The translations under genes and the position numbers were made by a program. A stretch of DNA of 64,000 nt from an uncultured candidate division Zixibacteria bacterium (GTDB lineage Bacteria; Zixibacteria; MSB-5A5; UBA10806; 4484-95). Under the pieces are notes generated by a model that made no database searches, had not been told where the DNA came from, and worked only from the letters and a program-made list of their open reading frames with translations. This document shows, in pieces, positions 1 through 64,000 of this stretch. Within the stretch, counting starts at the first letter, position 1. Each line of letters opens with the position of its first letter. The DNA lies in NCBI GenBank assembly GCA_963668625.2, contig CAXXKA010000010.1, positions 192,001-256,000 of the forward strand. The letters run 5' to 3'.

Positions 1-108
1 CGCTACAATCGGTTCGTGCTATACCGTCACAATGGAACCGATTTAGAGCCGGTATCCAGTTGGCAATGCGGTATCAACAGCTATGTTATGGATGAGTATC
101 CGGATTAG
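1..108 (+). CDS. 3' end of a hypothetical protein entering from the left edge
   Basis: Frame 1 is open from base 1 to TAG at 106-108 (RYNRFVLYRHNGTDLEPVSSWQCGINSYVMDEYPD*). Confidence 0.4.
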   Translation, partial: RYNRFVLYRHNGTDLEPVSSWQCGINSYVMDEYPD

Positions 109-221
109 AGATAGTTTACAATGCGAGGTCAGAATTAACGGATTTGATCTCGATTGTCCGTGGTTGGGGTACGTTCTCGCTTGCCCCGGTGATGCCCCAA
201 CTGGTTTGCCTGCTAACAAAA

Positions 222-248
222 GCTGGCGGACGAGGGCGTCCGCCAGCC
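222..248. repeat. REP-like palindrome (GGCGGACGAGGGCGTCCGCC family)
   Basis: Hairpin GCTGGCGGACG-AGGG-CGTCCGCCAGC. Related copies lie at about 30345-30370, 34788-34813 and 39694-39721. Confidence 0.6.
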
Positions 249-313
249 AAAGGATAAGTTGGTGATACTTTATTACCGTTGGATTGCATGCGCACTGGAA
301 AATAAACAGCGTA

Positions 314-1345
314 TTATACCGGTAGTACCGATAAATCGAGGTTGATTGTTTTCATCAAGCCCTCAAGCTCCGAGATATCGATATCGTTCTCCGCTTCGAT
401 TCTCTCAAGCGCCTCATCCCGGCTGATTATACCGGCTCGCACGAGCTGGCTGTAGAAATCATCTTTCTCTGTAAGACCCAACCGCTTGAGGTACAGGTAG
501 TCTTTCAGATGCCCTATCCGACAGTCGAAACGCCAACTGCCGAGATTGTGATCCGCGAAACTCCATCCCAACTCATTGCTGATACGCTCGATGATTTGTT
601 TCTCATCCCACTCGATGTAATGAAACAGGTCAAGCTTCTCGATTCCCCGTCCCATAAATCGTACCATAGGGGAATACGGGTTGCTGTATATATAGCCGTT
701 TATCATCGGCATAACCGTCGAGGGTTTGAGATAGCTCATGTTATTCATCACGCGCTTAACCAGCCCGAACAGATATGCCGAGTAATAGCTTTTTACCGAC
801 TGATTCTGATTACCTCCGAGCATAGCCCGCTTGAACGAGGTTTGCTCGTACAAATTCCCGCCCGAGGCGATGAGCTTGATATCATTATCCCGGGCTATTC
901 GGAGAATGTTGCGCCATATCAGCTTGCAGGATACGCAAACCATCGGTACCAGAGCCGGGTCCAGCTTTTGAAGAAGAGCTGCCAGGTTCGTTCGCAGAAG
1001 ATTTTCATGGTATCCCTGTTTGAATGAAAACGATATCAAATCTACATCAAGTATACGTTTTATGTTTTCGATATTTTTCGTTGCTATAGGATGTGTAAAC
1101 GGATTGCGATAATTTACCGCCAGTACTTTCATATCATAGTCATTAACCAGCTTTAAAATCGTATACGAGCTGTCCCGTCCTCCGCTGATATTCACTATGT
1201 AATCGAATTTAGATTTTCTGGCTTTCGTATCTTTAATAATCTTTTCGAGCGCGTTCCGTCCATGCAGTTTTATCTTCTGATATGATTGGCAATAGCTGCA
1301 TTCGCCTTTCTCGTCGAACTCGATAGACGGTGTCGATGAGGGCAT
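314..1345 (-). CDS. N-acetyl sugar amidotransferase (WbuX/LPS biosynthesis family, PP-loop)
   Basis: SGGRDSS PP-loop, CSYC, and HYIEWDE...WRFDC motifs. An in-frame RCKTCIMP lies just upstream of the called ATG. Confidence 0.8.
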   Translation of the reverse strand: MPSSTPSIEFDEKGECSYCQSYQKIKLHGRNALEKIIKDTKARKSKFDYIVNISGGRDSSYTILKLVNDYDMKVLAVNYRNPFTHPIATKNIENIKRILDVDLISFSFKQGYHENLLRTNLAALLQKLDPALVPMVCVSCKLIWRNILRIARDNDIKLIASGGNLYEQTSFKRAMLGGNQNQSVKSYYSAYLFGLVKRVMNNMSYLKPSTVMPMINGYIYSNPYSPMVRFMGRGIEKLDLFHYIEWDEKQIIERISNELGWSFADHNLGSWRFDCRIGHLKDYLYLKRLGLTEKDDFYSQLVRAGIISRDEALERIEAENDIDISELEGLMKTINLDLSVLPV

Positions 1346-1613
1346 GATACAGGTTTTACATCTGGTAGCGGGTTTTAAGGCATACTCCGTTTAAGTATAT
1401 TACCGCATAAAAATATTGACAAAATAATATCACTACTTCATTAATTTTAATAACGCCATCTATTACCGTACTGTCAAGATATTTGGTATTAATAGTCAGT
1501 GAAAGCTTTGCAGGTTATATACCCGGATAATCGGGCGGATGCTTGAAGCACGTTGTGAGGGGGCTACTAAAGGGGTGCACATCCGCCCGGTAGGGTGAAA
1601 CATTGGAATTTTG

Positions 1614-2423
1614 TCAGGCCAAACTCAAACTAACTATTCGTGGCGCGATATATGGTCTGATAAATGGCAGCCTGACTATATAGCCTATTATCCCGGCGTG
1701 TTCTTTATAGAAATCGAAATAACACCATTCATCCAAGATCTTTATACCCGGCGCCCACATGGTAAGCTCATTACTGTCTTTAATACCCCATTTGAATTCC
1801 GGGGCATCCTCCATTTTACTTAAGCTATCGTGATGTTTGCTTTTACCGACTATAAGCGGTCCCATAACCTCGAGAAGCATGTTTGCTTTTGAGAATCTTT
1901 CGGTAAGTTTTCTCATCAGAGGTTTCAGTCTGTCTTCCTCGAAATACATGAAAAGCCCCTCGGCGATTATCATAACCGGCCTGCCCTCATCCTGAATCTC
2001 ATCAAACCACGAGAAATCGAACATCGATTTGGGAATGAGGTTGTAGTTTTCAGATGCTTGGAAAAAATTACGCCGAAGCTCTATTGCCTCGGGGACATCC
2101 AGATCGTACCATATAGTTTTATCGAGATGCAGCCTTTCGCGGCGAGTATCTAATCCCGCGCCTAAATTTATTACCAGGCAATCATCGTGTTCGTTAACGA
2201 ATTTCAAGAGAGCATTATCCAAAAGCATGGTTCTTATACAAACCCCAAGATGAGATAACTTAGCTGATTTGAATTTATCAAAATCGTAATCTATTTGGGA
2301 TACTATCTCCCGCGCTTTGAAATCGCGAACGATCGCCTCGCGCTTTTCGCTTTCTGAGGCCCTGATAGCCAACGGAATCAGCAGCGTTTCGGGAATCCCG
2401 GATAAATTTTGTTTTATCATCAT
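1614..2423 (-). CDS. class I SAM-dependent methyltransferase (LCM/TcmP-like)
   Basis: ETLLIPLAIRA, VINLGAGLDTR, DLDVPE and AEGLFMYF motifs. Confidence 0.85.
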   Translation of the reverse strand: MMIKQNLSGIPETLLIPLAIRASESEKREAIVRDFKAREIVSQIDYDFDKFKSAKLSHLGVCIRTMLLDNALLKFVNEHDDCLVINLGAGLDTRRERLHLDKTIWYDLDVPEAIELRRNFFQASENYNLIPKSMFDFSWFDEIQDEGRPVMIIAEGLFMYFEEDRLKPLMRKLTERFSKANMLLEVMGPLIVGKSKHHDSLSKMEDAPEFKWGIKDSNELTMWAPGIKILDEWCYFDFYKEHAGIIGYIVRLPFIRPYIAPRIVSLSLA

Positions 2424-2518
2424 ACACTCTCACGGATTTTAATATCATCTTAAGCCGGGCCCCAGGAGGCAGGAAACGGGACCCGGCGTTCAAGAGAGAC
2501 GAAACAATGGCAGAAATT

Positions 2519-3370
2519 TTATTTAACTAAAACCATCTTCCGGGTAGAACTCATCGTACCGGCGTTGATGTTCACGAAATATATCCCCGAGGGATATTCA
2601 CCGGCGTTCCATGTTTGATGATAATACCCGGCCTGCTGATAGCCGTTAACCAGCTCTTCCACTTTGTGCCCGAGTATGTTGTATATCTCTATCGCGACAT
2701 CGGCGGCCTCAGGCAAACTGTATTCGATATTGGTGGAGGCATTGAACGGGTTGGGATACGCGCCAAGTGTTAACTGTTCGGGCAGGGAATTCCTATCATC
2801 CTCGATATCGGTGATCGTGGTTAGCTCGAGGTACGGACGGTACGACTGATTGGCCTCTTTCGAGTAAAACTTGCTGAACTTGCTGCCCGGGGTAGCCCCC
2901 AGCACGAAACCGTAATTCACGATATCACCATCAAGCCAGGCCTGAATCATATCGGTGACATCCATCTCGTGCCAGCCGTTAACCGAGAAATTGTAGTAAC
3001 CGTATTCGGTATCGCCATGGTTTATATGCACGGTTTCAGGCCAGGTATCCTCATCCCAGTCCACGCTGATATCGTACATGATCGTGCCGGTGACTCCGCC
3101 GCTGGGACATCCGAAAAAGCGGTACATGTGAAGAACCGCCGTATCGACCGTACGCCCCATGTAAGCCTCAAGATCGAATCTCATCATGAGGCGTTGATAG
3201 TTGGAGGCGGCAGGGAAATTGGCAACCCAGATCTGCTCGGCGGGATTGCTGCCGCCAAACTCGGGATCGGTGTACATATCATCCGAGGGGTAAATCGTAT
3301 CAGCCGATACGCTGGCTACGCCGATTGTTAAAACCAGCGCTAATATTATCATATCAATTAAATATCTCAT
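2519..3370 (-). CDS. secreted DNRLRE/CBM96-like domain protein with C-terminal sorting domain
   Basis: Signal peptide; RLMMRFDL...WDEDTW...DVTDMIQAW...NYGF...FYSKE...RPYL pattern; YPNPFN...KMVLVK C-terminus. Confidence 0.75.
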   Translation of the reverse strand: MRYLIDMIILALVLTIGVASVSADTIYPSDDMYTDPEFGGSNPAEQIWVANFPAASNYQRLMMRFDLEAYMGRTVDTAVLHMYRFFGCPSGGVTGTIMYDISVDWDEDTWPETVHINHGDTEYGYYNFSVNGWHEMDVTDMIQAWLDGDIVNYGFVLGATPGSKFSKFYSKEANQSYRPYLELTTITDIEDDRNSLPEQLTLGAYPNPFNASTNIEYSLPEAADVAIEIYNILGHKVEELVNGYQQAGYYHQTWNAGEYPSGIYFVNINAGTMSSTRKMVLVK

Positions 3371-3397
3371 TTTTATTTCCTCACTACTCTCGTTTTA

Positions 3398-4510
3398 TTA
3401 AAAACCGCCGGTTAATCTCACTATCAGACGTTTGGCCTCATCGAACGTGCCATCAGGAGAATCCAGGGGCATCTCATAATCTATTTTCAGCTCAGCCTTA
3501 TCCGATCCCAGCCCGATGGCGGCGCCTATAGCCAGGTATGACAGCTTGTTGTCGCCGTCGGCGTTGGAGGCTTTATCCCAGGACTGATACATGGCGAACG
3601 GCCGTATATAGGGTAGCCTGTCATTGCCGGTATCGAACTGGTAACCGCCCTGCACGTAAAAAGCGCGCGATTCGAGATCTTCATCAGTTAAAGTATCGCC
3701 GCTGGCCGTGTATTCTCGAATCGGGTTGGTATCGATATATCCGTTTATGAAATAGAACTCGCTCCTGAATATCACGCCGTAATTGGCATAGTCGATACCC
3801 ATGCCCAACCTGGTACCATCATAGCTGAAAGCCCTGAAATCGGCGATTTCGGGATCGTACTCGCTTACTTTCCACTGCCAGCCGGTAACGAATCCCCCTA
3901 CCGACAAACCGGGATAAGGCGTATGAAATTTCAAACCGAGGTTGATATCATGCTCATCCTCGATAGTACTGTTGCCGCTGTTGCCGGCGTTGAAAGTCAG
4001 TTGGGCGTCAAAACCCATGTTATCATCGAACATATAGTTAGACTGAACAACCGCGCCAATCGGATGGCAGGGGAAGATACTCTTGAATCGCGGTTTCTCG
4101 GCGGTTAAAACCTCGGTGCATTCCTGGTGTAGCTCGAATCCTCTCATGATATGTCCCTGGAAGAAGCCCAGCTTGAGGAATCGGTAAGGTTTGTAGAATA
4201 TACCGGCTTCCGATAAGGCCAGGCTTCCCGAGGTCGTGCAACCGCCGCCCGTGCAGGTGGAAAGACCTACCTCGATATTGTATTCGATATATTCGCCCAG
4301 CTCGCCCTCGGCCTCTATTGCCGCGTGACGGATTTCTATCTTGTCGCTGGAGGAACTGAGGAAGGGGATTTGCTCGTCCTCATCGATATAGAACACCGAT
4401 TGAATCGAGACATCCGCGTGAATCTCCGGCAGTTCGAAATCATCGGCAAAGAGGTTTTGCGCCGGCACGATTAAGAGCACTACCGTTAAAATCAATAATA
4501 CTAGTTTCAT
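3398..4510 (-). CDS. outer-membrane porin-like beta-barrel with Cys motifs
   Basis: Signal peptide, amphipathic beta-strands and C-terminal Phe. Cys motifs STCTGGGC, HQECTE and FPCHP. Confidence 0.6.
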   Translation of the reverse strand: MKLVLLILTVVLLIVPAQNLFADDFELPEIHADVSIQSVFYIDEDEQIPFLSSSSDKIEIRHAAIEAEGELGEYIEYNIEVGLSTCTGGGCTTSGSLALSEAGIFYKPYRFLKLGFFQGHIMRGFELHQECTEVLTAEKPRFKSIFPCHPIGAVVQSNYMFDDNMGFDAQLTFNAGNSGNSTIEDEHDINLGLKFHTPYPGLSVGGFVTGWQWKVSEYDPEIADFRAFSYDGTRLGMGIDYANYGVIFRSEFYFINGYIDTNPIREYTASGDTLTDEDLESRAFYVQGGYQFDTGNDRLPYIRPFAMYQSWDKASNADGDNKLSYLAIGAAIGLGSDKAELKIDYEMPLDSPDGTFDEAKRLIVRLTGGF

Positions 4511-4616
4511 ATAGAATTAAATCCTTTCACTCACTACTGGTTAATAACCGTAATAATTTAGACTGTTGGCGCCCGCTATGCTATCAGCGAGATAGCCAAA
4601 CATCAGTTATGGCCCG

Positions 4617-4982
4617 TTAGTTAAAGTGGAAAGGAGGAGAACGGCCTGAGAGTATCAGGTATACGCATTGTGATTTAAGATCTGATAACATCACAAGGCT
4701 GGTTAAACGAGGATAGTCGGGGATTGGTAAATTAATCGGAGCTGAAATCACTATCGAGGCTGTTGCTTTATTCAGTAAAGATATAGCTTTAAATTCGATA
4801 TTGGAATGTTTATGGGGATCATTTCCGTCTCGCGAGTCGCTATGGGGATGGCTGTGGACTATAACCTCACCTGTGACGGAGTAGTGAACATGCAAGAAGG
4901 CGACACTACTGTAAACATAGAGCGCAATACATAACGCCATCACAATTGAGAACGCCCTGATTATTTTGTCGTAAGTAGTCAA
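4617..4982 (-). CDS. His-rich small membrane protein ending in RSPP (DUF2946-like upstream ORF)
   Basis: N-terminal TM segment, then HVH...HSHPH...HKH, then C-terminal GRSPPFHFN. TTG start. Confidence 0.65.
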   Translation of the reverse strand: MTTYDKIIRAFSIVMALCIALYVYSSVAFLHVHYSVTGEVIVHSHPHSDSRDGNDPHKHSNIEFKAISLLNKATASIVISAPINLPIPDYPRLTSLVMLSDLKSQCVYLILSGRSPPFHFN

Positions 4983-5257
4983 GATTTCACTCGTCGAATT
5001 TTGTTAGACATGCCTAATAATAAAGAATTGAGATTGTTTGTCAAGATTTATTGTGATATTATTCACAAAAAATACCAGTTCCTTAGGGACTATAGTTTGC
5101 TTTCCAGATAGTTTATTTCAGTGATAATGCCTTACTCGTTATTGATAAGTTAAAGGGAATCAATATGATGGGGCCCTTTAAAATGCTTTTAAGTAAGGTT
5201 TTTACTCTTAAAAAGTGTTGAGGTTACCTCACATGAATGGGTGATTTATACTATCAA

Positions 5258-6937
5258 TCAATCGTAGTTAATGAACCACTCTTTCGCCAGTTTCTTGGTA
5301 ATTCTGATAATTTCCCTGTCCTGCTCCTGAAGAGCGCCACGCTCGATTAACGTATCTATTGCGCGGGGAAGAACCACCATACTGTTACGCACCGGTATCA
5401 GGGCCGGGTAATATTCGTTATTGAAAAATGTCCTGTACCGGTGACGGCTTCTCTTACTATCCAGCATAATGCCGATAGCGTTTTCCAACTCTTTACCCTG
5501 AAGGTTGACCAGTACCTCTTTCGGTGATTGCATTACCTCGATAGTGTGCTCGATACTGGAATTGCATTTAAATCGTGTTTGCCAGACCTCCACGACCCCC
5601 AGTGAGTTGACCGCCATCGTGTTGACATGGATAGTGTTGTCATTTTTATTGATTTTCACTCCGCCCATGAACGGCAGGAAATAATTATCGGTTATACTAC
5701 CAAATGCCGAGATACCACCGGCGTAGGGATCCTCCAGTATATCTTTAATCGTGAAAAACGGCTTTTGCTCGAAACGGGCGTCCTGGATTTGCATGAACTC
5801 ATCCTCGGTATAGTGGAAACGCTCTTTCCATTTCTCCTCCGGAGTCAAATCCTTACGGGTGAGCGAACTCTGGCTGGTAAGCATACCCAGCGCCTGGCCG
5901 CCTCGCCAGATTAGCGGTAAAACAGCTACGGCCCATTCGGCGGAACCGCCGATCTCGCCTATCATCGAATTCAAATGACGGCCATCCGGGAAAGCTATAT
6001 CATCGTAACCAAGCAGCGTAGCCGGGAACATGTCACCGTCCTTATCGTACGGGGTAGCTACGCCATGTTTATTTAATATGTCCATAGCGGGGTAGTGGCG
6101 GTTTCTATCCAGGAAGAATGAGCTCAGTTTTTCCACACTGGGCAAACCATAGGAACGAGCGATAATTTCGGCGGCCTCCATGATTTTAGCTTCGCGGGGA
6201 TTGAATTCCTCGAAAAAAGCTCCTCCCATCCAGCGCTGCACGTAAATATCTGGCAGGTGACGTTTGACATTGGATTCGGTTACGAACAGCGAGGTGAAAC
6301 TGGAGTGAATTCCTTTGACCGATTTGGTCGTACCGTCAATGACATCATTACCCATAGAAAGTAACGTAACGTTTTGAGGCATTTCCAGACCGTATTGTTC
6401 GCGATGATGTTCCTTGCCGAACAGGGCTCCTACCGCGATTGTCGGATTACCGCCGGCCTCCTTGCCGGGTTTGACACGCACACCTTCTGTTATCCGTGAC
6501 TCGATTAAGACCTCCTCGCCCAGAGGTAAGGTATCGGTGGTGGTTTGAAGTACCTCCGCCATGATCTGGGCGGCAGTCCGGTCGTTAGCGCGCTTGAGTT
6601 CGTTAATAAGCGTATTATCGGATTGCCTGTCTTTCGGATAATCATTGAGACTGGCCCTGCCTTTGAGACCCACGCCGGCCGCTGCCAGCGCCGCTGAAAG
6701 TACGACAGATTCGCGCAATTGACGGTTACGAAGAGCCCCGAGATTGGAGAGATTGTTGAACCTGTCATCCAGAGTCAAAACATTACATTCATCCAGTTCC
6801 AGGTCGTAATTATTCAAAGCCGTTAGATGTCTGTGATTGAACTCGAGAAGTCTATCTTTGTTGAAACTGTAGGTCTTATGCGAACCATTATATACTATCC
6901 GCCTATCAGCTATATCGAATCGCAGTTGATTTTGCAT
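5258..6937 (-). CDS. fructose-1,6-bisphosphatase class II (GlpX)-like protein, long form
   Basis: DVIDGTT, LPDIY, LDRNRH, DGD, IGGSAE and GSITD match GlpX motifs. 559 aa. Confidence 0.65.
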   Translation of the reverse strand: MQNQLRFDIADRRIVYNGSHKTYSFNKDRLLEFNHRHLTALNNYDLELDECNVLTLDDRFNNLSNLGALRNRQLRESVVLSAALAAAGVGLKGRASLNDYPKDRQSDNTLINELKRANDRTAAQIMAEVLQTTTDTLPLGEEVLIESRITEGVRVKPGKEAGGNPTIAVGALFGKEHHREQYGLEMPQNVTLLSMGNDVIDGTTKSVKGIHSSFTSLFVTESNVKRHLPDIYVQRWMGGAFFEEFNPREAKIMEAAEIIARSYGLPSVEKLSSFFLDRNRHYPAMDILNKHGVATPYDKDGDMFPATLLGYDDIAFPDGRHLNSMIGEIGGSAEWAVAVLPLIWRGGQALGMLTSQSSLTRKDLTPEEKWKERFHYTEDEFMQIQDARFEQKPFFTIKDILEDPYAGGISAFGSITDNYFLPFMGGVKINKNDNTIHVNTMAVNSLGVVEVWQTRFKCNSSIEHTIEVMQSPKEVLVNLQGKELENAIGIMLDSKRSRHRYRTFFNNEYYPALIPVRNSMVVLPRAIDTLIERGALQEQDREIIRITKKLAKEWFINYD

Positions 6938-7076
6938 ATCGCCCTCTTTATTTTAAAAAGCATCTATCAAAGTAACGAGGCCAAAATAAGCCTATTTTAA
7001 CCTAATATGATAGCATTTTAAGAAATGAAAATCAACACCAACTGGCAATTTATATGATTTATTATATGTTAATGGA

Positions 7077-8144
7077 TTAGAACTCGATCAATTCGACATC
7101 TTGATAGGTTGCGGAGATAGCGAACCAGTAACAGTTGAACGATATTATCATTTCGAGATATTCGCCAGCTCGAGCGCCATCAACAGCCTTGCCGAAAACA
7201 TCCCAGCTATTGCCCTCATTATCCGTCATTATTACCGGAAGGCTATTTTGCACCGGTACGAACGTTAAGGTCGAATCATCCGCCGTTTGCCGGCTGTAAC
7301 TGACAATCAGAGATTTAGACCTGGCGCCTGCTACGACGATCGGCTGGCCGATAAACATATCATTGAAAACCGCCATGGTATCCGGCATCGACTCGATTCT
7401 GTAAGCCCGGGCGAATTCTGACTCGATTAAAGCATGTACTATCTCCTTACTATTTAACCTGCTGTCAATATGACTGACAGGGAAATAATAAAGGTCATTA
7501 TCCGTGTTATATTGAGGGTAGGGATCATCAGTGTATTCGAAATAGTATCCTGATCTGTCATATATAACCATCGATTCGGGATACATCTCCACCCATGTCT
7601 CCCATACCGTCTCGATAGACCGCAACCTGATAGGGGGCTGGCCGATAAGCAAGCCATATATAGACTGGTTTTTTATCGGCAGCCAGTAGCTGTCGGTGGT
7701 TTTGTCAAAAACTATATGACTGCTGTTATATACGAGATCGGTCGTGCCGAACTTGGTTGAATCTCCGACGGCTCCCTGCCGCCAGATAGCCCCCAACGCA
7801 GTGAACGGGCAGTAAATCACGCTGTAATAGAAATCATCGAAATTGTCGTTAACAACCTCATACCATCTCAACCGGGTATATGGGTACGCTATATATTCAC
7901 CATCCACGAATGTTGCGATAAGCCTGTCGGTATCCGCGACATGCGTTTGACGGGCCGCATCGATATGATGAGGCGTATCCAGCGAAAAAGTAGCGCCTTT
8001 ACCGACACCCCGCATATATAGATCATCCCGATTGACCAGCCATTCACCGGTAGTTCGTTCGGTTATAACCGATTCACCGCAGCTTAAGGATATGATAGTC
8101 GTTATTATTATCGTTATGAATATTTTCTCTTTATTAATGACCAT
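7077..8144 (-). CDS. DUF3179-domain lipoprotein
   Basis: Lipobox SLSC; AYPY..L..EVVND, YCPFT, FGTT.LVYNS..IVFDKTTDSYW, TWVEMYP and CYWFA motifs. Confidence 0.75.
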   Translation of the reverse strand: MVINKEKIFITIIITTIISLSCGESVITERTTGEWLVNRDDLYMRGVGKGATFSLDTPHHIDAARQTHVADTDRLIATFVDGEYIAYPYTRLRWYEVVNDNFDDFYYSVIYCPFTALGAIWRQGAVGDSTKFGTTDLVYNSSHIVFDKTTDSYWLPIKNQSIYGLLIGQPPIRLRSIETVWETWVEMYPESMVIYDRSGYYFEYTDDPYPQYNTDNDLYYFPVSHIDSRLNSKEIVHALIESEFARAYRIESMPDTMAVFNDMFIGQPIVVAGARSKSLIVSYSRQTADDSTLTFVPVQNSLPVIMTDNEGNSWDVFGKAVDGARAGEYLEMIISFNCYWFAISATYQDVELIEF

Positions 8145-9090
8145 TATCTTTGATCCCCCTGAAAGTGTATTGAAATGAAAGAGTGATGATATATTTGGCG
8201 GCCAATTGCGTACCCTCCACCGTATTACTTACCGGGGCTTCCAATGTCAATCTGCCCAGCACGTTCTCGGAAAGATCGGCTTTGATGTCACCAACCATTG
8301 TTATCATACCGCCACCGCTATTAGGAATAATATTATCATATGTATTACGGTTTTTACCGACATGGGAATAACGGACATAGCCGGTAAACCTGCCTTCATA
8401 TTCAGGCAACAACAAAAGCCCGGCGGAGGCGAAAACCTCATCCCCATAACTGATATCCTGACCCGTACCGTTCAATCGGTATCCTGATTCCAAATATAGA
8501 TATCCGGGGGAAAGAGTTGATAATCGCCAGAGTGTGCTTGCCCAGATTAAAAAATCGTATGAGCCGGTTCCGGCCTGCATATCCTCGCGAACGAGTATCT
8601 CCTCCGAGGTGTAGCTCGTTTTACCGGTTGGTATTTTCAGGGCCGTGCCAAACGACAGTTTCTTGCCCTCGGGAAAACACCATTTCAGGGGCGTGTATTC
8701 GGAGATGAGATAAGTGTCGCTCAATCCTTGCATACGAAGGTATTCCCGGCCGATCGTCGGTAATCGCAGCTCTATGTTTTTCTTCACATAGTTGATAGAC
8801 AGGCCCAGCGCCAGCTTATCCGATATGCCATATACGATTCTCGTCGTGAATCCGTGAGTTAACCTCGTCCGGGTCTCGTCATCGGACAAGTTTGAGTTAG
8901 TTACGAGCTTGGACAGGTTTTTGTGATTGTAGGTAAACCCGAAACGCCAACTCTTCGCCGGCTGAGTACAATAATCGATCGAGGTGATGAAATCAGGTTC
9001 GGCATAGGAACTGTACTGCCCGAAAACGCAAGCGGGGAAAATATATGATATAAGAATAATCAGGAATATTTTTTTCATGACCATGCCCAT
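8134..9090 (-). CDS. outer-membrane beta-barrel 'transporter' (MetA-pathway/phenol-degradation-like)
   Basis: Signal peptide; GLSD, LKIPTG, MQAGTGSYD and YGDE motifs. Overlaps the DUF3179 gene. Confidence 0.65.
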   Translation of the reverse strand: MGMVMKKIFLIILISYIFPACVFGQYSSYAEPDFITSIDYCTQPAKSWRFGFTYNHKNLSKLVTNSNLSDDETRTRLTHGFTTRIVYGISDKLALGLSINYVKKNIELRLPTIGREYLRMQGLSDTYLISEYTPLKWCFPEGKKLSFGTALKIPTGKTSYTSEEILVREDMQAGTGSYDFLIWASTLWRLSTLSPGYLYLESGYRLNGTGQDISYGDEVFASAGLLLLPEYEGRFTGYVRYSHVGKNRNTYDNIIPNSGGGMITMVGDIKADLSENVLGRLTLEAPVSNTVEGTQLAAKYIITLSFQYTFRGIKDNGH

Positions 9091-9365
9091 TGATGCTTTA
9101 TTACATTGCCACTCTAATTATTGGATATAATTTATTGAAAGTGCGGGCAAAAACAAAGTAAAATATGATAGGTCAGTAATAATTAGTCGAATTATCATCT
9201 TAATATAATTCTCGAAATAGTATAATCAGCCATGGAATCAGTTGACCGAAACATTCATTCTCGTAGGTATTGAACGCATTATGCAGGAATTATCCAGGCG
9301 GGTAACTGAAAATGAGTTCGTATTGATAAAAACTGTTTAAAATAGAAATATAACCGTATGAGTTG

Positions 9366-9395
9366 TTGACATCGAATCTTTTTTATGTTTATTCT
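9366..9395 (+). promoter_or_regulatory. sigma70-type promoter, possibly for a leaderless transcript
   Basis: TTGACA-N18-TATTCT ending 8 nt before ATG 9404, with no SD. Confidence 0.45.
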
Positions 9396-9403
9396 ACCGC
9401 ACT

Positions 9404-11176
9404 ATGCAATGGATACAAAACGCAAATAAGCTCGTTCACCTGGTTTTCGAGAAGACCCGTTACTCGGAGAACATGTTCATTATCATGCTCTCCCTGGCGG
9501 TCGGATTGTTTACCGGCTTAGGCTCGGTGGTTTTCCGATGGTTGATATTGACCAGTCGCGATTTCTTTTTCGGTTCGTTGCCCGAGACAACCTCGTTAAC
9601 CGGCTTTCCTCGCGAATGGTTCGTGCCGCTTATCCCCATGATTGGCGGTCTGTTAGTCGGCCCTATAGTGAAATTCGCCAGCGAGGCCAAAGGCCATGGC
9701 GTGCCGGAGGTGATGTCGGCGGTCGCCCTTAAAGGCGGCGTCATCCGTCCCCGTGTCTCTCTTGCCAAATCGATAGCCAGCGCTATCTGTATCGGTTCGG
9801 GGGGCTCGGCCGGTCGCGAGGGCCCTATCGTCCAAATCGGTTCTGCCATCGGTTCCTCTATTGGTCAGATGTTTCGGCTTTCGGGCAACCGGGTTAAGGT
9901 GCTTGTCGGCGCGGGCGCGGCCGGTGGTATATCGGCTGTGTTTAACGCCCCGATTGCCGGCGTGATATTCGCCCTCGAGGTCATCTTAGGCGATTTCACT
10001 ATCAAGACATTCTCGCCGGTGATACTATCCTCGGTTATCGCCTCGGTCGTATCGCGTTATTTTTTGGGCAATCACCCGGCTTTCGATATTCCGCAATACT
10101 CGCTGGTCTCGGCCTGGGAGATCCCCATGTATATGCTCCTGGGAGTATTCACCGGGGTTATCGCTATATTATTCATAAAGATGTTATACGGTTTCGAGGA
10201 TTTCTTCGATAAATGGAAATTCCCCAATATGCTCAAACCCGCTATTGGCGGGCTCCTATTAGGCGGGCTTGGATTATTCACCCCGCAGGTTTTCGCTGAT
10301 GGCTACGAGGCTATTTCATCCGCGCTTAGAGGCGATATGGTTTGGAACCTGATGCTGCTTCTGATATTCGCCAAGATACTGGCCACCTCGCTGACATTGG
10401 GTTCAGGCAACTCCGGCGGTATTTTCGCACCCTCGCTGTTTATGGGGGCAATGGCAGGCGGCTTTTTCGGCACCGTGATGAATTTCCTGTTCCCCGCTAT
10501 CACCGCTCCGCCCGCCGCTTATGCCCTGGTCGGTATGGGCGCAGTCGTGGCCGGAGCCACACATGCTACGATCACCTCGATAATCATCGTGTTCGAGATG
10601 ACCGGCGACTACCGCATTATACTGCCTATGATGATCGCCTGCGTGTTCGCCACGCTGGTGGCCAATCGCATAAACAGCGATTCGATATATACGCTCAAGC
10701 TCTCGCGTAAGGGTATCAACTTGAAATCCGGGCGAGATCAGAATATTCTCCAGGACATAGCGGTTAAAGAGGTGATGCGAACCGATTACCAGACGATACC
10801 CGTGCATCTTACGCTTACCGGCATAATGCGCATGATGGAGGATTCGGTTGAAAACTCGTTCCCGGTAACCGATAACGACCGCTTGTACGGTATACTCTCG
10901 TTCCAGGATTTGCGCACTGTCCTGACCCAGGAGGGGCAAGCTATTCCATCGTTGATTATAGCCTCCGATATAGCGACGCGCGAGATCATAACGGTAACTC
11001 CGGATGAGAACCTTCACGAGGCCCTGCAGAAATTCGGCAGCAAGGATATCGGTTTATTGCCGGTAGTGGATAAAGACGATCCCACGAAATTATTGGGCAT
11101 ATTAAAGCGCGGCGATGTCATGGCCTATTACAACAGACGTCTCGTAGGCAAAATGGCCGAGGAAGGCACGGAGTAA
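9404..11176 (+). CDS. ClC chloride channel / H+:Cl- antiporter with C-terminal CBS pair
   Basis: GHGVPEV, GREGP, GGIFAP and SIYT motifs, many TM helices and CBS domains. Confidence 0.92.
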   Translation: MQWIQNANKLVHLVFEKTRYSENMFIIMLSLAVGLFTGLGSVVFRWLILTSRDFFFGSLPETTSLTGFPREWFVPLIPMIGGLLVGPIVKFASEAKGHGVPEVMSAVALKGGVIRPRVSLAKSIASAICIGSGGSAGREGPIVQIGSAIGSSIGQMFRLSGNRVKVLVGAGAAGGISAVFNAPIAGVIFALEVILGDFTIKTFSPVILSSVIASVVSRYFLGNHPAFDIPQYSLVSAWEIPMYMLLGVFTGVIAILFIKMLYGFEDFFDKWKFPNMLKPAIGGLLLGGLGLFTPQVFADGYEAISSALRGDMVWNLMLLLIFAKILATSLTLGSGNSGGIFAPSLFMGAMAGGFFGTVMNFLFPAITAPPAAYALVGMGAVVAGATHATITSIIIVFEMTGDYRIILPMMIACVFATLVANRINSDSIYTLKLSRKGINLKSGRDQNILQDIAVKEVMRTDYQTIPVHLTLTGIMRMMEDSVENSFPVTDNDRLYGILSFQDLRTVLTQEGQAIPSLIIASDIATREIITVTPDENLHEALQKFGSKDIGLLPVVDKDDPTKLLGILKRGDVMAYYNRRLVGKMAEEGTE

Positions 11177-11371
11177 CGCGCGCTTGCGCATCGTAGGGGC
11201 GTATCGACATACGCCCGGGGGGGTGGTTTGGAGAATTACCACCAAAGCTTCAAATATAATAATCACTTATAAATTTGATGGTGTATGATTGATGGGCAGA
11301 GAGCTGTTTAGCGCGGGTTAGTCAAGACTTGAGTAGGTTCAACCTACTGAACAATAGATAAACTAAAATGC

Positions 11372-12117
11372 TTAAGTGTAATTGGGTTTAGTTTTACCAA
11401 CAAGATATGATTTTAAATATCTCTTTACATTAGCATTTTGACTTAATGAAATCAGGTTCTTTTCGGATGATTGCGCTTTATTATATTTATTTGGGAAAAA
11501 CAATAGTAGTAGTATTATTAATAATGGCCATAATTCGTCTGATTTATTATCTAATCTATCGATTAAATCACCATCAGGTTTTAATAAAGAACCAATCTTG
11601 CAGTATTTAAGGAAACTGCTATTATGAACATGAGTATATCTACTTAAGATTCCATATATATCATTAAGCCTCTCACAAATATTTATTACACCGACAAATC
11701 TTTATGTTCATCTGTTCTTGATATAAATTCTAGCAATAGTTGAAAATTTAATTCTCTATATCCATTTCTACTTTTAGTCCAATGATACTCTATTGGATGG
11801 CTGTTTAAATAAATGTATTTTAAAGTTAGTTCAATACTTTGCCTAAGCATAGAGAAGACAGGATTTGATATATTCTTTAATGCTAAAACCTGAACGATGT
11901 AATTACTTTCAATAATAGCAGTCAAGTACTCTTTAGCTCTTGTATTCTTTCCTATTACTGTTGATGCGCAAGCTAAGGAAAGATAATTTCTATATATATG
12001 TTTTAATTTATGATCGATAGGGGATATTGTTTTCTCAGAAATACCCCAATTATTTAGAAGATCAGATTTAAAATGATTAAATTCATCAGAAATGAATTTT
12101 TTTAATGTATTATTCAT
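11372..12117 (-). pseudogene. HEPN-like/DUF5677-like helical protein, frameshifted near 11690
   Basis: ORF 11686-12117 continues in the -1 frame (VINICERLNDIYGILSRYTHVH...KPNYT*) to TAA at 11372-11374. LRQSIE and Y..LS.Y.H motifs. Confidence 0.6.
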
Positions 12118-12633
12118 TTTTAGTAAGAATTTTGAATAACTCTAGATAAGCTTGCTCATTATTTTGGTAGTTAAGAGATTTATTAAGAAATCTTCTAATT
12201 GCTTTTTGCCTTTTTTGATTTGGCATTTGCCTTAGTTCATTCCAAGCCCTTTCTATAATATAACTTCTTCCTCGTTTAACATAACTATTAGAATCTAATT
12301 TAATATCAAATAATACATTAAGAGTTTCAATAAATCACTATTATATTTAATGAAATTTTTATCATTTAATACTTCAAAAAAGTACTTTTTAAAATTGAAA
12401 TTCTCAACATCGTTATTATTGCTATTACTCTGATTGTTATTTCTATTATCTGCAATAGTATCTTTATTACTTCCGGATTTTAGCGCAAATCTAAAGTCAA
12501 GAATAGTATCAATTTGCTTAACAATAGCATCTTGAGTTTTCGGTTGCTTTATTGCGAGTTTTAATTTATGTAACTCATTATCAGAAAAATTAAGAAATGA
12601 TTCAAATAGCTTTGATAATAATTGATCAATCAT
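12110..12633 (-). pseudogene. hypothetical protein, frameshifted near 12330
   Basis: ORF 12295-12633 continues in the -1 frame (ETLNVLFDIKLD...LFKILTKNE*) to TAA at 12110-12112, which overlaps the ATG of the next gene. Confidence 0.6.
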
Positions 12634-13507
12634 TTTCTTTTCTTTCTTCTATTTCATCCAAAACTTCGCTAGCAATTGCTTTTAATTCCTGAGTTGCTAG
12701 AGTTTTACCTTTTGTTCCTCGTCCCGTCACGCGTTGAACAGGTACTGCTTGCCAAAGAGTTTTTTTAAACACCTCAAGATGTGATAATCTTGAGGAAAAA
12801 ACAAGTAAATCTTCAGATGATTCCTCTATAGCCTTTTCAACTCTATTCATAGATTGTTTTGTTTCTGTCGGTAATCTTCTATCAACATCGGTGAAAACTA
12901 TCCCTAGAGGATGAACATCATGTTGGTCAATTTGGCGCTCTTTGAAGTCTGCGAGCGTATTAATGAATTGTGGTATTCCTAAAGTAGAGAAGAAATCTGG
13001 TTTAACTGGGATAATAACAAAATCACTAGCTGCAAATGCACTCAAAGTTAGGACACTAGGCGTTGGGGGACAATCTATAAATACATAATCATAATCGTTT
13101 GCATGTTTGCGTATGAATTTGTCAACTAGGTATTCTTTATGCGAAGGGTTGCTTAAAGTTTCATATAACTCAATTCTTGAAGGAATAAGGTCTAAGGATA
13201 TACTTTCATTATTTGATTTATACCAAATAGTTTTGCAAAACATAGATGGATTAATTTTTTTTCGTTTTTTCCCAACACCAGGACTTTTTTCATATATATT
13301 ATAAATTGTCAATAATTGGTTTGTTTTAATACATTTTTCAATATAAGTTTTTGGATTTAACAGAGAACTTGTTGCATTAAATTGGGGATCATTGTCAATT
13401 ACAAGAACTTTATTCCCTTGTGAGAATAATTCGAACGCAAGATTAACACAGAGCGTTGTTTTACCTACTCCACCTTTCATATTTGCGAATGAAATAACTG
13501 TTGGCAT
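12626..13507 (-). CDS. parA: ParA/Soj-family ATPase (orphan, in AT-rich island)
   Basis: KGGVGKTT deviant Walker A, IDNDPQFNAT and FIDCPP. Confidence 0.9.
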   Translation of the reverse strand: MPTVISFANMKGGVGKTTLCVNLAFELFSQGNKVLVIDNDPQFNATSSLLNPKTYIEKCIKTNQLLTIYNIYEKSPGVGKKRKKINPSMFCKTIWYKSNNESISLDLIPSRIELYETLSNPSHKEYLVDKFIRKHANDYDYVFIDCPPTPSVLTLSAFAASDFVIIPVKPDFFSTLGIPQFINTLADFKERQIDQHDVHPLGIVFTDVDRRLPTETKQSMNRVEKAIEESSEDLLVFSSRLSHLEVFKKTLWQAVPVQRVTGRGTKGKTLATQELKAIASEVLDEIEERKEND

Positions 13508-13818
13508 AGATAACCCCTTTGATTTTTGTTCTAAGTATAAATCATTTTTATGTGATAATCAACCTATTTGTTAATCTTATGGATTGTTTAAATTAGCATG
13601 CTTTATTGGCAAGTGAAAAATTGATTAATACAACAGATTCCCCTAAAAATAAAACAATTTGACCTTCCCGCTTAAAAATCTTACTTTAAACCGTTTATTG
13701 ATAATTCGCCGGGTGTGATTCAATTGTCGTATCGGGCGGGTTAATGGATTGCTTTTTGATTCCCATGCCGGAGTGTCCATTTTAGCCTCGGGCAGGGATG
13801 ACATAAATTTCAGGAGGA

Positions 13819-14910
13819 GTGATGTCTGAAAAACGGACGCCTTTTTACGATATCCATAAAGAACTTGGCGCTAAAATCGTGCCGTTCGCCGGTTATTTAA
13901 TGCCGGTGATGTATGACTCTATCACCGCCGAGCATCAGAGAGTGCGGCAAACTGTCGGCATGTTCGATATCTCCCATATGGGCGAGTTCATCGTGCGCGG
14001 CGAGGGCGCAAAAGATTTCGTCCAGAAACTGGTCACCAACGATATCACCAAACTGGCGATCAACCAGGTTATGTACACCGCCATGTGTTACGAGGACGGC
14101 GGCATAGTAGATGACCTTCTGGTGTACAACATGGAGGATCATATCATGCTGGTGGTAAACGCCTCCAACATGGATAAGGATTTTGCGCATATAGCCGGCC
14201 TCAAGCCCGATAATGTCGAGCTGACCAATATCTCCGATGATATCGCGCTGATCGCCGTGCAGGGTCCGAAAGCGCAGGAGTTGATGGCGAAGCTGGCAGA
14301 TTACCCTTACGATAATCTCAAGTATTACAACGCCGACTATATCGAGATCGCCGGTGTGAAATTCGTATTCTCGCGTACCGGCTATACCGGCGAGGATGGT
14401 TTCGAGCTGTATATTCCCGCCGATAAGGCCTCGAAAGTATGGGGGCCGATTTATGAACTGGTCAAGGAATACGGCGGCAGCCCGATCGGCCTGGGCGCCA
14501 GGGATTCCCTTCGCCTGGAAATGAAATTCGCTTTATACGGCAACGATATCTGGGAGAAGACCAACCCGATAGAGGCCGGTTTAGGCTGGGTTGTCAAATT
14601 AGATAAGGGTGATTTTATCGGCCGGGATGTTATCGCGAAAGTCAAAGAGGAAAAACCCTCCCGCAAGCTTATAGGTTTCGAGATAGAGGGCAAAGTTATT
14701 CCCCGCCAGCACTATCCTATCGTCCTTAACGGCAATCGGATAGGCGAGGTAACCTCGGGCCTGTTTTCACCCTCGCTTCAAAAAGCGATAGGCATGGGTT
14801 ATGTGGAGAGCCGGTACTCTAAAATCGGCTCGGAATTCGAGGTGGAGATTCGCGGCAAAGGCATTCCGGCAAAGGTCGTGAAACCCCCATTTTATAAACG
14901 GAACAGTTAA
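13819..14910 (+). CDS. gcvT: glycine cleavage system aminomethyltransferase T
   Basis: RTPFY, FDISHMG, RTGYTGEDGFE, GLGARDSLRLE and PFYK. Confidence 0.97.
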   Translation: MMSEKRTPFYDIHKELGAKIVPFAGYLMPVMYDSITAEHQRVRQTVGMFDISHMGEFIVRGEGAKDFVQKLVTNDITKLAINQVMYTAMCYEDGGIVDDLLVYNMEDHIMLVVNASNMDKDFAHIAGLKPDNVELTNISDDIALIAVQGPKAQELMAKLADYPYDNLKYYNADYIEIAGVKFVFSRTGYTGEDGFELYIPADKASKVWGPIYELVKEYGGSPIGLGARDSLRLEMKFALYGNDIWEKTNPIEAGLGWVVKLDKGDFIGRDVIAKVKEEKPSRKLIGFEIEGKVIPRQHYPIVLNGNRIGEVTSGLFSPSLQKAIGMGYVESRYSKIGSEFEVEIRGKGIPAKVVKPPFYKRNS

Positions 14911-14959
14911 TACATTTTATTGTATACCGTGACAAATTCTACCGATACTTCCTCTAGAG

Positions 14960-15091
14960 GTTGTTGAAAAAACTCTCGTTGGTGTCGTCAGGAATATTTT
15001 CCTGACGGAATTCCGCATGGATCAAGGTGGCAGGAGGATGAACAAAGGATTTCGCCTGCCAACCGCCCGGGCAAGAAGATTTTTCAACAAC
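14960..15091. mobile_element. MITE-like element with GTTGTTGAAAAA/TTTTTCAACAAC terminal inverted repeats
   Basis: 12-bp TIRs. A diverged inverted copy at 39310-39449 shares the internal segment ATGAACAAAGGA.TTCG. Confidence 0.65.
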
Positions 15092-15113
15092 TCCTTATGA
15101 GGGGGTATCGGTT

Positions 15114-15869
15114 TTGAATATACTGACTTTTTTCACACCAGCTGAGCTCTCAACCGTCCGGCTCGATTCCGAGGTTGCGGTAGTAATTGATGTGCTCAGG
15201 GGGTCGACCTCATTGGTGACCGCGTTGAACAACGGCGCCTCCAGAATAATACCGGTTGGCGATATGGCCAATGCCAGAAAACTGGCCGAATTGAATCACG
15301 ATGATTCGCCGGTACTCTGCGGCAGTATCAACAGCGAGATAATAGATGGTTTCGAACTGGGAAATTCGCCGCTGGAATACCAGCCCGCGAGGGTAGCGGG
15401 AAAAACACTGATTTATTGTTCGGTTAACATGGCCCGTTCGCTGGCGGTGGCCAGGGCGCAAAGCAGGGTATTAATAGGTTGTTTCAATAATCTTTATTCA
15501 TTGATGAATCTTATCGGGGACGTATCGACCCTTTTGATATTATGTTCGGGAAAGAACGGCCGGTTCTCACTCGAGGACACTGTTTGCGCCGGAATGCTCA
15601 TACAATTAGTGCTTAACAAGCTCGAATCCGATTTCAGCCTGAACGACGCCTCCTCGACCGCTCGCTACCTGTTCTACCGTCACCACCGGGATATTAAAGG
15701 TATGTTGGCCCAATCCTCGCATGGTTTATTTCTCAATAAACTGGGTTACGGGGATGATATCGAGTACGCCTCCCTGCTAAACACATTTGATATCGTACCG
15801 GAGATGTCCCTGGATAAGAAATATCTGCTAAGGGCGGTTTCCGTTGAAAGCGATGTCGAAGTATCCTGA
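15114..15869 (+). CDS. comB: 2-phosphosulfolactate phosphatase family protein
   Basis: VVIDVLR, GFELGNSP and FSLED..CAG. Confidence 0.85.
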   Translation: MNILTFFTPAELSTVRLDSEVAVVIDVLRGSTSLVTALNNGASRIIPVGDMANARKLAELNHDDSPVLCGSINSEIIDGFELGNSPLEYQPARVAGKTLIYCSVNMARSLAVARAQSRVLIGCFNNLYSLMNLIGDVSTLLILCSGKNGRFSLEDTVCAGMLIQLVLNKLESDFSLNDASSTARYLFYRHHRDIKGMLAQSSHGLFLNKLGYGDDIEYASLLNTFDIVPEMSLDKKYLLRAVSVESDVEVS

Positions 15870-15964
15870 TTTAACTCCCGTCTTATGATTTCATGGTTTG
15901 ATTTAACCGATCCGGTTTGTTATATTGCTTTCGAATAAACATTAATTCGAGAAAGTTTTAAGGT

Positions 15965-17080
15965 ATGGCTACAAAATTACAATTTGGAATAATAGGGCTG
16001 GGACAATCGGGCAAAACTACGGTATTCAACTCGCTTTCGGGCGCTAAGGCCTCGGTCGGCGATTACGCCTCGGGTAAGTCGCCCAATATCGCAATGGTGA
16101 AAATACCGGAGCCGAGAGTTCATCGACTGGCGGAGTTGTTCGTTTCGGCCAAGATGACGTTCGGCGAGATTGAATTCGTCGATATCGCCGGTATGTCAGG
16201 GCAAGCCGGCGGGGACCGCTCGGAGATGGCGGGCAAACTGGATGATATCAGTTACGTTCACGCTATCAGGATGGCGCAAGCGTTGTTGGTGGTAGTACGA
16301 TGTTTTAACGATCCCAACGTGCCGCATCCGCACAATTCCGTGAATCCGACCCGCGATATCGATAATCTGGAAGCGGAGTTGAAACTTGTAGACCTGGTGC
16401 AGATAGAGAAACGTGTCGAAAAATTGATTCATCAGATTAAGGTTAAACCTACCGAGGATAACAAGCGAGAATTAGCCCTGATGGAGAAAATGCAAGCCCA
16501 CCTGGAGGATGATAAACCTCTTCGCGAGATGGAATTCACCAGGGAGGATGACCAGATATTAGGTTCGTTCAGGTTTTTAAGCCAGAAACCGGTATTGTAT
16601 CTTCTTAACCTGGATGAGGAGCAGCTTAACGAATCCGAGGAACTCGAGAGCAAGTACTTTCCCGAGGTCGGCGCCAAGATGGCGGTAGCCTCGCTTTGCG
16701 GCAAACTGGAGATGGAAATAGCCGCTCTTGATGAGGACGATCGGGAGATGTTTTTAGCCGACCTGGGACTTTCCAAACCGGCCGCCGACAGGGTGATACG
16801 CAGCGCGTTCGATCTACTGGGTTATATAACATTCTTAACCGCCGGCGAGACCGAGTCACGCGCCTGGCCCATACCCGATGGTTACACCGCTTATGACGCC
16901 GCCGGGGAGATACACACGGATATACAGCGCGGTTTTATCAAAGCCGAGACCTTTCATTTCACCGATATCGATGAGTTGAAAGATACGAACGCAATCAAGA
17001 AAGCCGGTAAATTCCGTCTTGAGGGCAAAACTTACCTGGTAAAAGACGGGGATGTGATATTGTTCAGGTTCAACGTGTAG
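15965..17080 (+). CDS. ychF: redox-regulated ATPase YchF
   Basis: GxxxxGKTT, EFVDIAG, AAGEIHTDIQRGFIKAE and GK.RLEGK.Y.VKDGDV..FRFNV. Confidence 0.95.
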   Translation: MATKLQFGIIGLGQSGKTTVFNSLSGAKASVGDYASGKSPNIAMVKIPEPRVHRLAELFVSAKMTFGEIEFVDIAGMSGQAGGDRSEMAGKLDDISYVHAIRMAQALLVVVRCFNDPNVPHPHNSVNPTRDIDNLEAELKLVDLVQIEKRVEKLIHQIKVKPTEDNKRELALMEKMQAHLEDDKPLREMEFTREDDQILGSFRFLSQKPVLYLLNLDEEQLNESEELESKYFPEVGAKMAVASLCGKLEMEIAALDEDDREMFLADLGLSKPAADRVIRSAFDLLGYITFLTAGETESRAWPIPDGYTAYDAAGEIHTDIQRGFIKAETFHFTDIDELKDTNAIKKAGKFRLEGKTYLVKDGDVILFRFNV

Positions 17081-17306
17081 GGCTTACCATTGAAGGAGTA
17101 GCTCACCCCAGCTATTGTGGGGTGGGATCGGTTGATCGCACGTATATTATCTTCTCTGAGCCGTTATAAATCCTTTTCGTTAGCCGCAGATATCCCCATT
17201 CGCCCCGCTTGCGTATACTTGTCGAAACTGTAGGAATTTCAATCCACGCTGCTAAAAGATTTCTCCATCAAACGTATATAATCTATGGGATGTGATGGAA
17301 GTTATC

Positions 17307-18152
17307 TTACCTGGTAAGGTCGCGGTATAGGTATGTCGCGCCGCCGAGTATGAACAGGTTGATACCTATGCCGAAAATGATTTTCAAACCCATCAGCCAC
17401 AGTATCAAATCGGGATTCAGAGTGTAGACGATGCGTGGTCCGAAGTCACGAATTATGATATCGAAAATCAAGCGGATCGTGCCGGGGAAGAAGACAATAA
17501 AATATGTCATAAAAAAGTTATGACTGCAAAGACTGAAACTCTCTCCGATCGCGCCGAAAAACGATTTTTTGCCTATGATTATCGAGGGGAAGGCATATAA
17601 CAAAAACGCCGAGGGTATGAACGCCATATATTGGAGGATAACTTTCAAAAGAATTATCCTTCGAGGCGAACCGAAAACTATTTCCACGAATAATAGTGAT
17701 AGTACTTTGAATATCGCGAATACGAGTATTAGTTCAAAAAGCCAGATAAATAATAATTTGATGTAAGACCGGAATGCCAGACCGAATCCTCTAGAGGTAG
17801 ACTGATTTTTCCCCTCATATAATCCGCCTAACTTGTAAACGGCGACGGCCGAGAATATCACCCAGAACGTGGGACCTAATATATAGTTGTCGAAATCGGT
17901 GAAAACACGGGGGACTGTAAGCAGATAAAACGGATAGTGAAACGGCTGGCTGGGTAGAACTTGCGATAGCAACGGCTGGATGAATTCTTTCCAACCCGGC
18001 ATAGCAAACCAGGTAAGAAGAATCAATCCCAGGGCTTGAGCCAGCGCCAGATAGAAAAACGGCGCCCAGGATGATGGTTTGAAGGTATTGGCAAACATCT
18101 GCATGTATGTTTTAAAAAATAGATTAAGCTTGTCAATGGCCGAGTATCGCAT
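17307..18152 (-). CDS. hypothetical multi-pass membrane protein
   Basis: 281 aa with about 6 hydrophobic segments and a GGAG SD. Confidence 0.75.
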   Translation of the reverse strand: MRYSAIDKLNLFFKTYMQMFANTFKPSSWAPFFYLALAQALGLILLTWFAMPGWKEFIQPLLSQVLPSQPFHYPFYLLTVPRVFTDFDNYILGPTFWVIFSAVAVYKLGGLYEGKNQSTSRGFGLAFRSYIKLLFIWLFELILVFAIFKVLSLLFVEIVFGSPRRIILLKVILQYMAFIPSAFLLYAFPSIIIGKKSFFGAIGESFSLCSHNFFMTYFIVFFPGTIRLIFDIIIRDFGPRIVYTLNPDLILWLMGLKIIFGIGINLFILGGATYLYRDLTR

Positions 18153-18355
18153 AACGCTCCCGTTTAACGTAGTTTAACACCAACACTAATGGTATCGTCA
18201 TAAAGACTATTGTATTTAAAAAAATGATTTAGAGCAATTGTTAATTATTGGGCTTGTTAAAATGGTGTGTATTGATTAGATTGGAGGTGTATTGTAAGGA
18301 AAGTGTAATTGTGATGATTAGCTAATAATATTAACGATTATCGAAGGGATTAGTT

Positions 18356-21085
18356 ATGCGGAAATTACTCGTAGGAATTTTGGGGCTCGTGTTTGGTTTT
18401 AGCCTATCGGCTAATGCTGCGATTTTTTATGTCTCGGTTAGTGGTGATGATAACAGCGGGGACGGCTCACAGGCCAGCCCCTGGCAGCATATTCAATATG
18501 GTATAAACCAGTCGGACGATTTGGATACGGTTTATGTGATGCCTGGTACTTACGCCGAGCATCTCGATTTTAATGGTGAAAATGTGTCGGTTATTGGATT
18601 AGAAGGCGCTTCGAATACCATAATCACCCGAGAATCTCAGGATGCCCCATTGGTGAAATACAATAATGGTGAAACGCAAGATGCTATTCTACAGGGATTT
18701 ACGATTCATAATTCCACCTCAACAGGCATTTATATCAATTCGGCTTCTCCTCATATAAGAGAGTGTATTATCGAAAACAATGGGGCTAGTGGTCTCTCCG
18801 GTGGTGGAGTCAGTATAGTCGGCGGTGGTGCCAGGCCGCTGATTCGAAAAAACATTATCAGGAATAACTCGGTTTACAATGGTTATTTCGGAGGTGGTAT
18901 TTATAGTAGTGGCAGTTATCCGTTGATTGACTCTAATTATGTATTTTCAAACCAGTGTCCTGGGGATGGCGGAGCTATTTTCGTGCAAGGAGGATCAATA
19001 ACCCTCGATCATAATGTTATTTATCAAAATATGGGAAGTGATGAGGGCGTTGTGGTTCTTTCGGCGGTGATGGATGGTTTAATTTCGAATAATACTGTTT
19101 ATAATAATAATGTCGGGAGGTATTCCGGAGGGATTTTGCTCGGCAATGGTAGTAGTAACATAGAAATCAAAAATAACATTTTTACTGAAAACGATCAATA
19201 CGGTGTATATGTCCATTCAGGTTCTGAAAATGTACTCATAAGCTATAACTGTTTCTATAATAACGAGGCTGGCAGCATACATGGCTATACCCAGGGGCCC
19301 GGTAATATTTTCTATGATCCTTTATTGGTCGACGCCCCTAACGGCGATTTCAGGCTTACTTCCGAATCGCCATGTATCGATGCCGGTGATCCGGCTTTCG
19401 GTACCGACCCTGATGGGTCTCCAATCGATATTGGGGCGATATTTTATGGCACGATTCCACCGGATTTAGCTATCCAAATACTCGAAGCCTATGGCGAACA
19501 AGGGCAAAATACGGATGTCGATATAACAGTCTTAGGTTTTTCCTCGATTGACGTTAGCGGTCTGGAATTTCATATTAGCTACGATGATGAATGTCTCGAA
19601 TTCGTTTCGTTCACGAGCGAGTATCTGGGCGACGCGTTAACCAATGTTGAAAACGGTACGATTCATATTATCTGGGAGGATTATGAAACTCCCCGGTCTT
19701 TCGATGAGGAAAGTGTGCTTTTCAATTTGGAATTCACCGTACTCGCCGATTACGGTACCGACTGTGCTATCGAATGGCAGGACAATTGTGAGATTGTCGA
19801 TGAAGTCGGTCAACCAATCGCAGCTCCGGTATATCTTGATGGTATCGTTCATTCGACCGCGATTAGAAGCGTAAGTGGCCAATTGATTTATTACGATTTA
19901 GTAAGCCCTATCGTGGATGCCGACATGTATATAGAGGGTGAAGTCATTTCCAATGAAACAGTCTCCGGTGAGGATGGAACTTACGGCTTTAATAACCTGA
20001 TATCAGGCGACTATTCGGTTACTGCATCAAAGGTAACTGATGATGCCGGTATAACGGTTAACGATATCATCCTTATACGTAGAGAGATTGTCAATTTGGA
20101 GGCGTTCGATAATCCCCTGAAATTTATTGCCGCGGATGTCAATAAATCAGGCTTTGTCAGTATCGCGGATGTCATCAAATTACGTCGTTATTTGGCCGAC
20201 CTCGAGGAACTGGCTGAAGGCAACTGGGTTTTCGTCGATTCAACGTTCGAGGTAGATGAGATGAACTGGTTTGATGCTCCCGGTTATCGGGATATCGCGA
20301 TTGTCGAAGACGATATCGTAGGTATTAGCTTCATCGGTGTTCGTCTCGGTGATGTCGACATGTCGTTCGGCGGGGCTAGAAGCTCGCTGATTTGCCTGGA
20401 TGATTCGGTATCGATTAACCTCAATACTGTCAATTGCCGTCCGGGTAACACCGTGACAATGCCTGTTACTACGACCGGTTTCAGCGATGTCGCAGGTGTG
20501 GAGATTCACATCAGCTACCCGTTGGATGCCATCTCCGAGGTTACGCTAAACTCCGAGGTTATCGAGCCCACTGCCAATGCCGGCAACGGTTATATCCACC
20601 TGGTATGGGATGATATTTTCAATCCGCTAGAACTGGATGATTTTGATGATATGCTCAACATCGATTTTACGGTTGCCGAGGGCGCGCCGGATACGGTAGA
20701 GATATCTTTCACAGGTTCGTATATCTGTAACGAGTATGGTGATGATTTTATTGTTGGATTGTATGATGGCTATATCTGCACCAATGTCACGGGTGTGGAT
20801 GACGAGACAAGCCCGTTGCCAACCTCGTACATGTTGAGCCAAAATTACCCTAATCCATTCAACGCGGCCACCGAGATAGCATTCGAGCTTCCGCAACAGA
20901 CCAGTGTTAATCTGGTTATTTACGATATACAGGGGCGCGAGGTAGTGACTTTACTTGATACGGATATGCCTGCCGGCGTACACCAGGTAAACTGGAACGC
21001 CACGTCTTATCCCTCCGGTATTTACCTGTACAAGTTAACGACAGGCGAATTCAGCGAGGCCAAGAAAATGCTTCTGTTAAAATAG
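18356..21085 (+). CDS. secreted beta-helix + cohesin + dockerin + cohesin + C-terminal sorting domain protein
   Basis: YVS..GDD..GDGS...PW..IQ; parallel beta-helix repeats; SPCIDAGDP; cohesin-like GLEFHISYD; ADVNKSG dockerin; QNYPNPFN...KMLLLK. Confidence 0.85.
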   Translation: MRKLLVGILGLVFGFSLSANAAIFYVSVSGDDNSGDGSQASPWQHIQYGINQSDDLDTVYVMPGTYAEHLDFNGENVSVIGLEGASNTIITRESQDAPLVKYNNGETQDAILQGFTIHNSTSTGIYINSASPHIRECIIENNGASGLSGGGVSIVGGGARPLIRKNIIRNNSVYNGYFGGGIYSSGSYPLIDSNYVFSNQCPGDGGAIFVQGGSITLDHNVIYQNMGSDEGVVVLSAVMDGLISNNTVYNNNVGRYSGGILLGNGSSNIEIKNNIFTENDQYGVYVHSGSENVLISYNCFYNNEAGSIHGYTQGPGNIFYDPLLVDAPNGDFRLTSESPCIDAGDPAFGTDPDGSPIDIGAIFYGTIPPDLAIQILEAYGEQGQNTDVDITVLGFSSIDVSGLEFHISYDDECLEFVSFTSEYLGDALTNVENGTIHIIWEDYETPRSFDEESVLFNLEFTVLADYGTDCAIEWQDNCEIVDEVGQPIAAPVYLDGIVHSTAIRSVSGQLIYYDLVSPIVDADMYIEGEVISNETVSGEDGTYGFNNLISGDYSVTASKVTDDAGITVNDIILIRREIVNLEAFDNPLKFIAADVNKSGFVSIADVIKLRRYLADLEELAEGNWVFVDSTFEVDEMNWFDAPGYRDIAIVEDDIVGISFIGVRLGDVDMSFGGARSSLICLDDSVSINLNTVNCRPGNTVTMPVTTTGFSDVAGVEIHISYPLDAISEVTLNSEVIEPTANAGNGYIHLVWDDIFNPLELDDFDDMLNIDFTVAEGAPDTVEISFTGSYICNEYGDDFIVGLYDGYICTNVTGVDDETSPLPTSYMLSQNYPNPFNAATEIAFELPQQTSVNLVIYDIQGREVVTLLDTDMPAGVHQVNWNATSYPSGIYLYKLTTGEFSEAKKMLLLK

Positions 21086-21106
21086 TTAAGAAGAAAATAA
21101 AGATAA

Positions 21107-21140
21107 TAAAAGGCGGTCGATTAGTTTCGGCCGCCTTTTT
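21107..21140. terminator. bidirectional Rho-independent terminator
   Basis: AAAAAGGCGGTCGA-TTAGTT-TCGGCCGCCTTTTT between convergent genes. Confidence 0.8.
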
Positions 21141-21150
21141 GATTGATTCT

Positions 21151-21183
21151 AAAAACCGCCGGTTTAGCCGGTGGTAGTTTACT
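21151..21183 (+). repeat. IS200/IS605-end-like palindrome (PATE-like)
   Basis: ACCGCCGGTTTAGCCGGTGGTAGTTTACT. Related copies at 39775-39809 and 42668-42700, and a degenerate one near 39185. Confidence 0.5.
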
Positions 21184-21315
21184 ATGTTTATCCCCCCTGG
21201 TTTCAAAGCGCCGCTTTGGAGCCTGCACGATAGCTAAAGAAGTAAATTATTCTACTTCTAATTAAACTCTTAACCAAGCAGCGTTTCGTATAAGGAGGCG
21301 AACAAACTGTTAGGC

Positions 21316-22857
21316 TCAGTGCTTGAAATGTCTCATTCCCGAAAATACCATTGCGATACCGGCATTGTCTGCGGCGGCGATAACATCTGGATCGCCCTTG
21401 GAGCCGCCCGGTTGAATTACCGCTTTAACGCCCGCCTCGGTAAGCACCTCCAGGCCGTCAGGCATAGGGAAGAAAGCATCACTGGCGGCGACCGCGCCCT
21501 TGGCCCGCTCACCGGCCTTGCGTACCGCTATCATCGAGCTATCCACGCGGCTGGTCTGTCCCATACCTATACCGACCGTAGCGCCATCCTTACAGATTAG
21601 CACGGCATTCGATTTCACATGTTTGACCATCTTGAAACCGAATAGCAGATCATCGATTTGACCGGGAGTAGCTTCCGTTTTCGTGGCGTTTTTCAGGTTA
21701 TCCGGCGATGGCTCTTCGATATCACGGGATTGCAGAAGTGCGCCGCCCAGTATTCTACGGGTTTCGAAGTAAGAGTTATCGGGTGGTTTCAAATCGCCCA
21801 CCGCTATGAGCCGCCTGGCTTTTTTCTTCTTCATCAATTTTAACGCTTCCGGTTCATAATCCGGCGCTATGATACATTCCACGAAATGCGTGTCGTGCAG
21901 AAGTTGAGCGGTCTCCATGTCGACGATGCGATTCAAACCGATGATAGAGCCGAAAGCCGAGAGTGGATCGGATTCGAGCGCCTTGTGGTATGCCTCGGCA
22001 AGCGTTTTGCCGACCGCCGCGCCGCAGGGGTTGGTATGCTTTATGACGGTCGCGAACGGCTCGTCGAAATCCAATATCATCTGTAAAGCGGCTTCCAAAT
22101 CCCAGAGGTTGTTAAACGACAGTTCTTTGCCCGAAAGCACCCGGGCCTCGGCCAGCGAGGTGAAAGCGTATGACGGTTCGGTATAAAGCGCGGCTTGTTG
22201 ATGAGGATTTTCGCCGTAGCGCAGCGTATTTTTCATCCTGAAATTAAGATTGAACGATTTAGGGAATACCGATTCGGATTCATTTCCCTGTCTGTTCAGA
22301 TATTCGGTGATCGCGTTATCATAAGCGCTGGTTCTGGCAAATGTTTTGGCGGCCATCAGCAGACGATACTCATCGGTGGTAGCGCCATTGTTGGCCTCCA
22401 TGATCTCCATCAGGCTGTCGTAGTCGATAGGATCGCAGATCACTGTTACCCGTGGATGATTTTTAGCCGAGGCACGAAGCATGGCCGGGCCGCCGATATC
22501 GATATTTTCCAACGCCTCGGATAAATTAGCGCCGGAGGATACCACCTGCTCGAACGGGTAGAGATTGACCACCACCAGATCGAACGGTCGTATATTCAAA
22601 CCTGCCAACTCGTTTAACTGATCCTCGCGAGCCAGTATTCCGGCGTGAACGTTCGGGTGAAGAGTTTTCACTCGTCCGCCCAGTATCTCGCCGGCTCCGG
22701 TCAGGTCGGTAACTTTCGTAACTTCGATACCTGCCTCGGAAAGCTTCTTGAAAGTCCCCCCGGAGGAGACTATCTCCACACCTTTTTCCTGAAGGAATCC
22801 GGCCAGTTTTTCAACGCCGGTTTTGTCGTAAACGGAAATTAACGCGCGTTTGATCAT
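21316..22857 (-). CDS. purH: bifunctional AICAR formyltransferase / IMP cyclohydrolase
   Basis: RALISVYDK, GRVKTLHP, IDIGGP, RYGENPHQ, ASDAFFP and RHFKH. Confidence 0.98.
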   Translation of the reverse strand: MIKRALISVYDKTGVEKLAGFLQEKGVEIVSSGGTFKKLSEAGIEVTKVTDLTGAGEILGGRVKTLHPNVHAGILAREDQLNELAGLNIRPFDLVVVNLYPFEQVVSSGANLSEALENIDIGGPAMLRASAKNHPRVTVICDPIDYDSLMEIMEANNGATTDEYRLLMAAKTFARTSAYDNAITEYLNRQGNESESVFPKSFNLNFRMKNTLRYGENPHQQAALYTEPSYAFTSLAEARVLSGKELSFNNLWDLEAALQMILDFDEPFATVIKHTNPCGAAVGKTLAEAYHKALESDPLSAFGSIIGLNRIVDMETAQLLHDTHFVECIIAPDYEPEALKLMKKKKARRLIAVGDLKPPDNSYFETRRILGGALLQSRDIEEPSPDNLKNATKTEATPGQIDDLLFGFKMVKHVKSNAVLICKDGATVGIGMGQTSRVDSSMIAVRKAGERAKGAVAASDAFFPMPDGLEVLTEAGVKAVIQPGGSKGDPDVIAAADNAGIAMVFSGMRHFKH

Positions 22858-23753
22858 AAATCCCTCCCGGTCAGTTTGCGATGCGCTTCTTTGTATTTAG
22901 CCAGGGTATTCTCGATAATATCCTCCGGCAGCGAGGGCGGTTCCGAGTTCTTATCCCAGTCAGAGTTGGAAAGGTAGTCGCGGACGAATTGCTTGTCGTA
23001 GCTTTCGGGATTTTTACCCGGCTCGTAGGTTTCCGCAGGCCAGAACCTCGATGAATCGGGCGAGAGTATCTCATCGATAATGATAATTTTATCATCGATG
23101 AAACCGAATTCGAACTTGGTGTCGGCAATGATGATACCTTTGGTCAGAGCGTAGTCGGCGGCTTTGGAATACAAATCTATAGTCAGCTTGCCGAGTTTCG
23201 CGGTCAGTTCCGCGCCAACCAACTCCTCCATCCTGGCGATACTGATGTTTTCATCATGACCGCTTTCGGCTTTAGTCGAGGGCGTGAATATCGGTTGTGG
23301 CAGTTTATCGGCCAGCTTAAGGTCATCCGGTAGTATGTTGCCGTGAAGGTTTACCTTGCCGTTTTCAGACACTAGTTTCTTGTAGTCTTTATAGCCCGAA
23401 CCGATGATATACCCCCTGGCGATACATTCGATATCGATACGTTTGGCTTTGCGGACGATCATGGAACGCCCCTCGAGTTGATCACGATACTGTTTCAGCT
23501 CCTCGGGGTATCGATCGATATCAGCCGTCACCAGATGATTATCTACGATATCTTTCAAGTAGTCGAACCAGAAAACTGACATCGAGGTGAGGATTTTCCC
23601 GCGGTCGGGAATAGCATCGGGCAACACCCAATCGAACGCCGAGAGGCGGTCGGTGGCGATAAACAGAAGCTGATCGCCCAGGTCGTAAATATCGCGGACT
23701 TTTCCCCGGTTGGCGAGCTTTATCGTCCCCAAATCGGTTTGCATCACGCTCAT
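22854..23753 (-). CDS. purC: SAICAR synthase
   Basis: GKVRDIY, TDRLSAFD, ADTKFEFG, SPDSSRFW and DKQFVR. Confidence 0.97.
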   Translation of the reverse strand: MSVMQTDLGTIKLANRGKVRDIYDLGDQLLFIATDRLSAFDWVLPDAIPDRGKILTSMSVFWFDYLKDIVDNHLVTADIDRYPEELKQYRDQLEGRSMIVRKAKRIDIECIARGYIIGSGYKDYKKLVSENGKVNLHGNILPDDLKLADKLPQPIFTPSTKAESGHDENISIARMEELVGAELTAKLGKLTIDLYSKAADYALTKGIIIADTKFEFGFIDDKIIIIDEILSPDSSRFWPAETYEPGKNPESYDKQFVRDYLSNSDWDKNSEPPSLPEDIIENTLAKYKEAHRKLTGRDL

Positions 23754-25228
23754 TCGGTCCCCCTGTAGTTATAACATTTGAATATATAAAATTCAGTCAC
23801 TTTCTTTCCGCCTTTTACTATTAACACCGTTTCCGGCCCCTCGACTCTTTCGAAAAATCGTTCGAGGCCGTCATTGTAGCTCTTCCTTTTATCATAAACG
23901 AAAATACAGTTTTTTCCTATGAGAGTATCAGGATCACACCAGAAATCGTACTGTAAGCCATTTTTGCCTACTATATTATTAGAGACGGTTTCCGGTTGGC
24001 CATCCATGTAAAAACGAAGTTGCGAGGCTGTTTTGTATTCGTATCCACAAATGAATAATTCGCCGTCATTCTTCATCTCGCTTTCTATTTTTTCCACCCT
24101 GTCGGCCAGTTCCTGCCAGCCGGCGACAGTATCGCCTTTGCCGAACGTGAAATTAGGCAGAAGTATCAATACATGCGCCGCTATAGTGGCGGCTATAGAG
24201 AATACCAAAGCGAATTTGGCATATTTTTTCAGGAAAGCGTTTTTCGATTCGAAGAACAGCGCCACCGCCAACGGCAGGGCGGAGCTATAAGCCGGCGCGA
24301 TCCAGTTCATTTTGACATAGTGGATAAACGCCACGGCCGAGAAGAACACGACAGTCGGAACAGAATACCAGAAAAATAACGCCAGCCGTGAATCGTTTTT
24401 GATCATCTTTATCGCTTTAATGAAAGCCCAGATGAAAAGTGGAAACAGGAAGATAGCCAGTATACCGACCTGTGAGCCCAAGTAGCCGAAAAAATAATCG
24501 AATCGAATATTATGAACCTCTCCCGCGCGTCGTCCGCTTTGAAATCCGAAACTGGCCCAGTCGTGAGTGTAATTCCAGATTACCACGGGCAGGAATACTA
24601 TGAACGACACGATTGCCGCAACGTATGGCCCGGGTTTCAGCAGATGTTTTATTCTTTCTTTAGAGGTTATAAGGTATAGGGCCATACCCAGCCCGGCAAA
24701 GGCGGCGGTATATTTCGATACCATAGCGCAACCTAAAAATATGCCGGTCAAAATCCACCACTGCATACCGTTGCCGCCGGATTCCGATCGGCCGATCTTA
24801 TCCGCTCGATAGAGCGTAAACATGGAAAGCATCCAGAACAGCAGCAGTGGGCCATCGGGGGTGATAACCAGCCCCCCGAGCGCGAATATGAACGTGGTCA
24901 GGCCGATAACCACTGTCCAGAAAGCGATACGCGAATCGAACATTGCCCGCGTGAAATAGTACATTACCAGCGCGAGCATGAACGAGACGAAGATCGCCGC
25001 GAAATGGATGCCGAAATTGTTATCGCCGAACAACCCGGTGAAAAACAATATCAGGTAAGCCGCCATCGGGGGATGGTCGAAATACGATAGATCGGGATGC
25101 TGCGAGTAATTCCAGTAGTACGACTCCTGCGGTGCGACACCGAGGAATATCGCCATTATCATCCTTACTACGGTAACCCCTATTAAGAGATACCATACGT
25201 ACCTGTTATATTTACTGATAGAATCCAA
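23750..25228 (-). CDS. glycosyltransferase family 39 (ArnT/PMT-like) membrane protein
   Basis: ESYYWNYS..PDLSYFDHPP, ITPDGP, SKYT and PVVIWN. Start probably TTG 25228 (the ORF track extends to 25276). Confidence 0.85.
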   Translation of the reverse strand: MDSISKYNRYVWYLLIGVTVVRMIMAIFLGVAPQESYYWNYSQHPDLSYFDHPPMAAYLILFFTGLFGDNNFGIHFAAIFVSFMLALVMYYFTRAMFDSRIAFWTVVIGLTTFIFALGGLVITPDGPLLLFWMLSMFTLYRADKIGRSESGGNGMQWWILTGIFLGCAMVSKYTAAFAGLGMALYLITSKERIKHLLKPGPYVAAIVSFIVFLPVVIWNYTHDWASFGFQSGRRAGEVHNIRFDYFFGYLGSQVGILAIFLFPLFIWAFIKAIKMIKNDSRLALFFWYSVPTVVFFSAVAFIHYVKMNWIAPAYSSALPLAVALFFESKNAFLKKYAKFALVFSIAATIAAHVLILLPNFTFGKGDTVAGWQELADRVEKIESEMKNDGELFICGYEYKTASQLRFYMDGQPETVSNNIVGKNGLQYDFWCDPDTLIGKNCIFVYDKRKSYNDGLERFFERVEGPETVLIVKGGKKVTEFYIFKCYNYRGTE

Positions 25229-26792
25229 GGCTGAATAAATTCTCCGTTCCGAAAGATAAATACCAATTGTCCTCATCCAACGCCCTGGCCAGATCGAGTC
25301 TTATGACCCGGGCTGTCGAGGATTTATTCAAACTAAGTCTCAGGCCAACCCCGATATCGGTTTTCAATTCTTTGAACCTGATATTCTCATCCCTGCGCCA
25401 AACGTTTCCAGCATCGAAAAAAGCGGCAGTACCCAGGCCTATGGTGAGAATTCGAATGGGGGTGAATATCTTATATTCTATGTTCGTTAAAAACCTTTTC
25501 GAGCCGCTCAGGTAGCGATCGGGGTAACCTCGTAGTCCGCTATCTCCTCCCAGCGTAAGTTGGAATACCGACTTTTGCCGCCAGGCGTACGTGGATATCA
25601 TGCGTATTGCCAGTAGTTGATACCGGCTCGGTTTAAAATAAACTATTCCCCTCATAGTGTTGGATATCCGGTCACGCCTCAAATCGCCGTCATAGTAACT
25701 GCCATAGCTGTTTTTATAACCGACATATAAGCTGCTTGTAGGTCTGCAGAAGAAACTGAAATCGACTGTTGCCGAGGTTAAGTTACTGGTGCCACCGAAA
25801 GTAGAGCCCGACCATAAGATCGTCGTGGTTAGCGTGGCGTGCTCGGTCAAATCCTCGATAGTGCCGAATTGATCGAGATATTTACCGGTGATATAACGGC
25901 GGGTCTGAATCCTGAAACCCGCGCCGGGACCGCTGAAAGTCTCATTCTCCGGGATTACGCCGATATCCGGGTAAGAGTTGTACAGGCCGTAATCGTAGTC
26001 GCTATAATTATAGAAAACGTACGGTTCTATCCGGTGATATCTGCCGAACGCCCGGCCGAAACTTATATCCACATGTTTGTAAGCTTTGTCGTAACGGTAA
26101 TATTCGTTTCCCTGATTGTAAAGACGCGGTATTAGCTTATCATCATTGATATTTATGGCATAAGTATATCTGGTATCCAGCGAGTAAAACGGCCTGTTGA
26201 TCGTAAGGATGCGCTGGTTGACGAATTCGAAATCGCTATAATATAACTGTACGCTGTTGTGGCTGTTTAAAAATCTCGGATCATAAGCTCGCACCAGAAA
26301 ACCATCGTTTTCATCGGAATTGAACGTGGCGTCGACCTCTATACCGACACCCAGTCCGGCGATATTCTTTTCCTCGGCATAGGCCGTAATGCTATAAAAA
26401 CCGCCGCCGCCTTCGGTCGATAGTCCCGCTACCGTTGTCCAGAGATCCTCTGTGGTTATCTTGATATCAATCGAGTCGGCGCCGACCTCGTGAGTTTCAG
26501 CTACCGCCTCTCCGATAAATTCGAGCGAACGGAGATTGCGCATGCTTTCGGTCAGGAGTTCTTTATCGAACGTATCGCCTCGTTCCAGCAATATCTCACG
26601 GCGAATCACTTTTTCTCGGGTTACTACGTGAAGGCTGTTAGCTACCTTAAACGGCATGTAGTATCTTTTGTCGAGTTCTCTGTCGAAAACGTTTTTACGA
26701 ACTATTTCAATTTTGCGCACGTATTTTTCGGCGTACGCGTGGGTGTGGCATACAACTGTAATCAGGGTTATCAGTATCGCAAAGAGTTTCAT
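25212..26792 (-). CDS. Omp85/BamA-TamA family outer-membrane protein (POTRA + barrel)
   Basis: TREKVIRRE..L..GD...ESMRNLR POTRA; LGGDSGLRGY; FFDAG; DIGVGLR; IRLDLA. Confidence 0.85.
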   Translation of the reverse strand: MKLFAILITLITVVCHTHAYAEKYVRKIEIVRKNVFDRELDKRYYMPFKVANSLHVVTREKVIRREILLERGDTFDKELLTESMRNLRSLEFIGEAVAETHEVGADSIDIKITTEDLWTTVAGLSTEGGGGFYSITAYAEEKNIAGLGVGIEVDATFNSDENDGFLVRAYDPRFLNSHNSVQLYYSDFEFVNQRILTINRPFYSLDTRYTYAININDDKLIPRLYNQGNEYYRYDKAYKHVDISFGRAFGRYHRIEPYVFYNYSDYDYGLYNSYPDIGVIPENETFSGPGAGFRIQTRRYITGKYLDQFGTIEDLTEHATLTTTILWSGSTFGGTSNLTSATVDFSFFCRPTSSLYVGYKNSYGSYYDGDLRRDRISNTMRGIVYFKPSRYQLLAIRMISTYAWRQKSVFQLTLGGDSGLRGYPDRYLSGSKRFLTNIEYKIFTPIRILTIGLGTAAFFDAGNVWRRDENIRFKELKTDIGVGLRLSLNKSSTARVIRLDLARALDEDNWYLSFGTENLFSLGFYQ

Positions 26793-27370
26793 TTTATAAA
26801 TAGCGAAACCGCTTGCGGCAGTATCCGATGTTCGATTTCGAGGACACGGGCTGCCAGTGTCTCGATCGTATCATTGGCCATAACCGGTACCCGGCGTTGT
26901 ATCAGTATCGGCCCGTTATCGTATTTCTCATCGACGACATGTACTGTTGCCCCGGAGTACTTTTCGCCGGCCTCGAGAACCGCCCTGTGGACATTAGAAC
27001 CGTACATTCCTTTACCGCCGTATTTTGGCAATAAGGCGGGATGAATATTTATCACTTTTCCGTAATACAGTTTCAGTATCTCCCCGGGTATCATTTTCAT
27101 GTAACCGGCCAGTACTATCAAGTCGATTTCGTGATCGTTCAATATCTGTTTTAACGCCGTGATATAGTCGGCGTTATCAGGATAAACGACTTTGCTTACA
27201 TGAAATGTTTCGATACCGGCTTTACGGGCGCGTTCGAGACCGTAAGCTTTTGAATTGTTGGAAATTACCGCCTTTATTTCGGCTTTAAAAGAGCCTTTAT
27301 CACAAACATCGATGAGCGATTGAAGGTTAGTACCTCCGCCCGATATGAAAACCGCCAGTTTAAGTATCAT
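26789..27370 (-). CDS. purN: phosphoribosylglycinamide formyltransferase
   Basis: SGGGTNLQ, LAGYM, NIHPALLP, GATVH.V and D.GPI. Confidence 0.97.
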   Translation of the reverse strand: MILKLAVFISGGGTNLQSLIDVCDKGSFKAEIKAVISNNSKAYGLERARKAGIETFHVSKVVYPDNADYITALKQILNDHEIDLIVLAGYMKMIPGEILKLYYGKVINIHPALLPKYGGKGMYGSNVHRAVLEAGEKYSGATVHVVDEKYDNGPILIQRRVPVMANDTIETLAARVLEIEHRILPQAVSLFIK

Positions 27371-28808
27371 CAGCCTTTAGCCTGTTTAACGCCTCTATCA
27401 GTAACTCGTTAACTACTCGCGGGTTGGCTTTGTTGCCCGTGGCTTTCATAACCTGTCCCACGAAATAACCGAAAATCCCGGATTTTCCGGAAAAATACAT
27501 TTTAACATTATCCTGATTATTAAACAATACTTTTTCGATAATAGCATCGATTTCGGCTTTATCTGATATCTGAGAAAGGTTTTCCTCTCCGATTATTTCA
27601 TCCGCCGATTTGCCCGACTCACTCATAAGATCATATACCTCCCGGGCTATAGTCGATGATACCTCCTGTCTGAAAAGTGATAGTAGCAGGCCGGCTAATC
27701 TTTTCGGGGACACCCGGTACAACTCGGAATTATCCTCTTTGCGATTATGGGGAAACTCGTTGATAAGCCAGTTGGCAACCTTTTGGGGCTGATCCGTTAT
27801 TTTAACGACAGCCTCGTAGTAATTGGCCAGGCTTTTGTTAACAGTCAGATCTTCGGCCTGATCGTTCCGCAGGCCATATTGCTTTTTGAACCGCTTCCGT
27901 TTATCTGTGGGAAGCTCGGGTAATTCGTTTTTTACTTTATCGAACCAATCATATTCTATCACCAGTGGCCGAAGGTCAGGCTCGGGGAAATAGCGATAGT
28001 CGGCGGCTCCCTCTTTTTCACGCATCGGTTCGGTTTTGTTTTCCGATTCGTTCCAGAGCATTGTTTGACGGGTTGCCTTTTGACCGATCTTCATATCAGC
28101 TACCTGTTTTTCAATCTCGTAATCGATTGCTTTTGCGGCGAATCGGAATGAGTTCATGTTTTTTATCTCGTGGCGAGGATAAAGATCATTATCGCCAACC
28201 CGGCGAACCGAAACGTTGACATCCCAGCGCAACGCCCCCTCCTGCATATTGCCCGTAGTGATATCGATATAAGTGGCTATCTGTTTCAGTTCATGAAGAA
28301 ACTCGTAGGCTTCACGGCTGTTACTCAAATCGGGTCCGGTTACCACCTCGATTAACGGAACGCCGGCGCGGTTGAAATCGATATACGAATTTTTGTCATC
28401 GATATCGTGAAATGATTTGCCCGCCTCCTCCTCGATATGAATCTCGCTTATACCGATAGCTTTCGTTTCGCCTGTAGCGGTGGTTATATTAACCGATCCA
28501 CCATGCGCCAAAGGCCTCTCGAATTGAGATATCTGGTAGCCTTTGGGAAGATCGGGGTAGAAATAATTTTTGCGGGCGAACGAACTGACTTGATTGAGCG
28601 AGGCGTTAACGGCGGCCACGAGCCTCATCGCGAATTCGACAGCCTGCCTGTTAAGTACCGGCAGTGCGCCGGGCATCCCCAAACACACCGGGCAGACACG
28701 GCTGTTGGGCGTATCACCATAAGCGGTCGGGCATCCGCAGAAAAGTTTGGTGATGGTCTTTAGCTGTATATGAACCTCCAGGCCTATGATGCTTTCGTAT
28801 TCAGTCAC
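27360..28808 (-). CDS. gatB: Asp-tRNA(Asn)/Glu-tRNA(Gln) amidotransferase subunit B
   Basis: IGLEVHIQL, RKNYFYPDLPKGYQISQ, DYRYFPEPDL and GQVMK. Confidence 0.97.
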   Translation of the reverse strand: MTEYESIIGLEVHIQLKTITKLFCGCPTAYGDTPNSRVCPVCLGMPGALPVLNRQAVEFAMRLVAAVNASLNQVSSFARKNYFYPDLPKGYQISQFERPLAHGGSVNITTATGETKAIGISEIHIEEEAGKSFHDIDDKNSYIDFNRAGVPLIEVVTGPDLSNSREAYEFLHELKQIATYIDITTGNMQEGALRWDVNVSVRRVGDNDLYPRHEIKNMNSFRFAAKAIDYEIEKQVADMKIGQKATRQTMLWNESENKTEPMREKEGAADYRYFPEPDLRPLVIEYDWFDKVKNELPELPTDKRKRFKKQYGLRNDQAEDLTVNKSLANYYEAVVKITDQPQKVANWLINEFPHNRKEDNSELYRVSPKRLAGLLLSLFRQEVSSTIAREVYDLMSESGKSADEIIGEENLSQISDKAEIDAIIEKVLFNNQDNVKMYFSGKSGIFGYFVGQVMKATGNKANPRVVNELLIEALNRLKADDT

Positions 28809-30246
28809 GGGCTAGCCTTTCGATATGGGCCGCGCCTTTTATTACGAGGTCATCATCGAGGCGCCTGCCCATCAATTGGACCCCGATCGGCATTCCGGTC
28901 TCATCACTACCGATTGGCAACGTTATAGCGGGCGATCCCGTTAGCGCGGCCAGAGTCATGAAAATATCGGTTTGATACATGGCCAGAGGTTTGTTGATTT
29001 TCTCATCGAAATCGAAAGCTGTCGAGGGCGCGGAGGGCATTATGATTAAATCGCATTTATCGAAAGTTTTTGCCACGGCATCCGCTATTGATTTTCTGCT
29101 TTCGAATGCCGAGCGATAATACTGATCGTAAAAACCGGCGGATAGAGCGTATGTGCCGATCATGATGCGCCGCTTTACCTCCTCGCCGAACCCCTCGCCT
29201 CGAGTGTTGGCATACATCTCCTCCAGCACTGAGGATTTATCCGAACGGTAACCGTACCGAACGCCATCATAGCGGGATAAATTCGAGGAGGCCTCGGCGT
29301 TGGCCAGAATATAATAGACGGAAAGGCATAATCGAGGTCGTGGTATCGGTATATCGATAATTTTATATCCCGCGGCTTGTATTCTTTCGATAATTTTATT
29401 TGTGGTTCTTTCTATTCGAGTATCGATATGCGAACCAAGATAACCTCGGGGGACGCCAAAGACGGTATCCCGGTAATCCTGATCGATATCGCTGATATTT
29501 ATCTCGGGAATATTTTCGATCGAGGTGGAATCTTTCCTATCATGACCGGAGATGATATCAATCAGTAAAGCCGCATCCTTGACATTTTTAGCCATCGGGC
29601 CGATTTGATCGAAAGAGGAGGCGAAAGCGATAAGACCATAACGAGAAACGCGGCCGTAAGTGGGCCTCATGCCTACCAGCCCACAGTACGAGGCCGGCAG
29701 CCTGACCGAACCCGCCGTATCCGAACCGAGCGCCAGCGGGGCCATACCCGAGGCGACAGCCGCCGCCGAGCCTCCCGAGGAGCCGCCGGGTACTTTTTCG
29801 GGATCAAGTGGATTTTTAACTCTGCCGAAATAGCTATGCTCATTGGATGAACCCATCGCGAACTCATCCATATTGGCCTTACCGACTATCACCAGTCCGC
29901 TTGCTCGTAATTCCTCCACTACGGTGGCATCGTAAATAGAAACATGCCCGGCCAGCATTTTAGAGCCGCAGGTGGTGAGCGAACCTTTGAGATTGATATT
30001 ATCTTTGATAACGATAGGAACACCCGCCAGGGGAGAGAGGTAGTCGCCGTTAACGATTTTCTTATCGACCTGTTTCGCCTGTCTTTGCGCCTCACCTCGG
30101 GTAATCGTGATTATAGCGTTGTATTCGGGATTGAGTTTATCGATTCTGTCGATGAAATAACCGGTCACCTCGCTACATGAAAGTTTTCGCGTCCTGACCA
30201 GTTTTCCGATTTCACGCGCGGTAAGATTTTCCAGATTGTCGAGCAT
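28801..30246 (-). CDS. gatA: Asp-tRNA(Asn)/Glu-tRNA(Gln) amidotransferase subunit A
   Basis: KDNI, GGSSGGSAAAVA, GSDT.GS.R.PA, SNLSRYDG and EVKRRI. Confidence 0.97.
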   Translation of the reverse strand: MLDNLENLTAREIGKLVRTRKLSCSEVTGYFIDRIDKLNPEYNAIITITRGEAQRQAKQVDKKIVNGDYLSPLAGVPIVIKDNINLKGSLTTCGSKMLAGHVSIYDATVVEELRASGLVIVGKANMDEFAMGSSNEHSYFGRVKNPLDPEKVPGGSSGGSAAAVASGMAPLALGSDTAGSVRLPASYCGLVGMRPTYGRVSRYGLIAFASSFDQIGPMAKNVKDAALLIDIISGHDRKDSTSIENIPEINISDIDQDYRDTVFGVPRGYLGSHIDTRIERTTNKIIERIQAAGYKIIDIPIPRPRLCLSVYYILANAEASSNLSRYDGVRYGYRSDKSSVLEEMYANTRGEGFGEEVKRRIMIGTYALSAGFYDQYYRSAFESRKSIADAVAKTFDKCDLIIMPSAPSTAFDFDEKINKPLAMYQTDIFMTLAALTGSPAITLPIGSDETGMPIGVQLMGRRLDDDLVIKGAAHIERLARD

Positions 30247-30334
30247 AATAAACGATAGTATATCGAATGGCCGGTTAAGTCAAACGGGAAGTAGTCAGGC
30301 TATTACTCGTAGCGTTGATGATATGTCTGCCGGC

Positions 30335-30494
30335 GCGCTAACACGTTGGCAGGCGAGGACGCCCATCAACCATATACCTGTCATTCCGGGCTTGACCCGG
30401 AATCCAGGGGGGGCTGGCGATTTACCTCTACTATCGAATATCATTTCAACAGCGTAATCTTCCTCGAATCATGATAATCCCCGGCAGTCAGGCG
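30335..30494 (+). repeat. 160-bp direct repeat, copy 1 (REP palindromes plus the last 18 codons of a sorting-domain gene)
   Basis: Near-identical to 34778-34936. Contains GTCATTCCGGGCTTGACCCGGAATCC. Confidence 0.9.
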
Positions 30495-32717
30495 GTAGAA
30501 ATATATCCCCGAGGGATAATTACCTGCCTGCCACAGCACCGAGTGATTGCCGGCGGGCAGATACTCCTCAACCAGGCTCTCGGTGCGGCGGCCGAGAATA
30601 TCGTAGATATCCAACGTAACCTGCGAGGGCTGGATTAGCGTAAACGAGATGCTGGTTGTAGCATTGAATGGGTTGGGATAGGCGGAGAGATTGTACTGCG
30701 TGGGCAGAGAAACTATTTCGTCATCAATGCCAACCGGGGTTCGGGTGATTGACCAGACGGATTGCTGATCGGTGGCTATAAAAATGCGATTACTATCGGC
30801 TGGATCGATATAGGTTATCGCGCTGCTGTAATAGATATTTTGCCCCTCACTATACGGTTCCCACGACTGCCCCCTATCATGTGATTGATAAACTCCGTGA
30901 TAAGGTGTGTTGATATACAGGTTATCAGAATTATAAGGGTTAATAGCCAGGCCAGAGAAATGCTTATAACCATTATTATCCGGCAAGCCATTTCTTATAT
31001 TTGTCCAAGTTGAACCGTAATCATCGCTTTTAAAAACATCCCCATAGTACTTACTGGCGTACACTATATTATCGTTTATGGGATCACATACGATCTCAAC
31101 GACATATTGCCCCCCAGGTGGTGAATCAATTTGAGTCCAGGTATCGCCGCCATTAGTGGTTTTATATAGTGCATCGCCGCCTATGAAACCAAGATTATAA
31201 TCAGCCCGCGAGAAATCTATCGTACGGCATTCAGCGGCAGGCGAAATACCCTCAACCATATTCCAGCTCGAACCCGTATCCTCCGAGAAATATGCGCCTT
31301 GCAAGGTGGCCAGGTAATACACCTGACCATCCAATGTTTGTTTTAGATCTTTAAAGTATGCTTCGTAATCATAGTTATTCCAGAGAGTATCCCAGGTAGC
31401 GCCTCTATCAAATGAGCGAATTATCGTATGCGGATTATCTACTAAAAAACGTCTTCCTAATCCAACAAGGAATATGTCTGGATTGGTATTGTCAATCGCA
31501 ATACATCTGGGATAAACTAAATAATCTGGGCAAAGGATATCTATATGCTGCCAATCTTCGCCGGCATTATCCGTAAAGCAAAGGCCACCACAATAACCAA
31601 CCAGTTGTTCGTCGCAATTAGCGCTGTTTATAGCATAATCAGTACAATATCCATGATTTATATTCATACTGATTTTTTGCCAGCTATCTCCATTATCTAT
31701 TGACCGATAAATACCATCATATAATGTGCCAAGGTACAATATTCCCCCTGTCGAATCATACTCTATTCTATAGGTCGATCTTATCGTTAGGCCATTGTTG
31801 GCATCCTCCCATGTTTGTCCGCCATCAGTACTTTTAAGTACACCGTCTGCAGCAGTGCAAATGAAAACCGTGTGTTCTGAGTCGTTTAAAACCAGTATAT
31901 CCCACATTTCTACCATTTCCAGTCCTTCAGGAGTGATATCAAACCAGTGCTGACCACCATCGATAGATTTATACAAACATTTATCATTAGCAAAATAGAA
32001 ATCGTTTCCTCCGAAATAAATCGTATTGGGCTCAGCCGGATCAATCGCTAAAAAGCGGCCGATCGTAGTCGTGTCTAAATCATTATGAATATTTTCCCAG
32101 GTCTCCCCGTAATCATAACTTTTGTAAACTGATTTTCTGTAAGGCGCTGATTGTCCCACTCCAAAGATGATATTCGGGTTAATGGGATCAACTACAAAAT
32201 CAACTATTGATGCCAATTCCATATTTAGCTCATCCCAGGTCAAGCCACCGTTTATTGATCTATAATTAATACCTGATGTAAGTATACCATTTGCCATTAG
32301 TATATTAGGTTGCGTAGGGTGTACAGTAATTACTCTTACCTCATAATCATCTCCTTGCGGCAGCGATATTAATTCCCAATCCAAGCCGGAATCGCTGGAT
32401 TTGTACAAACCCTTTGTTGTTGCTGCATACATAGTATCCGGTTCATTCGGATGAAACTTGATCATCCTCATGTTTCCGGGGAGAACATCACTATCTAAGT
32501 GAGTCCAGTTAAAACCGGTGTTTTCCGACTTGTATAATCCGTAAGTTACTGTCCCTAAATATACCTCATTATTATTCTCGGGATGAATAGAGATACACAT
32601 AACCCGGCAAGCCTCCGGGCCATTGCTTGACCACTGGTTTTCATCGGCATGAAGGCTTAAGGATAATACAAGAAAAACCGTTAGTACCTCGAAAAATTTA
32701 AATTTGCATAAATTCAT
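30441..32717 (-). CDS. secreted BNR/Asp-box beta-propeller (VPS10/YCF48-like) protein with C-terminal sorting domain
   Basis: Repeated S.DGG.TW Asp-boxes, signal peptide and YPNPFN...KITLLK. Confidence 0.85.
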   Translation of the reverse strand: MNLCKFKFFEVLTVFLVLSLSLHADENQWSSNGPEACRVMCISIHPENNNEVYLGTVTYGLYKSENTGFNWTHLDSDVLPGNMRMIKFHPNEPDTMYAATTKGLYKSSDSGLDWELISLPQGDDYEVRVITVHPTQPNILMANGILTSGINYRSINGGLTWDELNMELASIVDFVVDPINPNIIFGVGQSAPYRKSVYKSYDYGETWENIHNDLDTTTIGRFLAIDPAEPNTIYFGGNDFYFANDKCLYKSIDGGQHWFDITPEGLEMVEMWDILVLNDSEHTVFICTAADGVLKSTDGGQTWEDANNGLTIRSTYRIEYDSTGGILYLGTLYDGIYRSIDNGDSWQKISMNINHGYCTDYAINSANCDEQLVGYCGGLCFTDNAGEDWQHIDILCPDYLVYPRCIAIDNTNPDIFLVGLGRRFLVDNPHTIIRSFDRGATWDTLWNNYDYEAYFKDLKQTLDGQVYYLATLQGAYFSEDTGSSWNMVEGISPAAECRTIDFSRADYNLGFIGGDALYKTTNGGDTWTQIDSPPGGQYVVEIVCDPINDNIVYASKYYGDVFKSDDYGSTWTNIRNGLPDNNGYKHFSGLAINPYNSDNLYINTPYHGVYQSHDRGQSWEPYSEGQNIYYSSAITYIDPADSNRIFIATDQQSVWSITRTPVGIDDEIVSLPTQYNLSAYPNPFNATTSISFTLIQPSQVTLDIYDILGRRTESLVEEYLPAGNHSVLWQAGNYPSGIYFYRLTAGDYHDSRKITLLK

Positions 32718-32755
32718 AAAATACTCCTATGATAAAAGTCTACTCCAAATTTCAG

Positions 32756-33769
32756 TTATCTGTTTGCTAACACAAAGTTAGGGAAATCTTCAAACACCCA
32801 ATTATTTTTCAAGGTGTCATAGATTATTCCCAGTAATTTTCTGGCTGTGGCAATGATAGCCTTACCGCTGCCACGACGGTTTTTTATACGATTGTAATAT
32901 TTACTCAAGTAATGGTTATATCGTATGGCAACAAGCGTACACTGCACCAGTGTAGTCCGACCAATCTTAGAACCACGCTTGGTAATCCGACCATGATGCT
33001 GAATCTCGTTTGAATTGGAAACTCGCGGCACTACGCCAAAATATGAGGCCAATTTATCTTTGTCCGAAAAATCAGCAACATCACCAATTACCGAAAGCAA
33101 CACTGTAGCTGATTTGCTGCCGATTCCTTTGATGCTGGTCAGGTTCTTATGCCCGTTCAACTTGCGACCCTGATCCTCTATCTGTTTGTCCAGCTTTTTT
33201 ATCCCCTCATTCAAACTGCGAATCTGATCAACCAATACCTCAAGCTCAACAGAAACAACCTCATCAAAATTCATCTTTAGAACCCGCTCCAAACTCTTGT
33301 TGCTGGAGTAGGCCTCCTTTTTACTCTTGATACCATGATGATTGAGTATGTTGTGTATTTTATTCTTCAAAGCTGTACGTAACTTGACCAGCTTGTCCCG
33401 TGTCCCAACAAGTGAACTGATCTGCGCTTTATCTTTCGTCTTTAATCGGGCTTTCGGCAACATGTCTTTGCTCATAAAATAGGCTAAGTTCCTGGCATCG
33501 TTTTCATCCGTCTTACTGACTGATGATTTGATTATCTCAAATTTGTTCGGATCGACGACAACAACTCGCTTGACCAAATGCGATATCTCATCAACGAAAT
33601 AACGAGTGTTGCCAGTGGCCTCAACCGCTACACAATCCGTCTTTTTTAATCCTCGTTTAAATTCCTTTAGATCCTTTAGCCGATACTCCTTGATCCTCTC
33701 CCGACCACCGGCTGTCAGGTAACACACGGTCAAACTGTTTGTGTGAAGGTCTACTCCTAAGTACCTCAT
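32756..33769 (-). CDS. IS110-family transposase/recombinase (DEDD RuvC + Tnp domain)
   Basis: YLGVDLH, VEATG, KTDENDA, GIG, G.VP..SNS, ITKRG and AIIATARKL. ATG at 33769. Confidence 0.95.
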   Translation of the reverse strand: MRYLGVDLHTNSLTVCYLTAGGRERIKEYRLKDLKEFKRGLKKTDCVAVEATGNTRYFVDEISHLVKRVVVVDPNKFEIIKSSVSKTDENDARNLAYFMSKDMLPKARLKTKDKAQISSLVGTRDKLVKLRTALKNKIHNILNHHGIKSKKEAYSSNKSLERVLKMNFDEVVSVELEVLVDQIRSLNEGIKKLDKQIEDQGRKLNGHKNLTSIKGIGSKSATVLLSVIGDVADFSDKDKLASYFGVVPRVSNSNEIQHHGRITKRGSKIGRTTLVQCTLVAIRYNHYLSKYYNRIKNRRGSGKAIIATARKLLGIIYDTLKNNWVFEDFPNFVLANR

Positions 33770-33774
33770 CTTCT

Positions 33775-33960
33775 TGCTCCATTCTATGGTTATCACTGGA
33801 GCAGACTCTCTGTCGGCGCCTACCAAACTCCTATTCAAGGTCTTTGCCTTATGGTGGCAATTCGGTTACAGGTCTGATTAATCTCCTTTACGAGGTCTGG
33901 CCTCAAGCATTCAGTTCAGCCTATAACCTATCCGCTCCAGTTAGAAATTCATTACCGAAG
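33775..33960 (-). ncRNA. putative IS110 bridge RNA
   Basis: The non-coding end contains segments matching the donor junction (ATAGGAG 33828-33834, ACCAT 33786-33790) and the target flank (AAGGAG 33883-33888). Boundaries are approximate. Confidence 0.55.
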
Positions 33961-34057
33961 CTCTAACACCAACAGAATAGATTAGCAAGATGCTTTTATC
34001 GTACCATCTCCTTATATAATTCCCCCCAATCAATATTGGGGGGAAGATATTATAATA

Positions 34058-34480
34058 TTAATCTGGCTGATCTAACAAATAATGAATATTTAACCTTGTT
34101 CCCGTACCCCACCTAAAACCGGGATAATCAATCGATGGTTGACTATCAATTCTCGCTCTATGGTCAATACCACTAGCAAATGTTGTAGAGCCAGTAAATA
34201 TCATTCGATCACCAATACTATATCCAATAGGAGATAATTCAACAGAAACGCCAGCACCTTCAATTAATACCATTACTAATGGACTACCATCGGCATCATA
34301 GGTGGATTTTAATTTCCAATTAAGTTTATTTCCGCATGGGTCATAATAATCAGTATACCCTTGTCCCATGTGAAGAGAAACTAAATTCTCGCATGCTTGA
34401 ATCGTAGATTTTCCTAAAGGCAAGAATACCATAACAAAGGCAAAGATTATTATACCAATTATAATCTTTTTCATTATCAA
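34058..34480 (-). CDS. hypothetical secreted protein
   Basis: 140 aa, signal peptide, AAGGA SD, AT-rich. Confidence 0.65.
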   Translation of the reverse strand: MIMKKIIIGIIIFAFVMVFLPLGKSTIQACENLVSLHMGQGYTDYYDPCGNKLNWKLKSTYDADGSPLVMVLIEGAGVSVELSPIGYSIGDRMIFTGSTTFASGIDHRARIDSQPSIDYPGFRWGTGTRLNIHYLLDQPD

Positions 34481-34777
34481 ATCCTTTCAAATTAAACATA
34501 TTATTAACAACTAAAAACGTTTACGATTAAATGATGTTCATTTGAAAGAAAGGTGGACTTCTACCCCCCCCGATTCATTATTATAAGGATTAAGATAATC
34601 CCTGTATTCAAATTAAATAATAGATGCCCTTCCACGATGCCATTCCCCCAATATTATAATGTCAAAGAAAAAATATTCAGATATTCATCCGTAATATACA
34701 ATACATTGTCTAGTTGTCAATAATTAAGTGGATTTAATTGTATCATGGCTGCCGTTTTTCATAGGATACTTTCCCGT

Positions 34778-34936
34778 GCGCTAACACGTTGGCAGGCGAG
34801 GACGCCCATCAACCACATATTTGTCATTCCGGGCTTGACCCGGAATCCAGGGGGGCTGGCGATTTACCTCTACTAACGAATATCACTTCAACAGCGTAAT
34901 CTTCCTCGAATCATGATAATCCCCGGCAGTCAGGCG
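34778..34936 (+). repeat. 160-bp direct repeat, copy 2
   Basis: Matches 30335-30494 with a few substitutions and one G fewer. Confidence 0.9.
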
Positions 34937-35100
34937 AGGCTTTTAGATGGAATGAGTAATTTGTACCGCTGCCGTTGAAAAGAAAAGCCCTGTTCCATAA
35001 GCTGGTTGAGTCTCGAGTCAGCAAGTATACCTCGTTTGAGTTTTCATAAACTTCCAATTCATATCCAATATAAATTTTATCACTACTGTCCGGTCTTTTC
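34883..35100 (-). pseudogene. remnant of a deleted sorting-domain protein gene
   Basis: Fragment SDKIYIGYELEVYENSNEVYLLTRD... is joined out of frame to RLTAGDYHDSRKITLLK*, the same tail as 30441-32717. Confidence 0.5.
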
Positions 35101-35426
35101 ATCTCGTTGCGAAGCGCTGCTTCGCAACGTGGCTTGTTTGCCGGCAGAATGCGCATTCTACATGATTCAAGAAGGTTTCCAAGCAGCGCTTGGAAACCAG
35201 AAAACCAAGCCTAACATCGGCAGGATATGTCAGGATGAATGATACGCTGAATAAAATAATTATATCGGAAAATATTTTTCATTAACAATTCAAAGGAGAA
35301 ATTTAAAATTTAACGAAAAACACCGGACACTAGTGAAATTTTATCATAATAGATATTTTGTTTTATTTATTTAATAGTAAGGGATGCGCACTAACTATGT
35401 ATATCATGTATAGCAGTCATCCAAAC

Positions 35427-35459
35427 AAAAAAAACCGCCTCTGTTTCAAGACGGTTTTC
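35427..35459 (-). terminator. Rho-independent terminator of the PEP-CTERM gene
   Basis: AAAACCG.CT/AGACGGTTTT hairpin with a long T-run on the minus strand. Confidence 0.65.
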
Positions 35460-35498
35460 TCAGGAGCCAATATGATTTTCTAAAAGGCCGAGCTTATT

Positions 35499-36191
35499 TT
35501 AAATTATTTTTTTCCTTCGCCGCAGAGCTAAACCGGTTCCAAGTAAACCACTTGCCAACAGAAATAATGTTCCCGGCTCGGGCGCGACCATCATACCCAC
35601 GACCATATCGTCGTGATCGATACCATCGGTGTATTTATCCTCGATAAATATCAGGTAGTCGTAATCGCCGCTGCCGCTCCATTTGCCGTATGAGTATTCC
35701 GAACCTTCGACTCCGCGCAGATCGTACATGATAAACGACTGGTAGTCGCTGAGTTTATCGTTAATACTCAAATCTCTCTCCGAAAATAACACCGAATTGT
35801 AATTACTTAATCTGGCTCGGGTGTTCATATCCTCGGAAAGCCAGAACCCAACGTCTGTACCATCGCTGAAATTAGTCGTGAGACTCGTATTGCTCCCCAT
35901 GAAACTATCGAACAGGATAGCTTTATTTTTGCCGTGGCCGCTATTCGCCTCGACATCCGTGTATAACCCGAATGACGGCATCGCGCCTGTATTTGCCGGC
36001 AAGTCGCTAAGCAAATTCCAATATTGAACATTGGATTCGAGCTTTATCGATAAATCCTCGGATTCGTTATTAAGCCTGTACTGGGCTGGGTCAAGCGCTA
36101 CACCGTCAATGAATAAATCCGGCACTACCGCACTTGAAACGCTGAACACGCTTATCACGAACACGATAATGGTTGCTAAAAACCTCATCAT
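35499..36191 (-). CDS. PEP-CTERM sorting domain protein
   Basis: C-terminal APEPGTLFLLASGLLG...RRRKK; signal peptide; IEDK...DHDDMVV. Start at 36191 after AGGAG. Confidence 0.9.
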   Translation of the reverse strand: MMRFLATIIVFVISVFSVSSAVVPDLFIDGVALDPAQYRLNNESEDLSIKLESNVQYWNLLSDLPANTGAMPSFGLYTDVEANSGHGKNKAILFDSFMGSNTSLTTNFSDGTDVGFWLSEDMNTRARLSNYNSVLFSERDLSINDKLSDYQSFIMYDLRGVEGSEYSYGKWSGSGDYDYLIFIEDKYTDGIDHDDMVVGMMVAPEPGTLFLLASGLLGTGLALRRRKKII

Positions 36192-36241
36192 ATTTCTCCT
36201 TACTCTTTGTTTCCGACCTTTACATAACTGAGCGTTTATAA

Positions 36242-36257
36242 AGCAACTAATATGCCA
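36242..36257 (-). promoter_or_regulatory. sigma54 (-24/-12) promoter of the PEP-CTERM gene
   Basis: TGGCATATTAGTTGCT (GG-N10-GC) about 50 nt upstream of the ATG. PEP-CTERM genes are known to be sigma54-driven. Confidence 0.75.
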
Positions 36258-36479
36258 AAATGAGGTAATACCTCCATACTGTTTATTGTCAATAGATTGG
36301 CCTCTGCTCTGATATAAAGTCATTGACAGATATGGAGTTTATATGAATTATAATGCATAAATAGTGTAAAAATAAAAACGTTAAATCCGAGGCTATATTC
36401 AAATAAATCTTGATTGAGAGTGTATAATACTTATATAATAGCACAAATTGAAAAGCAGGAACCTTTACCAGTAAAACAA

Positions 36480-37013
36480 ATGACAAAATCGATAGTTGGC
36501 GATTTAATAGGCAGACGAAATATAGTTTACGCTCCGGTTAACCGGGCCGGCGTTTTACTGCTTTTCGCACGCCTTCTGGATGAATTCGATATGCTGGTCG
36601 AGGAGACCGCTGAGGATTCCAGTTATGTTATTGCCAGACGGCGTGTTGATGATGGCTGGGAGCGGGTAAAGGTCAATTTTGCTTTCAAGAGTTCAGGTTT
36701 TCAAAACGGTAATTTCAGCGAGGAACAGCTTCTGATTTGCTGGAATCACGACTGGCATGATTGTCCTTTGAAAGTGTTCGAACTAAGAAGCCTGTTCATG
36801 CAGGAAGATGCCACCGCTCCAATTACTCGACCGCAGGAGGAGCCCCCCGTAAACGTGCGGATAAACCCAACGAGGGTAGCGACTTTCTCCGATATAATCC
36901 CGGAAAACCCCGGTGAGATTCTTCTGGGGAAAAACATTACCGAGAAACGATTCGAAAAAGCGATCGGCGATCTCGATGAAAAGATAAAAAATTTCTTTCC
37001 TGAAAAAACATAA
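36480..37013 (+). CDS. PD-(D/E)XK endonuclease-fold protein with degenerate active site
   Basis: YAPVN..GV..LF, GWERV.V.F.FKSS.F and LLICW.HDW..CPL.V.EL family pattern, with the acidic catalytic residues missing. Confidence 0.55.
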   Translation: MTKSIVGDLIGRRNIVYAPVNRAGVLLLFARLLDEFDMLVEETAEDSSYVIARRRVDDGWERVKVNFAFKSSGFQNGNFSEEQLLICWNHDWHDCPLKVFELRSLFMQEDATAPITRPQEEPPVNVRINPTRVATFSDIIPENPGEILLGKNITEKRFEKAIGDLDEKIKNFFPEKT

Positions 37014-37246
37014 TCCTTGATTTTTTGACAAAAAATATTACTTTATAGATGGTGATCCACTTGGATCGTGTTGTTGTACCTCTGTTTGGTGTTAGGAAGT
37101 AAATCTATAATTTAATAAAAGATGCAGGAATAAGGATAAAGTTTATTTTAAGCGGATGTGAAATTCTCGAAAAGAGAATCAACTAAACTTCTTTATAAAG
37201 ATAAAACAGTCTTTTAAATATGAGCTGGCGAGTTCAGGGAGGCCTC

Positions 37247-39112
37247 ATGAACAAACGGTTGGCATTAATATTATTAACCTCGATTTTCGCGCTTACTACC
37301 ACTATTGCATTTTGTCAGGATCCCGGTGTACAGGATTCGCTGGCATTCGGTAATCCTGATGGTTCCCCTGTTCAGGTCTTTATCAGTAGCGAACTCAGAA
37401 TCCCGGTATATATCAAATGCGATGAGAACGTGTCGTTTTTGCATATCTGCCTGGCTACCGAAAACGAATTTATTCCACAAAGGGATATTTATGTCCCCGC
37501 CGAGAATATCCAGGGCTGGCGTCAGTATGGTACATTGCCGGTTGATGGTTATCCCGGGGATGGTTTAACCTCGCAATCGTTAGTCGCGATTGCCGACTAT
37601 TCGGTGGCCGAACCGGAATTTATCAATACTAACGGCGAATGGCAACTGGTATGCGAATTCGTTATGCACACCACCGATAACACTGGAGCGATGGGGCAGA
37701 TAAGCAACATGTGGCCGGGTGAGGATCCGATCGAGGGCGTGACAGTGCTTTTCGATGAGTTCTTCGCGCCATTCGTGCCGGCTATGGTTTTTTCCGACCT
37801 GGAGTTTTTGGAGGCTACACCTCCTGTTTTTACCTCGCCTGCGCCGGATACGACAATCAATCTGAATAGCCATTACCCTTATTCCGTTACCGTGGATATT
37901 ATTGATGAGGACGAGGATGAGATAACCCTGGATGTAAGCTGTGCTTACGAGGACTATGAAATAACCGAGATACTCAACGAGGCCGGTCACGCTCAATATC
38001 TGTTTAGTTGGATCCCACCCTCGGATTGCAACACCGAGGTGCCGGTTACCTTTACGGCCACCGATGAGAACAACTTGAGCGCCGACCTGACTTTGAACAT
38101 AATGGTGGAGCCGGTTAAAATTACGGTTACCCCGGACACCACGCTTTACGGTTACTCCTCCTCCGTTGATATTTATATGGAAATTAGCGGTACGAACTCC
38201 AATGTCGGATCTTTCGATTTGATGTTCGAATGGGATGCCGATGTGCTCGAGCTTATAGGTACGGAGTTTGCCGGTGATTTCGCCGAATGGGAGTATTTAA
38301 ACGCTTCTGTCGATCCGCTTGGTCCCGGTTCGTTGATTCTTTTCGGACTGGCTAATATGGAAACAGGCGATATTCCCCCGATGACGGTGGGCACATATCA
38401 TGTCGCTACGCTTAATTTCCAAACATCCGGTAATCCGGATAACCAGGGTTATGCGTTCGATATCGGTATGCCGGTTGACCAGATGAATTATAACGTACTT
38501 ACTGATTCGAGTGGCTACGTAGTTTATCACCCCGAGATCGATCCCGCATACGTTTACTTCATGCCTGTCGGGGATGTCTTGATCGGTGACGTGAATTTGA
38601 ATCTTCTGCCGTATGAAACCGGTGATGTGGTAGTGTTCGTCGACCATCTCGTCGATCCCGGCGAATCACCGTTCAATGCCGCCCAGAGATATGCCTCCGA
38701 CTGCAATCAGGATTTGATACCTGCGACTGTCGCCGATTTGATTTTCATGCTCAACGTGATCAATAACGGCCAGATATCCGGTTCGGTCGTAGAGGGTGAA
38801 TCACCCGAACTCGAATTCGATCCAACCCAATCGGGTACGACATTATCGCTGGAAAGTGATATCCCGGTCGGAGCGGTTTATGTTAAAGTTAATCACGAAA
38901 GTGTTGATATTGAAAATATCAGGGCGGCTGCCGGCTATAATATCTCGACAATGGATAGCGATGATATTCTTACCCTGGTTATTTATCCTCAGCAAACCAA
39001 TGGAGTTGTCTCGGGAGAGTTGCTGTCGCTCGATTTGAATCCCGGCGACATGCAGAATCTCGATATTATCAGCGTGGAATTTTCCACCCCCGAGGGAGCG
39101 CTCATCAGGTAA
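37247..39112 (+). CDS. secreted cohesin/dockerin protein without C-terminal sorting domain
   Basis: Signal peptide; Ig-like D.DED domain; cohesin VGSFDLMFEWD; dockerin GDVNLN...ASDCNQD. Paralogous to 51714-54029. Confidence 0.8.
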   Translation: MNKRLALILLTSIFALTTTIAFCQDPGVQDSLAFGNPDGSPVQVFISSELRIPVYIKCDENVSFLHICLATENEFIPQRDIYVPAENIQGWRQYGTLPVDGYPGDGLTSQSLVAIADYSVAEPEFINTNGEWQLVCEFVMHTTDNTGAMGQISNMWPGEDPIEGVTVLFDEFFAPFVPAMVFSDLEFLEATPPVFTSPAPDTTINLNSHYPYSVTVDIIDEDEDEITLDVSCAYEDYEITEILNEAGHAQYLFSWIPPSDCNTEVPVTFTATDENNLSADLTLNIMVEPVKITVTPDTTLYGYSSSVDIYMEISGTNSNVGSFDLMFEWDADVLELIGTEFAGDFAEWEYLNASVDPLGPGSLILFGLANMETGDIPPMTVGTYHVATLNFQTSGNPDNQGYAFDIGMPVDQMNYNVLTDSSGYVVYHPEIDPAYVYFMPVGDVLIGDVNLNLLPYETGDVVVFVDHLVDPGESPFNAAQRYASDCNQDLIPATVADLIFMLNVINNGQISGSVVEGESPELEFDPTQSGTTLSLESDIPVGAVYVKVNHESVDIENIRAAAGYNISTMDSDDILTLVIYPQQTNGVVSGELLSLDLNPGDMQNLDIISVEFSTPEGALIR

Positions 39113-39137
39113 ATTTGTTTGAATAATACACCCGAGT

Positions 39138-39174
39138 AAAACCTGCCGATAGCAAGCTATCGACAGGTTTTTTA
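39138..39174 (+). terminator. Rho-independent terminator
   Basis: AAAACCTGCCGATAGC-AA-GCTATCGACAGGTTTTTT. Confidence 0.8.
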
Positions 39175-39309
39175 TTGATCCTAAAAAACACCGGCTTAGT
39201 TGGTGTGTCCATTTAAAGCGAAGCGTTTGCAGTAAATTTTATCATCCACAGCAGCGACTGATTCTTTCAATAGCGGTACTATCCTATATCTGCTCTTGCC
39301 TCGGAGGGA

Positions 39310-39449
39310 TTGTTGAAAAAGTCCGTTCCACGAGTCGTTGGGCGGACGAAGTCCTTTGTTCATTTTTTCCCGGCGAAATACTGCATGATTTCAGGTGGCA
39401 GGAAGGGATTCCTGCCACCACCGTCATCCAACAAGGACTTTTTCAACAA
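39310..39449. mobile_element. MITE-like element, second copy
   Basis: 15-bp TIRs TTGTTGAAAAAGTCC/GGACTTTTTCAACAA; inverted homolog of 14960-15091. Confidence 0.65.
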
Positions 39450-39607
39450 CCACGGAGGAAGTAATCCAGTACGGTCTTTTCTTTTTATAGTACTAAACTC
39501 TATTTCTCTTTAGTTATCTTATATAGAGGGGAGGCAAAACTAAGTTTTTAGAATACGGAGGGTTACAAAATCGGAGTTTTGTAATCAGTACAACCCTTCC
39601 CCAACCC

Positions 39608-39809
39608 CTGGATCCTGAATCAAGTTCAGGATGACATTTTGTGGGCGGCACACGTCCGCGTGTGCCCCTTAACAGTAAATTTGAGTTGGTGAATGCGGCA
39701 GACGAGGACGTCTGCCAGCCACGGAATCTTGAGATGTTAGGAACCGGTGATAGCCTGCTTAAGCCGGCAGGATAAAAGCCACCGGCCCTGTGGCCGGTGG
39801 TAGTTTACT
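39608..39809. repeat. cluster of REP-like palindromes
   Basis: GGATCCTGAATCAAGTTCAGGATGAC, GGCACACGTCCGCGTGTGCC, GGCAGACGAGGACGTCTGCC and CCACCGGCC...GGCCGGTGG. Confidence 0.6.
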
Positions 39810-39850
39810 TTAAACGCCGTATCTGTTAGAGTTCGGTTAATGGGAAAAGT

Positions 39851-41029
39851 CTACGAACTGCTGTTTATTTGCTCTGTTATCTCCGAGGTCGGGGCTATAT
39901 ACCTGCTTTCGACAGTGTTCACGGCCGCTTCGACTTTATCGAAAAACGATGTCACGCTGGAGACGAGCAATTCCTTCGTCTGGGCGGTGTAACGAGATTC
40001 GATTCCGACCTGAGAGCTTAGCTCGTTGAAGAAATCATCGATTTTACCCAGTAATTGATCCTCGGCTTGTCCCATGTAATCATCGACCATATTAAAAAAG
40101 TCACCTATTAATTCACCGCCGACATTCTGGTTATCCAGGAGCGCCTCTGTAGTGTTCAAGTATTGTTCGGTATTACCGCTGTTCTCCAGCCCCGTAGCCT
40201 GCTGGCTGAACTTCTGTAACGACCTGTAATTGAACGAGAAATCCTGCGTGTAACGCATCGACATTTTACGTGAAATTCTTAAAAAGCCGTCGGAATATGA
40301 TTTATCCAGTTGAAAGCTTTTGGACATGCTGTCACGATAAAACGCCGCAGCTTTAAACTGCCGAGACTGAAGTTTCATGCTCATAGCGTTTCTTTCGCCC
40401 ACACTGTAGCCCGCGCTCCTGTTCAAATCGGATTGATCGAGAGCCTCGGGATTATCATAGGTTACTTTTTGGTTGACCAGAGCCTTAACGTTCAAATCGG
40501 TGCTCAGGCCGATCCTCAGATTATTGAGTGTCGTGGTTTCGAGTTGCCCGTCCTCGGCATCCTGGGCCAGTGTAGTAACCATGCGCTCGAAATCCGAGAG
40601 ATTGAATTTCATGCTCAGGGTAACGAGGTTGATCCATTCCCGCTCATGGGAGGTCATCACGGCCTCATCGCCGTTACCCTCGCCTTCTGCCGGTGTCGTT
40701 TCATCGGTTTCGGACGAGTTATTAGCCATCTGTGGTTTAGTATAAACCACCGGCTCGGATATATTTTTCCGATTGCCGAGATCCGGTGAGATGCTATCTT
40801 GAGGTTGCGATACTATTTCCGGTTTGATATTAATAGTGGGCTCGGCGGGTTTCTCCAGTGTCAACCCCGGCTTCTGATAACTATCGCTGCCGGTCAACCT
40901 GTTCCTGATACGAGAGGAAAGACCGAACCTGTCATCGTTATCGCTAAGGCGCGTGAAAAAACCGCCAAAATTAAATCGGCTCATTGAAAAATTATTTAGC
41001 AAACCGAACATTTCCCTGTTGGAATACAT
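39851..41029 (-). CDS. hypothetical protein
   Basis: 392-aa ORF with strong AAGGAGG SD, a low-complexity N-terminal half and a helical C-terminus. Confidence 0.75.
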   Translation of the reverse strand: MYSNREMFGLLNNFSMSRFNFGGFFTRLSDNDDRFGLSSRIRNRLTGSDSYQKPGLTLEKPAEPTINIKPEIVSQPQDSISPDLGNRKNISEPVVYTKPQMANNSSETDETTPAEGEGNGDEAVMTSHEREWINLVTLSMKFNLSDFERMVTTLAQDAEDGQLETTTLNNLRIGLSTDLNVKALVNQKVTYDNPEALDQSDLNRSAGYSVGERNAMSMKLQSRQFKAAAFYRDSMSKSFQLDKSYSDGFLRISRKMSMRYTQDFSFNYRSLQKFSQQATGLENSGNTEQYLNTTEALLDNQNVGGELIGDFFNMVDDYMGQAEDQLLGKIDDFFNELSSQVGIESRYTAQTKELLVSSVTSFFDKVEAAVNTVESRYIAPTSEITEQINSSS

Positions 41030-41325
41030 ATACCCTCCTTGGTAATTACTATTTTACATTTTGTATCGGAAAAAACGGCTTTTTATAAAGCCTTTATTGC
41101 AACATATAACGTATTATAAGGTATAGAGTTAGTGAGTGTAGAGCGTTATGGTAATCAGAAGCTGATTGTAAGAAATAATGATTCAACAGGTTATGAGAGT
41201 TAATCCAAACGGCTAGTTTTGCAACATTTTATTCGAATAATTATCATCGATAAAAATCTTATTTAATCCGGCTAATTGTCCCTGACGATATATCATGTAG
41301 AGAAATGATAATATCCGGAGGAACG

Positions 41326-42351
41326 ATGTATCGAATATTGCTCTTAAGCCTGATTATGATTTTTGTGGGATGCGCTCATGATAATGTTCAAAATACTGAC
41401 GGGGACAGCAATACGATATTGGTCGTAGATTATCCCGATGATTCCCTGGTAGATTATATCAGTTCCTATAGGCTTTCGGTTATCGCCGTCGATATTATCG
41501 ACCCGGTTAGTCAATCGGCGGAAATTACATCCACGGCAAATTCGATAGATTCGATCGAGGCTTATATTCCCCCCGGCGAACAAAGGGTGTTAACCATATA
41601 TTTCCTTGATGACGAAGGTAGCGTGATTTTCTGGAGTAAGGGAGAAAGCGATATCGCCGAGGATGATAACACGACCTTATCGGTATCGGCGTACCAGGCG
41701 GCGGCGCGTTCGGCCACGCGGGTGAAAATTCTTCGCGATAATCTGCCATGGAATTCAGATGCCCTCGATGTGGTACTTTCGGATATCGGTCTCTCGCTGG
41801 GCGTGGGGGATGATCAATACCAGGTAATAGCCTCGGATGCTTTCGATACGGTCAGCCTGGAGGCGGGGGAGGACCTGGTTATAATCGCTAACGATCAGGG
41901 GCAGGTTTTTTACGATAACTACTCGGAGTCTCAGGATAAGATTGAACTGTTTATTTCCGATGGCGGCACGATACTCTGGGAGGCTTGCGATCTTGGATGG
42001 GCCAGAGGCTCGATAGACTCCTCCGGTCTGGAGTTGCCCATGGGAGTGGAAACTATAAGCGGCTATGAAAACAACAATTACATTACCAGTTCGCTTTACA
42101 ATATTACCGCTGGGTTGGACAGCGTATTAATCGGCAATTACGCCTCGCACGAGGGCTTTATCAACACTCCGCAGGGAGCTCTGGTTTATACCCGCGACAG
42201 CCGGGGATTGCCTACTCTGATGTCTTTCAGCAATGGGCTTGGCTGGGTAATTATTACCGGTCAACCGCTCGAATATAATTTCCAGGCTGATAATTCATCC
42301 TCACCGGGGTCGTTACTTCCCCGAATAATAAGCCATGTTCTGGGCATATGA
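41326..42351 (+). CDS. hypothetical lipoprotein
   Basis: GGAGG SD before ATG 41326 and lipobox FVGC. The C-terminal region resembles a class I glutamine amidotransferase-like fold (FISDGG, GLGWVIITGQPLE). Confidence 0.7.
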   Translation: MYRILLLSLIMIFVGCAHDNVQNTDGDSNTILVVDYPDDSLVDYISSYRLSVIAVDIIDPVSQSAEITSTANSIDSIEAYIPPGEQRVLTIYFLDDEGSVIFWSKGESDIAEDDNTTLSVSAYQAAARSATRVKILRDNLPWNSDALDVVLSDIGLSLGVGDDQYQVIASDAFDTVSLEAGEDLVIIANDQGQVFYDNYSESQDKIELFISDGGTILWEACDLGWARGSIDSSGLELPMGVETISGYENNNYITSSLYNITAGLDSVLIGNYASHEGFINTPQGALVYTRDSRGLPTLMSFSNGLGWVIITGQPLEYNFQADNSSSPGSLLPRIISHVLGI

Positions 42352-42764
42352 TATACGGTACCGGGACCAATTCCTAAAGAACTTGACCATCTATCTAACT
42401 GAGCTTGTCGTGAATGCTGACATACTAATGTATGGATATGCAAAAAACGATTTATAACCATATTCAAGCGATATGTTATTTCTAGTTACCAAACTCCGTG
42501 GCACAAGCCATGCCTAACGGCTTTTAGTTTTACAAATATTTGAGAAACTCTGTTTTGGTTAGTTTTTTGTATATATAGCGATGTCAATATATAGTTAATC
42601 GAATACGGTAGATTCCAAAATCGGGATTTTAAACCAGTAATAGCCGATTTGAGCGGGCAGGATATTAAGCCGCAGCCCCGTTAGCCGGTGATAGTTTGCT
42701 AATATAATCAAGTGATATACTGATAAAAGATAATCTATATGAATTATTGAGAGTGCCGAAAAAA

Positions 42765-44006
42765 TTACTCGGCGCTTTCGGGCTTTTTGTCCAGGATTAA
42801 TTTCTTGTCCTTGAATTTATCCAGAGATAATATCACCGACCCCATACCGGCTCCGAGTATTATTGCCATTATCAACCAGTTCAGGATAGGAACCATCATT
42901 AACAGGACAACTACCACCACACCGATTAAGAACGTTATCGAGCTTAGCGGTTTTTTACCGAGATTCAGTATTTTACCTATCGCGCAACCTACGAATTGTA
43001 TGGCGTAAATTGCTCCTGAAATACCGAATATACCGAATATGAAGAGTAGTAAAAATCCCAGCGGCCATCCCAAAAAGGAGATAAAGGCAATCAGGGAGAT
43101 GAAAGGAAGCAGCAAAACGATAAGTATGCCCAATCCCAGAGCCGTAAAAAATTTCTCCTGCATAACGATGACAGCCCGGGCGGCCGTTTTCTTGCTTAAG
43201 TTCAGTATAATCAAGCCGCAAATTGCCAATGAAAACAAGGATAGGATGATAAGACCGGTGTTATTGAACACCAGCAACCAAATCATCACCCATAAGTAGT
43301 ATAAAAACGATGCTACGATGAACATTATTATCGAGATTACCATGGGCGTTAAGGCGCGATAGCCGGATTTCTTACCGTCAATTTCAACTTGCTGCCATTT
43401 CGTCTCGCCTTTGATTCGTACGCTGTTGGGGATTTTGATATCTTCGGGGGTTTTATAGGTTAAATTGCCGTTTATAACGACATTGGGCATTATCATGAGT
43501 TTTTCGGTCTGGATGTCGACATCACCGTTAATTACACCTGAAAGAGTAATCGAACCACAACCGACTTTCAAATCGTTACCGATATAGCCATCGAACTCGA
43601 CCTCATCGGCATAAATAGTGGCGTCCTTGCCGATTTTAGTTCCCGGCACGACAATCACTTTCTGGCCGGCGGCAACTAGATTTCTGCCGATTACTGAGTT
43701 TATATCGATCGTACGGGCAAATGCCCTTACGGAGGATTTGACCTCTCCGCCGACATTAACCTTTTCGCTGGCCCAAATAATATTTCCATCACAATTGCCG
43801 TAGAAAACCAGTTCGCGGCTGGCGCCTATTAAATCGCCCTCAATACTCGATTCAAAACGAACTCTGTTACCGCTGATAACAAGGTCGTCATCGAAATTTT
43901 CCGTAGATTCGAAAATCTGGCTTTCTATGCCGAGAAAGATAGTCGCCTGGCAGGCCCCTACCAGTCCAATCAGAAGTAAAATCGCGGTTATGTATTTTAG
44001 TCTCAT
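42765..44006 (-). CDS. bactofilin-like (polymer-forming) beta-helix protein with C-terminal TM helices
   Basis: Signal peptide, repeated V.G.V.GDL-type units and about 6 TM helices. Confidence 0.75.
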   Translation of the reverse strand: MRLKYITAILLLIGLVGACQATIFLGIESQIFESTENFDDDLVISGNRVRFESSIEGDLIGASRELVFYGNCDGNIIWASEKVNVGGEVKSSVRAFARTIDINSVIGRNLVAAGQKVIVVPGTKIGKDATIYADEVEFDGYIGNDLKVGCGSITLSGVINGDVDIQTEKLMIMPNVVINGNLTYKTPEDIKIPNSVRIKGETKWQQVEIDGKKSGYRALTPMVISIIMFIVASFLYYLWVMIWLLVFNNTGLIILSLFSLAICGLIILNLSKKTAARAVIVMQEKFFTALGLGILIVLLLPFISLIAFISFLGWPLGFLLLFIFGIFGISGAIYAIQFVGCAIGKILNLGKKPLSSITFLIGVVVVVLLMMVPILNWLIMAIILGAGMGSVILSLDKFKDKKLILDKKPESAE

Positions 44007-44079
44007 TCGGTCCTCCCTTTAACTTTACGACCATTTTGAAAATAATGTTACAAAAAAGCGGCAATTGTAAAGAGAAAAC

Positions 44080-44108
44080 TTGCCAGGACATCCTATATTG
44101 AATATATT
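44080..44108 (+). promoter_or_regulatory. sigma70-type promoter, probably for a leaderless transcript
   Basis: TTGCCA-N17-TATATT ending 6 nt before ATG 44115, with no SD. Confidence 0.5.
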
Positions 44109-44114
44109 AAAACT

Positions 44115-44627
44115 ATGGCAAAAAGCAGTAACAAAATCGATAGATATCCAATTTATAAAATATTACCTCGTTTGATATTAGGCGCTGCTGAGGCGGGTTT
44201 ATCCGTATACCTGGTTATTAGTTTCAAGATGTATCTGGGATTGGCGTTTAGCGCGTACTGGATTTTTTCGATGCTGGTATTATTGCCACTACTGAGATGT
44301 ACTAAATGCTATTATTATGGCAAAAGATGCAATACCGGTTGGGGCGTTTATGCCAAAGTGGTATTTCCCAGGGGTGAACCCGAGTATTTTCAGTCGGGGT
44401 ATGCCTTAACGGTTATTCTCTGGCCGCTCAGGATGTTGCCGGTCGCTGTCGGATTGTTAAATCTGATCGGTGGTCTGGAATTCATTCCTGATGGCTTGTT
44501 TGGAATTTATATTTTAATCATAATTTTGCATCGAATTTATTATCGTAGTTCGAATTGCCCGGTTTGCCATCAACAACAGGTTTGCCCGGTTTACAATCCA
44601 CACGTTTTAAAAGCGAATAAAGAATAA
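44115..44627 (+). CDS. Cys-rich small membrane protein
   Basis: 4 TM segments; RCTKCYYYGKRC..GWG and CPVC.QQ..CP. Confidence 0.75.
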   Translation: MAKSSNKIDRYPIYKILPRLILGAAEAGLSVYLVISFKMYLGLAFSAYWIFSMLVLLPLLRCTKCYYYGKRCNTGWGVYAKVVFPRGEPEYFQSGYALTVILWPLRMLPVAVGLLNLIGGLEFIPDGLFGIYILIIILHRIYYRSSNCPVCHQQQVCPVYNPHVLKANKE

Positions 44628-44889
44628 TTAAACCTGTAATTAAATGGTTATTTATGCGTACTATAATATCCGTATAGTGACGCTTAAGTTATTACTATTA
44701 GCAATAAAAGCCCACTTTACCGCGAAAATCATCTTCCGATTTGCAACAAAATATTTGATTTGAACTTAGTTTTTTCATCAAATCGATTAAACTTATTGTT
44801 CTCCACTTATCCTAAAGGCAATATCGCCGATATAGAAAGTGGTGATAGAAATAATTTTCTAACTGTCTTAAGGTAACTGGCGAATACTT

Positions 44890-46614
44890 ATGGATGATTT
44901 TTTAAAGACTCAGGTAAAAAAAACAAGCAAGTTAAATATAACATCAGAATTGAAGAAATTTAATCTTGATGTGAACAAGCAGAAAAATCCAAAAGATTCA
45001 ACTGTTGACGGCGGGATAGGTTATGACGACCTGGCCTCGCTATACGATGTCAGTCAGGCTGTCAATTCGACATTAATCCTGGATGATATATTGTCTTTGG
45101 TGATGACCCGGGCAATTCGCCTTTTGAATGCGGAACGTGGTTTTTTGATGCTTCTCGACGAGGATGGGAATCTTCAGTTTAAAACCGCCCATAATATTCG
45201 TAAGGAGCAGTTAGACTCACACGATATGAAAATCTCCACCACCGTTGCCGATATGGTTGTCAAAACCGGCGAGGCCGTGTATACCTCGGATGCCCAGATA
45301 GATGATCGTTTCTCACAAAAAGCCTCGATTATAGATTTGAATATTCGGTCGGCAATGTGCGTACCGTTGATGATTCAGAAGAGGACTATCGGTGTACTCT
45401 ATCTCGATAACTCCTCTCAGGCGAATATTTTCCTCAAACAGGATTTGAAACTGTTCGAGATGTTTGCCGCCCAGGCTGCGGTCGCGATTCATAACGCCGG
45501 CTTATATACCGAGGTCCTGGAGCTTCAGAAATACCAGGAAAACATTTTGAAAAATACGCCTGTAGGTATACTTGTAATAAATCATGATACGATTATCACG
45601 ACCGCCAACGAAACGAGCATCCAGCTTTATTCGCGTATCGGGTGGCAGGCTAACGCGAAAGGCGAGGTGAAACTTACCGGAGTCAAGCTCGAAGATACGA
45701 TGCCGGCCGAGTTCTACAAACATTTCGCTAAAACCGTAAAAGCAGCCTCCAGCGAACCGGTCGAGATAAACCGTCTCAGCGTACAGAACGAAGGTGAGGA
45801 GATAGTTTTACGTATCAAGATTTGCCCGTTCGAAAATACCAGCAATAAACCTCATGGTCATATCATTATGATAGAGGATATCACCGAACAGGTCGTAATG
45901 GAACAATACCTGATCCTTTCCGAAAAATTCATAGCGAAAGGTGAAATGGCTGCGGCTATCGGTCATGAGCTGAACAATTACTTGACCGCGATATCAACCA
46001 ACGCCCAACTTCTGGCTATGAACCTCGAGAAAGGCGTAACGGATAAAATAAACAATAAAATCGATGTCATCGTAGAAAACGTCGATCATATAAAGCGTTT
46101 TACCGATGGTCTGATGGATTTCTCATCGCTCGAATCCAAACCGGTTAATTTCGAGTTCAAGAAATTATTGGAGGATCTGGTATTTTTCGTTCATCCCCAG
46201 CAAGCTTTTAAACGCGTCTCGTTTGAAATCGATATTCCCGATGATCTACCTACGGTGTTTATCGATGTTGGTCAGATTCACCAGGTAATTTTAAACCTGT
46301 TTATAAATGCGGCTGATGCTTTTAAGGAGGAATCAGATGGCACCGGTAATATTTCGGTGGTCGCCCGCACCATTGATGACGGCAAAGCGGTACAGATAAA
46401 AATCTCCGATGACGGACCTGGAATCGCCGCCGATATCAAGGATAAGATTTTCGATCCGCACATTACCTCAAAAAAGGACGGCCACGGTTTCGGCCTGTGG
46501 ACCTGTCAGCGTATTGTAAATAATCACCGTGGCTCGGTTACGGCTTATAATTCCGAGCAGGGTGGGGCGGTTTTCGAACTGGTGTTACCGACATCTGATA
46601 CAAGGAATGGCTGA
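44890..46614 (+). CDS. GAF-PAS sensor histidine kinase
   Basis: GAF (AERGF...GVLYLDN); PAS; H-box IGHELNN; N-box LNLFINA; DDGPG; G.GFGL. Confidence 0.92.
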   Translation: MDDFLKTQVKKTSKLNITSELKKFNLDVNKQKNPKDSTVDGGIGYDDLASLYDVSQAVNSTLILDDILSLVMTRAIRLLNAERGFLMLLDEDGNLQFKTAHNIRKEQLDSHDMKISTTVADMVVKTGEAVYTSDAQIDDRFSQKASIIDLNIRSAMCVPLMIQKRTIGVLYLDNSSQANIFLKQDLKLFEMFAAQAAVAIHNAGLYTEVLELQKYQENILKNTPVGILVINHDTIITTANETSIQLYSRIGWQANAKGEVKLTGVKLEDTMPAEFYKHFAKTVKAASSEPVEINRLSVQNEGEEIVLRIKICPFENTSNKPHGHIIMIEDITEQVVMEQYLILSEKFIAKGEMAAAIGHELNNYLTAISTNAQLLAMNLEKGVTDKINNKIDVIVENVDHIKRFTDGLMDFSSLESKPVNFEFKKLLEDLVFFVHPQQAFKRVSFEIDIPDDLPTVFIDVGQIHQVILNLFINAADAFKEESDGTGNISVVARTIDDGKAVQIKISDDGPGIAADIKDKIFDPHITSKKDGHGFGLWTCQRIVNNHRGSVTAYNSEQGGAVFELVLPTSDTRNG

Positions 46615-49600
46615 TTTTAGTCTCTTAAACTATGACCTATTAGAGAAAATCGGAGAGGGCGGTATTTGTGATGTTTACAAAATTCGCCGATTATCCGATA
46701 ACACTATTTTCGCCTTAAAAAAACTCAAGTCTCCCACGCCTGAAAATATGCACGCCCTGGAAACCGAATATTTATTCTTGGCTTTTCATGGTCACCCGGG
46801 AATACTTGGCGGCTATGAATATATCAAGCGGGGTAACCTGGTAGCCATTGTCATGGATTATCTCCCCGGCGGTACGCTTGAAATCGAATGCGGTAAAATT
46901 CCGCCTGAAAAACTGAAATCGAGAATGATGGAGATACTGGAGATAGCTAATTTCGTCTCGCATTGCGGTTATAATTATAATGACTACAAACCGCAGAACT
47001 TCGTGATAAACTCCAAAGGCAAATTGCAATTAATCGATTTTAACCTTGTCCAGAAAATCGCCGATTCGGCCAATCAAAAATCCGGGACTTTCGGTTATAT
47101 AGCCCCGGAGCTTCTAACCGGCAACCAGGCTTCGACACGGTCGGATATATACTCGCTGGGGGCTACGTTCTACGAACTGGCGAGCGGTAGAATGCCATTC
47201 GAGGCGTCCGATGAGGGAGCTCTGATTAAGCTTATCACCGAGAACAAACCCAAATCGATAAGCACGGGTAATACCCAAATAGATGATATTATTATGAGCA
47301 TGCTTGAGATCGACCCTCAGGATAGGCCGGGTAGCTTTATTCAAATAGCCTGCTCTCTGGGCGAGCAAGATGAGTTTATCGATTTGGTGAAAGCGCATAA
47401 AGGTTCGTATCTCGGCTCGGGACTTTGGCCGTTCGTAAACGATATCACGGCTGGTTTAAATCCCGATAATCCTGGAAACATGATGATAATTACCGGAAGC
47501 GATTACGAAAGCAGATTTTTATTGAAAGACATAATATCTTTAATGAAAGTAAATTACGATAAAGTCATCGACTGCGAACTCGATTGTTTAAAACCGGATC
47601 TTATAGATGAATCGAAAACTACTAATAGTTTATTAGCGGCAAATCTTTCTGATATCCATAAACCGGATATTGCCGGGGTTGTCGATTCTATAATATATAA
47701 CTCCAATCTCAAACTGACGGCACTTTTTACTACATCCTCTCCAGCGTATGGCGAGGGCGGCGACAAACTCTCTACCATATCGCTTAGAGATATCGAAAAC
47801 AGAACTGATATTTATATCGAACATTATCTGGGCAAATACTCCTTATCGGATAAACTATGTAAACAGTTGGATGAGTTAACCGGCGGTGATCCCGAGTTGA
47901 TCGAACCCTATGTCAGGATGTTAATAGACCAGGGTACTCTTACCTATACCGACCAGGGGTGGGAGGATTTCGAGGAGTTGGATACGAATAATGTACCATC
48001 CTCTATAGCCGATATATGCAACGAATGTTTTAATAAAAGCAATTCGAATAAAGCTATCATTCTTAACTTGTTGAGTGTTTTGAATCGGCCCCAGACGCTT
48101 GAGGTACTTGCCGGGATATCGGGGCAGACGAACGAGTCTTTGCAATCTGATCTGCATGAATTGTATCAAACAGGAATTTTAGTCGTTAATGATGATAAAT
48201 ATAACATAAAAGGCGAGGCCAGACGTCTGGCGTTTTACCGCTTATTAAATGACGGAATCCGACGGGAATACCACGAGAAAGCATTTATCTACTTCAGGGA
48301 TATTTCCCCGGATCTCGATCAACAGTCCTATCATTCGTATTATGCCGGGTTCTATACGGAAGCGTTAGAGTTAAATTTCCGAGTAGCCGGTAAATATTTC
48401 GAGGAATTCACTCTGAAGTCGGCCAGGAAATTCATACAATTGGCGGAAGCCGCTTATTGCGAACTCTCGCCCGAGACAGTCGATAATAATCTGGCGGTGA
48501 ACTTTTTTAACCTGGCCGGTGATATCGCTAAAACGCTGGCGGAATATAATAAAGCGATAGTAAAATACGGCCGCGCCGCGATGTTAGCTAAAAACACGAA
48601 CGATGATAAAATTCTGGCTGAGGTGTATAAAAATCTTGGCGATGTTTACCGCATGCAACAAAAGCCTTCTGAGTCCATAAATTATTCTAATCAGGCGCTG
48701 GTAATTTTCAAAAAGTATAACGATTTACCTCTTCAGGCGGCCTGTTTGAATAACCTGGGCCTGGCTCACTGGACCGCCGGAGATCATGACAATGCTCTGG
48801 AGCAATTCGGTCTGGCCTTGAAAGTAAACGAGGAATTGGGAGATTTAACGGAGCAATCCAAAATTCATAACAATATCGCGATTATCTTCGATATCAAAGG
48901 GCAGAAAGAGATGGCTTTGGAAGGATTCCGGAAAGCTCTGGATTGCGCGGTCTCGATAAAAAACCTTCAGCTCGAGACTAAGTTTCTCGACAATATCGGC
49001 TATTTCTTTTTGAACTCCGGTCAACCACAGGAATCACTGGAGTATTTTCATAAAAGCTATAAACTTGCTATGAAGATAGGCTTTGATGATGAGCAGTTAA
49101 ACATCGTTTCGAATATCGCTCAAGCATATTATAAGATGGGTGATTTTATTCAATCGGCCGAGGCAAATCAGAAAGCGCTTGCAATAGCCGAATCGCTGAA
49201 CCATCAAAAATTTCGTATGCAAGCCAGTTACCTGATCGCTCGTGATTGCCTGGCCCTGGGTAATTACAGGCTGTATTCAGAGATGATCGAAACTGCCGAG
49301 ACAATCGGCGCCGATCTATCCAATCCTGAAATGATAAATGATACCCGTCTGCTGAAATTAGCATATTTTTTCGATACCGGACAGATAAAGTCCGCCGAGA
49401 AGTTACTCGATTACTTAGGCCGGGATTCTGCATTGACTTACAGCCAGAAAGCGCATCTGGATTATTTCCGTCTGAAAAAGGCGGCATTATCGGCCGCAGG
49501 TATCGATGAGTTAAAGCAGTTATCTGAAAAGATTATAGCGGTAAATCTACCTGAATTTTCAGGGCAGGCGATTTTAGAATATGCCTCAGCCTTGATATCC

Positions 49601-50020
49601 GACGGTAATTCAGCGGAGGCTTATTCGGCTTTGAATGATTACAGCGTATTAAATATTGAGGACACCCTGATCGAATTTCAATTCAGGCTGATATATGCCA
49701 AACTACTGACCGCTCAAAATCAATTCGATCAAGCTATCGAACAGCTTTCAACCCTCGAAACCGAATCTCACGAGAAAGGTTGTATCCCAATGTTATTCAG
49801 GGCATTGGTGAATCATGCCAGCCTTTTCGATAAATGTCGAAAAGAATCCATTATGCCGTCCATGCTGGCTCAAACAGGGCAGGTATACTCGAGTCTGGTA
49901 GAGTCTTTTCCCGAAAATATTAAAGATTTTGGATTTAATCATATCGAGGAATTTAAGACATTCAGGTTTTTAGCCGATAAGTATGGTTCGGGGATAGAGC
50001 TAAAACAAGAGTCGCTCTAA
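46607..50020 (+). CDS. Ser/Thr protein kinase - degenerate NTPase - TPR protein
   Basis: IGEGG, ALKK, YNDYKPQN, DFN, GTFGYIAPE and DIYSLG; TPR array (NLG..Y/NNLG..H). ATG 46607 overlaps the TGA of the upstream histidine kinase gene. Confidence 0.88.
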   Translation: MADFSLLNYDLLEKIGEGGICDVYKIRRLSDNTIFALKKLKSPTPENMHALETEYLFLAFHGHPGILGGYEYIKRGNLVAIVMDYLPGGTLEIECGKIPPEKLKSRMMEILEIANFVSHCGYNYNDYKPQNFVINSKGKLQLIDFNLVQKIADSANQKSGTFGYIAPELLTGNQASTRSDIYSLGATFYELASGRMPFEASDEGALIKLITENKPKSISTGNTQIDDIIMSMLEIDPQDRPGSFIQIACSLGEQDEFIDLVKAHKGSYLGSGLWPFVNDITAGLNPDNPGNMMIITGSDYESRFLLKDIISLMKVNYDKVIDCELDCLKPDLIDESKTTNSLLAANLSDIHKPDIAGVVDSIIYNSNLKLTALFTTSSPAYGEGGDKLSTISLRDIENRTDIYIEHYLGKYSLSDKLCKQLDELTGGDPELIEPYVRMLIDQGTLTYTDQGWEDFEELDTNNVPSSIADICNECFNKSNSNKAIILNLLSVLNRPQTLEVLAGISGQTNESLQSDLHELYQTGILVVNDDKYNIKGEARRLAFYRLLNDGIRREYHEKAFIYFRDISPDLDQQSYHSYYAGFYTEALELNFRVAGKYFEEFTLKSARKFIQLAEAAYCELSPETVDNNLAVNFFNLAGDIAKTLAEYNKAIVKYGRAAMLAKNTNDDKILAEVYKNLGDVYRMQQKPSESINYSNQALVIFKKYNDLPLQAACLNNLGLAHWTAGDHDNALEQFGLALKVNEELGDLTEQSKIHNNIAIIFDIKGQKEMALEGFRKALDCAVSIKNLQLETKFLDNIGYFFLNSGQPQESLEYFHKSYKLAMKIGFDDEQLNIVSNIAQAYYKMGDFIQSAEANQKALAIAESLNHQKFRMQASYLIARDCLALGNYRLYSEMIETAETIGADLSNPEMINDTRLLKLAYFFDTGQIKSAEKLLDYLGRDSALTYSQKAHLDYFRLKKAALSAAGIDELKQLSEKIIAVNLPEFSGQAILEYASALISDGNSAEAYSALNDYSVLNIEDTLIEFQFRLIYAKLLTAQNQFDQAIEQLSTLETESHEKGCIPMLFRALVNHASLFDKCRKESIMPSMLAQTGQVYSSLVESFPENIKDFGFNHIEEFKTFRFLADKYGSGIELKQESL

Positions 50021-50026
50021 AAACGA

Positions 50027-50056
50027 GAAAACCGCCTAGGAGGCTAGGCGGTTTTC
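50027..50056. terminator. bidirectional terminator
   Basis: GAAAACCGCCTAG-GAGG-CTAGGCGGTTTTC. Confidence 0.85.
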
Positions 50057-50079
50057 AAAGCACACGAGTTTAGCTCGGA

Positions 50080-50157
50080 TCAGGAGCCAGCACCGGAATA
50101 ACCGGCTGGAGCGACTCTTTCTTCCAGCTCTTCAACTACTAAGACGACCTCTTCCAT
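50080..50157 (-). CDS. 25-aa peptide MEEVVLVVEELEERVAPAGYSGAGS (putative RiPP precursor or signal peptide)
   Basis: Perfect SD AGGAGGTGAT 3 nt before the ATG, own terminator 24 nt downstream, and an ELEERVAP leader-like motif. Not in the ORF track. Confidence 0.8.
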   Translation of the reverse strand: MEEVVLVVEELEERVAPAGYSGAGS

Positions 50158-50280
50158 TTAATCACCTCCTCAGGGGTTAGAGGTTACTTTTTAATATCAT
50201 AAGAAATATTTTAATTATATATATACCCATAACGCCACTAAGTTAAAATAACCATCTTACTCTGGATGTCAAGCGAAAAA

Positions 50281-50318
50281 TGTATCGTTTTGCAACATAT
50301 AGGTAACGGATTACAACA
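50281..50318. promoter_or_regulatory. tandem TGT-N11-ACA-like operator boxes
   Basis: TGTATCGTTTTGCAACA and GGTAACGGATTACAACA, 21 bp apart, between the peptide gene and the cohesin cluster. Confidence 0.45.
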
Positions 50319-50392
50319 TAATAGTATAAAAATGTTCCAATTGTTATATTGGAGGTAACTTTCGATTAAATTATGCTTGACGCATTTTTTTC

Positions 50393-50420
50393 TTGACATC
50401 GGTGTTTACGGTTGTATATT
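50393..50420 (+). promoter_or_regulatory. sigma70-type promoter for the cohesin cluster
   Basis: TTGACA-N16-TATATT. Confidence 0.45.
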
Positions 50421-50787
50421 GTCTCAGTGTGGAGATTATCCACTTCTGGCTTCAAGCAGTAACGCTTCGGAGAATGATGACTTAAACAAAAGTTCCACAA
50501 ATCAGGCACCAGGCGGTCTTCAATGACTTACTAAGTTTTTGCTGTAGCTTAAAAATTGACAAAAAATTAAGAATAATAAATCGGCTGTTGGAAATCGGGA
50601 ACAGCTTCTCTGGGGAGAGTCTGAAATATGCGTATGACTGCTAATTATAATAGAAAATTTACATTCTGCTTATTAGATCATTACACGGCGAATTTAAACT
50701 CCGTGGTATACCTCAGGAGCTGTATGAAATAAGAGCTAAGGGTTGTTAGAATAATAATTGGTGGTCCCTAAAGTAAAGAGAGGCAGT

Positions 50788-51543
50788 ATGTTAAGAGAAA
50801 TCGGAAAATTCGTAGTAATCATCGCTTTTTTCGCGACCTTAGCTTTACCGGTTGACGCGCAGAGCCAGAGTTGTTATGCAGGCCTTAGTATTGATTATTT
50901 GAATTATGTAGATAGGGATGGCACTCAGTATGTATCATTACCTGTTTATATCGGCTTCGATTGCCCCATCGGCGGATTTTTAATTGATATAAAAACAGAA
51001 CCATATGGCGCCCTGGAACCTGTTGATGTTAATACAGAGGGCGGGCTGGTTGATTATTGGGAGGTGATTGAGCCCTCTCGTCTCCGTCAAAAAGAAAAAT
51101 TGCGTATTCTCGGTATAGCTAACTATCCCGATGGTGAATATACTCCGCCATTGGAACCCCAGACGGGCCTCTTATTTAATGTGCTATTTCGTTTCGGATG
51201 TGATTATGATGAAAATGTCCAGGTGACTGTGTTATTGGATTCGGTTTTTATCTCCGACAGCACCGGGTATGAATTATTTGATGATGTAAATGTTTCGCAT
51301 AGTTGGGTGTATGTTGGCGAGGAGATAACCGATATTGACCGCGGAGATATGAACTGCGATGGTATGATAATCGGTGCTGATGTCTCGTTCCTGGTTAACT
51401 ATTTCAGGGGAGTGGTTCTTGATTGCCCCTGTAGTTTGTGTGCCGGTGATATCAATAATGACGGCCGGATAATAGGTAGTGATGTAACTTACCTGGTTAA
51501 TTATTTCATAGGCCGTAATCCGCCGCCGGATCCATGTGATTAA
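50788..51543 (+). CDS. secreted cohesin + dockerin protein
   Basis: Signal peptide; cohesin-like IGGFLIDI...ISDSTG; dockerin RGDMNCDG...AGDINNDG...DVTYLVNYF. Confidence 0.85.
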   Translation: MLREIGKFVVIIAFFATLALPVDAQSQSCYAGLSIDYLNYVDRDGTQYVSLPVYIGFDCPIGGFLIDIKTEPYGALEPVDVNTEGGLVDYWEVIEPSRLRQKEKLRILGIANYPDGEYTPPLEPQTGLLFNVLFRFGCDYDENVQVTVLLDSVFISDSTGYELFDDVNVSHSWVYVGEEITDIDRGDMNCDGMIIGADVSFLVNYFRGVVLDCPCSLCAGDINNDGRIIGSDVTYLVNYFIGRNPPPDPCD

Positions 51544-51713
51544 TATTATTTATATATAAATTACCTGATTTCCTTGAAGGAGGTGATGAGACAGAGGAAC
51601 AACCAAGTTACTATTATTAAAAGAGGGGAAAGAGGAAAGGGATTTCCTCGACAGAAATTAGTTAGTGTGTTAAGTTTTAACACCTGTTATGTTCACAATT
51701 GAAGGAGATAAAC

Positions 51714-54029
51714 ATGAAGAAGATTTTAGTTCTTTCTTTTATTCTTCTCTTCGCCACAGCGGCTATGGCCCAGGACGTATACTTCTACTATGGTTGGCCT
51801 GGTTCGGGTACCGGTGATGCTGGCGATCCTATTCCGATTGGCTACAATAAAGATGTAGATATTGAAGTTTATTTCATGGGTACTACTGGTGTTGGCGGTG
51901 GTTCGTACAATGCCCCGTTAGCCATTAACAATGCTTATGCTGACTATATTGATACCCTCCAGTGCTACTTTGATGCTGCTGGTACGGTAATCAATTGGGA
52001 TAGCAAAAACTTCGGTAACTACGAAGAAGACAAAGACCTGATTGCTATTGCTTATGGCACCGACGGTGTCAGCACCTGGGATTCCTGGGGTAACAATGGT
52101 ATTATCGAGCTCTTCCCCCCATATGATTCACCTCCGTTCGTATCGATGGTTCCGGAAGTCAACCTTCACTACATGATTCATACCAATGATGATCCTGCCC
52201 TTATCGGCGAGAGCACTTGTGCTCTGGTTAATGGTGGTTGGGACCCCTTCCAGGAGTGGCCGTTAATGTCCGATACTTCTGGTACTATCACATATAATGC
52301 TATCTGGGAAGGCGCTTGCTATTTCTTCTCACCCAACCAGCCGGTTGAGTTTGTTGAAGGCGACGCCGTACCTGGTTGCACTTATGTTGATTTCTCGATG
52401 ACCGCGACTTTCTGGGATCCCGATGGTGATGTTCCGGATATTACCGTGAACGTTCCGCTGGCTACCTATACAGTCGAGGAAGTTGCCGATCCGGCTAACG
52501 AAGACGCTGCTTTCTTTATTGTTACAGTCGATTTCGACATGGAAAACTTCTGCGGTACTTGCTTCAATGACGATGTCATTATTACCGCTGTCGATCCTAA
52601 CAATGCTGAAGAGCCGTCTGAATTCAACGCTGGTAACTTGACCATCGTTGGTCAGATGACCGCTTCCATGGATCCTGCCCTGTACATCTGGCCGGGTCTC
52701 GAAGATTGGATGCCGATCTACTTAGATACCTGTGGTGATTGCTTCTGCCTCGGCGGTTTCGTATTCTCCATAGAGTGGGATTCCTCCATCCTCACCGTCA
52801 CCGACGTTGAGCGTGGCGCTATCCTCATGGGTGGTGAGTACTGGAATGTCAATATGGGTGTTGATGGCGCCGGTACCCTCCGCGTCACCTTCATCAACGA
52901 TCTTGACAACCAGACCGAAGTCGAGCCGATCTGCGGTATCGACGCTGGTGAGCCTCTGTTCAGAGTTAAATTCCTGCTCAGTGCCGCTTTCCAGTATCCT
53001 GTAAACCATTGCGTTCCGATTTGCTTCATGTATGACCTCGAAGGCGAAGATCACTACGATTACAACAACGTAGCCGACGCCGAAGGTTATCACGTTTGGT
53101 TCAACGATGGCTGCGACGATGCCCCGGATTCCTCACAGTATGGAACTCTGGATCTGGATCTCGTCTGTGGTAACATCAAGGTCTTAGACGAGCACAATAT
53201 TGTTCTCGGCGACATGAACTTGAACGGTTACGAGTTTGAAGCTGGTGACGTCGTTGTCCTGGCCAACTATCTGATCGATCCTATCAACAACCCGCTGAAC
53301 CTCCGTCAGATGTATGCTTCAGACGTTAATGATGACGATATTCAGGGCAGCATTGCTGACCTTATTTACATGATCAATACTGTCAACGGTTACGACGGCT
53401 TTGGCAAGCTTGCTCCGCTTGATGTCATTGCTACCGTTTCCATGCCGGCTGTCACTGCTGGTAACGTTGATGTTTCCATCAACTCCGAGGCTGCCGTTGG
53501 TGGCGCTCGCGTTGAGATCGCCCATGCTGGTGTTGAGCTTGGTGTCCCGACCGTCGATGGTATGGATATTGAGTACAACGATAACGGTGAAGTCATGACT
53601 GTCATCGTTTACAACATGGATTCCCAGGCATTTGCCGCTGGTACCAACACCCTCTTTACCATTCCGGTTATGGGTGAAGGCGCCGTTTCCATCAATGACG
53701 TTCAGGTTGCCGATAGCCGTGGTGCTCTGTTAGACGCCCGTTCCGAAGTCGCTGCCGCGATACCGGAATTCTTCGCTGTCAACCAGAACTTCCCGAATCC
53801 GTTCAACGCCAAGACCAGTATCGCTTTCGGTCTGCCGACTTCCGCTGATGTTACTATTAACATCTTCAACGTCGCCGGCCAGCTGGTCGAGTCAATGGAA
53901 CTGGGTAATGTCAATGCTGGTAACCACAGTGTGGTATGGGATGCCAGTGATGTCGCTAGCGGTGTCTACTTCTATAAAGTATCCGCCGGTGACTTCACCG
54001 AGACTCTGAAGATGACCCTGCTGAAGTAA
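51714..54029 (+). CDS. major secreted cohesin/dockerin surface protein with C-terminal sorting domain
   Basis: AAGGAG SD; signal peptide; cohesin LGGFVFSIEWD; dockerin GDMNLNG...SDVNDD; NFPNPFN...KMTLLK; visibly biased codon usage. Confidence 0.88.
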   Translation: MKKILVLSFILLFATAAMAQDVYFYYGWPGSGTGDAGDPIPIGYNKDVDIEVYFMGTTGVGGGSYNAPLAINNAYADYIDTLQCYFDAAGTVINWDSKNFGNYEEDKDLIAIAYGTDGVSTWDSWGNNGIIELFPPYDSPPFVSMVPEVNLHYMIHTNDDPALIGESTCALVNGGWDPFQEWPLMSDTSGTITYNAIWEGACYFFSPNQPVEFVEGDAVPGCTYVDFSMTATFWDPDGDVPDITVNVPLATYTVEEVADPANEDAAFFIVTVDFDMENFCGTCFNDDVIITAVDPNNAEEPSEFNAGNLTIVGQMTASMDPALYIWPGLEDWMPIYLDTCGDCFCLGGFVFSIEWDSSILTVTDVERGAILMGGEYWNVNMGVDGAGTLRVTFINDLDNQTEVEPICGIDAGEPLFRVKFLLSAAFQYPVNHCVPICFMYDLEGEDHYDYNNVADAEGYHVWFNDGCDDAPDSSQYGTLDLDLVCGNIKVLDEHNIVLGDMNLNGYEFEAGDVVVLANYLIDPINNPLNLRQMYASDVNDDDIQGSIADLIYMINTVNGYDGFGKLAPLDVIATVSMPAVTAGNVDVSINSEAAVGGARVEIAHAGVELGVPTVDGMDIEYNDNGEVMTVIVYNMDSQAFAAGTNTLFTIPVMGEGAVSINDVQVADSRGALLDARSEVAAAIPEFFAVNQNFPNPFNAKTSIAFGLPTSADVTINIFNVAGQLVESMELGNVNAGNHSVVWDASDVASGVYFYKVSAGDFTETLKMTLLK

Positions 54030-54060
54030 TTTAACTTTAGCGGCGATTTTTCATAGATCT

Positions 54061-54094
54061 ACAGGTGGGAGAGGCTTAGGTCTCTCCTGCCTTT
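54061..54094 (+). terminator. Rho-independent terminator
   Basis: AGGTGGGAGAG..../CTCTCCTGCCTTT hairpin after 54029. Confidence 0.6.
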
Positions 54095-54230
54095 AATTGT
54101 TAAAGGTATCGTTGCAGGTAAGTTGCAATTATTTGCGTTTTATGAGGAAACACTTTTTGAAACATCAAGTTAATCAGAATATTAGCCCTTGTATTATAAT
54201 AACTTGTAATGCAATAGGTTAACTGAAAGG

Positions 54231-54246
54231 CGGCACGGTATTTGCA
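54231..54246 (+). promoter_or_regulatory. sigma54 (-24/-12) promoter
   Basis: CGGCACGGTATTTGCA (GG-N10-GC), 44 nt upstream of ATG 54290. Confidence 0.7.
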
Positions 54247-54289
54247 TATTTGATATTGAATAAATTAAAAAGTGTTTTTCGGGGGAAAA

Positions 54290-55111
54290 ATGAAAAAAAT
54301 AGCCGTACTTTTGTTAGCCGCCGTTCTTTCCTTTAATGTTATTTTACTCGCCCAAGATGATAGTTTATATTTAACATCAGTTACCGTTGAGGCTGGTGAC
54401 ACCGCTGTGGTTGGTTTGTATTTACAGAACCAATCTTTTAGTGTTGGCGCTTTTCACACGGAAATGACGTTATCCGATACATCCCTGGCTAAGTTTGTAT
54501 CGGCGACTAGAGGCGATGATGTTCAGGATTTCAGTTATTTTAATGGTGTGGTATTTTCGCCGGCGAAAATATCATTGACTGGTATTGCCAGTATGCCGCT
54601 GGCGCCATCCGAGCCTTTGCCCGTTGGTTATCATCACTTAGCCACCTTTAGAATAGCGATTTCAGACAGTGTACATTCACGCTCGGAGGTTTCCGTATCG
54701 TTTTTCAACGATGAAGAGTTTACGAACGTGATAAGCGATACCACCGGGTATGATGTGGTTGAACCGGTCCTGGTAAACGGTTCTATTACGATACTTCAAT
54801 TTCTCTCAGTTGATGACAACATTATCATTCCCAATGAATTTTCTCTTAAAGGGAATTATCCAAATCCCTTTAATGCAAATACTATAATAGAGTTTTCTTT
54901 GAACAAGCCCGGGCATGTTACCCTGAATATTTATGATATCAGGGGTAGAAAGGTACGCGGACTTGTTTCAGGTTATTATAATTCAGGCAATCATTCGGTA
55001 AGTTGGGACGGATGTACATCAAGCGGTACGGTCCTGGCTTCCGGTATTTATCTATATCGTTTATCTACTGGCGGTTACAGCCAGACTGGGAGAATGAATT
55101 TTATCAAGTAA
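54290..55111 (+). CDS. single cohesin + FlgD-like sorting domain protein
   Basis: Signal peptide; cohesin (AGDTAVV.LYL.N...ISDTTG); NYPNPFN...WDG...ASGIY. Confidence 0.8.
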   Translation: MKKIAVLLLAAVLSFNVILLAQDDSLYLTSVTVEAGDTAVVGLYLQNQSFSVGAFHTEMTLSDTSLAKFVSATRGDDVQDFSYFNGVVFSPAKISLTGIASMPLAPSEPLPVGYHHLATFRIAISDSVHSRSEVSVSFFNDEEFTNVISDTTGYDVVEPVLVNGSITILQFLSVDDNIIIPNEFSLKGNYPNPFNANTIIEFSLNKPGHVTLNIYDIRGRKVRGLVSGYYNSGNHSVSWDGCTSSGTVLASGIYLYRLSTGGYSQTGRMNFIK

Positions 55112-55124
55112 AACGGTAAAAAAA

Positions 55125-55955
55125 ATGTATTATAGACTTGTGTTTTTTACACTTATTATTATATTGATTTCAGCATTAAATAGTAATGCGCAGATACCTT
55201 CTGAAATCGATTCAGTAAAAATTGAGAGTAGTACTTCAAGACCAGGAGAAGTTGTAACAACATCAATCCATTTGGTTAATACATTTCCGGTAGGAGGAAT
55301 TTCTACAAGGTTGGAATATAATCAAGATGTTTGTAGTATTCAGTCAGTTAGTCTTTCTAGTCGTGTATCATTTATGAATATCTTCGCAGTCGATACATCC
55401 AATACAGGAGTTTTAATGCTTAGCGCGGCTTCACTGTTTCCGCGGACCAGTTATATCGCGCCCGGCTCGGGTGAGGTGTTTGATATCGAGTTCGTGATAA
55501 ACGGTAGCGCACAACCGGGATCCTATGATTGGGATTTACGGAATTCGAGCGCGTATAATTATGAGAATCATCTTTCCGATACTACCGGGCTTTACATGTA
55601 TTTGCCGGTTCTCGCTGATGGTGAACTGGAGATAGAGCCACCGGTATTTTTAGATTATACCGATAATAAGCCTGAAAATATTAATATTCTTACCAACTAT
55701 CCTAATCCGTTTAACAATCACACCGTAATATCGTTTAGCCTGGTTGATGCCGGGCAGGCGAGGTTGGTTGTTTACGATCTTTTGGGCCGAGAAGTAACAT
55801 CTATGGTACTGGGGTATAAGTCTCCCGGTAGCTATGCCATAAGATGGGATGGACGCGATAATTCTAATAAGGAGGTATCCACCGGCGTCTACAGCTATGC
55901 TTTGTATTGTAATAATTATGTAGTGTTAACAAGTAAAATGATTTTATTAAGATAA
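55125..55955 (+). CDS. single cohesin + FlgD-like sorting domain protein
   Basis: Signal peptide; PGEVV...VGGI..RLEY...LSDTTG; NYPNPFN...WDGRD. Confidence 0.8.
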   Translation: MYYRLVFFTLIIILISALNSNAQIPSEIDSVKIESSTSRPGEVVTTSIHLVNTFPVGGISTRLEYNQDVCSIQSVSLSSRVSFMNIFAVDTSNTGVLMLSAASLFPRTSYIAPGSGEVFDIEFVINGSAQPGSYDWDLRNSSAYNYENHLSDTTGLYMYLPVLADGELEIEPPVFLDYTDNKPENINILTNYPNPFNNHTVISFSLVDAGQARLVVYDLLGREVTSMVLGYKSPGSYAIRWDGRDNSNKEVSTGVYSYALYCNNYVVLTSKMILLR

Positions 55956-55965
55956 ATGGGGCTTT

Positions 55966-58389
55966 GTGATGTTTAAAAAAGAATACCAAGTGCCTGGTTC
56001 TCGCGTATTGCTTTTGTTGGCTGTGTTATTCTTTTCCGCCCTCTCTACCTCTGTTGTTTTAGCCCAGGCTGATACGTTAAGAATAGGGACAGTCACCGGC
56101 GATCCTGGTCAGCAAGTTGACCTGAATATCTATCTAGGCAACCAATCTGTGGCTATAGGTGGTTTCCAATTGGTTTTGTCCTATAACACTAATGCGCTAA
56201 GCACGACACGATCCAACATTATAGCATTACCCAGGGCAGCGAGCTTAAGATTTGGCTCCAGTATTGACGCGGATACGATTTACATTGCCGGTTATGATGA
56301 TTCCTTCAGTAATCCCGTACAGCCGGGATTCGGCGATATCGTTCAGATACAATTTACGATTGGTGCGGATGTGCCGGGCGGTGATTATTATGTAAGATTC
56401 GTACCGCGCTCAGTAAATCCTGCCTATAACACTCTTTCCGATCGATTCGGGAATGCTCGCTTTCCGGTGTTAATCGATGGTTATGTCAGGGTGACCGGAC
56501 CGGGCAATAATCCGCCTGTGTATACTCCCGCCCTTGTTTCGCCGCGTCAGGTTCAGGTCGGCTCGACTTTACAGTTCAGTGTCACCGCAACGGATTCCGA
56601 TGGTGATGAGGTTATGTTAAGCGCAACCGGCTTACCGGATAACTCGACATTCGCCGGAAACAGTGGTCAGGGAGAGGTCTCGAGTACTTTTTACTTTACG
56701 CCAGCGAGCTCTCAGAACAATAATTCATATGATGTCGTGTTCACGGCCTCGGATGGTTATGCCGAAACCCGGGGAACGGTCACTATCGATGTCGGCACTG
56801 TTCAAACTGATCCCCCGCCGATTATCAACGATCCGGGCTCCCAGAATGTCGCCGAAGGTGGCCATTTGGAATTCACTGTCAGCGCTTACGATCCGGAGAA
56901 CCAATACGTTACTTTAACCGCTACCGGAGTACCAACTAATGCCTCATTCGAGGGCACAAGTGGTTCCGGTACTATCTCATCTGTTTTCTCGTTCGATCCT
57001 GATTACAATCAAAACGGAGTGTACAATGTTGTTTTCCGGGCGGAGGACACCGCCGGTAGCTTCGCTACACGTACGGTTACGATAAATGTCGTTGATGCTA
57101 TCAACGACTTATTGAGCGTTGCCGCTCTACAAGGCGCGCTGCCCGGTTCGCTCGACCGGAGTTTGATCGTGAATATGCAAAATCCGAATCCTATTTACGC
57201 GATTCAATTCGACGTGCTTTACGATCCTCTGGTTATAGATATCAAAGACGCCAAACCGGATTCATCCCGAGCGTTTAATTATAATTTATTCCAGAACTCG
57301 CTCGAGGATGGCAGGTACAGGGTAGGTATTTTACCGCTCGACCTGGACACTATTCCTGCCGGTAATGGCCCGATCGTCGAATTCGTGGTTGATGTCGATG
57401 GTGCGGCGCTACCCGGTCCATCCGTAATTTCTTTCGATTCTACCTCCACGGTTCAGGATACCGCCGGTACCTCGGTCGAGATGATATTCGACGAGGGATC
57501 TTTCACGATTGATATTCTGGGCGACGCTAACCTTGACGGCGTGTTGTCGTTGGGTGATTGTGTCGCCGTACTGGCTTATAATATAGGCCGCCTGGAGATG
57601 AGTGTGCGTACCCGTGATGCGGGCGATTACAACCGTGACGGTGATGTCAGGGTTTCAGATCTGCAGGGTATTCTCTGGGATGTGTTTAATTGGGATTCAC
57701 CGGCGCCACCGCTGGTTAGCGATGCCGGCAGTGTCGAACTGAGGCGTGATTATATTTATGCCGGCTATAGCGGCGAGATACCGTTATGGCTCGATTTGAG
57801 TACCGAGGCGGGCGCTGTCCAGTTCACCATCGAGTATGACCCCGAAGAGGTTATTATTAACGATATTACTCCTGGTGAGATGATTTCGAATTTGAATCTG
57901 GAATATAACGACATGACCGGTGAGATTCGCGGTGTAATTTACACTTATAGTTTTACCGAATTCGGACCCGCTATGGGCGAGCTCGTAAATCTCGATATCG
58001 ATATTATCGGAGACAATATCGACCCGGCCAGTGTAGTCAGGCTGACCGATTTCGAGATTGTCACCGTTGATGCTTACAGGTTAAATGTTGATGTGATTGG
58101 GGAATTACCGATTGCTTACGAGCTTTACCAGAACTACCCTAATCCTTTCAACGCCAAAACGACGATATCCTTTGACTTACCATATAACTCTGTGGTTCAG
58201 GTAGTGGTCTACAACGTACTTGGACAAGAAATTAAGGAAATTCAATCCGGCTATTTGAATGCCGGGCATCATCAGATGATCTGGGATGGGACTGGATCTG
58301 ATGGTGAGGAAGTAACCTCTGGTGTATACTTCTACCGCGTTAGCGCGGATGATTTTAATAAAACGAAAAAGATGTTGCTTGTGAAGTAA
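55966..58389 (+). CDS. scaffoldin-like protein: cohesin, 2 Ig-like, cohesin, dockerin, cohesin, sorting domain
   Basis: IGGFQLVLSY, YAIQFDVLYDP and GAVQFTIEYDP cohesins; ATDSDGD Ig repeats; GDANLDG/GDYNRDG dockerin; QNYPNPFN. Confidence 0.85.
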   Translation: MMFKKEYQVPGSRVLLLLAVLFFSALSTSVVLAQADTLRIGTVTGDPGQQVDLNIYLGNQSVAIGGFQLVLSYNTNALSTTRSNIIALPRAASLRFGSSIDADTIYIAGYDDSFSNPVQPGFGDIVQIQFTIGADVPGGDYYVRFVPRSVNPAYNTLSDRFGNARFPVLIDGYVRVTGPGNNPPVYTPALVSPRQVQVGSTLQFSVTATDSDGDEVMLSATGLPDNSTFAGNSGQGEVSSTFYFTPASSQNNNSYDVVFTASDGYAETRGTVTIDVGTVQTDPPPIINDPGSQNVAEGGHLEFTVSAYDPENQYVTLTATGVPTNASFEGTSGSGTISSVFSFDPDYNQNGVYNVVFRAEDTAGSFATRTVTINVVDAINDLLSVAALQGALPGSLDRSLIVNMQNPNPIYAIQFDVLYDPLVIDIKDAKPDSSRAFNYNLFQNSLEDGRYRVGILPLDLDTIPAGNGPIVEFVVDVDGAALPGPSVISFDSTSTVQDTAGTSVEMIFDEGSFTIDILGDANLDGVLSLGDCVAVLAYNIGRLEMSVRTRDAGDYNRDGDVRVSDLQGILWDVFNWDSPAPPLVSDAGSVELRRDYIYAGYSGEIPLWLDLSTEAGAVQFTIEYDPEEVIINDITPGEMISNLNLEYNDMTGEIRGVIYTYSFTEFGPAMGELVNLDIDIIGDNIDPASVVRLTDFEIVTVDAYRLNVDVIGELPIAYELYQNYPNPFNAKTTISFDLPYNSVVQVVVYNVLGQEIKEIQSGYLNAGHHQMIWDGTGSDGEEVTSGVYFYRVSADDFNKTKKMLLVK

Positions 58390-58468
58390 CTTTTGCTTCA
58401 CTCCAAAGCCTTTTTTCCGTTCCGTTGTGGGAGTTTCTTAAGAGTTTGGGATTAAAAGAGAGGCTAAG

Positions 58469-61400
58469 ATGAAGATAAAGGCTTTATTGTGGGCGATATT
58501 GTTTATGAGCGTTACGGGTGGGTTGGCCTATGCTCAAAATGCCCCGGTAATTGACCCAATTAGTCCCCAATTTGTTGATGAGGGCGAACACCTGGAATTC
58601 GTAATCACTGCTTCCGATACGGATGGCGATTCTCTGGAATATACTTTATTGAATTTACCAACGAACGCCTCGTTTGTCGATAGCGGTAATGGCCATGGAT
58701 TGTTTACTTTCGACCCTGATTATTCGCAATCCGGTAACTTACAGATTAGCGTAATAGCGCAGGATAGTTCTATGGCCGACACTGAACTGGTTGATATCAC
58801 TGTTAACGATGTCAACCGCGCGCCGGAGTTCGATCCGGTAACCGCGCAATCGGTTGATGAGGGAGCGCATCTCGAATTCGCGTTAATCTCTTCCGATCTC
58901 GATGGTGATGGTTTGACACTCACCGCCGAGGATTTACCTGCCAACGCCACATTTGTCGATAGCGGCAACGGTCATGGTTTGTTCGAGTTCGATCCCGATT
59001 ACACGCAATCGGGGGAGGAGCAGGTACGGTTTATCGCTAGCGACGGTACGCTTGCCGATACTATTACGGTAGATATCACTATTAATGATTATAACAGCGC
59101 GCCAACACTGACGGCTATCAGTGGTCAGTCGGTGGACGAGGGTTCGCATCTGGGGTTCCTTGTAGAGGCTACCGATCCTGAGAGTGATATACTGACATTG
59201 ACAGCGGAAAACTTACCGACCAATGCCACGTTCACCGATAGCGGCAATGGAACCGGTTTGTTCGAGTTCGATCCCAGCTACATTCAAAACGGTACATATA
59301 ATGTAAGGTTTATTGCAGACGATGGTTTCTATGCAGATACCCAGATGGTTTCGATAACGGTAAACAGGGTGAATGTCTCGCCCGTGATTACCGCGATACC
59401 CGTCCAGGCGGTAGATGAGGGACAGCATCTCGAGTTTGCTATTTCTGCAACGGATATTAATGATGACGTGATTGACCTGCTGGCTGAAAATATGATAGCC
59501 AACTCATCATTTACCGATAACGGTAACGGTCAGGGTACGTTTACTTTCGATCCCGATTATTCCCAAAGCGGTATATATAATGTGAGGTTTGTCGCCGAGG
59601 ATGGCGAGTTGGCTGATACTCAAGTAGTAGAAATTACAGTCAACCATATCAATCTCGCCCCTGTAATAGATACAATAACGGCGCAATCCGTGGATGAGAA
59701 CACCCATTTCGAGTACCTGTTGACCTCCTCAGATTTCGACAGTGACGCGCTGACTTTCACCGTGGGATCCAGCCCTCTGAATAGCTCGTTTACCGACTAC
59801 TCGGATGGCACGGGCTTATTCGAGTTCGATCCGACTTATCTTCAGAGCGGCGTATATAATGTAAGCTTTATTGTCGCTGACGGAGCCTTAAGCGATACTA
59901 TGACTATGTCGGTGACTGTTAATGATGTTAACGCCCCGCCTGTTCTCGGTCCTATCGGCTCGCAGGTAGTGGATGAGAAACAATCACTGGGCTTGCTGAT
60001 CACCGCCTCGGATGTTGATGGGCAATCCATAAATATGACTGCCGAACAATTGCCTGAAAACGCCTCGTTCATCGATAGCGGCAACGGTAACGGCTGGTTC
60101 GTGTTCGATCCTGATTCGACCCAGAGCGGCGAGTACGCCGTCAGGTTCATTGCAAGTGACGGTGCGGCTGCGGATACCCAACTGGTCGATATAACGGTCA
60201 ACCAGGTTAACGTTGCCCCGAGTATTGACCCGATCAGCTTGCTGGCTGTTGATGAGGGTGACCATCTGGGGTACGTGATTACCGCCACCGATTTCGACAA
60301 CGATGCGATCACTTTATCGATGTATAACGATCCGCTTAACTCGGCCTTTGTCGACAGCGGTAACGGTCATGGCCTGTTCACTTTCGATCCCGACTTTTCA
60401 CAGGAGGGATCGTACACTGTCAGGTTTATTGTCAGCGATGGCGTATTGGCTGATACATCGACGATGGGAATTTCGGTCAATCATTTTAATACCGCCCCGG
60501 TGATAATTCCCATAGGCTCACAAGAGGTGGCCGAAAATCAAACATTGGATATTCATGTTTTAACTACGGATAATGAAAACGATAACAGGACGATTACGCT
60601 GAGAAACGCTCCGGCCAACTCCTCGCTGGCCGATTCGGGTAACGGCAACGCCTTGTTTACGTTTACTCCGGGCTACGATCAGACAGGAAATTATAATGTC
60701 ACTTTCATAGTTAATGACGGTGAGTATGCCGATTCGGAAATCGTAGCTATCGAGGTAACCAATACCAACCGCGCGCCCGAGCTTAACGCTGTTGGTTCTC
60801 ATTTCGTGGATGAGAGCTCACACCTGGAGTTCGTGGTCACTGCCACCGAACCTGATTTACAATCGATTACTTTAACCGCCCAGAATTTGCCGTTGAACGC
60901 ATCATTTACCGACAGCGGTAATGGCAATGGTCTGTTTTCATTCGACCCGAATTACGTTCAGGCGGGAACATATACGGTAAGGTTTATCGCCAGTGATGGC
61001 GAGCTAGCGGATACATCTTTCGGTGATATCGTCGTTAATAACATAAACCGTCTACCGGTACTTGCATCAATAGGCAGCCAGGCACTGAATGAGGGTGAGC
61101 ATCTGGTTATTTCTCTTACCTCAAGTGATGAGGATACCGATGATGATCCGGTATTGAGCGCCGAAAACGTTCCCTCGATGAATGCGACATTCACCGATTC
61201 CGGTAACGGTAACGGTTCATTCATATTCGATCCCGATTATACGCAGAGCGGAGTTTATAACGTTCTGTTTATAATCAATGACGGTATAGCCGCCGATTCG
61301 GAGATGGTTACGATAACGGTGAACGAGTACAATCTCGCTCCGGAACTTGCAGCGATTGGCACGCCGCAAAATGTCTCTGAAAACCAGACTTTGCTGTTTA

Positions 61401-64000
61401 ACATCTCCGCCACCGATCCCGACGGCGTTATTCCGACGCTGGCTGCTTACGATCTTCCCTCCAACGCGACGTTCGTCGATAGCGGCAATGGTGTCGGTAC
61501 GTTCACGTTCAGCCCCGATTATTTCCAGGCCGGAAGCTATGATATCATATTTGCGGCCTCCGATGGCAATCTGGCCGACAGCCAGGTGGTTGAGGTTATC
61601 GTCGATAATCTCAATCGTGCGCCCGAGCTTACTCCGATAACAGCTCAGTCTGTCGATGAGGGTGGATATCTGGGATTCAATATCAGCGCCTCTGATCCTG
61701 ATCTGGAGACTTTGACGATCACCGCGCAAAATATCATGCCGAATGCCAGTTTTACCGATTCGGGCAATGGTGCTGGTTTCTTCGAGTTTAATCCAAATTA
61801 TACTCAAGCAGGTAATTATATAGTACGGTTCATTGTCAGTGATAGTGAGTTTGCTGATACTATTTATGTTGATGTTACCGTAAATGCGATAAACGCTCCA
61901 CCTGTTCTCGCCGCTATTCCAACTCCACAGGTAGTCGGTGAGGAGGATAATCTCGAGATAATAATTACGGCGATAGATCCCGACGGTACAACCCCTACTT
62001 TGGCCGCCGAGAATCTTCCCACTAACGCCGCGTTCTCGGATAACGGAGACGGCTCCGGTGGATTTACATTCGATCCGGTTTATGGACAGGCCGGCGGATA
62101 CGATATTTTATTCATAGCCGGCGATGGCGAATACGCCGACAGTCAAATAGTCCATCTCGATGTGGTCGTGACCAACAGCCCTCCGATACTCGATCCTATC
62201 AGCGCTCAGGCTACCGCCGAGGGTGATATTCTTCAGATAATAATAACCGCCTCCGATCCCGATTTGACCTCGCCGTTTATCTCGGCATTCGATCTTCCCG
62301 AAAACGCCGCCATGTACGATAGCGGCAACGGTCACGCAATGTTAGAATTCATACCCGATTTCGACCAGGAAGGCGTCTATAATATAATGATAATCGCCTC
62401 GGATGGTTCTTTCTCCGATACCGGCTATGCCGAGATTACGGTTTCGAATACCAACGTTAGCCCGGTCTGGCAGGTTATCGATGACCAGGATGTTGACGAG
62501 GGCGATTCGTTATACCTTCATGTAATCTCCTCCGACTACGATAACCAGGCTCTCACCCTGACAGCTCAGTCCTTGCCTCTGAATTCGGTATTTTCCGATA
62601 GCGGCAACGGCCACGGCCTGTTCCGGTTCGGCCCGGATTTCACTCAGAGCGGAATTTATAATCTTAATTTTATAGTAAGTGATGGCGAGGCCGCCGATAC
62701 GGAAGCTGTCGAGATTACGGTAAATCAAATTAATATGAAACCGGCCATGACCGCGATAGGCTCGCAATCAGTGGATGAAGCCGGACATTTGGAATTTACC
62801 ATAAACACGATCGATTTCGACGGCGACTCTCTGATACTTTCGGCCGAAGATGTGCCGATTAACGCCACGTTCACGGATTTGTATAACAACCGAGGCGACT
62901 TTACGTTCGATCCCGACTATACTCAATCGGGTGTTTTCGATGTTCTGTTCATTGTCAGTGATGGTGATATGGCGGATAGCGAACTGGTGGCGATTACGGT
63001 CAACGATATCAATCTGCCACCGCAAATAGACGACGTGATCACCCAATCAGTAGATGAGGGCGAGCATCTCGAGTTCGTGGTGACATCCTCTGATTTTGAT
63101 CCTGATTTGCTGACTCTTATCGCTGAGAATATGCCGACTAACGCCGCATTCTATGATTCGGGTAACGGGCATGGTCTGTTTATTTTCGATCCTGATTATT
63201 CTCAGGCCAATAGCTACCAGGTAAGGTTTATCGTCGATGACGGCGATGATGCCGATACCACCCAGGTAGATATCACGGTAAACGATATTAATGTAGCTCC
63301 CGAATTAGCCGGTTTGAGCGATCAAACGGTTAATGAGGGTGAGACCCTCGAGTTAAACGTAACCTCGATCGATTACGATCTGGATACGATTATCCTGACC
63401 GCTTTCGATTTGCCTGCCAATGCCTCGTTCTACGATTCGACTAACGGTACGGGGCTGTTGACTTTCACTCCCGACTATACCCAGGGCGGAGATTATACTA
63501 TAGGCTTTATCGCCGCTGACGGCGCGCTGGCCGATACCGAATATGTTACTATCAACGTAGAGCAGATTAATATCGCTCCGGAGTTGGCCGCGATCGGCGC
63601 TCAGAATGTCGATGAGGGCGGCTATCTGGAGGTTCCTGTCTCGGGTACCGATTTCGATAATGACGCCTTGACACTGATCGCCCAGAATCTGCCCACCAAC
63701 GCCTCGTTCTTCGATTCGGGCAACGGCAGCGGTTCGTTCGTATTCAATCCAAGCTATACACAGGCCGGTAATTACCAGGTACGTTTCATTGTCGATGATG
63801 GCGTGCTGGCCGATACCGAGCTTGTTGTGATCACCGTTGTCGAGACTAACCGCGCGCCATCGATTACGCCTCTCAGCTCTCGTTCACTGGCTGAGGGTGG
63901 CTCGACCAGTTTCGTGGTATTCGCCACCGATCCCGATGGCGTGATTCCGGCGCTCGAAGCTTTCGACATACCGACTAACTCGACTTTCGAGGATTTCGGT
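58469..64000 (+). CDS. giant secreted tandem Ig/cadherin-like repeat protein (partial, runs off the window)
   Basis: ATG 58469 with signal peptide MKIKALLWAILF...AYAQ. The frame is still open at 64000 (1844 codons). 19 full and 1 partial ~93-aa repeats (N.AP...VDEG..LEF...D.DGD...NASF.DSGNG.G.F.FDPDY.QSG.Y.V.F..SDG). Confidence 0.9.
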   Translation, partial: MKIKALLWAILFMSVTGGLAYAQNAPVIDPISPQFVDEGEHLEFVITASDTDGDSLEYTLLNLPTNASFVDSGNGHGLFTFDPDYSQSGNLQISVIAQDSSMADTELVDITVNDVNRAPEFDPVTAQSVDEGAHLEFALISSDLDGDGLTLTAEDLPANATFVDSGNGHGLFEFDPDYTQSGEEQVRFIASDGTLADTITVDITINDYNSAPTLTAISGQSVDEGSHLGFLVEATDPESDILTLTAENLPTNATFTDSGNGTGLFEFDPSYIQNGTYNVRFIADDGFYADTQMVSITVNRVNVSPVITAIPVQAVDEGQHLEFAISATDINDDVIDLLAENMIANSSFTDNGNGQGTFTFDPDYSQSGIYNVRFVAEDGELADTQVVEITVNHINLAPVIDTITAQSVDENTHFEYLLTSSDFDSDALTFTVGSSPLNSSFTDYSDGTGLFEFDPTYLQSGVYNVSFIVADGALSDTMTMSVTVNDVNAPPVLGPIGSQVVDEKQSLGLLITASDVDGQSINMTAEQLPENASFIDSGNGNGWFVFDPDSTQSGEYAVRFIASDGAAADTQLVDITVNQVNVAPSIDPISLLAVDEGDHLGYVITATDFDNDAITLSMYNDPLNSAFVDSGNGHGLFTFDPDFSQEGSYTVRFIVSDGVLADTSTMGISVNHFNTAPVIIPIGSQEVAENQTLDIHVLTTDNENDNRTITLRNAPANSSLADSGNGNALFTFTPGYDQTGNYNVTFIVNDGEYADSEIVAIEVTNTNRAPELNAVGSHFVDESSHLEFVVTATEPDLQSITLTAQNLPLNASFTDSGNGNGLFSFDPNYVQAGTYTVRFIASDGELADTSFGDIVVNNINRLPVLASIGSQALNEGEHLVISLTSSDEDTDDDPVLSAENVPSMNATFTDSGNGNGSFIFDPDYTQSGVYNVLFIINDGIAADSEMVTITVNEYNLAPELAAIGTPQNVSENQTLLFNISATDPDGVIPTLAAYDLPSNATFVDSGNGVGTFTFSPDYFQAGSYDIIFAASDGNLADSQVVEVIVDNLNRAPELTPITAQSVDEGGYLGFNISASDPDLETLTITAQNIMPNASFTDSGNGAGFFEFNPNYTQAGNYIVRFIVSDSEFADTIYVDVTVNAINAPPVLAAIPTPQVVGEEDNLEIIITAIDPDGTTPTLAAENLPTNAAFSDNGDGSGGFTFDPVYGQAGGYDILFIAGDGEYADSQIVHLDVVVTNSPPILDPISAQATAEGDILQIIITASDPDLTSPFISAFDLPENAAMYDSGNGHAMLEFIPDFDQEGVYNIMIIASDGSFSDTGYAEITVSNTNVSPVWQVIDDQDVDEGDSLYLHVISSDYDNQALTLTAQSLPLNSVFSDSGNGHGLFRFGPDFTQSGIYNLNFIVSDGEAADTEAVEITVNQINMKPAMTAIGSQSVDEAGHLEFTINTIDFDGDSLILSAEDVPINATFTDLYNNRGDFTFDPDYTQSGVFDVLFIVSDGDMADSELVAITVNDINLPPQIDDVITQSVDEGEHLEFVVTSSDFDPDLLTLIAENMPTNAAFYDSGNGHGLFIFDPDYSQANSYQVRFIVDDGDDADTTQVDITVNDINVAPELAGLSDQTVNEGETLELNVTSIDYDLDTIILTAFDLPANASFYDSTNGTGLLTFTPDYTQGGDYTIGFIAADGALADTEYVTINVEQINIAPELAAIGAQNVDEGGYLEVPVSGTDFDNDALTLIAQNLPTNASFFDSGNGSGSFVFNPSYTQAGNYQVRFIVDDGVLADTELVVITVVETNRAPSITPLSSRSLAEGGSTSFVVFATDPDGVIPALEAFDIPTNSTFEDFG

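Follow-up and report, generated by a model that had tools for sequence, protein, structure and literature searches.

An insertion sequence on the minus strand of the window (the whole 64-kb stretch of DNA analysed; coordinates are positions in it, and all features of the element and its flanks are given on that strand) is very probably an active or recently active RNA-guided element of the IS110/IS1111 superfamily, with a bridge (seek) RNA in its 5' non-coding end that directs it to Shine-Dalgarno (SD) sites.

Copies, transposase gene and insertion sites

The element measures 1284 bp (ATGGTAC...CATAGGAG, 32724–34007). Eleven copies are present in the window's own genome at 100% identity, which stops at AAGGAG on the left and at GGAG on the right, and a 1290-nt Logan unitig corresponding to 32724–34013 has a depth of 51 vs about 4 for the flanks (~12x). 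AGGAG is common to element and flank, which leaves an uncertainty of up to 5 nt at the ends, and the exact crossover point within this shared AGGAG is not readable from the sequence. The copies are flanked by the shared AGGAG only, with no long target duplication, and all 11 occupy the same type of site in the same orientation.

The transposase/recombinase gene (337 aa, 32756–33769, GGAG 8 nt upstream of its ATG) leaves 238 nt of non-coding sequence upstream and 32 nt downstream. Its ORF (33769–32756) matched the Pfam families DEDD_Tnp_IS110 (PF01548; 49.4 bits, cut-off 29) and Transposase_20 (PF02371; 78.4 bits, cut-off 21.3) as well as the NCBIfam model NF033542, 'IS110 family RNA-guided transposase' (242.7 bits, cut-off 140), and the alignments with relatives begin at residue 1–2. 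The predicted presence of both an N-terminal DEDD/RuvC-like domain and a C-terminal Tnp domain places the protein in the IS110 superfamily. Hosts of relatives belong to the Acidobacteriota, Omnitrophota, Planctomycetota, Spirochaetota, Nitrospirota and Alphaproteobacteria. In some relatives, the stop codon of the transposase gene lies inside the right-end SD.

Both junctions were reread and are exactly as given in the preliminary description: the left one is ...ATTATATAAGGAG|ATGGTAC (boundary 34008|34007) and the right one ...CTTTTATCATAGGAG|TATTTT-ATG (boundary 32724|32723, ATG at 32717–32715). The left target, TAAGGAG (34008–34014), is read from the junctions as the ribosome-binding (SD) site that the downstream gene had originally, and the right end of the element, ATAGGAG (32724–32730), gives that gene a rebuilt site 6 nt ahead of its ATG. 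The gene itself (30441–32717) is intact and encodes 758 aa with BNR/Sortilin repeats and a type IX secretion sorting tail. A promoter-like site of the gene, TTGTTA-18-TATAAT (34049–34078; 10/12 matches in a consensus scan, a pattern match only), would read into the element.

Every one of the 11 copies directly follows (A/T)AAGGAG (AAAGGAG in nine, TAAGGAG in two), with a start codon 5–7 nt downstream, and is co-oriented with the downstream gene. Copies and junctions together support the earlier proposal that the element inserts between promoter and start codon and regenerates the SD with its right end ATAGGAG. The relatives, which come from many phyla, gave 82 distinct right flanks, of which 64 passed a strict test (start codon 3–12 nt away and an ORF); of the 18 that failed the strict ORF test, 13 have, as judged by eye, an ATG 4–9 nt away. 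A search of 30 relatives' genomes with the right flank (32200–32723) gave 0 matches and hence no empty allele of the locus, and metagenome contigs on the region (runs X4–X6) cover the element only, again with no empty allele.

The upstream RNA and its target guides

Folded as a single sequence, the non-coding end gave z = −5.31. It contains a conserved bridge/seek RNA core (33788–33938), matched by covariance model R1 at 134.6 bits (E = 9e-33), in which an outer stem S1 (33938–33931 paired with 33805–33798) encloses a target loop and a donor loop. Each loop has an inner hairpin of 5 pairs, S3 in the target loop (33891–33905, 2 pairs with compensatory changes) and S5 in the donor loop (33836–33851, 3 pairs with compensatory changes), and a 5' stem-loop (33942–33965), predicted by the minimum-free-energy fold only, precedes the guide-bearing core. 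In the consensus structure 95.7% of cells are paired and 15 of 36 pairs show compensatory changes; 0 of 500 shuffles were as good, and slid controls reached at most 46% paired. RNAalifold offered an alternative small hairpin (columns 139–150 of alignment A2) that rivals stem S4; S4 was preferred on account of compensatory changes at columns 98/142, and both may form. No bridge RNA family of Rfam matched, the sole match at E ≤ 1 being to an unrelated snoRNA model (E = 0.53). Across 31 genomes, model R1 found the RNA in this genome only (11 matches), apart from one weak match in another (G006, 61 bits).

Four motifs in this end had been put forward as candidate guides, and their coordinates are confirmed: AAAGGAG at 33889–33883, CCACCAT at 33857–33851, ATAGGAG at 33834–33828 and ACCAT at 33790–33786. 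The expectation that such segments lie in loops held for AAAGGAG and AUAGGAG, both unpaired in the consensus structure, and failed for CCACCAT, which lies in stem S4. By chance, about 0.014 occurrences of AAAGGAG are expected on the right strand of the 238-nt end (the 64-kb window has 5 vs 7.47 expected, both strands), and a 5-mer such as ACCAT can well occur by chance.

An unbiased guide scan paired 261 RNA alignment columns with 10 left-flank positions (2610 pairs). Its three strongest signals came from column 105 with −5 (75/75), column 103 with −7 (62/75 vs 38 expected) and column 104 with −6 (73/75), and the top-scoring columns are exactly the AAAGGAG segment 33889–33883. This left-target guide occupies the 3' side of the target loop; being identical in sense to the left flank, it would pair with the bottom strand. 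About 55 related elements provided 76 insertion sites, of which 61 agree with the guide at 7/7 left-flank positions and 14 at 6/7; ten distinct guide 7-mers occur among these sites, and 19 of the 24 sites with a non-consensus guide are matched better by the guide of their own element than by AAAGGAG. A handshake-like AU (33881–33882) directly follows the guide and matches the element's first two left-end bases, the second of them (column 111) being identical to left-end +2 in 58/58 elements (42.9 expected). The z-values of 6–10 obtained in these comparisons are strong but are not probabilities, because the elements are related, hence not independent, and a neutral column pair (column 154 with left-end +7) reached z = 4.6. 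The claim that the target loop encodes the SD consensus AAAGGAG is borne out by the place of the guide in the first loop, its covariation with the flank and the location of all 11 copies at SD sites.

It is highly improbable that the transposase protein itself reads AAGGAG and that the RNA–flank similarity is incidental, for example a leftover SD or leader. GGAG is invariant in guide and target, so covariation there is impossible to show, and GGAG recurs in the outer stem S1 and in the right end. The RNA–flank covariation at −7, −6 and −5, the highest-ranking of all pairs scanned, argues against such a reading, as does a lineage with the guide ACACGGAG, which sits at CACGGAG repeats and not at SD sites; moreover, AAAGGAG has no ORF behind it and is separated from the transposase ATG downstream by 114 nt.

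For the right flank, no single RNA column covaried with it in the 261-column scan, and the strong guide comprises 7 nt only. A right-target guide is tentatively supported, UGAAUG followed by CU (UGAAUGCU, 33913–33906), which lies on the 5' side of the target loop and would pair with top-strand AG|TATTTA, the consensus of the 11 occupied sites (three further candidate right flanks proved to be chance TATCATAGGAG in coding DNA and were dropped, reducing 14 sites to 11). In this genome 3.82/6 positions can pair at the 11 occupied sites vs 2.62/6 at 286 free SD-like sites (p = 0.0002), and a pooled register test gave z = 4.5, or 3.6 without this genome; neighbouring registers also reached z = 2–3, which suggests a composition effect. 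Three other multi-copy families did not support the guide (2.17 vs 2.36, 2.67 vs 3.03 and 1.83 vs 1.71). The earlier remark that the right flank TATT lacks a guide match is answered in part by the possible pairing with UGAAUG-CU.

With only seven flank positions covarying strongly with the RNA and a right-flank guide that is weak or absent in three families, the RNA might instead specify the 7-mer (A/T)AAGGAG anywhere, the all-SD pattern arising later as intragenic copies are lost and SD-restoring ones tolerated. Free sites in the genome number 490 for AAAGGAG and 361 for TAAGGAG, of which only 153 and 133 are SD-like; about one third of free sites being SD-like, selection would have to remove only about two thirds of insertions. 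Even so, were insertion random among these 7-mers, 34% would be expected at SD-like sites, and the chance of finding 11 of 11 there is about 8e-6. The occupied right flanks fit UGAAUG better than the free SD-like sites do, their first base is T in 9/11 cases vs 59/286 at free SD-like sites, and the element's own gene has an in-frame AAAGGAG (33320–33314) that none of the 11 copies uses. We consider loss after unrestricted insertion to be a rather unlikely origin of the whole pattern; because the strong guide is 7 nt long and the right-flank guide weak, part of the exclusive SD location may nevertheless reflect loss of harmful intragenic insertions. SD-directed insertion is the reading we retain.

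Donor guides and element ends

The earlier assignment of ATAGGAG (33834–33828) as the guide for the right end agrees with the covariation: AUAGGAG plus UU lies in the 3' bulge of the donor loop (33826–33834), column 215 is identical to right-end position −5 in 60/61 elements, and the change from ATAGGAG to ATGGGAG is found on RNA and right end alike, in the same lineages. A candidate donor guide for the left end lies at 33852–33858. Its GCCA (33858–33855) can pair with top-strand left-end positions +5 to +2 (column 148 with left-end +2, Watson-Crick in 54/58 elements; column 146 with left-end +4, 58/58 elements with wobble allowed), its C at 33853 is opposite the final G of GGAG, and the segment also forms the 5' strand of stem S4. 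Neither of the two remaining motifs has the role proposed for it. CCACCAT, proposed as a right target guide, holds a donor guide for the left end instead; it is the 5' strand of this stem, which closes the donor loop, and its neighbours GCCA covary with the left end. ACCAT, proposed as a donor half, lies beyond the closing stem, where sequence is unconserved among relatives (alignment A2), and the model match ends at 33788. A pairing of ACCAU with left-end +1 to +5 was rejected, the covarying donor-guide register being three bases further 5'.

The structured 5' region would be co-transcribed with the transposase gene, as is the case for a cis-regulatory leader of the transposase mRNA that does not act in trans as a guide. 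Neither covariation with flanking DNA nor covariation with both element ends would be expected of such a leader, and in homologous systems this very region serves as the guide; we regard this explanation as extremely improbable and keep to a guide RNA.

The ends carry sub-terminal inverted repeats of 11 nt (I6; 10/11 matching, 91% complementary), TACGATAAAAG on the left (33993–34003) and CTTTTATCATA on the right (32728–32738). In 57 relatives the repeats are conserved and co-vary (7.54/10 vs 6.00 for shuffled partners). The first six bases of the left repeat, TACGAT (34003–33998), are a −10-like hexamer, and a −35-like TAGACT lies at 32742–32737; across joined ends, the −35-like and −10-like hexamers are 17 nt apart in most of the 57 elements. 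No circle junction was seen in the metagenome contigs. A joint of 32748 to 33995 in one X1 contig was taken as an unrelated similarity and not a deletion derivative (only 20–34 nt match, 4 other letters). A short left-end ORF, ATG-GNA-TGA, was dropped as a conserved feature, since the window copy and 'AC' lineages are without it; left-end conservation is explained better by the −10-like hexamer.

Proposed mechanism and relation to known elements

In the mechanism that we propose, the first loop would read the target through AAAGGAG on its 3' side, and the following AU would match the element's first two bases, like the handshake bases of IS621; in the second loop AUAGGAG would recognise the right end and the strand GCCA-C-C the left end. 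We infer both this base pairing and the ensuing catalysis, in which recombination within the shared AG (opposite strand CT, like the core of IS621) would place the element directly after a gene's SD, always in the direction of the gene and downstream of its promoter. Joined ends would make a circular intermediate with a junction promoter, and read-through from the target gene's promoter may also express the element. The right end ATAGGAG would supply a new SD at the original spacing, by which the gene would stay translatable and the insertion could be near-neutral for it.

IS621 has REP-type repeats as its target. The RNA-guided mechanism of the IS110 family is described by Durrant 2024 (PMC11208160), Hiraizumi 2024 (PMC11208158) and Siddiquee 2024 (PMC11187229), and the comparisons below draw on the available portions of these papers. 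Like IS621 (PMC11208160, PMC11208158), the element combines a DEDD + Tnp recombinase with an upstream non-coding RNA made of a 5' stem-loop and two loops, each in the order stem, guide, stem-loop, guide. In both systems one guide per loop matches each DNA strand (the top-strand target guide being tentative here), a guide is followed by two further bases that match the other DNA partner, CT serves as the core dinucleotide (here on the bottom strand, with AG on the top), and joined ends form a junction promoter, predicted here from the hexamers. Unlike in IS621, the guide order is reversed, with the same-sense AAAGGAG and AUAGGAG on the 3' sides, and, formally, the recombination sites have the opposite orientation with respect to the gene. 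The two proteins are only distantly similar (phmmer E = 3e-12, C-terminal domain alone aligned).

The non-coding region upstream of the transposase gene is shared with the narrow-sense IS110 type (IS621/ISEc21-like), which differs in that the present element has sub-terminal inverted repeats. Repeats of about 11 bp (family range about 11–13) link it to the IS1111 family as represented by ISEc11 and IS4321/IS5075 in the available part of PMC11187229, and the transposase aligns with that of ISEc11 over its full length (26.3% identity, 94% of query, E = 3e-15). The best solved-structure match was the ISCro4 transposase (PDB 9t56, E = 1.1e-12), where only residues 186–327 align well. In contrast to the IS1111 family, the non-coding region precedes the transposase gene, which is the arrangement of IS110-type elements (the same part of Siddiquee 2024, PMC11187229, notes a few IS1111 exceptions), and outside the repeats the element, with its ends drawn as here, extends by 4 + 4 nt vs 7 + 3. 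The guide order may be that of IS1111 (top-strand complement, then bottom-strand match), with AAAGGAG firmly 3' and the 5' complement tentative. The element mixes IS1111-type traits, namely sub-terminal inverted repeats and a putative IS1111 guide order, with an upstream RNA. In literature on bridge RNA or IS110 together with Shine-Dalgarno or ribosome-binding sites, we found no SD-programmed guide described; such a target motif may already be tabulated in the supplements to Durrant 2024 and Siddiquee 2024.

Insertion between SD and ATG is also a property of IS900, an IS110-family element of Mycobacterium avium subsp. paratuberculosis. According to the available part of PMC8141618, its target motif CATGNNNNNNTCTCCTT is the reverse complement of SD plus start codon, its transposase gene is antisense to the target gene, and a complementary-strand ORF, hed, borrows host signals; that part describes no bridge RNA guide for IS900. 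Compared by target site and orientation, the present element differs in being co-oriented with the downstream gene and in rebuilding the host gene's SD. IS900 can by this analogy be taken as a published precedent for targeting translation starts, in the opposite orientation.

A guide RNA that spells the SD would offer a mechanistic reading of an observation from 1997. In that year Doran reportedly found that IS900 targets translation initiation signals. The ten guide variants amount to natural reprogramming at single-base resolution, and a natural bridge/seek RNA that joins an upstream RNA, a putative IS1111-type guide order and sub-terminal repeats helps relate both architectures. In annotating genomes, the effect of such an insertion should be tested before the gene is counted as knocked out. 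The SD motif is kept in hundreds of copies by every bacterium with SD translation initiation; because it is universally kept, an SD-programmed element would have safe landing sites in almost any host, which fits the presence of relatives in many phyla. It is quite possible, if somewhat short of probable, that in a multi-phylum clade the donor site is reversed with respect to IS621 and IS900, so that the clade enters the SD, the most universal of short bacterial motifs, in the sense direction, uses its victim's promoter for guide RNA and transposase and returns an SD, a near-neutral, host-independent 'stealth' insertion. If true, this strategy would explain the spread of the clade across phyla.

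The element and its insertion sites

Re-reading of the sequence confirmed the junctions of the preliminary description, and the four motifs it named (AAAGGAG, CCACCAT, ATAGGAG and ACCAT) were all found in place. Read at its junctions, the element is 1284 bp long (34007-32724, minus strand). A 238-nt non-coding left end is followed on the same strand by a transposase gene (33769-32756, 337 aa; DEDD_Tnp_IS110 and Transposase_20 domains) and a tail of 32 nt 3' of its stop codon. The protein scored 242.7 bits against NCBIfam NF033542, 'IS110 family RNA-guided transposase' (cut-off 140). The genome that the window comes from spans 4.30 Mb in 10 contigs and contains eleven copies with 100% identity. 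A Logan assembly of this organism resolves the element as a separate 1290-nt unitig (32724-34013) with a depth of 51 vs ~4 in the flanks. Wetland and rhizosphere metagenomes (runs X4-X6) from four studies besides the source organism's yielded contigs at least 99% identical to parts of the element; none of these X4-X6 contigs reached the flanks of the window locus. Because a search with R1, a covariance model of the element's RNA, gave only one match, a distant one, among 30 relatives of the host, the element is patchy in distribution, with a probable recent expansion in this genome.

The left flank directly adjoining the element is AAAGGAG in 9/11 copies and TAAGGAG in 2/11, and in all 11 a start codon of a co-oriented gene lies 5-7 nt past the right end. 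The copies were checked for sites other than Shine-Dalgarno (SD) sequences; none was found in this genome, where 11/11 follow (A/T)AAGGAG. By domain annotation the genes downstream are mutually unrelated: a BNR/sortilin protein with a type IX secretion tail, an FG-GAP protein, M32 and M14 peptidases, a glyoxalase, a SnoaL protein, a cytochrome-domain protein and two ORFs of 34 and 39 codons. Unoccupied 7-mers in the genome number 490 (AAAGGAG) and 361 (TAAGGAG), of which only 153 and 133, respectively, have a start codon and ORF behind them; under random insertion among both 7-mers, the chance of 11/11 at ribosome-binding sites is ~8e-6. Part of this pattern may be due to subsequent loss of copies inside genes. 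The right end, ...CATAGGAG, restores AGGAG at the original spacing to ATG. A second AAAGGAG within the transposase ORF (33314-33320, minus strand), on the guide's strand, is a perfect 7-mer self-target; no insertion there was found in the 11 copies. The interval between an upstream 140-aa ORF and the targeted SD of the window copy contains a promoter-like site (TTGTTA-18-TATAAT; 34078-34049, minus strand) and a G/C-rich hairpin (34046-34021, minus strand), and this hairpin may terminate the upstream gene or serve as a leader structure. A scan at this copy found no terminator-like site on the element's own strand.

Relatives were collected from one genome per species, and the best 80 of 160 relative-encoding stretches (52-64% identity) were kept; the hosts of these 80 include Acidobacteriota, Omnitrophota, Planctomycetota, Spirochaetota, Nitrospirota, Alphaproteobacteria and others. 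In a protein database, 4786 of 6941 scored candidates were relatives with E <= 1e-20. Among 82 distinct right flanks of at least 40 nt, a start codon with an ORF behind it lies 3-12 nt off in 64, with a peak of the spacing at 5-7 nt. Of the 18 flanks that failed this test, 13 show by eye an ATG 4-9 nt off, and 3 belong to a lineage with another target (CACGGAG). In eight relatives (L036, L039, L058, L063, L064, L067, L078 and L081) the transposase stop codon TAG falls within the terminal CATAGGAG, so the end of the transposase gene overlaps the rebuilt SD of the host gene, and the two could be translationally coupled. Beyond the right end of relative L025, 16 nt duplicate the element terminus (ACAAACATCATAGGAG) before the host ATG, which an earlier copy may have left as a footprint, or which may result from insertion at an already rebuilt site. 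Relative L021, which shares the junctions at 60% identity, comes from a 2.8-kb contig in a bin named 'Candidatus Bathyarchaeota archaeon'; the contig could be mis-binned bacterial sequence.

The predicted non-coding RNA and its target guide

The fold of the left end beats 200/200 shuffles (z = -5.31). In an alignment (A2) of the non-coding ends of 34 distinct relatives, an outer stem (S1) surrounds two stem-closed internal loops, the first closed by S2 with hairpin S3 inside and the second closed by S4 with hairpin S5 inside. In this consensus structure (RNAalifold was also run) 95.7% of cells are paired and both-sided changes occur in 15/36 pairs; 0/500 shuffles were as good, and slid controls were at most 46% paired. 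The covariance model built from it gave 65 matches in 67 sources and scored 134.6 bits at window positions 33938-33788, and no matching family was found in Rfam. The sequence (C)AGACCU occurs three times on the minus strand (33899-33893, 33876-33870 and 33843-33838), within the 3' strand of S3, of S2 and of S5, respectively; it is kept among relatives as GACC(U/C) and may serve the pseudo-symmetric loops as a recurring site for protein binding.

The preliminary description had proposed that the target loop encodes the SD consensus AAAGGAG. That segment (33889-33883, minus strand) is unpaired in the consensus structure, on the 3' side of the first internal loop, and guide and flank agree at 7/7 positions at 61/76 sites and at 6/7 at 14/76, in support of the proposal. 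An unbiased scan compared each of 261 alignment columns with ten positions of the left flank at 75 sites, and its top three same-sense signals formed a diagonal exactly on this segment: column 105 agrees with flank -5 at 75/75 sites, column 104 with -6 at 73/75, and column 103 with -7 at 62/75 (38 expected), with the caveat that the relatives share ancestry and one presumably neutral column pair still reached z = 4.6. No covariation with the RNA was detected at flank -8. GGAG is uninformative either way because it is invariant in both guide and target.

Ten distinct guide 7-mers occur among the relatives. Where the guide is non-consensus, it fits the flank better than AAAGGAG does at 19/24 sites. 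Elements with a TAAGGAG guide sit at a TAAGGAG flank in 7/7 cases, those with AGAGGAG, TGAGGAG, TTAGGAG or AATGGAG guides are each at their own sequence, and three Acidobacteriaceae elements with guide ACACGGAG are inserted in CACGGAG repeats, not SD sites. Judged from these sequences, such tracking matches the expectation for a programmable guide, and the presence of guide variants at their own sequences argues against recognition by protein alone. Four elements in Acidobacteriaceae MAGs (L069, L075, L077 and L079) combine guide ACACGGAG with right end CATGGGAG and lie in CACGGAG repeat runs rather than at SD sites.

The two bases 3' of the target guide, AU (33882-33881, minus strand), are identical to the two with which the element begins, and the second is U with left end AT and C with left end AC in 58/58 elements. 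This AU parallels the handshake guides described for IS621 by Hiraizumi 2024 (PMC11208158).

A tentative right-flank guide and the donor guides

No single alignment column covaried with the right flank in the scan. By analogy with IS621, two bases 5' of S3 are expected to face the core AG and the preceding six to face +1..+6; in this register UGAAUG-CU (33913-33906, minus strand) predicts YATTYA, and the 11 occupied sites have the consensus right flank TATTTA. UGAAUG pairs at 3.82/6 positions at these sites vs 2.62/6 at 286 free SD-like sites (resampling p = 0.0002; best of 14 registers). Over the pooled 76 sites, 237/456 positions were paired vs 193 expected (z = 4.5), and without this genome 195/390 vs 164 (z = 3.6), with two neighbouring registers also scoring z = 2.3-3.3. 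No such signal was found in three other multi-copy families. We regard UGAAUG-CU as a tentative right-flank guide.

For the donor, the earlier reading of ATAGGAG as a right-end guide held: AUAGGAG (33834-33828, minus strand) occupies the second loop's 3' bulge, and the RNA tracks the right end (ATAGGAG or ATGGGAG) in 60/61 elements. Covariation places the left-end guide on the 5' strand of S4, where column 148 pairs with left-end +2 in 54/58 elements and column 146 with +4 in 58/58, wobble counted. In the window, GCCA (33858-33855, minus strand) faces left-end +5..+2, with a constant C-A mismatch at +1 and C 33853 opposite the last G of GGAG. CCACCAT, previously taken for the right guide of the target loop, is instead part of the donor loop, because the 5' strand of S4 carries the left-end guide. 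Nor is ACCAT (33790-33786) a donor guide as had been proposed; in A2 and the model match it falls outside S1, in unconserved sequence.

Precedents and comparison with IS621 and IS1111

Doran 1997 reportedly described IS900 as targeting translation initiation signals. The target motif given for the IS110-family element IS900 in PMC8141618, CATGNNNNNNTCTCCTT, is an SD plus start codon, reverse-complemented; there the transposase is antisense to the target gene, and the hed ORF on the other strand borrows host signals. Translation-start targeting is therefore already known in the IS110 family, as is RNA guidance. A literature search covering papers without their supplements found no publication demonstrating a guide RNA that spells the SD, sense-oriented entry with SD restoration, or an upstream RNA combined with IS1111-type order and repeats.

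Siddiquee 2024 (PMC11187229) reports that in seekRNAs of the IS1111 type the complement of the top strand precedes the match to the bottom strand, with the reverse order in the IS110 type, and that IS1111 elements carry sub-terminal inverted repeats of 11-13 bp and, with few exceptions, a downstream non-coding region. Our element has this IS1111 hallmark, an 11-nt sub-terminal inverted repeat (33993-34003 with 32728-32738, 10/11 matching) 4 nt from each end, which is conserved and co-varying in 57 relatives (7.54/10 identical vs 6.00 for shuffled partners, maximum 6.60). Its guide order also appears IS1111-like, the 5' top-strand complement being tentative, whereas its guide RNA, unlike that of typical IS1111 elements, lies upstream of the transposase gene. 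With ISEc11 the alignment covers the full length of the transposase (26.3% identity, E = 3e-15), and with IS621 the C-terminal domain only.

When the ends are joined, a -35-like hexamer, TAGACT (32742-32737, minus strand), and a -10-like hexamer overlapped by the inverted repeat, TACGAT (34003-33998, minus strand), would lie 17 nt apart as a predicted junction promoter. Similar hexamers occur in most of the 57 relatives, and junction promoters are known in both families from Durrant 2024 (PMC11208160), Siddiquee 2024 (PMC11187229) and Hiraizumi 2024 (PMC11208158).

The element has a same-sense guide and handshake bases on the 3' side of the loop. On the opposite DNA strand it reads as the IS621 layout: AAAGG-AG, as the 3' guide, would pair with CT-CCTTT and AU with the pair of donor bases immediately preceding CT, and CT corresponds to the conserved IS621 core (Hiraizumi 2024, PMC11208158). 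From this opposite-strand layout we infer that the donor site would be turned round relative to the gene.
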